Shown here: piece after piece, positions 1-64,000 of the stretch
Position numbering within the stretch: the first letter of the stretch is position 1
How the letters are laid out: every line of letters starts with the position of its first letter
Assembly: GCF_004010195.1 (NCBI RefSeq)
Contig: NC_057753.1
Location: forward strand, 3,689,514-3,753,513
Direction: 5' to 3'
DNA from: Chiloscyllium plagiosum
Lineage: Eukaryota
DNA: 64,000 nt
Translations under genes and position numbers: made by a program
Notes under the pieces: generated by a model
Databases searched by the model: none
What the model was told of the DNA's origin: nothing
Seen by the model: the letters and a program-made list of their open reading frames with translations, nothing else

Positions 1-40
1 ACTGCTTACGAGAGATATTATTTTCTACTCTTCGCAATTG
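1..40 (+). CDS. Probable 3' part of coding exon 1 of GPR139-like gene A (5' end outside window)
   Basis: Reads TAYERYYFLLFAI-G|GTAATG, resembling the 'YYPILAILG' exon-1 end of the paralogue at 22381-22513. The phase-1 donor at 41 matches the phase-1 acceptor at 1060. A weaker alternative donor lies about 12 nt downstream. Confidence 0.55.
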
Positions 41-1059
41 GTAATGTCTCAGGTTGTTCACACCTTCACTATTTTATTCACATGAAGAGAGACGTCATAA
101 CCGTTGAAACTCGCATTCACTATAAATCTTTTTATTCAAACGTTCAGTTGGGCCAACATGAATCAATTATTCTCGGTGTGTTAAGTAGCATGAAGGTTTT
201 GCATTGCATGAAAAGGTTTTGTCAGAAGGACGCATCTTCATTGACGACATTCAGCAGTTCAGTTCCGTTCATAACACCCCCAGGGATCCTCAAGCCACCG
301 GTACACAGTGTCACTGACACCTGACCTGAAAACTGGTAGAAACATGAAATCTTCATCCACTTTCTTCTGTTTCACAACAGTTTTGAGCAAAGTACTTTTC
401 AACTTTTCCAACAGTGAACGGTATTAAAATAATTTATTCCAACGAAAACAATTGGCCCTCAGTAAAGTACAATCTGTGTTTGAGTTCGTTTGTACAATTT
501 GGCAATTTCCGTTATTTCATTGCATTGATATTCTCCACATTAGGTTTTTAATGTACTATTTTCCTTGTGTATTTGATGTCTTTTGTTTTGCTTGTGATGT
601 GAATTTGATTTCTTGTTGACCTCTGTTGGTTCCTATTAGGCTATGTTGACGTATTGTTCCATTGTTAAATTCGAAATTGGTGATAGTTTTTTTTTATTAA
701 CGAAGGGTAACAATGGATAAAACAGGTAAATTGAGTTAGGCCAGAGATCTGCCATGATTCCAATGAAAGCCAGAACATGTTTGAGGGACTGAGTGCGCTA
801 AACTTGTCCCCATTGTCCCATTATGCTATTTCCCTCCTTGAAGTTAAATCTTGGTTGCTATTTCAAAATCAGTAATTGTTCGATCTGAGGGTAAGGGGTA
901 ATTGTTACCTTAATATTATGACAAAACATTGCAATTTAGCGTAGAAGACTGCGAAAGATCTCATTGTGTTGGAATTTGAAGTAATAACATCCAGTTCTCA
1001 TTCATACGCTCTCACAGCACTCTCCTACTCCTCCCTCACTCTCTGCCTCATTATTACAG

Positions 1060-1976
1060 CTAACTTTGCCGTGATCATGATTCTGTCTCGAAGCCGATGT
1101 GGTCTCACTGGGTGTATCACGTATTACCTGGTTTCTATGGCGGTGGCAGATCTTCTGGTTATGATAACAGCTGTAATATTAAACCGGATTGCTGGGATTT
1201 ATTTCTCATCCAGTTTCCTGTCGATCACACCCGTGTGCAGTGTTCGTTCCGCCCTAAATATTGCAGCAATTGACAGTTCTGCCTGGTTAACGGTAGTCTT
1301 CACCATGGATCGATTTGTATCTATTTCCTGTCAGAAGCTGAAAATAAAATACTGCACCAAGAAAATGGCATCACGCATCATAGGAACCGTGTGTATGCTC
1401 AGCTGCGTAAAAAATATCTTTATCTCCTTTCAATTGGAACCTAGATACGTAATTGACAATATACCCTGGTTCTGTAACATAAAAGATATAATTTATACCT
1501 TTCCAGCATGGATTGTCTATGCCTGGATATGCTCTATATTAACCCCTTTCCTCCCATTCATTCTGGTTTTGCTGCTCAATGCTCTGACTGTCAGACACAT
1601 TCGAGTGGCCAATAAAGCCCGTACGAGACTTCGGAACCAGAACAGTGGCGTGAATCTGATTGACCCAGAGATGGAAAAGCGGAGAAAGTCCATTGTGTTA
1701 CTCTTTGCCATCTCAGCCAGTTTCATTCTATTGTATGTGGTGTCTTTTGTAACAATGCTTTATGTCCGAATAGCAAACACAACTTATTCCTCAGGTTTAG
1801 ATAACCGCAATTTTGTATACATTCTCCAACAAAGTGGATATATGTTGCAATTATTGAGCTCCTGCATCAATCCTTTTATTTATGCTGGAACCCAGCGAAA
1901 ATTCAGAGATGAGTTCAGAAGTGGCGTTAGATGCATCCTTAGATACTTTGTCAAACTATTTCTTTTTCGCAAATAG
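1060..1976 (+). CDS. GPR139/GPR142-like class A orphan GPCR, gene A, main coding exon
   Basis: Pyrimidine tract and ttacag acceptor ending at 1059. Open frame ANFAVIMILSRSRCGL...YYLVSMAVADLL...MDRFVSI...DPEMEKRRKSIVLLFAIS...INPFIYAGTQ, with hydrophobic TM segments, DRF and NPxxY motifs. The ORF-track N-terminus (966-1059) is intronic. Confidence 0.9.
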
Positions 1977-2239
1977 AATAATCCATATTGAACTCCTGTT
2001 GGGTTTGCACCATATCCCAAAATTGTCTTCGAACGTAATATCCTCCTATCAAGTTGCACTTTCTTTATCCAGTGCTTGAATTGAAGAATGTATTTGAAGA
2101 GGAAAGAATGGTGGAAGCATGTGACTTATCGTTAAATGTGCTCCATTATTTCATTTGATTATAGATGATCTATTCCAATGTCATTCTCTTGCCATGTCAC
2201 TGTCTCTTTTGAGTGGTTCTAAATCTAGAAATCTATCAA

Positions 2240-2410
2240 CAGAAATGCCTGGAGAAATTCAGCAGGTCTGGCAGTCGACGTGGAGACAAAACAGAATTGA
2301 CATTTCGAGTTCTTTGCTCTTTCTTCTGAAGGCTCTCCATAGATGCTACCAGACCTGCTGGGAGTTTCCTAAGGCTTTCAGTGTTTCTTTTGTTTCAGAT
2401 TTTGAGTATA
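2240..2410. mobile_element. Old palindromic Penelope-derived mini-element relic
   Basis: Inverted arms cagcaggtctggcag...tggaga / tctcca...ctaccagacctgctg, similar to the younger PLE tails elsewhere in the window. Confidence 0.55.
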
Positions 2411-3308
2411 GGCAGTTCTTTGTAATACTTACAGAAATCCATCTATCTATGTCTTGAATATACTGATTAGTTAATGAAATGCAACCCCCGTGTTGACAAG
2501 GAATTGTAAGCAGTCATAAATTATCCTAAACGCCTATGTTAGCTGATTGAGTCAGCTCTCCTTTGGGACTTTTAAAATTGCCATGGTACCAACCAGGAAC
2601 TTGGATGGATTTGCGCTGGCATATTGTATGGGATAAATAGGTACTATCCTGCATTGAAAACATCCTCATTCTCTGACCAGAAAAATAGTCTTATCAAGAA
2701 GATTTTTTCTGAAGTTTGCGTTTTTTAAAATATTTTTGTTTTGCCTTGCATTCTTGCGTTATAAAAGACAGCGTTAAATGGAAGAATAAAACATCCAAAA
2801 GAATAATGAGTCTCACTGTCTTTAATTAAGTGTAGAATCCTGAAGAACCATTCTTGCACTTTGTTTTATTCCCCCTTCTTGTTCCTCGGTTTAGTTTTAC
2901 ATATTCTTCATCCATTTCTGATTGTTACCTTCCTGCTTCTTCCTTCCTCCTTATTTATCTCCATCTCCACCTCCATTTCTGCCACCTTCCCTTCGTGCTC
3001 ATCCTGTGTAATTCTGCATAAATCATGAGGTTGATAGGGCGCAGCTCCTAACATGTCAAGGATAAAAAAAGAGTGTCTAACTGAGGCATTAAAGAGTCAC
3101 AGAGATCTACGCTAATGATAAAAGACATTTGACCGATTGCATCCACGTTGGTCCAAAAGAATAGTGAGAGGTGGCATGGAACTCTGAGATCATGTATTGT
3201 GAAGGGACGTTTAATGAATTTTCAACTTCTGCTTTTGTGCTACCATCTAATTGCTGAGTAATGGATACCAGTCTATCATTTCATATCGTCTAAATTTGTT
3301 CTGATTGG

Positions 3309-4990
3309 AAACAAAGAACAAAGAACAGGACAGCACAGGAGGGCCTCCAAGCCATTTTCTCCTTCCATGGTAAAGCTTTGTACACTTACAGGATAAATGT
3401 CCCTCTATTACCTTCTCGTCCATGTCTTCTTGGACACTGTTACTGTGTCTGGTTCCGCCACCTTTTGTGGAAGCTCCATGCAGCCACTCAACACCCTTTG
3501 TCTGAAAAACCTGTGTCGCACATTTATTTTAAACTTACCCTCCAACCCCCACCATGTTGAATCTGTGTTACCTAATAATTGACCCCCACCCCACCCTGGA
3601 AAAAAAGACTCATACTTTACACTCTAGCCATGCCATTTACTATTGTATAAATATCTATTACGTCGCCCTCCAACTCCTGCATTCAAATGAAAATAAACCC
3701 AGATTATCCAAATTTTCTTCAGAGCTAAAATCCCTCATCCCAGGCGACATGCTGGAAAAGCTTTTCTGTACTCTCTTCAAAGCATCCGCATTTTTCTGGT
3801 AGTACGCTGACCGTAAATGTCTGCAGTACTGGACGTGTGAACTAATTAAAGTTCTATAAGGCTGCAATATAAATTGCTTATCCTAATACTCAATGCTACT
3901 TCCCATGAAGGCAAGCATGCCATAGGCATTTTTAAAATTAATTTATCTACCTGAGCTGCCACCTTCAGTGATCTGTCAACATGCACCTCTGATCCCTTTG
4001 CAAATCAATACGCTTAAGCATTCTGCCATTCACTGTACAGTTTCCGCTTGTACTTGACCTTCCACGTTTCTGGATTAACCTCTTCCTGCCATTTTCTTTC
4101 TGCCCATACCTCCATATGATCTACACCCTACTGTATCCTCTAATGGTCATTCTCAGTATCTGCAACTCCACCAATCTTGGCATCCTCTGCAAATTTACTG
4201 CTGGCGCAGCTACGTTTTCCTCCAAATCATTTAGGTAGACCACGAACAGCAGAAGTCCCAGGATTCATGCCTGTGGAACACTACTAGTCACAACCCTTCA
4301 TTCCAAAGAGCAGTTTTCCACTGCTACCCTTTATCTCCTATGACTAAACCAGTTCTGTACCCATCTTGCCAGCTCAATCCGATACCATATAATTTCATGT
4401 TCTGCCAGTCTGCCATGAGGGACCTTGTCAAACACTTTACAGAAGACCATGTAGGCAACATCAAACACTTTTCCGTCATCAAACATCTTTGTCCCCTACC
4501 CAAAACACACAATCAAGTTAGTGAGGCACAACTTCCCCCATGCAAAAATGACGTTGTATGTTGCTAAAATGTCCAACTGCTTTAAAATTCAGAAAGATCT
4601 TGTCCCTGAGAACTTTCTCCAATATTTTCGCAATCACAGACGTGATACTCACAGAGCTGTAATTTCCTGGATTATTCCTGCTACCCTACTTAAACAATTG
4701 GCTATTTTCTAGTCCTCTGGGACCTTGCCTGTGTCCAAAGAGAGTACGAAGATGTCCGTCAATGTTCCAGCAAGTATTCTCTTACCTCCATCAACAATCT
4801 TGGATAGATCTCCTAACGACCAAGGGACTTATCCACCTTAATACATTTTTAATGTGCACCATCTCTTCCCTTTTAAAAGCAAGTTGTGTTAGAAATTCGT
4901 CATCTTTGCTCTGAGATCATCTTCCAGCGATTGGAATGCTTTGCTCAATACATACACAAAGTATTTATTTAAGACCTCGCTCATTGCATT
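3309..4990 (-). mobile_element. CR1/HER1-type LINE, decayed 3' part of ORF2 and tail
   Basis: Minus-strand peptides such as HVQYC...YQKNADALKRVQKSFSSMSPGM; short repeat tail (aacaaag)n at the low end. Confidence 0.8.
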
Positions 4991-5437
4991 CACTAAATAG
5001 CGACAGAACACTTTGTAGAATTCTTTATCTCGACAAGTTTTAAAATTCTCCTCCATGGGTTATGCAAAAGCACATAGAATTTCTTAAATACTTCTTTGAT
5101 AAATCATAGGCACAATCGCCCGATATTAAAAAAGACAAGGTGAACTTAAAAAGATGGAGAATGCAAATATAGCAATTTCAGTAACAAAGTAAATGCTGGT
5201 GAATTACAATCAAGTTCAACTTACACTAAGAAAAAAATATTTGGCTGTTTGGATCGATAGTGGACAAATTCTCTCAATATTATCTGCTGCAGCAAGTCCC
5301 GTGTTGAAATAGACATTGAAATTTTACTGAAATGATAAAGTACATAATTTGAATCCATTTGAGTTCAAGTCACCTTTGGCGCTATTTGCAAAACATAAGC
5401 CTGTCAATTCACAGCTGAAGCTCTCAATCCAGGGCTT

Positions 5438-5438
<1 letters not shown>

Positions 5439-5468
<30 letters not shown>
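5439..5468 (+). repeat. Poly-G run (30 nt)
   Basis: Uninterrupted G homopolymer seen directly. Confidence 0.95.
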
Positions 5469-5469
<1 letters not shown>

Positions 5470-6340
5470 ACTGAAAGAACCTGCCTCTGTAATGTCAGAC
5501 TGAAGACGGGCCATGTTTAAAAGGTGCATTGATGCGTGTCTCTATCTATGCGGTTAGCTGGATGCAAAAGACAGCCTGGAATCGATTCTGAAGATTATCA
5601 GAGGAGTGGGCAGCAAGTGGTCACTCAGCCAATACCTAGTCTGTAATCAACAATCATACTGAACTTATTGTGTAATAGGTATCACCTACTGATTTGTGAG
5701 AATTTGCTATGCACATGCTGTATGCGGCTTAAACTAAATCACAGCAGAGAGGACATTTGCAAACGTACATCATTTGCCATGCGTGATTTTGCAGGTGGGA
5801 TGTTTGTAGAAAGTACAACATAAAGAAAATTCTGTCGTGTTTCTTTCCGCTCTGGTAAAACAATTTCAATCATCTCTGTGACAGGATAAGAATTATTTTC
5901 CTTATTAATTTGAAAATTCACATCACATGTATCAACTGCTGAAATGAAAACTAAATGTCAAGCTTTCTATAATGATTTTCAATATATTTCACAATTCCAC
6001 AAAGCACCAGAGAATCCCATTCTCTCCTCTGCATCAGCAACACTGGAACAGCAGTAAAATGTAACTCTTATCAGTTTGATCTGGACTTTTTAAAATTGTG
6101 TATCACATTTCCCGTGCATGTCAGTGTTAAAGGCATCATGGGAACGTCTGTTACCAGAAAGAAAAAGGTGGATTTTCTGAGAGTGCAACACAGGTAAGAC
6201 TGCAACACCAGCCATTGCAAGTGATGACCTGACTGAGATGATTCAAGTAATAATTGGCTCCTTTCAGAGCTGTCAGGAAGCTGAACAATGCTGGTGTGGC
6301 ATTCAGGAGGACTGTATATTGCAGAGGTGTTCTTCTTCTG

Positions 6341-7088
6341 CAGCACACCAGAACTGCAAAAGGAGGAAGAAGAACATCTCTACAATGTATTCGCCAAAAA
6401 CGGATACCCCCGCAATTTCATCAACAGATGCCTAAGGGAAAGACAACGGAATGAGGACATTCCACAACCCAAAGGACAAGCCACGTTACCATACATCAAG
6501 AACATTTCTGAACTGACAGCCAGACTACTACGACCACTGGGACTCATAACAGTACACAAACCAACAGCCACTCTCAGACATCAACTCACCAAGACAAAGG
6601 ACCCAATACCCAGCATGAGCAAAACCAACGTATATACAAATTCCCATGCAAGGACTGCACAAAACACTACATAGGACAAACAGGAAGACAGCTAACGATC
6701 CACATCCATGAACACCAACTAGCCACGAAACGTCACGACCAGCTATCCTTAGTAGCCACACACGCGGATGACAAGCAACATGAGTTCGACTGGGACAATA
6801 CTATTATAGGACAAGCCAAACAGAGAACAGCCAGGGAATTCCTAGAGGCATGGCACTCATCCACAGATGCTATCAACAAACACATCGACCTGGACCCAAT
6901 ATACCGACCACAGCAGCGGACAGCTGGAGTTGACAACCGGAAGCGACAGAGACAAACCACTATAAATGCCGGAGGAAACATCACAGAAGCGCTTCACAGG
7001 AGGCTCCCAAGCACTGAGGATGTCACCTAGACAGGGGACGAAACGTCTGCAACACAAATTCCCAGCTCGGCGAACAGAACCACAACAT
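6341..7088 (+). mobile_element. 5'-truncated Penelope-like retroelement (RT C-terminus, GIY-YIG endonuclease, pLTR), Poseidon-like
   Basis: Peptides EEEHLYNVFAKNGYP...TLPYIKNISE and, after a frameshift, YKFPCKDCTKHYIGQTGRQL...EHQ...FLEAWHS; hammerhead motif at the 3' end. Confidence 0.9.
7011..7050 (+). ncRNA. Minimal type I hammerhead ribozyme motif (PLE family A)
   Basis: gca-CUGAGGA-u-stem II (GUC...GAC)-GAAA-CG-UC-ugc. Stem I is gca/ugc and the core residues are intact. Confidence 0.75.
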
Positions 7089-7839
7089 TGAATATTTTCC
7101 TCACATCTCCTCGATTTCCTTGCTTTCACTGTTAATATATGCCCCCTTGTTATTGAACCTATCGAGAGTTTGCTATTTTAATTCAAGATGTATGATGCAT
7201 CTTGATCAAGTTCTCCGGTGGGATTTTTACAATCTTGGTAGACTCAAATCGTATTACCTTTTCATATATATATGTCCATTTATCGGATCTTCCCCAAATA
7301 TCACACAAGTGACATCATAGATGTAAAACGTTTCACTGGTCTATTATTCTTTGGCATCAGGTATTAGAACAAGTCGAGGCACAATGGGCGGAACGGCTTC
7401 AGTTTGCACTATTCAGACTTCTGTACTTCACCATTTTTCTGTGCATCATAATTCCTCAGTTTTCCTTGCACTATCAGGTGCTATGTAACCCAGACTTATT
7501 AGCATGATTATATTATTGTAAAACCAATCACAAATGTATTAATTGTTCAGATATCTGAAGGGGTCAGCGTGGAACCAGGGACGAAGTGAAAAAGCGTAGT
7601 TGTGTTTGTATTTGCAAATAAACGTCAGAAATAATCTAACAAAAATGGAGAGCAGTCGGAATTTCTTCCTTGCACGAAACACAGGAAGAGACACATTTTC
7701 TGTGATAGCTTCTCTCACATGAGGACAGTAATTTGACAAATGATCATGTTCATTCACTTCACTAATCATTGAAAACTGGAACTTGAAGTCAGGCCATTCT
7801 TATTCAGTCATGATTCATTATGAAGTAGGGAATATATAC

Positions 7840-7941
7840 CTATTCCAAGTTTCTGAACTGTCTTCTTGTCAGGGTGAATATTTTCAATTCCTGCATAAAT
7901 TCCTTGGTACGAAGCAAGACTAAAGCCTCTGCAAGAAATAT
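7840..7941 (-). pseudogene. Candidate cytoplasmic-tail exon of the SRCR receptor pseudogene
   Basis: caacag acceptor, gtatat donor, 102 nt, phase 1-1. Open frame DISCRGFSLASYQGIYAGIENIHPDKKTVQKLGI with a Tyr motif resembling IYEEI. Confidence 0.45.
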
Positions 7942-8479
7942 CTGTTGAAGGAAGGATAGATGGGTAAGCATTTATAGTTGAACACCCGCAACAACACTGT
8001 GTTTATTTGTGACGCAACATTAGTATAAAACATGAGTTCACGCAATCCTGTAGAAGAGGACATTGACACAATATTGACTGATCACTGAGGGCAGGAAGAG
8101 TTTGCAAAAACGACTGAGCAAACCACGATTAATGGCTGTATCTCAAAAGTGTGTGAAACTTAGTATGTTAAACATAAGAGTGAGATGTTGTTTTTTGGAA
8201 CGTATATGGGCAGTTCTGTTCAAATGTTTCAGATACAAAAGTTTATTCAATAAAATTCTCAGCTACAGCGTGAGCGTAAATGTTGACTGCAGGAATTGAA
8301 ACTGTTTAATGCAATGAACAAATGAAAACGGTAATAATTTATCGACAAAGAAAAAAAATAAACTTGATGACCGTGAGGAGGTTACAAATCAATGTTCAAG
8401 ATACCGTCCGGTTGAAAAATTGCACGATAACAATGTTGTGAAGAAAGATAGACAGGGCAAAGTTGCAGTTATTATGATG

Positions 8480-11232
8480 GTTGAGGTATGTCTGGTTTAA
8501 CGCAAGAAGTGGCAGGAATAAAAGACAAGAACTTAGAACGTGGATCAGTACTTGGAGCTACGATGTTGTGACCGTGACGGAGACTTCGATATCGCAAGGG
8601 CAAGAAGGGTTGTTAGGTGGTCCGGGTTTTGATGTTTCAAAAGGAATAGTGCAGGAGCTAAAAGAGTTGGGTGGGTGGCATTGCTAATCAGGAATAGTAC
8701 AACAGCTGAAGAAATGGAGGTTGTTGAGGAGGGTTTGTCCAATGAGTCATTATGGGTGACAGTCAGAAAGAGGAAAGGGGCAGTAACTTTATTATGAGTT
8801 TTCTATCGATCCCCAATAGTAAAACAGACACAGAGAAGAAGATTGGGAGATAGATTTTGGAAAGGTACAGAAGTAAAAGGGTTGTTGTCATGGGTGACCT
8901 CGACTTCTCTAACATTCATTGGAACTTCCTTAGTTCGTAAAGTTTGGATGGAGCAGTTTTTGTCAGATGTGTCCAGGAAAACCTGCTGACACAATGCGTT
9001 GATAGTTTGTCTAGAGGGGAGGCCATATGGGATTTGGTGTTTGGCATTGAACATGGTTAGGTGTCAAATATCTCGGTCGGAGAGCATTTCATTGATAATG
9101 GTTCCAGCTCCCTGACATTCACAATAGTCATAGAAAGGGAAGGAGCACACGGTTTAGAAAAGCATTTAATTGAGGTGGGTGAATTCCAATGCTATTAGGC
9201 TAGAAGTGTGAAGCATATATTGGAAGCAGATATTCTCAGGGAAATTCACGACAGAAACGTGAAGGTTGTTTTGGGAGTGCTAGCTGCGAGTGCTTTGACA
9301 GGTTTGTCCTATTGAGGTAAGGAAGGGATAGTAGGGGTGAAGGAACCTTGGATGACAAGAGGTGTGGAACCTGTAGTCAAGAGGAAGAAGGAAGTTTATC
9401 AAGGTTGAGGAAGCAAGGATCAGACAGTGCTCTATAGGGTTACAAGCTAGCCAGGAAAGAAAATTGTAGACTTAGGAGAGTGGGAAGTAGGTATGACAAA
9501 GCCTTGACAAGTATGTTTAATGAAAACCGCAAGGCGTTCGACACTTATGTGAGAAACAAGAGGATGGCCAGAGTAAGGGTTGGGCTGATAAGGGACCGTG
9601 GTTGGAATTTGTGCCTGGAGTCAGAGGAAGTAGGGGAGGCCCTTAATGAATATGTTGCTTCAGTATTCAATAGTGAGAGAGACGTTCCAATTCGTCAGGA
9701 CAGCGTGAAACACGTTGATAGTCTCGTACTGGTTGATGTTAAGAAGTAGGATTGGTTGGAAATTTTGAAACACATGTGGACAGATAAGTCTCCTGGAACA
9801 GAGGGGATGTACCCAATTTTATTTCAGGAAGGGAGGGAAGAGATTGCTACGTCTTTGCATCCTCACTGTCCACAGGAGTCGTACCATTTGGGGGATGGCA
9901 AATGTTATTCCCTTATTCAAGAAAGGGAGTATGAATAACCCTAGGCATTACAGACCAGTCAGTCTGATATTGGTGGTAGGCAAAGTATTGAAGAAGATTC
10001 TGAGAGACAGGATTTATCATTATTTGGAAAAGCCTTGTTTGATTACAATTAGGCAGCATGCCTTTGATGATGTGACAAAGCACGTTGATGAAGATAGAGC
10101 AGTGGATTTGGCGTACATAGGGTTTAAAATGACGTTTGATAAGGTTCCCCATGGTCGGGTCGAAGCGATAGTAAGGAGGCATGGGTCACAGGGAACTTTG
10201 GCTGTCTCGATACAGAATTGGCCGGCCATTGAAGACAGAGTGTGTTGGTAGGTAGAAATAATTCAGCTTGGAGCTCGGTGACCAGTGGTGCTCCACAGGG
10301 TTTCTGTTCTGAGACCTCTACTGTTTGTGTTTTTTATAACTGACTTGGAATGAGGAAATGGAAAGGTGCATTGCTAAGTTTGCCAATGACACGAAGACTG
10401 GTAGAGTTGATTATGGCTGTTGTAGGTTGCAAAGGGGCATTTACAGGATGCAGAACTGAGCGGAGAAGTGCCAGATGGAGTTCAACCTGGAAAAGTGTGA
10501 AGTGATTAATTTTGAAGGTCAAATTTGAATGCAGATTACAGGGTTAAGGACAGGATTCTTGGTGATGTGGGAAAACAATAGATCTTGGAATCTAAGAACC
10601 TCAAAGTTGCCACCCAATTTGATAGGCTTGTTGAGAAAGCATATGATGTGTTGTCTTTCATTTTGCAAGGGTATTCAGTTTAAGAGCTGCGAAGTTATGC
10701 TGCAACTCTATAAAGCCCTGGTAAGACCACGCTGAGAATATTGTGTTCAGTACTGGTCGTCTCATTATAGGAATAGTGTGGAAGCGTTAGAGAGGATGCA
10801 GAGGAGATTAACTAGAATGCCACCTGGACTGAGGGCATTTCTTATGAAAATGTTTGAGGAAGCTATGGCGTTTCACATTGGAGTGAAAATGAATGAGTGG
10901 TGACTTGACAGATGTGTCCAAAATACTGAGATGTAGAAAAAGAGTGGATAGCCAGAATCTTTGTTCCTAGGGCGTAAATGGCTATTACGAGGGGGCATAA
11001 TTTTAAGGTGATTGGAGGAAGGTTTCTGGAAATTGTCAGAGGTAGCTTCTTTACACAGACAGTGGTGGCTGCCATCAATATAGTAGAGTCAGATACATTT
11101 GGGACATTTAAGCTACTCTTGGATAGGCTCATTGATGATATTAAAATGAAGAGTCTACAGGCTAGTTTGATCTTAGTTTGGACAAAATGTCGGCTCAATA
11201 TCGATGGCGAAGGGCTTTTACAATGCTGTACA
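8480..11232 (+). mobile_element. CR1/HER1-type LINE, decayed ORF2 (APE endonuclease and RT)
   Basis: YVWFNARS...YDVVTVTET; ANVIPLFKKG...YRPVSL...FDKVPHGR; TRGHNFKV; multiple stops and frameshifts. Confidence 0.9.
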
Positions 11233-11631
11233 GTGCTATCTTCTAAGAACTAGGAAACTTAAAGAAACATCGACGCGATCAGTAACTTGTTCTGGAGTGT
11301 AATTTACAGGCTGATTGAAAGGTAAGCATGTACAGTCTTTGAATTTATTTCTCAATGATAATCATTTGGGACAACTCCACATTAAAAGTTAATTCTTTTT
11401 CACTCCAAAGATATTGAGGAATTTGATGAATACTTCGTGTCGTTGTACTCTTGTTTTAACTTCCATTTACTGGCTTGACGTTTTTTACCTCAGTGTTAAT
11501 TTAAACTTAGCATTTCAATGGCTAAAGCCCTTGTAGAAAACAAATATCCAGAGACGTCCACACAATCATTGCCATCCAGGAAGAAAAATAGTGATTCAGT
11601 GTTAGCTCAGTCAGTAGAGATAAGGCTTAAC

Positions 11632-11736
11632 TTTCATTCGTAATTTTCTCTGCATCGCTCCCTGTATTGGAATCAAATCACTGACGAACAGGACTCGCAG
11701 GCAGGCCATAACAGGTACCGAAATAGATTCACGTTC
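11632..11736 (-). pseudogene. Candidate decayed transmembrane exon of the SRCR receptor pseudogene
   Basis: gacag acceptor and gttaag donor. Frame ERESISVPVMACLRVLFVSDLIPIQGAMQRKLRMK is a hydrophobic stretch followed by basic residues, directly downstream of the last SRCR exon. Confidence 0.4.
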
Positions 11737-12076
11737 CTGTCATTGAAGAAGGGATTACAGAGATTTAGCTTAGTTATGAGCTGTCTTGTATAATTGTAGC
11801 AAATCCATCAATATGGAAACACCGGCATTAACTTCAAACAATGAAAATGCCAAAACCATCAATGTCATTAGTCAGGGACCGAACATTAACTCAAATATTA
11901 ACAATTGACTCAATCATGAATACATTCAAGTGGACGTACAGGAAAAGTTGGCAGCAGCTCTGTTCTAGAGGGATAGATTGCACAAGCACTCATGAACGCG
12001 AAAGTTAATTTCGGAAGACAATTGCTGACATTAATTTGCGACGTTTTTGATTACTGGTTGGGACCAGTCAGCATAA

Positions 12077-12398
12077 CAGAATAGATCACACTGGCAGTTT
12101 CCTTGTGATTGCAGTCCCTTTGAGCTGGAGCTAAGGAGAGACAGTCGGACAGAAAGGATTCCCTTCCCTTCAACATCTCATCATTTTGTCAGATCAGGTC
12201 TTTACCCAGGGAGACAGCGAGTAGACACTCCTTGAGCGAGTAGAGTCGATCCACATCTCAGCTGAATGCAGACAACATTGGCATCTGTTTTGTACTAGGA
12301 ATTACCACACAATGTCCCCCGGCTTTCATCGCACATGATCTCCAGCTTCTTAGATCAGTAGCTGCTTTCTCCATCCAGGCAAACGCAGTGTCGTGAAT
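12077..12398 (-). pseudogene. SRCR domain pseudo-exon
   Basis: Translates across frameshifts and stops to LRL.DGES...KLEIMCDESRGTLCGNS*YKTDANVVCIQLRCGS...ESFLSDC...RDCNHKETASVIYS; cag acceptor, mutated donor. Confidence 0.8.
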
Positions 12399-12618
12399 CT
12401 GCGGCACAGAGCCGATTGTTATTGAACGCAGTACAAAGCAGAAATTTCATTTCGAGAGTTGACATATTCATGATTAGGACGGGATTGTTGATGGCAGGAA
12501 TTTGAACTGAGGGGCAGCTCCTTTCTCACATCAATCACTGCTAAGAAGAGAAAGATGCTTACTTTATTGGATGTAAATATTTGAAATAATAACCGAATAT
12601 TGAGGTCTATCTTGCTAC

Positions 12619-12913
12619 TTGAGCATACAATACTTGCATCTTTGTACTGCTGGCCCCACGGTTCTGTCTGAAATTGCCACAGGACAGACCCGTATGACAA
12701 ACACTCCATCTCATCGAGCCAAACATGGCCTGTTCCTGCTCCGAATGAGTGTCATAATCAATATATTTGTCAGCACCACAGCGCAATTGCTCATTTTCTC
12801 ATTGTGTGACTCCAGGCCATCTGATCCCACTGTCCCTCAGGTCCCATTGTAGAACATTTCCACTCTCTTCTGACAGCAATGATTTCCATTCACCAACCGC
12901 TTCGCCTTGTACC
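12619..12913 (-). pseudogene. SRCR domain pseudo-exon
   Basis: KRLVNGNHCCQKRVEMFYNGT*GTV...QLRCG...FGAGTGHVWLDEMECLSYGSVLWQFQTEPWGQ...KDASIVCS; AG/GT boundaries, an in-frame stop and frameshifts. Confidence 0.85.
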
Positions 12914-13034
12914 CTGTTCATACAATAACAGACATCCAGATTGATAAATTGCTTATGTTTTCGGTGCATACCTATGTTTGACGCCTGATGTCCAACATAC
13001 GGTATCGAACCGAACATCACACATGATATAAAAG

Positions 13035-13200
13035 CAGGAATGACTGGACAAACTCAACAGGTCTGGCAGAATCGGTGAATAGAGAGCAGAGTCAATGTGA
13101 ATCCAAAACTTTGACTCTGTTTTGTCTCAACAGATTCTGCCAGACTTAAAGATTTTCCCGAGACATTTCTCTTTGCGTTTCACATTTCCAGCATCTGTAG
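13035..13200. mobile_element. Old palindromic Penelope-derived mini-element relic
   Basis: Inverted arms aggtctggcagaatc...cagagtcaa / ttgactctg...gattctgccagac, plus a ttccagcatctg tail. Confidence 0.55.
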
Positions 13201-13984
13201 TTTTTAGTTTTTGTTTTTTTGTTCATCATACATTTCATGCCAGAATAAACAATTGAAAGAAATGACAGAACTAGTACATAGAAGTAAGCCAGAAGATGCA
13301 TTGTGCATGGAGATTACAAGGAATTTCAGAAAGGTTCCAGTGTAATCATGTGACAAGATTGAGCATGTGCAACTGTTGAGAAGAAGAAACTGACAGCACA
13401 CAGAACGTATGTGGTGAAAGTAGATTGTCAGATTTGCAGAGCACTGGAAGGGGTGATCCTTTGGGTCCGGTGCTGACGTCATGGCCCATTCTAGAAACAA
13501 ATTGAATTTTGTTACTCAAGACAATTTCATATGTTGCAGTTGAAAGCAAATTACAGAATGTTGTACCTGCTCAGGAAAATCGTGAAAAGTACAAATACAA
13601 GGAAATACATGGGCAGTTTTGGTGTCTAAGGTGGTGAAGTCTGGTAGGAAGTGTATAGAAATCAAGCACTCTTTCCTTCTTCGATCGTGAAAAGCTTGAG
13701 GGACACAGGCAGGAATCATATTTATAGTGGTTGGATACATAAGTTGAAATAAGTCCTTTTTGACATGTAGGCAAATATTTACATCAGCTCGATTACTGAC
13801 AATGGACTACCAATGTCACCTTTAATGCCAAACTTGTTATGCACCTGATAGAGGAATAACTCCAGAGAAAAGCATTTTGGAATAGAGGAAAGAATTGCTT
13901 CTCATGCTCCATGCAGCACGTGAACATCAAGGACTGTTTAGGTCAATTCCTGTCGCTGCTCTATATTCTTCCCACGTATCTTTA

Positions 13985-15245
13985 TATTTGGAAAAGAATG
14001 GGATTATCAGTGATAGGCAAAATGGTTTGGTGCGGGGGAGATCGTGCCTTACCAACTTCATAGAATTCTTTGAGGAAGTGACCAAGTTAAGAGATGAAGG
14101 AAGAGCTGTAGATGTCATATACATGGACTTTAGTAAGGCGTTTGATAATGTTCCCCCTGGTAAACTAATGAAACGAGTGAAGTCACGCGGTGTGCACGAT
14201 GTTTGAGCAAGGTGGATAAAGAACTGGTTGAGCAAAAGGAGTCAGAGAGTAGTAGTTGAAGGGAGTTTCTCGAAAAGGAGAAAGGTGATAAGTGGTATTC
14301 CACAGGGATTAGTGCTGGAGCCACTGCTGTTTATGATATCTGGAAGAATGATCTGGAAGAGGGCACTGTTGGTATGAGCAGCAAGTTTGCAAATGACCCG
14401 AAGATTGGTGGAGTAGCAGAAAGCGTAGGGGACTGTCAAAGAATTCAGTCGAATACAGATAGACTGGAGAGTTGGGTGGAGAAGTGGCAGATGGAGTTCA
14501 ATCCAGGCTAATGTGAGGTGATGCATTTTTGAAAGTCTAATTCTGGAGTGAATTATACAGTAAACGGAAGGGCCTTGGGAATGTTGATGAGTGGAGAGAT
14601 CTGGAAGTTCAGGTCCATTATACCCTGATAGTTGCTGCATAGTTGGATAGAGTGGTTAAGAAGGCATTTGGTATGCTTTTCTTCATCGGACGGGGTATTG
14701 AGTATAAGAGCTGGCAGGTCATGTTCAAATCGTACAGACATTTAGAATACTGTGTACAGTTCTGCTCGCCACATTACCAAAAGGACGTGGGCGCTTTGGA
14801 GAGGGTGCAAAAAGGTTTTACGAGGATGTTGCCAGGTATGGAAGCTGCTAGCTATGAAGAGAGATTGAATAGGTTAGGCTTGTTTTCATTCGAAAAAAGG
14901 AGATTGAGGAGAAACCTGACTGAGGTCTACAAAATCATGTATTGACAGGGTAGACAGATATAAGCTTTTTTTCCCAGGTGAAGGATTCAATAAAGAGAGG
15001 TGAAATGTTCAAGGGGGATACACACGGCAAATACTTTACACGGAGGGTTGTATGTGCCCAGAGCGCGTTGCCAATAGAGGTAGTAAATACAGGCACGGTA
15101 GATTATTTAAGATGCATCTGGGGAGCAGAGTGATACAGATGGTTAAGAATTGGGCGATAGGTTTAAACAGTGGATTTGGGTTGACTTAGTTTTGGAGGGC
15201 CGAAGGGCCTGTTCCTGGGCTGTAAATGTTCTTTTTTCTCTGTTC
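13985..15245 (+). mobile_element. CR1/HER1-type LINE, 3' half
   Basis: RSCLTNFIEFFEEVT...VDVIYMDFSKAFD; HLEYCVQFCSPHYQKDVGALERVQ. Confidence 0.9.
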
Positions 15246-15294
15246 AGTGTACAAACATCAACATGACGCATCACCTACAATGTACTGGGAAAAC

Positions 15295-15611
15295 AAGAAC
15301 ATTTAATTCTCACATCCTTTTGCTGGGAACAATCGTCTTGGTGACCCAATGGTGCTGGAGGGCATTCGCAGAGAGATAATTCATTTCTGGTGCACTTCAC
15401 ATCTTTCAACCAAACTGATCCTGAATTCGTTCCGTGTGGGGGAGGGAATGTCATATCCAGTGAATTTCCACAACTCAATTGTTTTCAAATCACTTCGGTG
15501 TCTATGGAATCTATGGAATCATCACAATTGAGCCCCAAGCCATTTTGTAATAAATCTACATTCGACCAGCATAAAGGTTTACACCATCTGCCAGCCTTAA
15601 CTGCAAGAGTT
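15295..15611 (-). pseudogene. SRCR domain pseudo-exon
   Basis: LQLRLADGVNLYAGRM*IYYKMAWGSI/CDDS...EVI*KQLSCGN...SGSVWLKDVKCTRNELSLCECPPAPLGHQDDCSQQKDVRIKCS; acag acceptor, two stops, one frameshift. Confidence 0.88.
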
Positions 15612-16559
15612 CTGTTCGAGAGTAATACATATCATTCTACATTCATTACACATTCCCTTCATCACTCAATCCAACATAGTGTATAGGCACAGGAAAAAAA
15701 AAACATTTCTTAATGTTCCCGTGTGAAAAGTTATGAAATATGACTTCTTTCAATACTAATCGATTGAATGTATCCTTGAAGCGAGAATGTAGAGTGGAGA
15801 TATGTTTCAGAATGTCTTATTGCATCCGGTGCTGCCTGCTTCAGTTTCCCTTTCTGTTTTGAATACTTTGTGAATTATTGCGCAATCATTTGGAGTTTTC
15901 CTTTGTGTATCCTGTCACACGGTTTCTGACTGTCAGTGATTCAATGATTACTTCATTCAATGTTTGCTCCATTTTAAAGCACTGAGAACTACATCTTTGT
16001 CCCAAATAAATCCTGTTTCATCCTTCATTCAACCACATATTTTTAGCCATTAACTGTAGTTGCATAAGACATTGCAAAACATATACAGGAGCGACGCCAC
16101 GATAATGTTCACAGAGAAGTGATTAATGAGATTCTTATTGAGTCAGCTATAAACGTGATTAAGTGTTTGCTTTGAAAAATCATGCGAACAAGACGACGTT
16201 GAGAGAAAAATAAGTTTTAAAATTTGATTTCAGAATGTTGTAGTCTTCGGAAAGCCAACTGTTATCGACTGGATTGAGCCAATTAAATTCAGTATGGTCA
16301 GAAGTCCAGAATTGATGCAGCTCAATATTTGCCAACTGTTGATCGACAGGACATGAAGAGAGTATAAGGAAGGAAGCTAAGGCTTCATAAGACGGATCAG
16401 AACTTAATAAAGATGAGGGTGTCAGCAATGTTGAATTATGGCCGTAGTCCACCAATATTAAGATGTGTAAATCGATGGCATTAGTCATAATGTTCGCAAT
16501 AAAATCACATTGTGGTAAACCGAACACTCGGGAATGTGATCAGTATGCTTCAGCTTTCC

Positions 16560-16690
16560 ACAGCTTTCAGGGAGAGGGACCATGCAACCAAGATGAAGCA
16601 GTCGTGATATCGACCAAGGACGAACCATAGGAGGGAGTGAATGCCATATCCAGCTAATCTCCACAACCTAATTGTTTTCAAACCACTTTC
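16560..16690 (-). pseudogene. Partial SRCR domain remnant
   Basis: VV*KQLGCGD*LDMAFTPSYG, closely similar to the exon sequence at 15431-15493. Confidence 0.6.
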
Positions 16691-18190
16691 AAACCACACA
16701 GACTACATTATCAACAATCGAAGCCAGGCTAGCAATATCACAGTTGCGAACGGGTGATGTGTTGAAGAGAGGTAGACGTGACGTAGAGATACATGGAATG
16801 TGAACAAACGTGTATCTGAGTACAAAGTAATTCAAAGGCAACATGAATATTGGAGTGACTGGTATAGCTCTTTGGGTACTTGCATAGATATAATTCCCGA
16901 CAGTGGGCAAGCCATTGCAGATTAATGTCTATCTTCACTCAGATAGAAAGGACTAAAATCAATTTGAAGAGTCTTCAGAACATAAAAAAGGGCATGGAGC
17001 TCACCCAGCCTTTGCCAGAAGAAGCAACCAAATGCTCTAATCTCATTTCCCAGCACATCTGTAATCCATGGTATCACAAGGGACACATTTAATGCATTTT
17101 ATGACGGTTTCTGTCTCTACCACACTTGTTGCAAATGAGCTGCAGATGTCCACAACTGTCTAGATGAAAAGGAGTAGCCTCTTGTCACTCTAATTCTTCT
17201 GTCGATTACGTTACATTTAATGCCAAATGGCAACTGATATCTTCATTTCGGAGATAACTTCCTTATTGTCTGCCATATCTGTTCACATTGCAATTTTATA
17301 TATTTAGATCCTGCCCATTATCAGTGTCCTCTATTCAACAGAAAATAATCTTGGTCTTTTCTTGTCAAATTGTCTGCATAACTAAATTTCTCCATCTCAG
17401 GAAAAACTCTGTTATATCTCCTCTTCACTCTCTTCAGTGCAATCGTAACCATCCCCTGATGTTTCTGCACAACCTCTTTCCTCTTAAGCTATTTTCCTCA
17501 GCTAATAACAAGCGTAATTTTTGCTTTTGTCTGGGAAAAGTAAAGCTTCCATCAGCGCAACAGTTGCTTACACGTATATTCCGAACAATGGAACGGATTT
17601 CCAAACTGGCTGCAGGGTCTGACACCAGCGCAAAGCTACCAATTCCATTATCTCTCAGTTCTGAGACTGCTTATCCAATCGGCAGGAACACCTAATGCTG
17701 TTATAGAACTATCCTGACTTCTGCACGTATGGTGTTGCAATAAACTCTGCTACAGTTAGAAATGAATATTTTAATGGTTTCCTCCGCAGTCAGCCATCTA
17801 CAATTATGTGCAAATTTCAATTCAAGCAAGCATTCTTTCTTGAAGTTTGTTAAATCTCATTTTTCCAGGGCTGCTTAACACGATCACCTTTTGCAATCAC
17901 CAAGCAGCCAGTTCCTTGATTTTCACCGATCATATATAGGTTCCTTCTTTGTCTGTTCACCAGCCCATGCACCACCCAAAACCAACATGCTATGCCTCAA
18001 AAGTACGAGTGTTGCTGTTTCCCATGCTTGTGTTCTCACGTCATCTGTTTTACACAGAATATATCTTCTCGTACATTATCAACGAAATTCACGCCATACA
18101 TTCAGACTCTCCAATGCTGCACATAATAATACTTTCGGCCCCGAATCTAAAAATCTCAACAGATTGAAAAAGCGTAACTTGGAGTTATCT

Positions 18191-18955
18191 AGTCATAGAT
18201 ATATGCAGCATTGAAACAGGCTGTTTGGTCCAACTCATCCATGCAGACCAGATATTCTAAATTAATCTCGTCACATTTGACAGCATCCAGCTCTTTTCCC
18301 TCTGAATTCTTTCCATTCATGTTCCAGTCTAGATGCCTTTTAAACATTGCAATTTTGCCAGCCTCCACTACCTCCTCTGCCACTTCATTCCAGACACGCA
18401 CCACCCTCTGTGTGAAAGTATTCCCTCTTAGATCCCTTTTTAATCTTAACCCTCACACCTTAAACCTATGGCCTCTCGATTTGACTCTTTCTACACCAGC
18501 AGACAGACCTTCACTATGCACCCCATTCATGCGCCTCATGATTTAATAAACCACTATTAGGTCACCCCTCAGCCTCTGACACTTTGAAGCCTGTTCACTC
18601 TCTCCCTGTTGCTCAAATGTTTCAGTTCTGGCAACCTCCTTCTTTATATTTCCTGAACCCATTCAAGTTTCACAACATCTTTCCTACAGCAGGAACACCA
18701 GAAGTGAAAGCAGTGTTACAAAAGTGTCCAAACCAATATCCTGTACAGCCACAACATGACGCCTCAACCCCAATAGTCAATGCACTGATCAAGCGTACCA
18801 ATCGCCTTCTTCACTGCGCTACCAACCAGCGACTCCACTTCCAGTGAACTGTGAACCTCCAGAGAAAGGTCTCTTTGCTCGACACACTCTCCAGGACATT
18901 ACCATTAAGTTATATGTCATGCCCAAATTTACCTTACCAGGAAGCAGCATCTCAT
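18191..18955 (-). mobile_element. CR1/HER1-type LINE 3' fragment
   Basis: VRVWNEVAEEVVEAGKIAMFKRHLD and typical 3' UTR. Confidence 0.85.
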
Positions 18956-19204
18956 ATTGAAGTCTAGTTTGGATAGATTGAGTTTTTTCAGGGTTCTTTA
19001 TTCTGTTCGTCGTGTTTCATTGTGTAATATTGTGAATAGATTTTGTTTTTGTCTTTCAAACCTGGTAGTCAACCTTGCTAACTTAATCCGGGTAATTTTT
19101 ACTGCACACTTATCAAACAAATTGCAACGTTATTGTCTGGACTGCCTGCTTAAGAATGTTTGGAGTCGTCTGTCCTAGTGCACAACAAACGTTATGATAA
19201 TTAC

Positions 19205-20870
19205 ATTGAAATGTATAGCATGGAATTGGCTTTACAGTCAGACTTGCTTGTATCGACCAGGATAGTGTTCTAAATTGATCCCATCTGCCTTCATATGGTC
19301 TAAAATCCTTCTTTTCTCTGTCTGTTTATGCTTCTGTTTGGCCAACATTTCCTTACAGCCATACATTGCAATCCGGACAATACTCTGCTAAACCTCTTCT
19401 GCATTCTCTTCAAAGCCTGCATCATCTTCCGCTCATCTAGCGAGGAGAAAAATGCACAGTACTCCAAATGTGGCCTGATGCAAGTCTTATACATTTGCAA
19501 TATGTCTAAATACTTTAATTATCAGTATCCACACCTAAGAAGGTTATCCTGCCATCTGCCTTCTTTCTCATCTTATTCATTTTCAGGGACCTACATCATA
19601 GACCCTTAGTCCATCAATGCTCCTTAGGCTCTGGCCATTTTCAGAGTATTATCCTCTTCGCATGAAACTCAATCCTCCCCATTAATCATCTTATACAATA
19701 ACTACCGTCGTACGGATGTATGGCAGAGTGATCTATAATTTCCTGAATTATCTTGGCTCCTTTTCTTAAAGAAAGAACAAACATTAGCTATTCTTGTCCT
19801 ATGCGTCCTCACCAGTGTTTAAAGGGAACAGAAACATTTCTGCAAAAAGAGGATAGAACAGTACAGCTCATTACAGGCCCTTCAGCCCTTGATGTTGTGC
19901 CGTCCTTTTATTCTACTCTAAGACCAACTAACGTACATACTCTTCATTTTACTATCATTAATGCGCCTATGCAAGAGACCCTTAAATATCTCTAATGTAT
20001 CTGATTTTACAACCACTGCTGGTAGTGCATTCCACGAACCCACTACTCTCTGTATAAAGAACTTACCTCTGTCAACTTCCCAAAACCTTTCTCTGATCAC
20101 TCTTTTTATTTTTATTTTTTTTAATATTCTGTGTTAGAACTCAGTGGCTGCACTGCTGCCACACAGAGCGAGGGACACAAGTTTCCTTCCAGCCTCGGGC
20201 GACTGTCTGCGTGGAGTTTGCACATTCTGCCTGTGTCTGCTTGGATTTCCTTCAGGTGCTCCATTTGGCCGCGTTAAATTACCCACTGAGTTCAGTGCTG
20301 TGTAGGTTACATGCATTAGTTATGAGAAATGTAGTTTAATAATGTAGAGGGAGCGTTCTGGTTGTGATATTCTTCAGAGGATTGGTCTGGGCTTGTGGGA
20401 CTAATGGCCTGTTTTCACACAGCAGGCATTCTATGATTCCATGAAAAGTATGTCCTCAAGTGATAGCCATTTCCACCCTGGGAAAAAGGCATCGGACTAT
20501 CCCCTCTATCTATGCCTCTCATTTTCTTCGACTCCTCAATCAATTCACCTCTTATCCTTCTTCACTCCAATGAGAAAACCCCTGGCTCCCAAACTCTGTT
20601 GATAAGACAAGCCCTCCAGTTCAGACAGTATCCTGGTAAATTTCCTCTGCACCCTCTCTAAAGCTTCCATATTATTCCTAAAATGAGGTGATCAGAACTC
20701 AACACAATACTTACATTGTCGTCTAACCAGGGCTCTAGACCGCTGCAGCAAAACCTCACGGCTTTTAAACACAATTACCCATTAATGAAAGCCAAAACAC
20801 CATATGCCTTCTTAGCAACCCTACCAACTTGTGTGGCAACTTTGAGGAATCTATGGAAATGGGACCCAAG
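19205..20870 (-). mobile_element. Several CR1-type LINE 3' fragments (interrupted by an HE1 SINE)
   Basis: RPHLEYCA...ALKRMQKRF; FFIQRVVGSWNALP. Confidence 0.8.
20140..20440 (+). mobile_element. HE1-type tRNA-derived SINE
   Basis: ctcagtgg...cactgctgccacacag head, gtggagtttgcacattct body, LINE-like tail. Confidence 0.8.
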
Positions 20871-21606
20871 GTCTGAGGCAATATTGCTGAACAAAGAGAC
20901 CTTGGAGTGCATGTTCATATCTCCTTGAAAGTAGAGTCACAGGTAGATAAGATAGTGAAAAAGGCATTTGATATGCTTTCTTTCATTGGTCAGAGTATTG
21001 AATACAGGGGTTTGGCGGTCATGTTTTGGCTGTTGAAGATTTCGGTTAGGCAATTTTTGGAATATTGCATTCATTTCTGGCCTCCTTTCTATCGGACAGT
21101 TATTGTGAAATTTGAAAGGGAAGAGAAAACACTTACATGCATGTTGCCAGGGTAGGAGGACTTGAACTATAAGGAGAGGTTGAATAGGCTAGGGTGGTTT
21201 GCCCTGGAGCATCGGAGGCTGAGGGGTGACCCTATAGAGATGTATAAAATCATGAGGGGCATGGATAGGATAAATAGACAAGGTCGTTGTCTCTGGGGCG
21301 GGGGAGTCCAGAACTAGAGGGCATAGGTTTAGGGTGAGAGGGGAAAGATATAAAAGAGACCTAAGGGGCGACGTTTTCATGTAGAGGGTGGTGCATGTGT
21401 GGAATGGGCTGCCAGAGGAAGTGGTGAGGCTGGTACAATGGCAACATTTGAAAAGCATCTGCAAGGGTTTATGAATAGGAAGGGTTTGGTGGGATATAGG
21501 CCGAGTGATGGCAAATGGGACTAGATTGATTTGGGATACCTGTCTGGCATAGGCGAGTTGGAACGAAAGGTCTGTTTCCTCGTTTTCCACCTCTATGACT
21601 CTATGT
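20871..21606 (+). mobile_element. CR1/HER1-type LINE 3' fragment
   Basis: SLKVESQVDKIVKKAF...LEYCIHFWPP; (ctctatga)n tail. Confidence 0.85.
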
Positions 21607-22380
21607 CTGTGTCTATGTGTATGTCTGTTTCTGTGTGCGTGAAGGTGCTGCTTAACCACATTCTTGAGTTGCTGCAATCGATGTGCTGTAGTTAGGTTAA
21701 AAATGTCCCTTAAGTGGGGAGTTCCAAGACTTTGGTTCAGTGACGCTGAAGGAACAGTGGTATGTTTCCAAGCCAAGATGGAGAGAGGCTCAGATGGAGA
21801 GAGACTCAGTGGGGTCCCATGTGTCACCTGCAACTTGACGTTTGAGATTCACTCAAATGACAGACCACCACCTTCTAAAGGGGTCAACTCGGGACGGGCT
21901 GTAAATGCTGGGGCCAGTGAATGAATTAAATATAAAACAAATCGTTGTTGCTTAATAAACAGGATGGGACATTTACAACCCTCTATTTTTCTGAACCAAC
22001 TCCGTTATCAGAAAACTGTTTAAAGGCAATAGTCACCCCTCCCCGCACCCGCCCATTTCCCCATCCACACCCTCAGTAACCCACACAAGTGAAATTGGTC
22101 CTGGATAGATGCTCTGTTTTATCATGTAATACAAAGCTGCTGGACTGCAAGAGGTTAATGGAACCTGCTTGCTCAGCATCTCTCATTAACATCAGTTTCT
22201 ACGAATTCTCACTGTGTCCTTGGAGGGCGTTCTCCTCCTTTATTAATGAGGGAGGCTGTACAGCGTGTTACCGGTTGCTGCCAGCCAGAATGCCAGTTCC
22301 CTGATTTAAATGAGGACTGGTTTTTCCAGAGAGAGGGAGAGATTGGATTCTGAAAGCAACCAACTGGAGTAATTACGACA

Positions 22381-22513
22381 ATGGATCGAAGCTTCTATGA
22401 AGGACTTTACTGGCTTTCCCAAGGCTGGATATCTGTTCCAGCGCGGATTCAGGACGTGCTTTGGATTATTCAGGGCGTCTACTATCCAATTCTAGCCATT
22501 CTTGGCGTTCCTG
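22381..22513 (+). CDS. GPR139-like GPCR gene B, coding exon 1
   Basis: ATG-initiated MDRSFYEGLYWLSQGWISVPARIQDVLWIIQGVYYPILAILGVP-G|GTAAGT with a consensus phase-1 donor. Confidence 0.85.
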
Positions 22514-22574
22514 GTAAGTATTTTCTGAGACATTTTGTTTTCAGAAAACCGCGCTCAACCCTGCTCGTTCTGCT

Positions 22575-23062
22575 ACTGGAAAGATGTTATGAGACTGGAA
22601 AGGGCGAGGAGAAAAGATTTACAAGGATGTTACCAGTTTTCAGTTGAAAAGAGGGACAGCACACACTGCACCTTGTTTGTCTGGAGTGTGGGAGATTCAG
22701 GGGTGACATTATAACAATTTATAAAATCACAAGAGGCATAGATATGGTGAATAGTCAAGGTTTTCCCACCCCAAGGTGGAGCAATCCAAAACTAGAAAGC
22801 ATTGGCTTAAACTAAGCGGGAATAGCCTTAAAAGTCACCTAAGGGGTAACCTTTCGTGCCGATGGTGGGGCATGTATGGAACTGCCAGATGAAGGGGTAA
22901 AGGTTGGAAAGACTGCAACATTTAAAAGACATTGATGAGAAATGTTTAGAGGGATAAGGGCTAAACGCAGGCAAAACACACTAGTTCAGCTTGAGTAGAA
23001 ATCTAATCAGCATGGACGAATCGAGCCGAAGGGTCTGCTTCATTGGTGTATGACTCTATGAT
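22575..23062 (+). mobile_element. CR1-type LINE 3' fragment (intron of gene B)
   Basis: KRFTRMLP motif and tatgactctatga tail. Confidence 0.75.
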
Positions 23063-24039
23063 TATATTTTCTTCCATCTGTCAATTCTAAGGCAGCCTGT
23101 TTAACTCCAGCAGCGTTTTTATTTAGATTTTCTGAAGTGTGACATCCCTTTCCCAGTACTAATCCCAAGCCCCAACGTCTACTGCACCATGACAGTGTGA
23201 GACGTAGAAGCAGATTGACATCACCAAAGGGAAAGGACGTTCAGCCCACTCAGTGACTGACCCGATTCTCCTCGACTCCCACTTTTCTGCCTTTTCCCCT
23301 TGATTCCCCTTCCTGTTTGAAAGGTTCTGTCTCAGGCGCAAGTTTACTTGAGTTCAAACGATGACTGAGTGGTAATTTCATTTGTTCTTATTCAGGAAAT
23401 TTTCCCAATTAAGGTCCCGGGTAGCTGGGTTCAAATCCACTACGGTAGGTGGTGGAATTAGTTTTTGATACATATCTGAAGTTGAGACTTTGTTAATGAT
23501 GAATGAAGTGCACAATCACACCTCTCTGCCTCGAGAGAGTGGTCAAGTCTGAAACACCCATAACATTGAGCAAATATTTCAATGTGCGATGGAGAAGGCT
23601 ATGAGCAAACGTGGGAGTGAAATAGTGGCGTGTTTTCTCTCTTGGACAGTGAGAGCATAGGCTGAAAGTATTTTTCCTGTGCTGTAGGCCTCGCTGATTC
23701 TATGACATATATCTGAGCCTGTTTCTGATCCCAATATGCTGTTCCTCTGTCTACAGCTTCTAAAAAAGCATTTCATTTTGTTTTGCGTTCAAATACCAAG
23801 CACCTCCACCTCCCCCAATGCTTCCCTCGCAAGAGTATGCCCACTCACTTCAGTCTTCACGCCTACCCTCACTATCTATCGACTATTTACCTGATCTGGT
23901 TTCAGCAGAATATCAATTTTCTCAGTCTTCGTGTCAAATGACCTCCCATCTTTCAAATGGACTCCAATTCCCTGTCCATTCCCCTTGTATTCATCCCTTT
24001 GTTTTTATTTATTTCACTAGTTCCCTGCTTAAATCCAAA

Positions 24040-25320
24040 GTTTGCAACTCAAAGTTCAGAGGCAGTTCTGAGATCCACACTATAAGAGAAATATTATAGC
24101 ACTGGAGAGGGCGCAGAGGGATTTTGCCCAGTTTTGAGAATTTCAATGATGAGAAGAGATTTGATAGACCGGGGTTGTTTCCGTCAGAGTGGAGGGGATT
24201 GACAGGCACATTGATGAGATGTATCAAATGACGATGGGCATAGATAGGATAGACAGGAAGAAACTTTTCTCTTTCATGAAGGTATCAATGATGAAGGGTC
24301 ATAAGGTGAGGGGCAGTAGGTTCTGAGGACGAGAAAGAAAAATGAGGATGGTGAGAATCTAGAATCTGCCTGTACAACGCAGAAATCTCAACAAATCGAA
24401 GTAGTCATTGCGATGTCAAGACAGACTATGCCATGGGCAAAGGGCTGAGTAATGCGACTCGAATAGTTAGGTGAATGTTTTTGACCCGTGAACACTCAAT
24501 GGGCCGAAGGGCCTTTTTTCTGAGCTGTTAGGCCACGGTGATGCTAGAACAGGAATGGGGATTGGAAAAGTGCGAAATCAGTTCGTCGTAATGTGGAAGG
24601 CAAGGACGACAGTTAAATGACTCAAGATGAAACAATCGTGCCAATGTCTCATAATAAGGACCTCAAATCTGACTTCTTATGTGGGGATTTTTTTTTCTGA
24701 GTGATCAAAGTGATCAACCATGAAGTCTGGCGTCCTCTTGGTTTGGAGAGGGATTATCTGACGGACAGAAAACAGAGGGCCTTTATAGTTTGGTTCTTCA
24801 TTGAAAGGCGAAACGTAACAGGTGGAGCACCTATTGGATCAGTTACTGCGCTGCTATTGTTAACAATCGATGTACTTGATCAGCAAACAGGGACAGATGC
24901 AACAGAGCAACATTTATGGATGATATTGAAATAGGTTGCAAATGTCAGATAGTAAGGATGAGATAAAGAGTTTGCAGGTGGATATTGATAGTCTAAGAGA
25001 ATGGGGCACAATGTGGCAGATGCTGTTTAATGTGAATAGGTACGAGATTGTCCAGTTTGACTGGAAAACGAAGAAGGGCAAATTATTATTTAAATGGGAA
25101 TCAAATTCAAAGCGCGTCAGTGCAAAGGGATCTGGATGCGCTTGTGTATGAATCACAGAAAGTGGGCATGCAGGTGCAGCATAAAACAAAAAGAAAAAGA
25201 CACATGGTGTTCTGACATTTATTACAAAAGGACTGGATTATAAAAGTGAAGAAGTGCTTTTACAATCATGTTAGGTGTTGGTGAGAACACACCTGGAGTG
25301 TTGCGTTCAGGTTTTGTGTT
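24040..25320 (+). mobile_element. Old CR1-type LINE fragments (intron of gene B)
   Basis: YLTDRKQR...VTGGAPIGSV; LQVDIDSLREWGTMWQMLFNV. Confidence 0.7.
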
Positions 25321-25358
25321 GCCTGATGTGTACTTTTATTGCTTTTCCTTCCTTACAG

Positions 25359-26245
25359 TTAACATAATAACAATAGTGATCCTATCTCGCAACAAGTGTG
25401 GGCTCTCCACATGTGTCACCTATTACCTGGTGGCCATGGCAGCAACAGATCTACTGGTCATTATCATCGACTTGATATTGAGACAACTGCCAATCGTTTA
25501 TTTCGTCCATTTTATCTTCCTTGAGTCTATCCCCATCTGTAATATTCATGCCGTTCTGCTTTATGCAGTCACTGACTGTTGTGTCTGGTTCACAGTCACC
25601 TTCACCTTTGATCGATTTTTGGCCATCTGTTGCCAGAAGCTGAAAAGCAAATATTGCAACGCGAAAACAGTCGCTGTGTTTCTAGGAACAGTGACAGTAC
25701 TGAGCTGTTTAAAGAACACTTTCTGGTACTTTATGTTAACAGATCGGTATTGGTTGTTGAACAGGCCCTGGTTTTGTCGTGTAAGCGAAGACGTTCGGAA
25801 ATCTCGGGTCTGGGTCACAATCGAGTTTCTCCATCACATTCTCACCCCGGCTCTCCCGTTCGTCCTGATTCTGCTGCTGAATATTTTCACTGTCCGACAG
25901 ATTCTTGTGACCAGCAAAGCCCGCGGGAGGCTCATTCGCCAGAGCACCAGCGACCCAGAGATGGAGAGTCGAAGGAAATCCATCATTTTACTCTTTGTCA
26001 TCTCAGCAAATTTCGTCCTGCTGTGGTCAGTGATAATGATGTATTCGGTTTGGAGCCGAATGTCGTCTTTAGGCTATCTGTCTATCTGGTTACATGATTT
26101 CGTCCAGGAATTAGGCTTCATGTTGCAGCTCCTCAGTTGCTGCACGAACACTCTGATTTATTCCGTGACCCAGACGAAGTTCAGAGAGCATCTGAAGACT
26201 GTATTGAAATATCCCTGCACTCCCATTATTCGACTCACTCAATAA
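25359..26245 (+). CDS. GPR139-like GPCR gene B, coding exon 2 (spliced product 339 aa)
   Basis: ttttccttccttacag acceptor, in frame with exon 1 (133+887=1020 nt). VNIITIVILSRNKCGLS...YYLVAMAATDLL...TFDRFLAICC...DPEMESRRKSIILLF...CCTNTLIY. Confidence 0.92.
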
Positions 26246-26361
26246 TTCTCAGAAAAAGAAACCAGACAACGCTGAGAGACACGAGCCAACTTTCCAATCG
26301 ATTTCACATTCCCAATTGGCTGACGGGGTTGCAGGAGAGAACTACGATCTCTATCGCTATG

Positions 26362-27545
26362 GAGAACATAGAACAGTGCAGCAGAGTACAGGCCCTTCAG
26401 CCCAGGATGTTGTGCCAAGCATTTATCTTACTGTATGATCAGCCTAACCTTCACACCCCTCAATTTAGTGCCGTCCATGTGCTGGTCCAGCAGTCGCTTA
26501 AATGTATTTGACTCTACTGCCGGCGCTGGCAGTGCATTCTGCTCTCTGCATAAAGAATCTGCCTCTGGCATCTTCCCGAAACCTTCCTCCAATCATCTTA
26601 AAATGATGACCCCTCGTAACAGCCATTTCTGCCCTTGGAAAATGTCTCTGACTACTCTACCGATAGATCTCATTACCTTGGACACCACCATCAAGTCACT
26701 CACTTCCTTCTTCTCTCCAGTGTGAAAAGCCGGAACTCACTCAGCCTCTCTTCAGAAGACATGCACTCCAGTCCAGGCAGCATCCTGGTAAATCTCCTGT
26801 GCACCCTCCCTAAAGCATCTACATCCTTATTATGATGAGGTGACCACAACTCGACACAATATTCCAAGTGGAGTCAAACCTCGGTTTTATAGAGCTGCAG
26901 CAAAACCTTAAACGCAAATCCCCCTGCTAACGAAAGCCAAAACACCATACGCCTTCTTAACAACTCTATCAACTTGGATGCCAACTTTGACTAATCTACG
27001 TGTGTGGATCCCAAGATGCTGCTGTTCCTCCACGCTGCCAAGAATCCTGTTTTGAACCCTGTACTCAGCATTGAAGTACGACCGTCCAAAATGAATCACT
27101 TCGCATTCAGTCAGGTTGAACTCCATCTGCCATTTCTCAGCCCAGTTCTACATCCTGTCAATGTGTAGTTGTAGTCTGCAACAGACCTCGACACTATCTA
27201 CAATACCACCGACTTTTGCGTTATTGGCAACCATACTCTACCCCACCCTTCCAGCTCTTCATTCATGAAAACTACAAAGAGCAGAGGCCCAAGAACAGAG
27301 GGCCTGTGGGACACCACTCGTCACCAACCTCCAGGCAGAATATTTTCCATCCACTACCTCTCGTTATCTTCTTTTGACCAGCCAATTCTGTAACCAGACA
27401 GCCAAAACGCCCCTGTATCCCATACCTCCTAACTTTCTGAATGAGCTTACCGTGGAGAACTTTATCAAATGCCTTACTGAAATCCATCTACACGACATCC
27501 ATGGCTCGACCTTTGTTAACTTGTCTCGTCACCTCCTCAAAGAAT
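26362..27545 (-). mobile_element. CR1/HER1-type LINE, 3' half
   Basis: MDFSKAFDKVLHGKL; MEFNLTECEVIHFGR; (agaacat)n tail. Confidence 0.88.
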
Positions 27546-27994
27546 GCATGCTCACACTTGCCCGTTTTAAACACCATCTGCTATTTCTCCACCCATGTCT
27601 GGAACTGATCGAGGTACGCTGTATTCCTTGACAACATTCTGAAATGGCTGTTGTCCACAATTCCAAGTGTCTGGCCTATTCACCTGTGGTCCGTTTCTTA
27701 GGCGACTTCCTGCAGCCCTGTAGTGTTGGCGAACGGTTGGACACCCTCCAGACCGAGGTAGTCACCCTGTTCTTCGCTGGTGGGATTGCCCTGATTCCAT
27801 ATCGTGGGAACGAGTATGAAACCAGGAAGAGCCTATTCTGAGACTGTTATTCTCTTCTCCTGATTCGGAGAGTCACTGTTCCCGATTGCCCAGAGCTATA
27901 TTATCCCGGTACTCCGTGGTTCCTGATGGCTGGAGGCTGAGCTTCAATTGCCCCGCCAAGCATCTGGTGTTTCCAGGTTGGGATACACAGCGAC

Positions 27995-28637
27995 GGAGAG
28001 AAACAGAGAGATAACGAAAGACAGCACGAGAAACAGAGAGAGCGAGGAACGGAGAGAGAGGGAGAGGTTGAGAGATAAAGGAAGAGAGATAGACAGAGAT
28101 AAAGGGAGAAATAAAGGAAAAGAAGAAGGGAGAGTGGGGGAGAGGAATAGATAGAGACAGTGAGAGGAAGGGTGCGAGACAGAGAGAGTGGGCGAGAGAG
28201 GGAGACATCCAGACAATGAGAGTGAGAGACAGACTGAGAGAGAGAGAAAGGGAGCAANNNNNNNNNNNNNNNNNNNNNNNNNNNNNNNNNNNNNNNNNNN
28301 NNNNNNNNNNNNNNNNNNNNNNNNNNNNNNNNNNNNNNNNNNNNNNNNNNNNNNNNNNNNNNNNNNNNNNNNNNNNNNNNNNNNNNNNNNNNNNNNNNNN
28401 NNNNNNNNNNNGAGAGAAAGGGGATAGAGGGAAAAGTAGATCACAATAGCATCAACAGACACAGACAGACATACCACACAGACACAGGCACACATATCAC
28501 AGACACACACACACACCAGAGACATAAACATACACGCATACCAAACAGATATAAACACACACACACACGCACAAAACAGGTATAAGCACACACACATCAC
28601 ACAGGTATACACACACACAAGGAGGCACACACACAAA
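27995..28637. repeat. GA-rich then CA-rich simple repeats flanking an assembly gap (N 28258-28411)
   Basis: Direct inspection. Confidence 0.9.
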
Positions 28638-29089
28638 CATTATGCTGGTGTGGCGAAGATTGCATTTGTCTAAAGAGATCCCTGAGGATGAAATATGCTC
28701 AGCAAAATATGATCACAGTGGAATTTGAAAAGTATTTGTCTTTGCACAGGAGTGCTGAAATGAAATGCATCAAATAGAGGATTTCCACTCCAACTGTGTC
28801 CAGGCACCTCTGAGGGAACAAAGAACAAAGAAAATTACAGCAGAGAATCATGCCCTTTGGCCCTCTAAGCCTGCACTGATCCAGACCTTCTATCTATATC
28901 TGTCGTCTATTTTCTAAAAGTCTGTATCCCTCTGCTCGTTGCCCATTCATTTTTCTGAAGTGTTTTGTAGGGAGGCATTGTGAATTTTATTAGACTTTCT
29001 GCAATTTGTAATGTCTGGCATACTACTATCTCTGAAGCGATAAATAAAGTAGTTTGAATCCACTTAAGGTCATGTCAATAACTATGGAG

Positions 29090-32000
29090 AGAAAGCAGAG
29101 TGAATGCTGCGGGTCCAAGGATCCTCCATTATGTTTCCCAATGACCATGTCTCTGGCAAATGTTGGTTGCTGGAAGAACTCCGGCTCAGATTGGATGAGC
29201 TAGAGTCTGACCTTCAAACATTGTGATACATCAGGGAGGGGAAGAGTTACCTGAAAGCTGTGTTTCTGGAGACAGGCACACCCCTTAGACGAGCTAACTC
29301 AAATGCGGTCAGTGATCAGGGGCAGGAGGTTGTGGCAGTGAGTGAGGCAGGTAGATGGATCCAGGAGGTAGAGCTGCTCGAGCTTCAGCCCCTGTCCTTG
29401 TCCAAAAGATTCAAAGCTTTTGCTCCCTGTGTGGACAGGAACGGGGACTGCAGAGAGGATGAGCCAACCGAACGCAGCACTAACTGATGGAGGGAACCCT
29501 TCAAGTGGAGGGAGAGAAGACAGATGTTGTGATTGGGGATAGTGTAGTTAGGGGCATAGACGCTGTTCTCTACGGCCAGAGTCAAGAATTCCAAAGGTTG
29601 TGTTGCCTGCCGGTGCCCGGGCACAGGAGTTGGCTGCTGAGGAACTTGGAGTGGGAGGGTAAATATCCAGTGGTCTTTGTCTCCGGTGAAGATAAAACTA
29701 GGGCATAGGTTCTACGAGGGGAGAATGAACAGTTATGAGCTAAAACAAGAAAAGGAACTAAAAAGGTAATAATCTCTGGATGACTACCTGAGCCAGGAGC
29801 TAATTGGCACAGAGTCAATAACATTAAGCAGGTAAATGCATGGCTCAAAGGTTAGTGTGGGAGAAATGCATTTGAATTCATGGGATACTGGCATCAGTAT
29901 TGGAAAGAAGGGACTTGTTCTGATGCGACGGCCTTGATCTGAACCGTGCTGGGGCCAGTGTCCTAGTAAACTATAGCTGTAGACAAGACTTTAAACGAAA
30001 TAGGGGTGAAGGGGTGGGGGAATCAGTTTGCGGGGAAATTAGAAAACCTGAATTGAAGGAGGACATAAGAATGCAGAACTCGTGAGAGGTTGTTAAAATC
30101 TCTGGCACAGACACAAATAGGACAGACTGTTTGGAAAGGGATGACAATCAACCTTCAAGCACACTGGACAAACGAATGACAATGAGGAGAGGGACGGTCT
30201 GATTGCAGGCAGTATGAGGCATAAGGTAATTGAGCTCATGGCGTAGATCGATATTGGCAGGTAGGTTGTGGTGGTGAAATGGCGGCAAAGGGATCAGGAT
30301 CAGGAGGTGAATATTTAAGGATATACATCCTATTGAAAAGATCAGCAGATCAGCAGAGAGGGTGGGGTTGTCTTATTAGTAAGAATGGAATTAAATCAAT
30401 AATAAGAAATGAAGTCGGGCCAGATGGTGTAGAATCAGTGTGGGTACAATTGAGGAACCGCAAAGGTAAAACAAACCATAGTTCGAGTTAAGTATAGGCT
30501 TCCAAACAATAGTCAGGAGCTGGGGCACAAGACACACCAGGAGATAGAAAAGTCACGTAGGTAAGGCAAAGATACAGTAATCACGGAGGACTTCACTATG
30601 CTCGTGGACTGGGAAGAAGCTGATTTTTGTATTGCCTGCGAGATGGATTTTTGAGCAACTTGTGATGGAGCCCAATAGGGAACAGACAATACTGGATTTA
30701 ATGGTGTGCAAAAAGGCAGACTTGATAAAGAAGCGTAAGGTGAAGGAAATTTTAGGAGGCGGTGATAATAATATGATTAACTTTACTCTGCAATTTGACT
30801 GGGAGAAGATAGAATCAGAAGCAACAACATTACAACTGAATAAGGACATCTGAAGAGGCATGAGGGAGGAGCTGGGTAGAATTGACTGGGAGACGAGCCA
30901 AGCAAGAAAGACAGTGGATCAGCAATGGCAGGAGTTTCAGGAGACACAGTAGAGATTCATCCCGAGGAAAAACGAAGCATGAAAAGATGAGGCAATCAGA
31001 GCTGACTTGGGAAGTCAGGGATATCATCAAAGCATACAATGTGGCGAAGGGCCGTGGTAAACAAGAGGAATGGGAAACTTGCAAAGACCAACAGAGGACA
31101 ACAAAGAAAAGAAATAAGCAGAGAAAAATTAAATATGTGGGTAAACTCGCCAGTAATATAAAGGAAGACTGTAAAAGTTTCTTTAAATATATAAAGAGCG
31201 AAAGAGAGACGAAAGTTGACACTGGGCTGCTGGAAAGTGACCCGGGTGAGATAGTCATGGGGAACAAGACTGACACGGGAGAGATAGTCACGGGGAACAA
31301 GGAAATGGCTGAGGAACTAAATAATTACTTTGCATCAGTCTTCACAGTGGAAGACACGAGTAATATCCCAAAAATTCAAGATAGTGAGAGTGCAGAGCTG
31401 AGTTTGGTGGCCATCACCAAGGCGAAGGTGCTAGAAAAACTGAATGGCCTGAAGGTATATAAATCACCTTGATCAGATGGTCTACATGCCAGAGTTCTAA
31501 GGAAGATAGCTGAAGAGATAATGGAGGTGGCTGTGGTGATATTTCAGGAATCACTTGTATCAGGGAGGGTCCCCGAGGACTGGAAAATCACAGCCGTGAT
31601 ACCCCTGTTGTAAAGCAAAAGATGGAAAATTATGGACCAATTCGCATACCCTCAGTAATGGGTAAGATCCTGGAATCCATTGTGAAGGATGAGATTTCTG
31701 AATATTTGGAAGTGTATGGCAAAATAGGGCAAAGTCAACATAGTTTCATCAAGGTGAAGTCATGTCTGACAAATCTGCTAAAATTCTTTGAGGGAGTAAC
31801 GAGCAGGTTAGACCAAGGAAAGCCAATGGATGTCATCCACATGAATTTCAGGAAGGCCTTTGACAAGGTACCGAACAGAAGGCTACTGAGTAACATTAGG
31901 TCTATTGTGTAGGGGCAAAGTGCTAGTATGGATAGAAGCTTAACTATCTGTTAGGAAGCAGAGAGCGGGTATAAAAGGGTCCTTCTCTGGATGGCAACTG

Positions 32001-32200
32001 GTGACATGTCATCTTCTGTAATGGTCAGTGTTGGGACAACAACTAATGATCTAGATGAAGGAACTGAGGGCATTCCGACTAAATTTTCAGACGATACAAA
32101 CATAGACAGAGGGACAGGTATCATTGAGGAGGCGGGGAAGCTGCAGAAGGAGTTGGACGGGTTAGCTGAGTGGGCAAAATACAGTTGGAGGGGGAAATAA
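29090..32200 (+). mobile_element. Long CR1 LINE with ORF1 (coiled coil and SGNH esterase) and ORF2 (APE and RT), decayed, 3' end missing
   Basis: KCWLLEELRLRLDELESDL; VVIGDSVVRGID (GDS motif); LDLMVCK; FASVFTVED; SCLTNLLKFFE; KFSDDT. Confidence 0.88.
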
Positions 32201-33211
32201 TGCACTCCACTCCCTGCGGCGCCCACCTCTCCCTGAACAACTCCAGGGTGTTGGTAGAGACCGCGTCCTTCTCCAAGGACATTTGGGCTCTAACGTAACC
32301 ACGACACTCCTATTTATATCTGTCAGCCAGGACTCCCTGATTGGACCTGGCTGACCTTGTTCCAATCATTACATGCCTTTCCCCTTGAAGTCCTGGAACA
32401 TGGGTCATTTTATTCCTGTAACTTCTGCTGTGCAGGTTTTGCACCAAGTCCGGTTCCTCCAACTCTGCCTCAGATAATGCCGGCATGTGCAGACGATAGC
32501 CTGTCTGTTTACACCTGGTTTGCCTCAGCTGAAATACATCTTTAGGCGGTAACAATGTTGAGAATACAACATCAGCACTGGCCGTCTCGTCCTCAGGGGT
32601 TTCTCGACACTAGTAGAGGTCTTTACTGCCTTGCCAGATGGTCTGTATGTTGCAGCATTCACTTAGTCCATCTGCTTGCACCACAGCACCTGACCTTGTG
32701 TCAATCATGCCTCTTACCCATGCAGGGGGATATCCATCATTTTGACTCCTATTTTCATCCCTTGGAATTAACGACCTCCGTCGATTAGAGGAGTCTTGTG
32801 TCCACCATTCCTGGTGCTGTTTCACCCTTCCTCCCTCTGCCCACAGCCCCCAGGTCCACGCAGACCAGGTTTAATCCAGTGCAAAGTCGTCCCCTTATTA
32901 GCAGCTCTGCTGGAGCTGTCCCTCCAGTTGCATGAGGGGTAGTCCTACAATCAAACAAGAACCAGGACATTTTTGGCATCGGGTGAAACTGCAGGCTGTT
33001 TCTTTACACCTGCTTTCAAAGTGCAGACTGCTCTTTTCACCAGGCGATTGGATGGTGGACGGTAATGCACCTATCCTTAACTGCCAAATGCCATTTAATT
33101 GTAAGAAATGCTCAAATTCTGTGCTGGTAAATGATGGCCCATTGTTTGTGACCAACATCGCTGGGAGGGGGGTGTACAAGAGATGCTCATGGCTTTTCAA
33201 TCGCCATCCCA

Positions 33212-33800
33212 TTAGCGTTCATTAGCAGAGGGATTGAATTCAAGAGTCGTGAAGTGATGTTGCAACTGTACACGACTTTGGTTAGGCCACATTTGGAGTA
33301 CTGTGTGCAGTTCTGGTCGCCTCACTTTAGGAAAGATGTGGAAGCTTTGGAGAGGGTGCAGAGGAGATTTACTAGGATGTAGCCTGGAATGGAGAATAGG
33401 TCGTACGAGGATAGGTTGAGAGTGCTAGGCCTTTTCTCGTTGGAACAGCGAAGGATGAGGGGTGACTTGATAGAGGTTTATAAGATGATCAGAGGAATAG
33501 ATAGAGTAGACAGTCAGAAACTTTTTCCCCGGGTGCAACAGAGTGTGACAAGGTGACATAAATTTAAAGTGAAGGGTGGAAGGTATAGGGGAGATGTTAG
33601 GGGTGGGTTCTTTACCCAGAGAGTGGTGGGGGCATGGAATACGCTGCCTGTGGGAGTGATAGAGTCAGAATCTTTGGTGACCTTTAAGCGGCAATTGGAT
33701 AGGTACATGGATGGGTGCTTAAGCTAGGACAAATGTTCGGCACAACATCGTGGGCCGAAGGGCCTGTTTTGTGCTGTATTGTTCTATGTTCTATGTTCTA
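33212..33800 (+). mobile_element. Young CR1/HER1 LINE 3' fragment inserted in the Gypsy integrase
   Basis: Nearly intact RPHLEYCVQFWSP...TQRVVGAWNTLP and (gttctat)3 tail. Confidence 0.9.
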
Positions 33801-34982
33801 TCCCCATGTTTGATGAATAAACTCTGTGCATATCCAACCACTTCGAGTGGACATCCACAATGACTAAGAACATAGATCCCGTGAAAGGACCTGCATGGTC
33901 AATGGATAACTGAGTTCACGGTTGCCTGGCCAATCCCGTGAAGGTGACAAAGCTGCTGCCAGTGATTTTTGTCCTTGTTGGCATTCTGGATACTGCCCCA
34001 CCAACATAGCCATGTTGGCATCCCATTCTGGCCACCAGCCATAACCTCGCACCATCATCTTCATTTCGGAAACCCCTGAGTGAAGCTTGTGGAGTTCATC
34101 CAGTATCTGGTGGTTACCTTTTGTTACGATAATCACTCTTGCTTCACACAATAATATGCCATCCTCTATTGTGGTCTGCTCTCTCTCCAGGATTCAATTC
34201 TGGTTGATGACCTTTCCTTTCTCCCATTACGAGGGTGGGATCTTGTTGCATCCACAGTGTGACATTGTCAGTGGTGACTGGAACAGTGCCCAGTAAGTTT
34301 AAAACTACAACAGACTCTTCCTGTGGTGACGTCCCCTGTGGTGTATCTGTGAGTGGAAGGTGGTTTTAGACACCTACATTTGGCCTCCCAAGCAGTGTTC
34401 CAAATTGTAATGAGATGCCCTCAGAATAAGAGCCCAACACTGAATTCGACCTGAAGCTATGGGTCGCACGGCCCTGTTCTCTTTAAGTACCTTAGCAAGG
34501 GTTTGTGGTCTGTAAGTTACAAATTTATGTCCGTAAAGGAATTGGTGGACATTTCTTACACCGAAGATGACCACCCAAACCTTCACTCTCTATCTGAGTA
34601 TATATTCGTTTCTCATCAGCCAAAGTTCAGGAAACATACGATATCGAGTGCTCCTCTTTGCTGGGCCACCAATGAGCCAGTATTATGCCAATACCATTTC
34701 AACACCATTTCTTGCTTCTTTTTGTAGTGTGTCAGCATCTCAGATTACGATAGCTGCTTCTTCACTTCCCTGAAGGCTGTGTCTTGGCTACGAGATCACT
34801 TCCAAGGCTGATTCTTTCTCAACAGCAAACTTAAGGGTGCCAGGATGGAGGCCAGTTAATGTATAAGTTTTCCATAGTAATTCACCAACCCCAGGAAAAA
34901 TCTAAGCTCGGGTACAGATGTGGGAAATGGTGCACGTTTGATCACCCTCACTTTATTTTCCAATGGGTACGATTTTCTGTAA

Positions 34983-35105
34983 GGAGAAAGTGAGGTCTGC
35001 AGATGCTGGAGATCAGAGCTGAAAATGTGTTGCTGGAAAAGCGCAGCAGGTCAGGCAGCATCCAGGGAACAGGAGAATCGACGTTTCGGGCATAAGCCCT
35101 TCTTC
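34983..35105 (-). mobile_element. PLE family B tail-only insertion
   Basis: Flanked by 11-bp direct repeat attttctgtaa (34972-34982, 35106-35116); hammerhead core lacks its first C. Confidence 0.85.
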
Positions 35106-35658
35106 ATTTTCTGTAACCCAAGTCGCTCCTCTTAGGATGCTAGGAACACAGTCCTCCCTGCTAAGGCATACCCCTGCCTTGGAGAAATGCTTAAGCACCG
35201 TGTCCAAGTTCTCTAGGTGTTCTTTATTGATTTTCCCGCTTATTAGCACATCATCCAGACACGTGGAAATCTTGAGTAGACCCCGTTAAATGTTTTCTAA
35301 CATCCACCAAAAAATAGCTGGTATTACGCAAAATGCAGCCCTACGTACTGGTACCAACCCTTACCAATATTAATTGTAGTATACTTTTGGGAATCCTCAA
35401 CTAATCGCAATTGCATCTACATATGGCTCTTGTCCAGCTATGTGAAGGAAAACCTTCCCCTACCCCCACCTCCCCACCCCTACCCCTAACCTCACAAATA
35501 ACTCATTTATGCAATGCACAGGGTATTTAGCAAGTTATGAGTCGTGGTTTATGTTTGTTTGAAATCCCCACAAAGGTGACTGACCTATCAGGCTTCACAG
35601 TTTGTGGAATTGATGGCTTGATGCCAGGCTTGATGCCTTCACTTGCTAGTCTTCTGGC

Positions 35659-36209
35659 CATGATTTGGAGATGCTGGTGTTGGACTGGGGTGTACAAAGT
35701 TAAAAATCACACAACACCAGGTTATAGTCCAATGGGTTTAATTGGAAGCACTAGCTTTCGGAGCGACGCTCCTTCATCACGTGATAGCGGAGGGCTCGAT
35801 TGTAACACAGAATTTATAGCAAAAATTTGCAGTGTGATGTAACTGAAATTATACATTGAAAAATTGATTGTCTGTTAAGCATTTCATCTGTTAGAATACA
35901 GTGATAGTTTCACTTCTTGCATGTGTAAATCACAAAACCTTTTTTTAAAAGTTGCATTCTCGGGTTAGCTGATAACAATGGTGATAGCTAGACAATATGT
36001 TGAAGGTGTTAGCCCCCTGTATTCTCTGTTATGACCTGATGTTTAGATTGATTCTAATCTAAAAAGTGAGATAACAGAGTTTTACATAAATTCATGCAGT
36101 TTTTGAGCTCAGAGTTCTACATTCATGATGAAGGAGCGTCGCTCCGAAAGCTAGTGTGCTTCCAATTAAACCTGTTGGACTATAACCTGGTGTTGTGTGA
36201 TTTTTAACT
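35659..36209 (-). mobile_element. PLE family C non-coding element with inverted terminal pLTR copy
   Basis: 12-bp TSD tagtcttctggc (35647-35658, 36210-36221); about 85-bp inverted arms, each with a GGAGC-N3-GCTCC-GAAAGCTA hammerhead-like motif. Confidence 0.85.
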
Positions 36210-37844
36210 TAGTCTTCTGGCGCATGCCTCTATCTTTACACAGCAGGCACATGGCATTGGATAGACTTTACGGAATCATGGAACGGTTCCTTGGTCAACA
36301 TGTAAGGTGGGTTTGGCTCCCTTGACAATCCGAGGTCTCCCTGAAAAGCCTCAAGATATTTAATTAGGAATTCACTCAGGCAGCCATTTTCTAATTGAAT
36401 CAATAAACTTGAATCTTTCTCAATCAACTTTGCTCCATCAAGCTTGGGCCCAAACCTTTACTACAATCAGCTATAACTGAGCTGATCTGCTTGTTGCATG
36501 AAACCGGAAGTGACGTTGTACCCTGAATCTGTAGGGGTTCCCACTGTCAATTTTCAGCCCGACTGAGGTCTGAGGCATATTTAAGGGTTGGATTACAGAA
36601 TTGTTTGAGAATGCTGGTTCCACAATACAGCCACACTGGTGATGACCTCAGTTAGAACTGGGTGACTGCTTAACCAGACATTTGTTTCAATTGGTTCTGA
36701 TTTGGATGTTGCCAAGCAATTTAACTGAATACTGATTCCCACAAAAAGAATACAGGATTTCTTTTCTTTCCATTGTCAACATATCGTCCATGACCAAAAT
36801 ACAACTATAGTCAGGTTGCAATAAGTTGTACAACTGTATCAGATCCTGATATTAGTTTCAGTTTCCATGACTGAAAATCTTCCCCCTGGAAGACCTGTTG
36901 TGGGTAATTCACCCCAACCTTCTTTAATTTGGCTACTTATCAAGGAATCATACATAATCAAGTACTGAAATAATTATTTGAACTTTATTGCATGTTGCAA
37001 CCGAAATAAGAACCCTTAAGTAAGAAAGTTACGCGTTTCAACTGAGCTTGGTTGTTACCTGTGTAATGGTGGAATTTAGCTATGATTCCAACCAACAGTG
37101 CCTATCTCTGGAAGTACCTGGGGTTCAATCCTTATGCAGTGCTGTTCTTTGAAGTTCTGCTAAAGGCGGCATTCTGGTGTCGGATTCTCATATAGATTTG
37201 CATCCTTCAGGTCGATGATGCAATATTAATGATAAATCTTTGGAGTCACTTCATCCAAAATATTGATTATTCTTTTGGAGTCCATGAGATTGCAGCTTGG
37301 ATTCTTTTCAGAAATAACTTATTTTATTCCTTGTTACACTTGGCCTCAACTGTCTGATTGTAGACACCAGTTATCAAACAGGGTGACAGAGCACTTTGTT
37401 TATGTAATCTCCACTCCTTATTTTTCCCGGACATGGCTAATTGCTTTCAAGTTCTACGTAACAGCATGTCTTTGTCCCTTAACAGCTTATTCCAGAGTTA
37501 TCCTTTCCATGTGTAACACTTTATCTTTGTTGATTATTTCAATCCATGAACCATTATTAAAATTCAGGAGACTGTAATATCATAACCCTTTGATATTGAT
37601 ATTAAAAAGAAAACAAATGTGGTATGAGAGAGAATTAAAAAAAACACACAAAGTCAGGTTGTGAAACTGAGCTGAATGAATCATGAGGACACAGAAGGAC
37701 TGTCACCAAAATCTTTACAGATGCACCATTGAAAACATACTGTCAGGGCGCACAATGGCCTGCTTTGGCAACTACGTTGCCTAGAATTGTAAAATAAATT
37801 ACTACAGAAGGTTGTGTGCATAGCCAGACCATTACAGAAGCCAG

Positions 37845-37935
37845 AGCTGAAAATGCGTTGCTGGAAAAGCGCAGCAGGTCAGGCAGCATCCAGGGAACAG
37901 GAGAATCGACGTTTCGGGCATAAGCCCTTCTTCAG
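37845..37935 (-). mobile_element. PLE family B tail-only insertion with intact hammerhead core
   Basis: TSD gaagccag (37837-37844, 37936-37943); CUGAAGA-A-GGGC-UUAU-GCCC-GAAA-CG-UC on the minus strand. Confidence 0.8.
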
Positions 37936-38084
37936 GAAGCCAGCCTTCAATCCATTGTCTCCATTAACATGTCTCATTGCCACAGAAAGGCTGCCAACAT
38001 CATCAAAGACCATTAGACCTTGGTAAAGCTCTCCTACAAACTCTTCTGTAAGGCAGAAAATATAGAAATTAGAATTCTTTTAAT

Positions 38085-38400
38085 TAGAAATTAGATTCCT
38101 TACAATGTGGAAACAGGCCATTCAGCCCAAGATTTCCACACCAACCCTCCAAAGAGTAACCCACCCAGACCCATTTCCCCTTGACTAATGCACCGAACAC
38201 TATGAGCAATTTAGTGTGGCGAATTCACCTAACCTGTATACATTTGGACTGTGGGAGGAAACCTGAGCACCAGTAGAAATCCCACACAGACACCGGGACA
38301 ATGTGCAAACTCATGACAGACAGTCACCCAAAGCTGGAATCAAACCCAGGTCTCTAGTGCTGTGAGGCAGCAGTGCTAACCACTGAGTCAACGTGCCATG
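38085..38400 (-). mobile_element. HE1-type SINE
   Basis: Reverse complement of the ggcacg..ctcagtggttagcactgctgcctcacag tRNA-like head and HE1 body. Confidence 0.88.
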
Positions 38401-41255
38401 ATGCATGAACATGGGCACCATCATGTTCAGGAACAGTTTCTTCCTGGCTGTTGCTAGACTGATGAATGGACTCTCTAACTTGAAATAATACTGATCTTGC
38501 TAATGTTTATCTTGCCTCACGCACACCCTGTAAGATGTAACCTGGATGCCTCTGTCTAAGTTTTTTTTTCCGTTCACCCGATGATCCAAATGTCCTTGCT
38601 CACTATGATCTGCCTGTACTGCTTGTAAACAAAGTGTCTCACTGTACTTAGGTACACAGGACAATAAATAAATCAAACTAAATCGAAGCAGGTAATTTGT
38701 TGGGCAGGGACTGGGGGGGAATTGTGACCCTGAAAACTGCTGGATGGTGATCAATTATTAGCTGGTTCAATAATATCGATCAGGTAAGAGAGGCTGCCAC
38801 CTGGTCTGGCCACACACAAGACTCTGGTGAAAGATTGGTAAGGAATGAAGCAGAAGAATTTATTTTACCTACAAATCTAATAGAATTCTGACAAATGTCT
38901 CCAAAATTTCCAACCTTCATTCACTTTGAAGGACCAGGATAGAAGTGAACTCACCTTGGGACAGTTTGGAGTGAGTCTTTATAGACTTATTAAAAGTGTC
39001 CAATTAATGAAGACTTCTTGAACGGGGCATCAACTCCAAAAGCAAATCAAAATAAAGGGGGATTTTAACAATCTTAAAATTCAAAAAATGAAGGGTCAAC
39101 ATAGCTCCGGTAGAACCTATGTAACAGATAGAGTCAGTCATGCCCGTCAAATTTCCAAATGAATTAGTTTTGTTTTAGAACAAATATATCCTCAGCAACA
39201 TGCAATAGTCCTCTAAGTCAGTTGTTAGAGTCAACATGAGAAAAATCATGCAGAATCGGACTTTGTCAACTAAAACTGTCATGTGGAGAATGGGATCTGT
39301 GTAAATTAAATGGAATCAGTTTATGATGGACTTCTCAATACCAAATGTAACTGTGTTGAACTGAGTCAGACCACATCGAATGCAACTGCATCGATCAGTT
39401 CATTAAAAGTTGAATACATATTTATTGAACTTGTCAATTTCCACTATAGGTATAACCACAATGATCATTGAAGTCCACACTGACTGGACCATGCTTGTCT
39501 GTAATGTGTCAAACCTCACTGCAGTACCAAATATGCCTAAAGTGAACCTGTATCTGGCTGTGCTGAATGTAATCTTAAGCCAAGCTGGATCGATCATCCT
39601 GAAGGAGACCTGTCCTGGATAATAGGGAAACATATTTGCATAAATGACCAATAGTGATAGGAACTAAGCCTATCAGTGCATAGAATACACAAGAGGAAAA
39701 TAACTATGCTGAACTCGAACAATGTACATTGAATTTACAGATGATGAGTGGAACATTTTCACACCGAATGTTCCTGTACTAAACTGAACATAATCACAGT
39801 GAACTGGATCTGTCCACAATGAATATAATGAACAATGAACTGAGAACGTCCTCACTAAGATTATCATGGAGAACTTGACTTGCGCACTGAGAAAGTAAAG
39901 GTATGTTTTTCTACCCATCTACAATGATCACTGCTGAGAACTTGACTGCATTTTCCCAGCATTTGTATTTCTCCGTACGGTCAGTGGTGAAATCTATAAC
40001 TGGCAGTTTTAAGAAGAAATACAAATGGGATCATTCTTCAGTTTTCGATCCTCCACATTACAAATGGGTCACATCCTCTGAAAAAAGAACAGCATTTCAT
40101 TAGCAAAGGAAAAATAGCAGACACACATTAGCTGCTTAATTAGTTTCCTGCAACAAGTTCAAGAATTTTAATCAACTAGCCACCTCACTAAACCACAAAG
40201 TCCAAAATAAATGTATATATGATATTTGTTTACTGATTTGCCGAACCGATTCAGAGTATCCAACTGAAGTGCGTAGTGATACAAATGTTGAATGTTGGTC
40301 ATTTGCTGTTCCATTTTTGCAGTGATCGGAGTTCCAGGTAAAATACTGTGATAGATAGGGGCTGAATGGGGAATTGTTTATTTGTGTTTGACCTCCCATT
40401 TTCAAACTTCACATCTCCATGTTACCATTGTCTTTCCACCAAGGGGGGTGGGGGGAAGTGGAAAGGGGTTGGGTAGGCAACAAGCCTGGTGTGTGGAAGG
40501 TGGGGTCAAGACATGGAGAAAGTGCTCACGTACTAAACTTTGTTGAACTCGATTTTAAATGAGGTGCTGTTCTTCAAGCTTGCACTGAGCTTCGCTAGAG
40601 CATCGCAGAAAGCGTGACCCATGGCGAGACAAGAAGGCAATGTGTTGAAGTGGTATGAAACTGGTAGCTCAGGCTATAACATGGCAGCAAAGTAAGATGC
40701 TCCAGCTGGAGCTTCTCTGCTTGTCTGTCCCTTTTTCCTTTTCCTTTTTTCCCCTGTTGCTGCAGTTTTTCTTGCCCCCGCCCCTCACACAACTTTTAAC
40801 TTCTTAGCTCCCCTACCTACCTTACCTGGAGGGAATGGAGAATGGAGTCTGGAAGTGGAGGCTGGAGCTCGGAGCAGGGAGCAGAGCAAGCACAGGCTGA
40901 GTCCCTGAAGCGAGTCGCGTATGCAGCCTGGAATGGGAGCGGACTGAGTGCAGGCTGAGCTGGGAACCGAATGGTGGATGGAACCTTGAGCGGAAGCACA
41001 GCAAGTGCGGGCTGAGGTGGGAGCTGAGTGGTGGATGGAGCCCAGGGCGGGAGCAAGCTGAGCCAAGGTTAGCCAGAGGATGAGTCAGTGAGGCGAGTCC
41101 GGGACGGACACCAGCGTGTGAGAGCGGTGAGGTCTCATTTTCTGACTCGGTCACAAAGGACTATAATTTCAACACTTTAACTATACATTTAATTAGCAAT
41201 CTGGATTTTTCTGTATTCCATGCTAGTCTTTTTCTTTACTATTTCAATTATAGGG

Positions 41256-42532
41256 TCATAGAGTTATAGAGATGTACAGATTGGAAACGGACCCTTTGGT
41301 CCAACCCATCCATGCCGACCAGATATCCCAACCCAATCTAGTCCCACCTGCCAGCACCCGGCCCATATCCCTCCAAACCCTTCCTATTCATATACCCATC
41401 CAGATACCTTTTAAATAAGACCATAAGACTTAGGAGCGGAAGTAAGGCTATTCAGCCCATCGAGTCCACTCTGCCATTCAATCATGGCTGATGGGCATTT
41501 CAACTCCACTTACCCGCATTCTCCCCGTAGCCCTTAATTCCTTGTGACATCAAGAATTTATCAATCTCTGCCTTGAAGATATTTAGCGTCCCAGCCTCCA
41601 CTGCACTCTGCTGCAATGAATTCCACAGGCCCACCACTCTCTGGCTGAAGAAATGTCTCCGCATTTCTGTTCTGAATTTACCCCCTCTACTTCTAAGGCT
41701 GTATCCACGAGTCCTCGTCTCCTCACCTAACGGAAACAATTTCCTAGCGTCCATCCTCTCCAAGACATGTATTATCTTGTAAGTTTCTATTAGATCTCCC
41801 CTTAATCTTCTAAACTCCAATGAATACAATCCCAGGATCCTCAGCCGTTCCTCATATGTTAGACCTACCATTCCAGGGATCATCCATATGAATCTCTGCT
41901 GGACACGCTCCAGTCCAGTATGTCCTTCCTGAGGTGTGGGGACCAAAACTGGGCACAGTACTCCAAATGGGNNNNNNNNNNNNNNNNNNNNNNNNNNNNN
42001 NNNNNNNNNNNNNNNNNNNNNNNNNNNNNNNNNNNNNNNNNNNNNNNNNNNNNNNNNNNNNNNNNNNNNNNNNNNNNNNNNNNNNNNNNNNNNNNNNNNN
42101 NNNNNNNNNNNNNNNNNNNNNNNNNNNNNNNNNNNCCTCTCCACTTCCTCAGTACTACCTGCCTGTCCACCTAACTTTGTATCATCGGCAAACTTCGCTA
42201 GAATGCCCCCAGTCCCTTCATCCAGATCATTAATATATAAAGTGAACAGCTGCGGCCCCAAAACTGAACCCTGCGGGACACCGCTTGTCACCGGCTGCCA
42301 TTCCGAAAAAGAACCTTTTATCCCAACTCTCTGCCTTCTGTCAGACAGCCAATCCTCAATCCATACCAGTAGCTCATCTCGAACACCATGGGCCCACACC
42401 TTGCTAAGCAGCCATGCTGAGCAATTGTACCAGCCTCCACCGCTTCCTCTGGCAGCTCATTCCATAAATGTAGCACCCTCTGCAAGAAAAAGTTGCCCCT
42501 TAAGTCTCTTTTATATCTTTCCCCTCTCACCA
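41256..42532 (-). mobile_element. Two nested CR1-type LINE 3' fragments (younger 41416-42418 within an older one); contains N gap 41972-42135
   Basis: WLSDRRQRV...[13 protein letters not shown]...[23 protein letters not shown]; outer copy [15 protein letters not shown]. Confidence 0.88.
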
Positions 42533-42854
42533 TAAAATTCTGTAACAACACTGAAAGTGTCTGTACGTAGGTACCCTGTACCGAAGATGGCACCGAGAGT
42601 TCATGTGCACGTGAGAATAAAGTCTATTCTGATTCCTCGGTGGTACCATGCTTTCTGTCTTATGACCAGTCTGATACCTTTTTGACCACTTGCAAGTTTT
42701 CCTACTTTGATAGTATTAATTTTAATCTTTTCTTTTGGATTGATGATCACAATTTCACTCAATTTTTAATCTTTTGTTTTGGATTGACCAACACAATTTC
42801 ACACCCTTTGGGGTTCAATTGAAATTAAATTAGTTTAATTGTTGCACACATTAT

Positions 42855-42990
42855 CCCTCCAACCAATGGGTGAGCAGGATTGGGTGGGGCTGAGGGACCA
42901 ATCGGGAGCGGCGGTCCTCCAACCAATGGACGTGAACGAGAGGCGGGACTAAGGTGGGACCACGTGATCTCCCGCGCACTCAGCTACGCG
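42855..42990 (+). promoter_or_regulatory. CpG-rich TATA-less promoter (probably of the downstream ZNF gene)
   Basis: CCAAT at 42863, 42898 and 42923, ATTGG at 42879, GC-box-like aggcggga at 42941, E-box CACGTG at 42961, sharp rise in CpG density. Confidence 0.7.
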
Positions 42991-43034
42991 CAGGTGCAGT
43001 GTTGCTGCAAGAGTGGTCTCCTTCCGAGACGGCG
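42990..43034 (+). other. Probable non-coding first exon (start approximate)
   Basis: Strong donor GCG|GTGAGT at 43035 just downstream of the promoter motifs; no ATG in the segment. Confidence 0.55.
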
Positions 43035-43218
43035 GTGAGTGAGCGGGCTTGATGGCGAGTCCCAGCGGCGACGAGGAGCGAAATGGATACAGTGTAGAAT
43101 ATGAGGTTGTATAAACCTCGGCTGTATTCCCTAAACCCGAATTAGAAACTCCTAGTCCTGGGTTTGCAGCAAACGAGAAAATGGCTGCAGGCCTCAGGCA
43201 GGGATTGGCCGAGGTTTC

Positions 43219-43510
43219 CGCCGCCATCTTTGTTGGGGGAAGGAGTGCTGCGTGATGTGCGCGCGGCGGCCATCTTTGTTGGGGGACGGAGTGCTGCGTG
43301 ATGTGCGCGCGGCGGCCATCTTTGTTGGGGGACGGAGTGCTGCGTGATGTGCGCGCGGCGGCCATCTTTGTTGGGCGACGGAGTGCTGCGTGATGTGTGC
43401 GCGGCGGCCATCTTTGTTGGGGGACGGAGTGCTGCGTGATGTGCGCGCGGCGGCCATCTTTGTTGGGGATGTCGTCTCGCGAGATGTGTGCGCGGCCGCC
43501 ATCTTTATTC
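43219..43510. repeat. 46-bp CpG-rich tandem repeat (about 6.3 units) with seven YY1-type GCCATCTTT motifs
   Basis: Unit ggccatctttgttgggggacggagtgctgcgtgatgtgcgcgcggc; CCATC cores at 43224, 43270, 43316, 43362, 43408, 43454 and 43499. Confidence 0.92.
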
Positions 43511-43950
43511 GGGGCACTGATCACCAGGAGCCTCATTCAAGGGGAGGATTATCCACAATAAATTGAAACTGTAAGAAGTGTTTGTTTCTTCTGAGTTAAA
43601 AATCACACAACAGCAGATTATAGTCCAACAGGTTTAATTGGAAGCACTAACTTTCTGAGCGATGCTCCTTCATCTGGTGGATCCTAACACAGAATTTATA
43701 GCAAAACTTTACAGTGTCATGTCACTGAAATTATACATTGAAAAATTGATTGTCTGTTAAGCCTTTCATCTGTTAGAATACAGTGATAGTTTCACTTCTT
43801 TGCTCAAAAACTGCATGCATTCATGTAGAACTCTGAGCTCAAAAACTGCATGAATTTATGTAAAACTCTGTTATTTCACTTTTTAGATTGGAATCAATCT
43901 AAACATCAGGTCATAGACAGAGAACACGGGGCTAACACCTTCAACATATT

Positions 43951-44400
43951 CTGGATCAGTGGTGCTGGAAGAGCACAGCAATTCAGGCAGCATCCGAGGA
44001 CAGGCAAAATCGACGTTTCGGGCAAAAGCCCTTCATCAGGAATAAAGGCAGAGAGCCTGAAGCATGGAGAGATAAGCTAGAGGAGGGTGGGAGTGGGGAG
44101 GAGTGGCGGTGAAGGAGGCCCAGCACCTCCATGTCCTCGGCAGTGTGGGAGGGGGAGTTGAAATGTTGAGCCACTGGGCGATTTGGTTGATTGATGCGGG
44201 TGTCTCTGAGATGTTCCCTAAAGCGCTCTGCTAGGAGGCGCCCAGTCTCCCCAATGTAGAGGAGACCGCATCGGGAGCAACGGATACAATAGATGATATT
44301 AGTGGATGTGCAGGTAAAACTTTGATGGATGTGGAAGGCTCCTTTAGGGCCTTGGATGGAGGTGAGGGAGGAGGTGTGGGCACAGGTTTTACGGTTTTTT
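43951..44400 (-). mobile_element. PLE family B fragment with GIY-YIG coding remnant (Neptune-like) and hammerhead
   Basis: FTCTSTNIIYCIRCSRCGLLYIGETGRLLAERFREH...VAQHFN; 14-bp TSD accttcaacat(a/g)tt (43937-43950, 44401-44414); hammerhead at 44008-44043. Confidence 0.9.
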
Positions 44401-44629
44401 ACCTTCAACATGTTGTCTAGCTATCACCATTGTTATCAGCTAACCCGAGAATGCAACTTTTAAAAAAAAAAGGTTTTGTGATTTACACATGAAAGAAGTG
44501 AAACTATCACTGTATTCCAACAGATGAAAGGCTTAACAGACAATCAATTTTTCAATGTATAATTTCAGTTACGTCACACTGTAAATTTTTGCTATAAATT
44601 CTGTGTGTTAGGATGGAGCCCTCCACTAC

Positions 44630-44664
44630 CACCTGATGAAGGAGCGGCGCTCCGAAAGCTAGTG
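44630..44664 (+). ncRNA. Minimal hammerhead ribozyme motif (PLE family C)
   Basis: cac-CUGAUGA-A-GGAGC-GGC-GCUCC-GAAA-GC-UA-gug. Confidence 0.75.
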
Positions 44665-44974
44665 TGTTTCCAATTAAACCTGTTGGACTATAACCTGGTT
44701 TTGAGTGATTTTTGACTTTGTACACCCCAGTCTAACATCTGCATCTCCAAATCGTTTCTTCTGGATTTCTATCCCGGGGCGTCATTGATAAATTTTATGA
44801 ATTAATTTTACAGGATTCTCAGAGGGGGAGCTCGCAACAGTCACTAGGTTCAAGACCTGACACTGCGTATGGATTCACAAGGATCTGAAAATCATCAGTC
44901 TTTGACCGTGGAATGATCCAGGCTCTGCCTCCTGGAAAGAGTATACAGTTATGGATGTGACTGTAAAAGCATTG

Positions 44975-45430
44975 AGGTGTGGTACAATTGCAGCGTTTAA
45001 AAGGCATGTGGATGGGTATGTGAATTGGAGAAAGTGAGGACTGCAGATGCTGGGGATTAGAGTCGAGAGTGTGGTGCTGGAAAAGCACAGCAGGTCAGGA
45101 AGCATCTGAGGAGCAGGAGAATCGATGTTTTGGGCATAAGCCCTTCATCATGAATCAGGGTATATGAACAGGAAGGGTTTAGAGCGATATGGGCCAAGTG
45201 TTGGGAAATGGGACTAGATTAGGTTAGGCTATCTGGTCGGCATGGACGCAGGAGAATCGATGTTTTGGGCATAAGCCCTTCATCAGGAATCAGAGTATAT
45301 GAACAGGAAGGGTTTAGAGCGATATGGGCCAAGTGTTGGGAAATGGGACTAGATTAGGTTAGGCTATCTGGTCGGCATGGACGAGTTGGGCCGAAGGGTC
45401 TGTCGTTGTGCGGTACATCTCCATGACTCT
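44975..45430 (+). mobile_element. CR1 3' end with nested PLE family B tail and a 135-bp tandem duplication
   Basis: 45113-45247 is duplicated at 45248-45382. Confidence 0.8.
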
Positions 45431-46194
45431 GCATCCAATATAATGCAAAGAATTGCAAATACCAGAGATCAGAAACAAAAACAGAAATTTCTGAAGAAAT
45501 TCTGGTTTATCAGTATCTGTTGTGAGAAAACAGATATTCAAAATCTGATCAGATCACTCTGAAAGTATATATTCAGCTCTGGCTTTCACACCTGAGGCAG
45601 GATTGATTGTTTTGCCCTTAAAGGTGAGTGTAGAGCAGAAGCTCTGTTTTCTAAGGGTTTACTTATCGAAGTATGTTTTAAAAAAAAAGACATTACATAT
45701 ATTTTTGTAACAGTTAGAACAGTATTTAGGCAGTTCAGCCCATTAAGTACATGCTGGCTCTCTGTAGAATGATCCAGTCTGTTTCGTTTTCTACTCCAGC
45801 TCCAACACCCTGCAACTTTATTTGCCTCGTGCTTTTCTTTAAAAATCATTTATAATCTCCATTTTCACCAGACTTTTGTTCTGCACATGACCAGTCACCG
45901 CATGAAGAAAAATCTATTTCCTTCCAAACACCTTAACCCTGTCTCACCTAATCGTGGTGCCATCGTAGTACATATAATACAGAAATCAGCCTTCAACCCA
46001 GCAAGTCTGTGCTGCTAATAATACAAAAAATGCATGTAGCCACTTTTCCAGCACTAGGCCCATAGCCTTGAATGTTATGACATTTCAAGTGCTCATTCAA
46101 GTACTTTTTCAAGATCGTGAGGTTATCCACTTCAACTGTCATCCCAGGTAGTGCATTCTAGGCACCCATCATCCTCTGGGTGAAAATAAATTGC

Positions 46195-49100
46195 TCAATT
46201 TTCTACAGACCCCTCAATAACAAAAGAGGCAAGGAGAAGCATATTGGGAGGCAGATTTTGGAAAGGTGCAGAAGTAACAGGGTTGTTATCATGGGTGACT
46301 TTAAAATCCCTAATATTATGTGGAAACTCCTTCATGCAAATAGTTTGGATGGAGTAAATTTTGTCAGGTGTGTCCAGAAAGGATTCCTGACTCAATATGT
46401 AGATAGACAGCATCAAAGGAACAGGAGAATCGACGTTTTGGGCATAAGCCCTTCTCATTCCTGAAGACGGGCTTATGCCTGAAACGTCAATTCTTCTGTT
46501 CCTTGGATGCTGTCTGACCTGCTGTGCTTTTCCAGCAACACATTTTTAAGCTCTGATCTCCAGCATCTGCAGTCCTCACTTTCTCCTCCTCAATATGTCG
46601 GTAGGCCAACCAGAGGGGAGTTCATATTGGATTTGGTGCTAGGCAATGAACCAGGTCAGGTGTCAGATCTCTCGGTGGGAGAGCATTTCGGTGATAGTGA
46701 TCACAACTCTCTGGTCTTTACTATAGTCGTGGAAAGGGATAGCAGCAGACGGTATGGGAAAGCATTTAATTGGGGGTGAGGGTATTACAATTCTATGAGG
46801 CAGGAACTGTGGAGCACAATTTAGGAACAGGTATTCTCAAGGAAATCCTTGACAGAAATGTGGGTGTCAGGAGCACCTGCTGTGAGTTCTGGATAGGTTT
46901 GTCCCACTGAGGCAAGGAAGGGATAGTAGGGTGAAGGAACCTGGGATGTGAAACATGTGGTCAAGAGGAAGAAGGAAGCTTACTTAATGTTGAGGAAGCA
47001 AGGATCAGACAGGGCTCGAGAGCGTTATAAGGTAGCCAGGAAGGAACTGAAGGATGGGCTTAAGAGATCTAGTAGGGGGCATGAAAAAGCCATGGTAGGT
47101 AGGTTAAAGGAAAACCCAAAGGCATTCTACGCTTACATGAGGAACAAGAGGATGGTCAGATTGAGGGTAGGACTGATCAGGGATAGTGGTTTGTGTCTGG
47201 AGGTGGAGCAGGTAGGGGAGGTCCTGAATGAATAATTTGCTTCCATATTCAAAAGTGAGGGGGACCTTATCGTTTGTGAGGACAGCTTGACGCAGGCTGA
47301 TGTGCTCGAACAGGTTGATGTTAAGAAGGAGAATGTCCTGGAAATTTTGAAAAACATGAGGATAGATAAATCCCCGGGGCTAGACAGGGATAAACCCAAG
47401 GTTACCACAGGAAGTGAGGGAAGAGATGGCTGCACCTTTGGCGATGATCTTTGCGTCCTCACTGTTCACTGGAGTAGTGCCAACTGGAGGTTGGCAAATG
47501 TTATTCCCTTGTCCAAGAAAGGCAATAGGGATAACCCTGGTAATTACAGATCAGCCAGTCTTACCCAGGGGGAGGTGGTAAGTGGGCACATTATTGGAGA
47601 GGATTCTGAGAGATAGGATTTATGGTTATTTGGAAAAGCATAGTTTGATCAAGAGATAGTCAGAATGGCTTTGTGAGGGGCAACTCATGCCTTACAAACC
47701 TTAATGAATTCATTAAGGATGTGACAAAACGCCTTGATGAAGATAGAGCAGTGGGTGCGGTGGATATGGATTTTAGCAAGGCATTTGATTAGATTACTTA
47801 CAGTAGTGGAAATAGGCCCTTCGGCCCAACAAGTCCACACCGACCCTCCAAAGAGCAACCCACTCAGACCCGTTCCCCTACATTTATCCCTTCAACCAGC
47901 ACTACGGGCAATTTAGAATGGCCAATTCACCAAACCTGCACATTTTTGGACTGTGGGAGGAAACCGGAGCACCCAGAGGAAACCCACGCAGACACGTGGA
48001 GAATGTGCAAACTCCACACAGTCAGTTGCCTGAGGCGGGGACTGAACCTGGGTCTCTGGCGCTGTGAGGCAGCAGTGCTAACCACTGAGCCACCGTGCCA
48101 CCCAGTGTGCCACCGTTTGATTGCGTTCACCATGGTAGGCTCATTCAGAAAGTAAGGAGGCATGGGATACAGGGAAATTTGGCTGCCTGGATACAGAATT
48201 GGCTGGCCCAGAGAAGACAGGATGATGGTAGATGGGAAGTATTCAGCTTGGAGGTCGGTGACCAGTGGTGTTTTACAGGGATCTGTTCTCAGACCTCTGC
48301 TCTTAGTGATTTTTATAAATGACTTGGATGAGAATTGGAAGGGTGGGTTAGGTTTGCCGATGATGCATAGTTTGATGGAGCTATGGATAGTGTGGAGGGC
48401 TGTTGTAAGTTGCAGCGGGGCATTGACAGGATGCAGAGCTGGGGTGTGTCGTGGCAGATGGAGTTCAACCTGGAACAGTGTGAAGTGTTTCATTTTGGAA
48501 GGTAGAGTTTGAATGCAGAATACAGGGTTAAACCAGGAGTCTTGGCAGTGTGGAGGAACAGAGGGATCTTGGGGTCCATGTTTACAAATCCCTCAAAGTC
48601 GCCACCCAAGTTGATAGGGTTGTTAAGAAGGCGTATGGTGTTTTGGCTTTCAGTAACGGGAGGATTGAGTTTAAGAGCCATGAGGTGATGCTGCACCTGT
48701 ATAAATCTCTGGTTAGACCACACTTGGAAATTGTCAGTTCTGGTGGCCTCATTACAGGAAGGATGTGGAAGCTTCAGAGAGGGTGCAGAGGAGATTTACC
48801 AGGATGCTGCCTGGACTGAGGGGCATGTCTTATGAAGACAGATTAAGGGAGCTAGGGTTTTTCTCATTGGAGTGAAGAAGGATGACTTGATAGAGGTGTA
48901 CAAGATGATTGGAGGCATAGATAGAGTGGATGGCCAGAGACTTTTCCCCAGGACAGAAATGGCTATCACGACGGGACATAATTTTAAGGTGATTGAAGGA
49001 AGGTTTAGCGGAGATGTCAGAGGTAGGTTTTTTTTAATAGTGAGTGGTGGGTGTGTGGAATGAACTGCTAGCAGTTGTTGTAGCATCAGATACATTAGGG

Positions 49101-49341
49101 TCAAAAAGTGTGGTGCTGGAAAAACACAGCCAGTCAGGCAGCATCCGAGGAGCTGGAGAGCCGACATTTCGAGCAAAAGCTCTGCATCTGCAGTCCTCAT
49201 TTTCTCCTCAGTTACATTAGGGACATTTAAGCGACACATGGATGGTAGTGAAATGAAGGGTATTATCCTAGAGGTGGATAAAAGGTCAGCACCACATTGA
49301 GGGCCGAAGGGCCTGTCCTGTGCTGTACTGTTCTATGTTCT
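46195..49341 (+). mobile_element. CR1/HER1-type LINE ORF2, decayed, with nested PLE tails (about 46408-46588 and 49101-49212) and an HE1 SINE
   Basis: FYRPLN...VIMGDFK; LDLVLGNEPGQV...DSDHN; ANVIPLSKKG; VTSGVLQGSVL; TSD tacattaggg at 49091 and 49213. Confidence 0.9.
47795..48115 (-). mobile_element. HE1-type SINE
   Basis: Well-conserved ggcacggtggctcagtggttagcactgctgcctcacagcgccagagaccc head on the minus strand. Confidence 0.9.
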
Positions 49342-49947
49342 AATTCACATCTAAGCCTCTTGTACATTTTTTTTTTTTACTTTTTTAAAACTGTCTGCCT
49401 GAGTTACTGACCCCTCCACTAATTAGAATAGATTCCCCTTATCTGCCCTGTTCATCAGCCTCATAACGTTTCACACCCCAGTCAGATACCTCCTCAGCTT
49501 CGTCTGCTCAAAGGAAAACAACCCCAATCTGTCTGTTCTCTCTTCGAAGCTAAACCACTCCAGCTCGGACAACATTCTGGAGAATCATATCTGCACCCTC
49601 TCAGGTGCAATTACATTCTTGTGCTGAGACAACCAGAACTGCACGCAATACAGTAGCCCGCTGAACTAGCATTATTTTCTGCACAGTCATAACCTTGGTC
49701 GTGTATTAGATACCTTGACTGAATAAAAGTCAAATACCGCATTTGCCTTCTGAATCACCTTATCAATCTATCCTGCTGCCTTCAAGGATCTATGGACACA
49801 GACACTCTGTCTCTCCGAACCTCCATATCTCCCACGGTCATACTGTTCGTCATGTGCTCCCTTCTTCGAACACACCAGAATGCCTCACCTCTGAAACTTT
49901 ATTGCTGGAACAGCACAGCAGGTCAGGCAGCATCCAGGGAACAGGAG

Positions 49948-49983
49948 ATTCGACGTTTCGGGCACAGGCCCTTCTTCAGGAAT
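49948..49983 (-). ncRNA. Minimal hammerhead ribozyme motif (PLE family B)
   Basis: auuc-CUGAAGA-A-GGGC-CUGU-GCCC-GAAA-CG-UC-gaau. Confidence 0.75.
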
Positions 49984-50163
49984 GAGCAGAGAGTGTTCAG
50001 CAGGAGAAGATAAAAGGTAGGGAGGAGGGACTTGGAGGAGGGGCGTTGGAAATGTGATAGGTGGAAAGAGGTCAAGGTGAGGTACCCTACTCCGACCTAT
50101 CACCCTCACCTCCAAGTCCCTCCTCCCTACCTTTTATCTTCTCCTGCTGAACACTCTCTGCTC

Positions 50164-50199
50164 ATTCCTGAAGAAGGGCATGTGCCCGAAACGTCGAAT
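50164..50199 (+). ncRNA. Minimal hammerhead ribozyme motif (PLE family B)
   Basis: auuc-CUGAAGA-A-GGGC-AUGU-GCCC-GAAA-CG-UC-gaau. Confidence 0.75.
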
Positions 50200-50549
50200 C
50201 TTCTGTTCCCTAGATGCTGCCTGACCTGCTGTGCTGTTCCAGCAATAAAGTTTCAGCTTTGATCTCCAGCGTCTGCAGACCTCACTTTCTCCTCGAAGAA
50301 TGCCTCACCTGTCAACTCCCCTTGAAAATTCCTTATGGATTCAGGGTTCTCCACACCTTCAGGTGGAATGTTCCAACTGAATGGGAGAGAGTGGAGAATT
50401 GAAATAACAAGTCACTGTAACGTCAGGATGCAGCTTATGGACTGAACAGAGGTTGTGACCATTCAGTCTGTGTTTGTTGGTTACAGTGTCAAGCAGATCA
50501 CACCACAGTGAATACAGTAACTGATTTGCCAGAGGTATGTGAAAATCAC

Positions 50550-50805
50550 GCTTAAAAATCACATAACATCAGGGGATAGTCCAACAGGTTTATTTGGGAG
50601 CACTAGATTTCGGAGCGCTCCTCCTTTTTCATCAGGGCACAACCACCTGATGAAGGAGCGCCTTTTTCATCAGGGCACAACCACCTGATGAAGGAGCGTT
50701 GCTCCGAAAGCTAGTGTGCTTCCAATTAAACCTGTTGGACTATAACCTGGTGTTGTGTGATTTTTAACTTTGTCCACCCCAGTCCAACACCGGCCCCTCC
50801 AAATC
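50550..50805 (+). mobile_element. Palindromic PLE family C mini-element
   Basis: 11-bp TSD gtgaaaatcac (50539-50549, 50806-50816); intact hammerhead at 50682-50716; internal 38-bp tandem duplication. Confidence 0.88.
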
Positions 50806-50879
50806 GTGAAAATCACTGCTTCCATCTTTCAAACTTCGAGAAAAGCATTTTCCTCGTACTGGCCAGACAGGTTGACACC

Positions 50880-50972
50880 GTCGAGAGTGTGATGCTGGAA
50901 AAGCACAGCAGCTCAGGCAGCTTCCGAGGAGCAGGAGAGTCGACGTTTTGGGCAAGAGCCCTTCATCAGGAA
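50880..50972 (-). mobile_element. PLE family B tail, hammerhead core mutated
   Basis: Similar to the other family B copies; GAAA changed to AAAA. Confidence 0.75.
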
Positions 50973-51164
50973 GGAGGAAGATTTACACCTTTGCTCAGCT
51001 CAGTTTCAAAACCGGCTTTTGCGTTTTGTTTGACGCTTTTTTTTTCTTCTGAATTTATCGACAGGGTATTGGAAAGGGAAGACTTGCGGTTCTGAAACTG
51101 AAACCAACGATCACCCTGGGATCTGACAGAGATATTGCACCCTCCGTGTAATCTGACTGTGCAC

Positions 51165-52460
51165 ATGAATGAAAACAACACGGACCCCGGTGGGGAGAAA
51201 CCATACACATGCGCTGTGTGTTTCCGAAGTTTCAGCCAATCGGCTGGCCTGTTAAGACACAAGTGGAGCTGCGATGGAGAGAAGCAGTGCAAATGCGGAG
51301 ACTGTGGGAAGGGATTCAATTACCTGTCTGAGTTGGAAACTCATCAACGCAGTCACACCGGGGAGAGGCCGTTCCCCTGCGCTGAATGTGGGAAAGGATT
51401 CACTCGGACCTCCGAACTGCTGAGGCATCAACGGGTCCACACTGACGAGAGACCTTTTAAATGCTCGGATTGTGGAAAGTTCTACAAAAGCTCTGGGGAG
51501 CTGACCTCCCATCAATTTGTTCACACCGACGAGACGCCGTTCAGATGTTCTCAGTGTGGGACTGGGTTCAGAAAATTGGATTACCTTCACCGACACCAGC
51601 GCATTCACGGGGAGAGGCCGTTCCCCTGCCCTGAATGTGGCAAGGGATTCACTAACACATCCCGCCTGCTCATACACCAGCGTGTCCACACTGGGGAGAG
51701 ACCATTCACCTGCTCTGAGTGTGGGAAGGGTTTCACTCAGTCTTCTCACCTTCTGGAACACCGTCGAGTTCACACCGATGACAGACCTTTTAAATGTCCA
51801 GACTGCAGCAAGTGCTTTAAAAGTTCCGGGGAACTAATATCCCACCAACGTATTCACACTGACGAGAGACCGTTCAGGTGCTCTCACTGCGGGACTGGCT
51901 TCAGGCAATCATCTCAACTCACTGCCCACCAGCGAGTCCACACTGGAGAGAGGCCGTACAGCTGTCCCAAGTGTGGGAAGGGATTCACTCACTCATCCCA
52001 CCTGCTGACACACCAGCGAGTTCACACCGGGGAGAAACCATTCGCCTGCTCTGTGTGTGGAAAGCGATTCAGTCACTCGTCCACCCTGCTGACGCACCAG
52101 CGAGTACACACTGGGGAGAGGCCTTTCACCTGCACCAAGTGCGGGATTGGATTCACTCAGTTATCTGCCCTGCAGACCCACCAACGGGTTCACAGTGGCG
52201 AGAGGCCTTTCAAATGTCCCGATTGTGGGAAGTGTTATAAAAGTTCCCAGGGGCTGACATCCCACCAAAGTGTTCACACGGGGGAGTGGCCCTTCGCCTG
52301 CTCCGAGTGTGGGAAGGGCTTCAGTCAGCTTTCCGGCCTGGTGACACACCAGCAGGTTCACACTGGGGAGAGACCATTCACTTGCACCATTTGTGGAAAG
52401 GGATTCACCCGATCGTCCAACTTACTGAGGCACCGAGGAGTTCACAAGTCACTGCAGTGA
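51165..52460 (+). CDS. Tandem C2H2 (Krueppel-type) zinc-finger protein, 15 fingers, about 431 aa, no KRAB/SCAN/BTB domain
   Basis: Intact ORF with 14 canonical CxxC...HxxxH fingers, one N-terminal C2HC finger and TGERP linkers. Acceptor tttcttctgaatttatcgacag ends at 51064; the first ATG of the exon is at 51165. Confidence 0.93.
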
Positions 52461-52914
52461 TTGGGTTTTTCAGTTGCATCTGGGACCGAACTATATTCAC
52501 TGCGGTCACCTTCAGTCCAGTAATAGATTTTAGTACACCTGGACAAAAATCAAAGAAACCAGTTGTGTTCAACACAATTTGTCAGTTCTGTATACCTCTC
52601 ACCCGAGTTGGTTCTTCTGAAAGTAGTCTCCCTCTGTCCTGTCTCTCCATCCTGACCTCAAACAATAAGCGTGAGGGGCAGATTGGAGCTTCTTTGTCAC
52701 TAAGACTGTGACAATCTGATCAGCTGCATGTGCTGCTCCCCTCCCTCCCCCTAGTCCATTGGGCCGCACCATCTAGCATCTTGCTCCTTGTCTAAATGCA
52801 GAACCTGCACTTTTCTGTGCTGAGCTTCACCTTTTCTTAAAAAAAAAACCAAAAAAAAAACACTGCTGCTATCCATTTAATGGCACTCAGCCAATTTTGT
52901 GTCCATGTTGTTGC

Positions 52915-53090
52915 TGGAAGTAATGGAGGCTGGTACAATTACAATGTTTAAAAGGCATCTGGATGGATGTATGAATAGGGAGGGTTGTGGGCCAAGTGCT
53001 AGCAAGTGGGACTAGATTAATTTAGAATATCTGGTCAGCGGAGTCGAATTGGACTGGAGAGTCTATTTCTGTGCTGTATGTCTCTATGAC
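52915..53090 (+). mobile_element. CR1 3' end fragment
   Basis: gaggctggtacaattacaatgtttaaaaggcatctggat...ctctatgact. Confidence 0.8.
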
Positions 53091-53289
53091 TGCACTATTG
53101 CTCACAAGCCTGCTGTGTGGTACTTTATCAAATGCTTGCAGGAAGTCCACGTAACCCTATGATCATCATTTACCCTTTCCTTTACCTCAAGAAGACAGCA
53201 AATATTTTAGTTGAACTTGATTTCTTTTTCTTGAGATCTGTTTTCTTTAATCATCCTCTTTTTTTTTCCCCAATTTGTCATTGTAAGTA

Positions 53290-53600
53290 CAGGTACACAA
53301 TCCTTTATCCAAAATCTTTGGGGCCAGTTGTTTTTCGGAATTGGGACTTTTTCAGAATAAATGCCATTTTCAACGGTGAAATTTAAAAAAAACTTTATTG
53401 AACAGCAGACGCACGTGTGATTACTATGAGCGCTGCGACACAGTTGACGCCTGCCAATGCTGGGCCACGCCACCACATCACGTCTGAGTGATATGGTTCA
53501 CATGGGTGTGGTGTCGGTCACCTGTTTACGCGCCAAAATGACATTCCACGGAAAACATTTCGGAGCTTTTCAGAATTTCAGATAAAGGATTGTGTACTTG
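53290..53600. mobile_element. Non-autonomous Tc1/mariner-pogo (Tigger-like) MITE
   Basis: TIRs CAGGTACACAATCCTTTATC / GATAAAGGATTGTGTACTTG, each flanked by TA. Confidence 0.85.
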
Positions 53601-54714
53601 TACAAAATAATTTTGAGAGGCTTCCAAACCATCGGGATTAAACTGATTGGCTTGTCGTTGCTCAGCTTATCATTATTTCTTTTTACAAAGGCAAAATGTT
53701 TACAATTCTCGTTTTCTGACAAAAGCACTTTGTCTAAGGAAGGCCGGAAAATAGTGCAGTTGCCTCCTGCTCTTACTTCCCTTTGAAATGTTTCATCTGT
53801 CGTCACTTTAAGTAGGCACCACTTGTTCAAAAGCATCTTTACTTGAATGAAATACTAGTTTAAACAGATGGCAGCAGAACCTTCCTATTAGCACCCACAT
53901 TTTCACTGTACCATACCGTTTTAATTAGTTTATCTCCAATAATTTGGCTTCTATTTCTGCCCTTCTTGTTGCCTCTACTACTTTCCTCACTTCTGTGATT
54001 GTTCACGAGATTTTGTACGTCTGTCATCTCGAGTTCTGATGTGAATTTTGAAATTTGACTATTGAAGTGTGTTTCCTGTTAGATTCTCGGGGAAAATTGC
54101 TTGGTTTTCGATAAACATTTAGCGTAATAAAATTGTGTTATTTTCGTAACAAGTATTGGTGTGGAGAGTTTTTTAATAAATTGTGTGTTTGAGTTGTAGA
54201 TGTTTAAAGTCTTCCACCTCTAACTGTCCCATCTCTGTCCTGTAATTAAAATGATCTGTAGATCGTGCAGTAGTACTCGGCGCATATTTGACCACTATAT
54301 CGATTGACTTCCATCGTGTCATATGTTCACTTTGGCAAATAATCAGACAAAAAATATTATTAATCAAGAGTAAATACAGTTGCTGGTTAGGTGACTACCC
54401 AGAGTTCTCTGAGGCCCAGAAATTGCCAGAAGACAGTGTGGCGGTGGTGGGAAACATTGCGCAGGTGCACAGTCGAGCGTGATGGAAGCATGTACAATGG
54501 GATCTGATCAGGGAGCTCCAGCCTGAGAGGTATGGGGTGAGAAAGCAGGAGGAGAAATGAAGCTGGGTGGTGGTCGGGAAGGCTTACCAAATGTCCGCTG
54601 GAGGCCACAAGCGAGCAAGATGCAGATTGGGCTCCAATTTGACAATTGTTGCATTAACAACTGCCATGTTTATCGAGGGGCAGTGGGGTCTCGAGCTTTC
54701 TAGGGAGCCAGTTG

Positions 54715-55175
54715 CCAAATTACATCGTTGATAATGCACCGTGCGGCTTAAAACACGAGTTTATATGACAGTGGATTGCATATAACATAACTTTCAAACA
54801 ACTTTTCTCCCAATTATGCTCATTTTGCTGCTCGATGCTTTGACTGCCAGACCCTTCTAGTGGCCAAAAAAGCCCGCAACAGACTCTGTGCCCAAATGAA
54901 TGTGGCAAATCAGAGTGACCCTGCAATGGACAAAAAGAGACGTCGCATTATTTTACTATTTGGCATCTTGGGCAGTTTCATCTTGCAATACCTACTGTCT
55001 TTGAAGACAAGCATCTCTGTCTGAATTGTGAAAATTACTTGTTCCCTTAATTCTATCTGTATCCTTTGGAAAACTGGATGTATGCTTCAGTTGGTGACCT
55101 CCTACATCAGTCCCATTTATTTATGCAGGGACCCAGAGTAATTTCTGAGCCAAGTTAAGTACTTGTATAATATAT
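54715..55175 (+). pseudogene. Decayed GPR139-like pseudogene (3' half)
   Basis: NYIVDNAP...FLPIMLILLLDALTAR/VAKKARNRL...SDPAMDKKRRRIILLFGILGSFIL...GCMLQLVTSYISP/FIYAGTQSNF*, collinear with gene A; stops and frameshifts. Confidence 0.85.
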
Positions 55176-56634
55176 GCACTAGGCCCTTAAAGTATTTACA
55201 TTTTGGAAATCAGGCAATATAATGTGAACTTCAGGCAACATTGTATCTGGTGATCCACCTGCCTGTGTCACATATAGCTGACTTCCAAAGTGGATTTGAA
55301 TGTTAGTGTAAATGTAATAATGTCGGAACAGTGGAAATAGGAGATGGCCATTCTGTGCATTAAAGCTGGCTCAATGTTCAATTAATCTTTGATCGACCAT
55401 CTAACCCAACACTGATTCCACCCTATCCCAGTATCCATGCTATTATTACCATTAAGAAAAAAACTGTCGATGTTTGAAGATTCACCATCCTCTCTCACTG
55501 CCTGTGTCTGTTGTGTGTGCGCGACTGTGCTGTCCTTGCTGGGTTGTCAGGTCTAACTACACGCATCACACCAGTTAGTAGATTAATTGGATCGGTGCTA
55601 GTGGATGGTGTGGAGCAACTGTTTCACATGCAATCTTAGCAATTCGTGTTCCCTCCTCGGAGCTGAAGGGAATTGTGCAAACTCGTTGTGAGGATTCCCT
55701 CGTTGCAATTCTGTAAGAGAGAGAGAGATTAATGAAATGGAAACATGTCCAGCTGATGATTCATCGTTTCAGGCTCGATTTCTTAGCTTGTGCACACACT
55801 AAACGGATGCATGTTTTAGTCAGGATGCACCTTTGCCCTATTCCTCGGCTTCTTTACTTTCTGGGATCTGCACTGTTCTCACCATCGATACATTTAATCT
55901 CTCACAATATTGCCCAGCATCAGTGCCTTCTCAGTTCAAGGTGACCATGTAATTAGGGGTCTACTTCTTGGTATTTTGCCACTGGATTTCGTTTCCCTTA
56001 CATCTCCACCATTGCACCCAATAAAAGACATGCATTATGGACCCTTATTACAGTGGATCCAATTGTCAATCATGATGCGACAGAAAAAATGACAGCTTGC
56101 AATTATTTGGAATAAACTGTCGGAGTTTCAGACACCTCAACAGTGGTTTTGGAAGAGATTACAAAGCCTCAGTGAGGACTAACTCCCAAAGTGGCTCTGG
56201 ATTGCACAGTCCCTTCATAATTAGTCTCATTTAAATATTCTGTGGTAAGAGTACAATTCACTGTATCCAAGTGAATCATTACATCCACCGGGTCAGCATC
56301 TAGTAAGGATTTGCCAATTGAAAAAAAATTCTAAGAATAAATCAAATACATGAGACAATCTTTCAATATTTACTGAAGTTTTTTTTTAACTTCCTCCTTT
56401 TCGTTCAAACAGCCCATCTGATAAAAAATGCATGTAATGCACTGTTCCGTAGCTCAGGAATGCTGAGGCATTGAGCAGTGCTATTGAAATGCAAGCTTTG
56501 TATTGCTTCAGTCACTAAAAAATTACAGAATTGAGGAATATAACTGTACTTTCTAATTTCCAAATGCCAGCATTTCTCTCTGTATCTGTTTCCCTCATAT
56601 GGGTCTCCTCTGTATCTATCTTTCTGCACCAAAT

Positions 56635-57440
56635 CTATAAGACCACAGGAGACAAGAGCAGGAATAAGTGATTCAGCCCTTCAAATTTGTTCCCCGTTCA
56701 TTAGGATCATGGCTGATTTGACTTTCCAGCTTCCTGTCCATTTCCCCACACCCCCTCCTTCTCAGGAATCAATCTATCTCAGCCTTAGATATACACAAGG
56801 ATTCTGCCCCACAGCTCTCAGTGGCAAGGGGTTCCAAAGACCAATGGTACTCCAAGATAATAAATTCCTCATCTCATTTAGAAATCGTAGCCCTTAATTC
56901 TAAGACGATGCGCTCTGGTCGTATGCTTTCCTATGAGGGAAAACATCCTCTCAGCATTTACCTTATCAAGCTCCTCAAGAATCTTTTCTGTTTTAGAGTC
57001 ATAGAGATGTACAGCATGGAAACAGACCCTTCGGTCCAACCTGTCCATGACGACCAGATATCCCAACCCAATCTAGTCCCACCTGCCAGCACCTGGCCCA
57101 TATCCCTCCAATCTCTTCCTATTCATATACCCATCCAAATGCCTCTTAAATGTTGCAATTGTACCAGCCTCCACCACATCCTCTGGCAGCTCATTCCAAA
57201 CACGTACCACCTTCTGCATGAAAAAGTTGCTTAGGTCTCTTATATCTTTCCCCTGTCACCCTAAACCTTTGCCCTCTAGTTCTGGACTCCCCGACCCCAG
57301 GGAAAATACTTTGCCTATTTACCCTATCCATGCCCCTCATAATTTTGTAAACCTGTATAAGGTCACCCCTCAGCCTCCAACACTCCAGGGGAAACAGCAC
57401 CAGCCTGTTCAGCCTTTCCCTACGGCTCAAATCCTCCAAA
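56635..57440 (-). mobile_element. CR1-type LINE 3' fragments (two subfamilies)
   Basis: ERLNRLVLFPLECWRLRGDLIQVYKIMRGMDRV; TTRAHRLRIKG. Confidence 0.85.
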
Positions 57441-58424
57441 CCTGTTTTACATCTGTTCTCATTACTAATATGTTCTTCTTCCTTCCTTGTCTGTTTCCCT
57501 CCTCTTGATTGCTCTCGGCAATACAGATTCTTCCATTGCTACTGGTTAATTGCCCCATTCTTTATTTCCAGTTATATTAATGAATTTGAACTTCAATAAG
57601 AAAACAAAGTTTTGCCATGAATTAGCTTAAATTTCAGTGATTTAATAATTTAACACCTATCTAGGATCAGGTGTGCTTTTGTTGGGCAAGAATATTTAAA
57701 TTTATATTTTGACATAAGCTTAATTAATCGTATATCCTGCAGTTGACATTAAAGTCCATAAATTGAGTTATGCAGTTGTAAGACTAAATGAGGTACTTAA
57801 CAAGGCTTCTCATTAAAGGACAACTCGATTACACCCGTAACAGAAAGGAGAAGAAAGAAAACGTTATACAAGGACAAATTTAGGCAGAATGAAAATATGT
57901 CTTCAAGTGGTGAGAGTGCAGTTCTGTTTTGGTGACGTGTGCTTGCTTCCTGAACTGTGATTTCAACTCCTCATTTAAAGATTCCAACCGATCTAAGAAA
58001 ACAATAATCTTTAGCTTTATTTATTGTCTTTGGATGGAATCTCAGTATTCATTTTTCATCTTTCACAAAATGTGAATGCTGATATTGTTCAGAAATATTA
58101 TTAAATCTGTATTACATTCATGCATCTGCATTATGTGATCCCTATGATGTTGCTAAATCACAGTGACAAAACTGGATACTATCAGTGCTACTTAAGTGTT
58201 GATCTTACCTCGACATTCAAGGTATTGGTACCAATGAAGCGATCTCCCCCCCCCCCCCCACCATGACAACTAATTGGAAATTTCAGTCTACACTTTCTTT
58301 TTTTAACATTGCTCTTTCTGAGCATTCTGTAACGTAATAAAGTGAGATACCGGTTGGCCGGTGTTTCACATGTAGCAAATATCCGTGGAGTATGAACTGA
58401 ACATGCATTGAATCTATACTCAGT

Positions 58425-58945
58425 ATGTAAACAGTCCAACCAGGGAAGCTGTTATATTGGACCTGCTTTTGGGAAATGAACCAGGCCAAGTGAGTGAAGT
58501 TTCAGTGGGGAGGATTTCAGGGAGTAGTGACCATCATACCATGAGTTTTAAGATACTCATGGATTGTCCTCGGTTGAAGGTGTTTAATTGGGGGAATGTG
58601 AACTACAATATTGGGCAGGAACTGGAGGATTTTGACTGGAGGTGGCTGTTTGGGGGTAAATCCACATCGGTTATTTTGGAGTATTTCAAACAGCCGTTGA
58701 TAAGAGTTCAGGAGCAGCATGTTCCCGTGAAAATGAAGGATAAATATGGCAAGTTACGTGAACCTTAGATGAGCAGGGACGTTTGTCGAAAAGGGAAAGG
58801 AAGCAAAACATAAGGTCCAGGAGGATGGGAACTGATGAAGCCCTGAAGTACATAAGAAAGTAGGAAAGAACTTAAACAAGGAATTGGAAGGGCTAAAAAG
58901 GGTCATGAAAAGATATTAGTAAACAGAATTAAGGAGAATCCCAAC
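58425..58945 (+). mobile_element. CR1 ORF2 internal fragment
   Basis: LDLLLGNEPGQVSEVSVG...SSDHH. Confidence 0.8.
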
Positions 58946-59208
58946 AAGTCCACAACAATCTCCGAAGAGTAACCCACCCTATATTTACCCCTGACTAATG
59001 CACCGAACCCACACATCCCTGAATACTATAGACAGTTTAGCACGGCCAACTCACCCGAACCTGCACATCTTTGGATTGTGGAAGAAAACCAGAGCAACCC
59101 AGAGGAAACCCATGCAACACATGGGGAGAATGTATACACTACACACAGACAATCGCCCGAGGCTGGAATCGAACCTGGGTCCCTGGTGCAGTGAGGCAGC
59201 AGTGCTAA
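58945..59208 (-). mobile_element. HE1-type SINE
   Basis: ttagcactgctgcctcactgcaccagggacccaggttcgattcc on the minus strand. Confidence 0.85.
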
Positions 59209-59849
59209 TGTTATGGTTGATAGGAATGAGCAGGACACAGAGAATTTCTCAAGATGAGAAGCCTTTGTTTGCAAATAAGAGCTGTGACCATCAGTGCAGA
59301 CAACCCTGAAAAGCCTGCGAATTGTGAATTTCCAGAATTTGAAAGTACCCCTAATTTTTGACGACTGCAGTCAATACTTTTTAATACACAAATAATGCTT
59401 TACCTTTTCTGACTTCTACTTGCTGTTCCTAATAGTGACAACATCCATCATTTCTTTGTTGTTTAATACAAACATCAGAACTTTATTTTGAATACTGAAA
59501 GTTGATATTATGACCTGAATGGGATTTGAGAGTGTAACAAATACAGTTTCATCTTCAGGTGAAAATGTATAATGTTAAAGATAGTTAGAATAGCAAGTTC
59601 TAATTTTAGATACAGATACTCCTGAGTGAGCTGGTTTCGACTATTGTAACTATGATTTTTCAGCATTTGAGTCTAACTTGATCTCACTTGTTTTGCCTTA
59701 AAGTTGCCTTCAGTCTTGCAGAAAGGTAAACTTGAAGTAACTTTTACACCCTTTTGTTCTTGCATCATCAATCTATCTGTACAATTGTGAATCCGAAACT
59801 TACTTCATAATGCACCTTAAACTTAAGGAGGGAAAGGAAGGAATGGTTG

Positions 59850-61085
59850 GGGATGGTTAACATGGTTTTGTGTGTGGGAAATCACGTTTCACTAACTTGC
59901 TTGAGATTTTGAAAAGGTGACGAAGATGATTGATGAAGGTGTTGTTGGACAAGTAAAGCATTCAACAAGGTTCTACATGGTAGACTGGTTAACAAGGTTA
60001 GATCACATGCAATACAGGGAGAAGTAGCTATTTGGATAAAAGAAATGAGCTAAAAGGTAGGAGCCAGGGGTGCAGCGGAGTGTTGCTTTTCAGACTGGAG
60101 GCCTGTGACCACTGGTGTCTCGCAGGGTTGGGTGCTGAGTCTGCTGCTTTTTGTCATTTATATAAATGATTTGGATGTGAATATAAGAATATGGTTACTA
60201 AATTTGCAGATGACACCAATTTTGGTGGTGTAGTGGACATTGAAGGAGATTACCTCAGACTACAGCACCTTGATCAAGTGGGCCGATGGGCCAAGGAATG
60301 ACAAATGGAGATTAACTGAGATAAATGTGAGGTGCTACGTTTTGCTAGGCAAGACGTTTGGGGGCCTGGGGAGTGTTGCCGAGCAAAGCGAGCTTAGAGG
60401 ACAGGTTCATAGTTCCTTGAAAGTGGAGTTACAAGTAGACAGGATACTAAAAGTGGTGTTTGGTATGCATGATCAGTGCATTGAGTATAAGGGTTGGGAG
60501 GTCATGTTGTGGTTATACAGGACATTGGTGAGGCCACTTTTGCAATGCTGTGTTCAATTCTGGCCTCCCTGCTGTAAGAAGGATGTTGTGAACCTTGAAA
60601 GGGTTCAGAAAAGATTTATGAGCATGTTGCCAGGGCTGGAGGGTTTGGGCTACAGGGAGAGGCTGAAGAGACTAGGGCTATTTTCCCTGCAGTGTCAGAG
60701 GCTATGGGATGACCTTCACAGAAGTTTATAAAGTCATGAGGGGCATGGATAGGGTGAATAGCCAAGGTCTTTTCCCCAGGGTGGAGGAGTCCAAAACGAG
60801 AAGCATAGGTTTAAGGTGAGATGGGAAAGATTTAAAAGTGACCTTAAGGGGCACCTTTCTCATGCGGAGGGTGGTACATGTTTGGAATGAGCTGCCAGAG
60901 GATGTGGTGGAGGCTGGTACAATTACAACATTTAAAAAGTACCTGGATAGGTATATGAATTGGAAGGGTTTAGAGGGAAATGGGCCACGTGCTGGCAAAT
61001 GAGAAGATTAATTTAGAATATCTGGTCTGCACGAGGAAGATGGATCAAATGGCCTGTTTCTGTGCTGTTCTGTGTGACTGTATGA
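59850..61085 (+). mobile_element. CR1/HER1-type LINE, 3' half
   Basis: KFADDT; YRTLVRPLLQCCVQFWPP...LERVQKRF. Confidence 0.88.
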
Positions 61086-61449
61086 CGGTGAGAATACTGT
61101 AGTGTTTATGCTGTTCTAAAAGCCACACTCTATCCCTGTTACATTAGCATAACCAATCACACTAAGCCTACATTATTTCCCCTTAACCAATCAGACTCTG
61201 CCACAATTGGATTGCTGCAGCTCATCACATTGGGCCGTGGTTATCTTTCTTCACCTTTTGTCACCTGACAGGCCGCAGTCACGCAAGGCTGACTCGAGCA
61301 CGTAACCCAGACCTTACACTCACGCAGCATCCCAACATATTTTACTTTGCAGTTATATATTCATATTTACCACACTAACCACAGAGCCACCATGCCGCCC
61401 CCTCACCCACTGAGCCACCGTGTCGCCTCTTATTCCTTCGGCATTTCTC

Positions 61450-61800
61450 CCAGGTGGGGGTATGCCGGGTGGTTTCGGCACCCCAAGTCACATACATGGG
61501 CTACAGAGTCGCAAAGACCGGGTTACAGCTGTTGGAAGATAAAATGAGGGCAATCGAAGGTGCCCCGACTCTCATGGCCGTACCAGAGTTAAGTCTTTCG
61601 TCGGTGAACTGTTATGGGAAGTTCATACTCGTTACACAGTGTTAATCACAACTAATAGGCCATTGTTTACCAGCAGACAATTTGAGTATTTCCTAAAGCT
61701 GAATGGTATTCGCTATATAAGGACAGCTCCATATCATCCTTCTATCCTTCATTCATGGTCTGGCAGTCGAGCAGCCCAAACTCTGAAGGCAGATTACCAG
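61450..61800 (+). mobile_element. Internally deleted Gypsy pol fragment
   Basis: PQVTYMGYRV...DKMRAI then TNRPLFTSRQFEYFLKLNGIRYIRTAPYHPS; related to the 32-36 kb element. Confidence 0.75.
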
Positions 61801-62199
61801 AACATCCCAAGAAATAACAGTTTGAAGGGATATTGTTCGTGAAGTCATTTTGTTTAATGAAGTCAGAATGGAACAGGTCGACTACCAGTCAGCAACTTGT
61901 TCGGTTTAGCTGACCAGTTGAAAGCATTATGTTTAAAGGTTCATGTGGTGCATTGGTAGTATCCCTACCTCTGGAACAGGATGCCCGATTTGGGTTCAAG
62001 GTCCCATCTCTTCTAGAGGCACGTATAAGCATCTGTTAACAAGTTGGTTAGTAAATATCCAGTGCTCCAGTTTGTGGTAACAGAATGACAATTTGGTCAC
62101 AGGTTGTGAAGAGCCACAGATTGGCTGGAAATCAATTTCATAGCTTACCATGATTGCCATGGCTAGTAGGATGCAAAAGATGCGCATCATAAGAAAATG

Positions 62200-62335
62200 T
62201 CAAGTCAGAATGCTTTGTCCAACTCCCACTCCAGAGATGTGAGTATAACATCCCGGCTGACTGTTCAGTGCAGCACTGAGGAACTGCTGCAGTTTCAGAA
62301 ATGCTGTCTTGCAGATGTGGCAGTAAACCCAATCA
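62200..62335 (+). mobile_element. Old Deu-domain SINE fragment (SacSINE1/AmnSINE1-like)
   Basis: tcccactccagaga...ggctgac...cagtgcagcactgagg...gctg...gtcttgcagatg...taaacc resembles the DeuSINE core as recalled from memory. Confidence 0.55.
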
Positions 62336-62704
62336 TGTGGGTGCTGGAGATCGCATGGATTCTCATAAACTTCCTGTACAATCACGGCAAAAGAAGAAAG
62401 AAAGGCAGTACCAATCAGATTTAGCGAGAAGTGGGAACCACAGGAGACAGAACGCTTTATCACTTTTTGCAATTCCCTTTTTCAAATAAAAGGACACACT
62501 GTGTTTTTAACCCTTGAAAGAAGAGAAGTCCCTGAGATTATTGTTTCACTGGTTAAGCTAATTTAGTTTGATGTTCTGAATCCTGGAAGTTGCACAAGGT
62601 ATTTACTTCATTGGGTCAAAGAAGAAATGATGAATTTTATGTAATTAATATGAATGTGAATTTGAAGACATGAAGGGGTCCAGGCCGTGCCAACATGGAG
62701 ACTT

Positions 62705-63015
62705 CCTTTTTCCCTTGCGAGACTTGGACATCGCTGGCTGGCAAGCATTTTTCTATCGTCCGTCGCTAGTTTCCCCTGCAAAGGTGGTGGTGAGCTGCCT
62801 TCTTCAACTGTTGGAGTCCACATGCTGGAAGTTGTCTCTCAATGCAATTATGGAGAGGACTTCAGGAACTTTAGCCAACGAAATGAAGGAATGGTGGTAT
62901 TTGCAAGTCAGGACTGGTGAGTGGCTTGGAGGGGAACATTACATGGGGTGGTTTTCCCATTTATCTGTTGCCCTTGTCCTTCTAGTTGTAAGTGGTCATT
63001 GTTATGAAGATGTAA
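62705..63015 (-). mobile_element. Old LINE 3' end (CR1/L2-like); related fragments at about 21640-21925
   Basis: Minus strand gaagaaggcagctcaccaccacctt...aaatgcttgccagccagcgatgtcc. Confidence 0.6.
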
Positions 63016-64000
63016 GGGGTTTTGTACTTTTAAGAGAGTTGAAAAGCTAGCAATGACTTAGAGAAGCACAGAGAGTCTGGAACAAGGTAACAACGTAACG
63101 CTTGGTCAGAACAGCTCTCAGATTGGGTTTTAAAGGATTCACAGTCAGGTACAATATTGGATGCTTCACAGGCGAACAAAGTGTGTATGGGATACAAACC
63201 CACTTCTCAAAGAAAATGCACTTTCCGCCAAGAGGCCAGTTAATAATGCCGTATACTATGTCGCCCTTTCAACTATTGTTGCCCCAAATGAAGTCCTTCT
63301 GTCAGTTACTCCTTCTGAAATGCATTAGCTGTTTGGACTGTTCCAGTAGCTGACTGTTGATGGCAGCTTGCACAACAGGTTTCCCCCGGAGTAATCTGAA
63401 GGAGCTGCGTCAGTTGGATAGGCGTTACGAGTTGAAGCCTCGAAATATTATTTTGTTTTTGCAATTATATTCAACGGGTGACTCTATTTTCATCCTTGTA
63501 CTTGGCCTGAAAAGAGGTGTGAATCATCCACCCGAAACCCAACTTCTCAAGAATACTTCTAAAATGTATCAATTTTCAGCAACCAGCACTTCACCACTGA
63601 CTTATATCCATTTGCAAGACGTTGTTGTCGCGACTTGGAATAAGGTTTACCCTCCATCTTTAAATGCTGCAGATGGTTCTGAACCACCTTATGAAACCAC
63701 GGTAAACCACATGTTGCACGTCCATTAGGAGCTGCAAACAAGCTCTCCCGCAGCTCTGCCTCGCAACTGAGGAACAGCATCTGGCGAATGGTTTTGTTTT
63801 GCCACAGATGCCATTATACGTTTCTGTGCACACGTAATTCAAATCGTTACCTCGAAGCTATGTTCTCATGGCAGTTTACCTCCCATTTTATTTACCCACT
63901 CTCCAGTCCTGTGCAAATGGGATTAATTGTTCCAAATCGATGGAACTGCAGTCTTTTGAACAGTGCGCGCTTTAAAATGTAATTCACTGTTAACAGTATG

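Follow-up and report, generated by a model that had tools for sequence, protein, structure and literature searches.

A 46-bp minisatellite of predicted YY1 sites in a CpG island 8 kb upstream of a Chiloscyllium plagiosum zinc-finger exon

The window, the 64,000-nucleotide stretch of C. plagiosum DNA analysed here (contig NC_057753.1), contains a single large CpG island whose 3′ part is a tandem array of predicted YY1 sites, with an intact zinc-finger exon downstream. The features of this region are as follows, in window coordinates.

42821–43580, no strand assigned: CpG island of 760 bp, GC 0.58, 62 CpG, o/e 1.03
42856–42929, plus strand: CCAAT cluster, with boxes at 42863, 42883 (minus strand), 42898 and 42923
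42961–42966, no strand assigned: E-box CACGTG
43032–43040, plus strand: predicted first splice donor GCG/GTGAGT; the intron would begin at 43035
43178–43185, plus strand: single YY1 core AAAATGGC, in the opposite orientation to the array
43219–43514, plus strand: 46-bp minisatellite of 6.4 copies with seven GCCATCTTT cores; units 1–5 near-identical, unit 6 diverged, unit 7 partial
43220–43231, plus strand: outer site 1, long form GCCGCCATCTTT, carrying the methylation-sensitive C
43266–43461, plus strand: five inner sites of form GCGGCCATCTTT, in which G replaces the methylation-sensitive C, giving the AAGATGGCCG form of the human L1 YY1 site
43475–43484, no strand assigned: perfect BANP/ZBTB33-type word TCTCGCGAGA in unit 6, its sole copy in the window
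43495–43506, plus strand: outer site 7, long form GCCGCCATCTTT
43568–43576, plus strand: weaker candidate donor ACT/GTAAGA just past the array, possibly the end of an alternative first exon
51038–51064, plus strand: predicted acceptor, a pyrimidine tract and AG, with a coding exon from 51065
51165–52460, plus strand: intact 431-aa C2H2 zinc-finger open reading frame from the first ATG past the acceptor, with 14 Pfam zf-C2H2 stretches

The zinc-finger reading frame had no Pfam match to KRAB, SCAN or SET. Database searches with its protein returned generic zinc-finger proteins, the best identity among the matches listed being 60% (a sawshark protein, P0069). No orthologue was found among the matches listed, one search having scored 8000 candidates, and none of these matches indicated a special tie to PEG3; neither of two forms of the exact protein had an identical entry in the protein collection. 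Part of the zinc-finger exon was present in 20 of the 24 sequencing runs listed, and half or more of it in 16 (eight studies); none of the listed runs containing it was an RNA run, which says nothing either way about expression. Elsewhere in the window, the other long non-repeat reading frames checked were two single ones encoding rhodopsin-family receptors (Pfam 7tm_1; 945–1976 and 25250–26245). The predicted intron also holds a near-perfect inverted repeat about 0.8 kb before the acceptor (49891–50256; 153-nt arms, 97% complementary, 60 nt apart), possibly an RNA hairpin or editing substrate.

Six stretches of the window qualified as CpG islands at a 200-bp filter, and only 42821–43580 was longer than 300 bp. 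Because this is the only large island, and an intact zinc-finger exon with an acceptor lies 8 kb downstream, it is likely the natural promoter candidate for the zinc-finger gene. The part of the island outside the repeat (42850–43218) has an o/e of 0.82 alone, versus 0.44 for the window, suggesting that the island may be unmethylated in the germ line. The plus strand of the window has five G/GTRAGT words, the predicted donor at 43035 among them. NF-Y, YY1 and ZBTB33/BANP-type motifs belong to the standard promoter lexicon (bioRxiv 10.1101/2024.05.28.596138); the BANP/ZBTB33-type motif used here was taken from PMC9363121, which reports that the BANP word is functional in zebrafish. A 14-bp word containing a CCAAT box occurs twice, at 42856–42869 and 42916–42929, one of several short local duplications in or flanking the promoter region (42720–42807, 44 bp; 42856–42929, 14 bp; 43797–43866, 35 bp). 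An isolated AAGATGGC core lies at 42584–42591, about 400 bp upstream of the predicted start.

The original prediction had put the array at the start of the probable first intron of a C2H2 zinc-finger gene, about 185 bp after a GTGAGT donor that follows CCAAT and E-box motifs, with an extra YY1 core near 43178. The motifs, the donor (GT at 43035, 185 bp before 43219) and the extra core were all found as described, and the setting looks like that of a gene 5′ end: the single large CpG island contains a cluster of CCAAT boxes and a donor, and an intact zinc-finger exon preceded by an acceptor follows 8 kb further on. The intronic position itself, however, depends on a splice from the predicted donor to the zinc-finger exon at 51065, which we infer from these signals.

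Since the seven array sites amount to one site copied, motif enrichment was assessed after removal of units 2–5, and the remaining 497 bp were shuffled 5000 times. This collapsed sequence held four YY1 cores, three of them still related by duplication, versus a shuffle mean of 0.068, and no shuffle in 5000 reached four. The long form GCCGCCATNTT was seen twice (0/5000 shuffles), TCTCGCGAGA once (5/5000) and CCAAT five times (26/5000); neither the E-box (491/5000) nor the donor (358/5000) was significant alone. The stretch 42821–43580 is a CpG island with promoter motifs above chance.

Tandem Repeats Finder delimited the array at 43223–43514 (period 46, 6.4 copies, 93% matches, score 484). On the plus strand its GCCATCTTT cores start at 43223, 43269, 43315, 43361, 43407, 43453 and 43498, a spacing of 46, 46, 46, 46, 46 and 45 bp. 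The core sequence that defines a YY1 cluster, GCCATNTT, is present in every unit (7/7), and GCCATCTTT is identical in all seven, including units 6 and 7 despite their divergence. Units 1–5 vary in just 5 of 46 columns, each changed in one unit alone, so that sparing of the core among these units tells little about selection. Unit 6 differs from unit 2 by seven substitutions and one gap, and unit 7 matches the unit over its first ~23 bases only. Descriptions of the array as CpG-rich (38 CpG, o/e 1.32 versus 0.44 for the window) and as composed of good YY1 motifs were borne out, whereas ‘seven near-identical units’ applies to five, the others being one diverged and one partial. The array had also been called phased, which is accurate for its even spacing but not for helical phase: 46 bp corresponds to 4.4 helical turns, placing neighbouring sites on different faces of the helix and ruling out helical phasing. 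Two other readings of the array were rejected. Rfam gave no match near threshold and predicted folding was the same as that of shuffled sequences (49/100 as good, z −0.15), arguing against a structured RNA; minus-strand reading frames across the array shift at each unit, since 46 is not divisible by 3, arguing against a coding role.

Head-to-tail units of 46 bp at one locus, within the ~10–100 bp range of minisatellites and with no further copy in the window, identify the array as a minisatellite. Were the unit instead derived from a dispersed mobile element that has nothing to do with the promoter, related copies would be expected elsewhere. When metagenome contigs were scanned for a 19-base segment of the unit, 22 loci were returned, of which 11, from two assemblies, seem to represent one dispersed element of ~230 bp; the other 11 look like chance matches. 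Grouping of the ~230-bp element relied on blastn for five loci, which were tied to locus L004, and on inspection by eye for the remainder of the other ten. Exact matches to this element are at most 24 bases long, however, and identity ends at 24–25 bases, 19 of which are the query itself, so that none of the 22 loci is homologous to the array beyond 25 bases. A blastn comparison of the whole window with all 22 loci gave no match at E 1e-4, no second copy of the unit lies within the 64 kb, and no terminal inverted repeats flank the array. We therefore regard a mobile-element origin as very doubtful. The ~230-bp element is an observation in its own right: it is dispersed and non-coding (L004, L006, L009, L011–L014, L016–L018 and L022), carries an inverted pair of YY1-like words ~60–70 bp apart, has at most 24 bases in common with the repeat unit and might, as a guess, be a MITE of an animal host. 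Separately, a ~134-bp unit is repeated in tandem at ~900–2250 of contig L015, which is probably bacterial; the units have arms resembling hairpins and 3′ ends resembling those of tRNA.

The seven array sites fall into two forms. A C directly precedes GCCAT in only 2/7, the outer sites 1 and 7, whose long form fits the high-affinity YY1 motif quoted in PMC11602158. The other five, all inner (sites 2–6, starting at 43266, 43312, 43358, 43404 and 43450), read GGCCAT, with the CpG moved one base outward. In gel shifts, YY1 binding is blocked by 5mC on the same-strand C that precedes GCCAT (PMC11602158, PMC1904287). The proposal that the array is a methylation-sensitive YY1 platform is not supported, the five inner sites having G in place of the sensitive C; an array of the Peg3 type would carry the sensitive CpG of CGCCAT at each site, and here it is present in 2/7. 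Units 1–5 also contain a changed, non-matching version of the BANP-type word. Judged by these motifs, the amplified part of the array is the part least suited to methylation sensing, because its inner sites have G for the sensitive C and its BANP word has been lost. The inner sites should still bind YY1, perhaps less well than the long form, because the human L1 YY1 site has the same G before GCCAT (PMC8887483), and YY1 binds in vitro to a probe with G at this place (PMC1904287, probe 5 in the set 5–7). A C-to-T change before GCCAT reduced binding at least 4-fold in a Tf probe (PMC11602158), and the amplified inner form may therefore be a weaker YY1 site. The DNA-binding domain of YY1 is reported to be strongly conserved among animals, sharks not being among those named in the source.

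On balance, we lean towards the reading that local minisatellite expansion turned a single predicted YY1 site into several at the downstream margin of a CpG island that is likely the constitutive, housekeeping-type promoter of the zinc-finger gene; YY1 bound there on both alleles would raise transcription modestly, the effect levelling off as copies accumulate. The underlying history would begin with an older stretch, two long-form YY1 sites around a BANP word, that was duplicated; one duplicate would then have diverged, losing the BANP word and exchanging C for G before GCCAT, and the derived unit would recently have been amplified to five copies through slippage or unequal crossover. In the working promoter, NF-Y and E-box factors would set the transcription start near 42.98–43.01 kb, yielding a short non-coding exon that ends at 43034. 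Unmethylated copies of the unit would be bound by YY1 on both alleles, and YY1 on the intron-side array would serve as a built-in enhancer that helps to keep the island open.

Published precedents led us to this reading of a modest boost on both alleles. YY1 motifs are a typical feature of constitutive promoters, where they serve as built-in enhancers, with strong YY1 binding at 29% of the class, and the effect of added YY1 motifs saturates at ~5 copies, as quoted in the same source (bioRxiv 10.1101/2021.10.23.462170). At Peg3, the tandem YY1 sites increased reporter activity 1.7-fold; the effect scaled with their number and was confined to one orientation (PMC2615030). Mouse L1 Tf monomers activate jointly, and were likened by the authors to the built-in enhancers of housekeeping promoters (PMC11602158). 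By analogy, the array likely works as an activator, as the Peg3 intron-1 repeat and L1 Tf monomers do. Weighing against such a boost, the array lies ~200–500 bp past the predicted start, and YY1 is reported to activate best just past the start, with sites further downstream repressing or doing nothing (PMC11269187, PMC13017510, PMC3491394). In the work described in PMC13017510, promoters that were already strong showed no response to added YY1, and the seven array sites, as copies of one site, are not independent.

Because of the same distance from the predicted start, a passenger minisatellite is a serious rival: the promoter would be real, and the extra copies a neutral by-product of GC-rich slippage that adds nothing or slightly dampens expression. 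The amplified unit lacks both the BANP word and the long YY1 form, its spacing is out of helical phase and other short duplications lie nearby (the 44-bp, 35-bp and 14-bp pairs), all as expected of a passenger, and high-baseline promoters are reported to be unresponsive to YY1 (PMC13017510). Against this, a YY1 core arose in only 53/20000 shuffled units, although units drawn from promoter DNA are enriched for such cores beforehand; the core was retained through the older divergence of units 6 and 7; and dosage effects of such sites are known at Peg3 and L1 Tf (PMC2615030, PMC11602158). Overall, we judge the passenger reading to be somewhat unlikely.

The minus strand raises another alternative. 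Each unit reads AAGATGGC on that strand, and the BANP word lies upstream of five of these cores, an order that would suit initiation within the array itself. The array would then produce antisense RNA directed towards the main promoter, or, in the sense direction, an additional first exon whose 3′ end would be the weak donor at 43571. YY1 motifs are described as directing initiation to positions immediately 5′ of the motif in a strongly strand-biased manner (bioRxiv 10.1101/2024.05.28.596138); one class of YY1 sites overlaps start codons, implying AAGATGG on the sense strand (PMC3491394); zebrafish BANP words lie 20–70 nt upstream of starts (PMC9363121); and in the sense direction the GTAAGA donor is 87 bp past the BANP word. 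However, no minus-strand gene lies nearby, the frames there being repeat-derived only, minus-strand donors are weak and the donor at 43571 has no exon-side matches, making an initiation zone improbable.

The comparison originally drawn with Peg3 holds in one respect, in that same-orientation YY1 arrays are dosage-dependent activators there (PMC2615030). The likeness needs no special explanation, however, because downstream YY1 sites are common in constitutive CpG-island promoters (PMC13017510, bioRxiv 10.1101/2021.10.23.462170, PMC11269187). We considered the stronger possibility that a cartilaginous fish independently evolved a Peg3-like switch, in which a first-intron YY1 array, reading methylation through its two outer sites and the BANP word and differing between alleles or germ lines, sets expression. 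Methylation of such an element would be bimodal or would differ between alleles, in a lineage with no known imprinting. The locus does share the Peg3 layout: its tandem repeat lies in a CpG island near a first exon, here a predicted one, with the sites all in the same orientation, and a predicted first intron and a zinc-finger gene are further shared elements (PMC4196374). Methylation-sensitive types of motif are represented by outer sites 1 and 7 and by the BANP word (PMC11602158, PMC9363121), and the array holds 38 CpGs. Yet the sensitive C is missing from 5/7 sites, the zinc-finger protein has no special tie to PEG3 among the matches listed, and Peg3 averages 10 sites over 2.5 kb that are kept across mammals (PMC4196374), whereas the array here is 0.3 kb long and young. 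A layout of this kind can arise by simple slippage and therefore is not, on its own, the mark of an imprinting control region. Nothing found in the window points to imprinting-like control of the zinc-finger gene, and among the papers listed by a literature search conducted mostly outside subscription journals, none described this array, nor YY1 arrays or imprinting in cartilaginous fish. We accordingly consider a methylation-switched element of this type extremely improbable.

Read as a promoter booster, the array is a tidy natural case of minisatellite expansion multiplying a promoter motif, and could readily be used to test the dosage of downstream YY1 sites in a non-mammal. Its significance would grow if methylation of the array differed between alleles, or if shark zinc-finger genes commonly carried such an array in their first introns.

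The array can be compared with several known types of YY1-bearing sequence. Like the first-intron array of the Peg3-DMR (CSE2), it is a tandem repeat with several same-orientation GCCATCTT cores that lies in a CpG island and in the (here predicted) first intron of a C2H2 zinc-finger gene (PMC4196374, PMC2615030). The Peg3 sites, however, are GGCGCCATCTT, with the sensitive CpG in each, and lie within a known imprinting control region, whereas here seven sites are packed into 0.3 kb, five of them lack the sensitive CpG and units 1–5 are young; the likeness implies no homology. The array also resembles the 5′UTR monomers of mouse L1 Tf, which are arranged head to tail with one YY1 core each and GCCAT on the monomer consensus (PMC11602158). 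Those monomers are much longer (the motif occupies nt 77–88), form a retrotransposon promoter and retain the sensitive CpG, in contrast to a 46-bp unit that is confined to a single locus in the window and lies downstream of a separate CCAAT promoter. The human L1 5′UTR YY1 site has the AAGATGGCCG form of the five inner sites, but is single, near the start of the element and oriented with AAGATGG on the sense strand (PMC8887483). Finally, as in constitutive CpG-island promoters, the YY1 motif lies 3′ of the (predicted) start and is accompanied by NF-Y and BANP/ZBTB33-type motifs. In such promoters the YY1 sites usually number one to three and lie no more than ~50 bp from the start (PMC3491394 counts 88 promoters with a single site, 6 with two and 4 with three), whereas the array described here comprises seven, tandem-amplified and 200–500 bp downstream.
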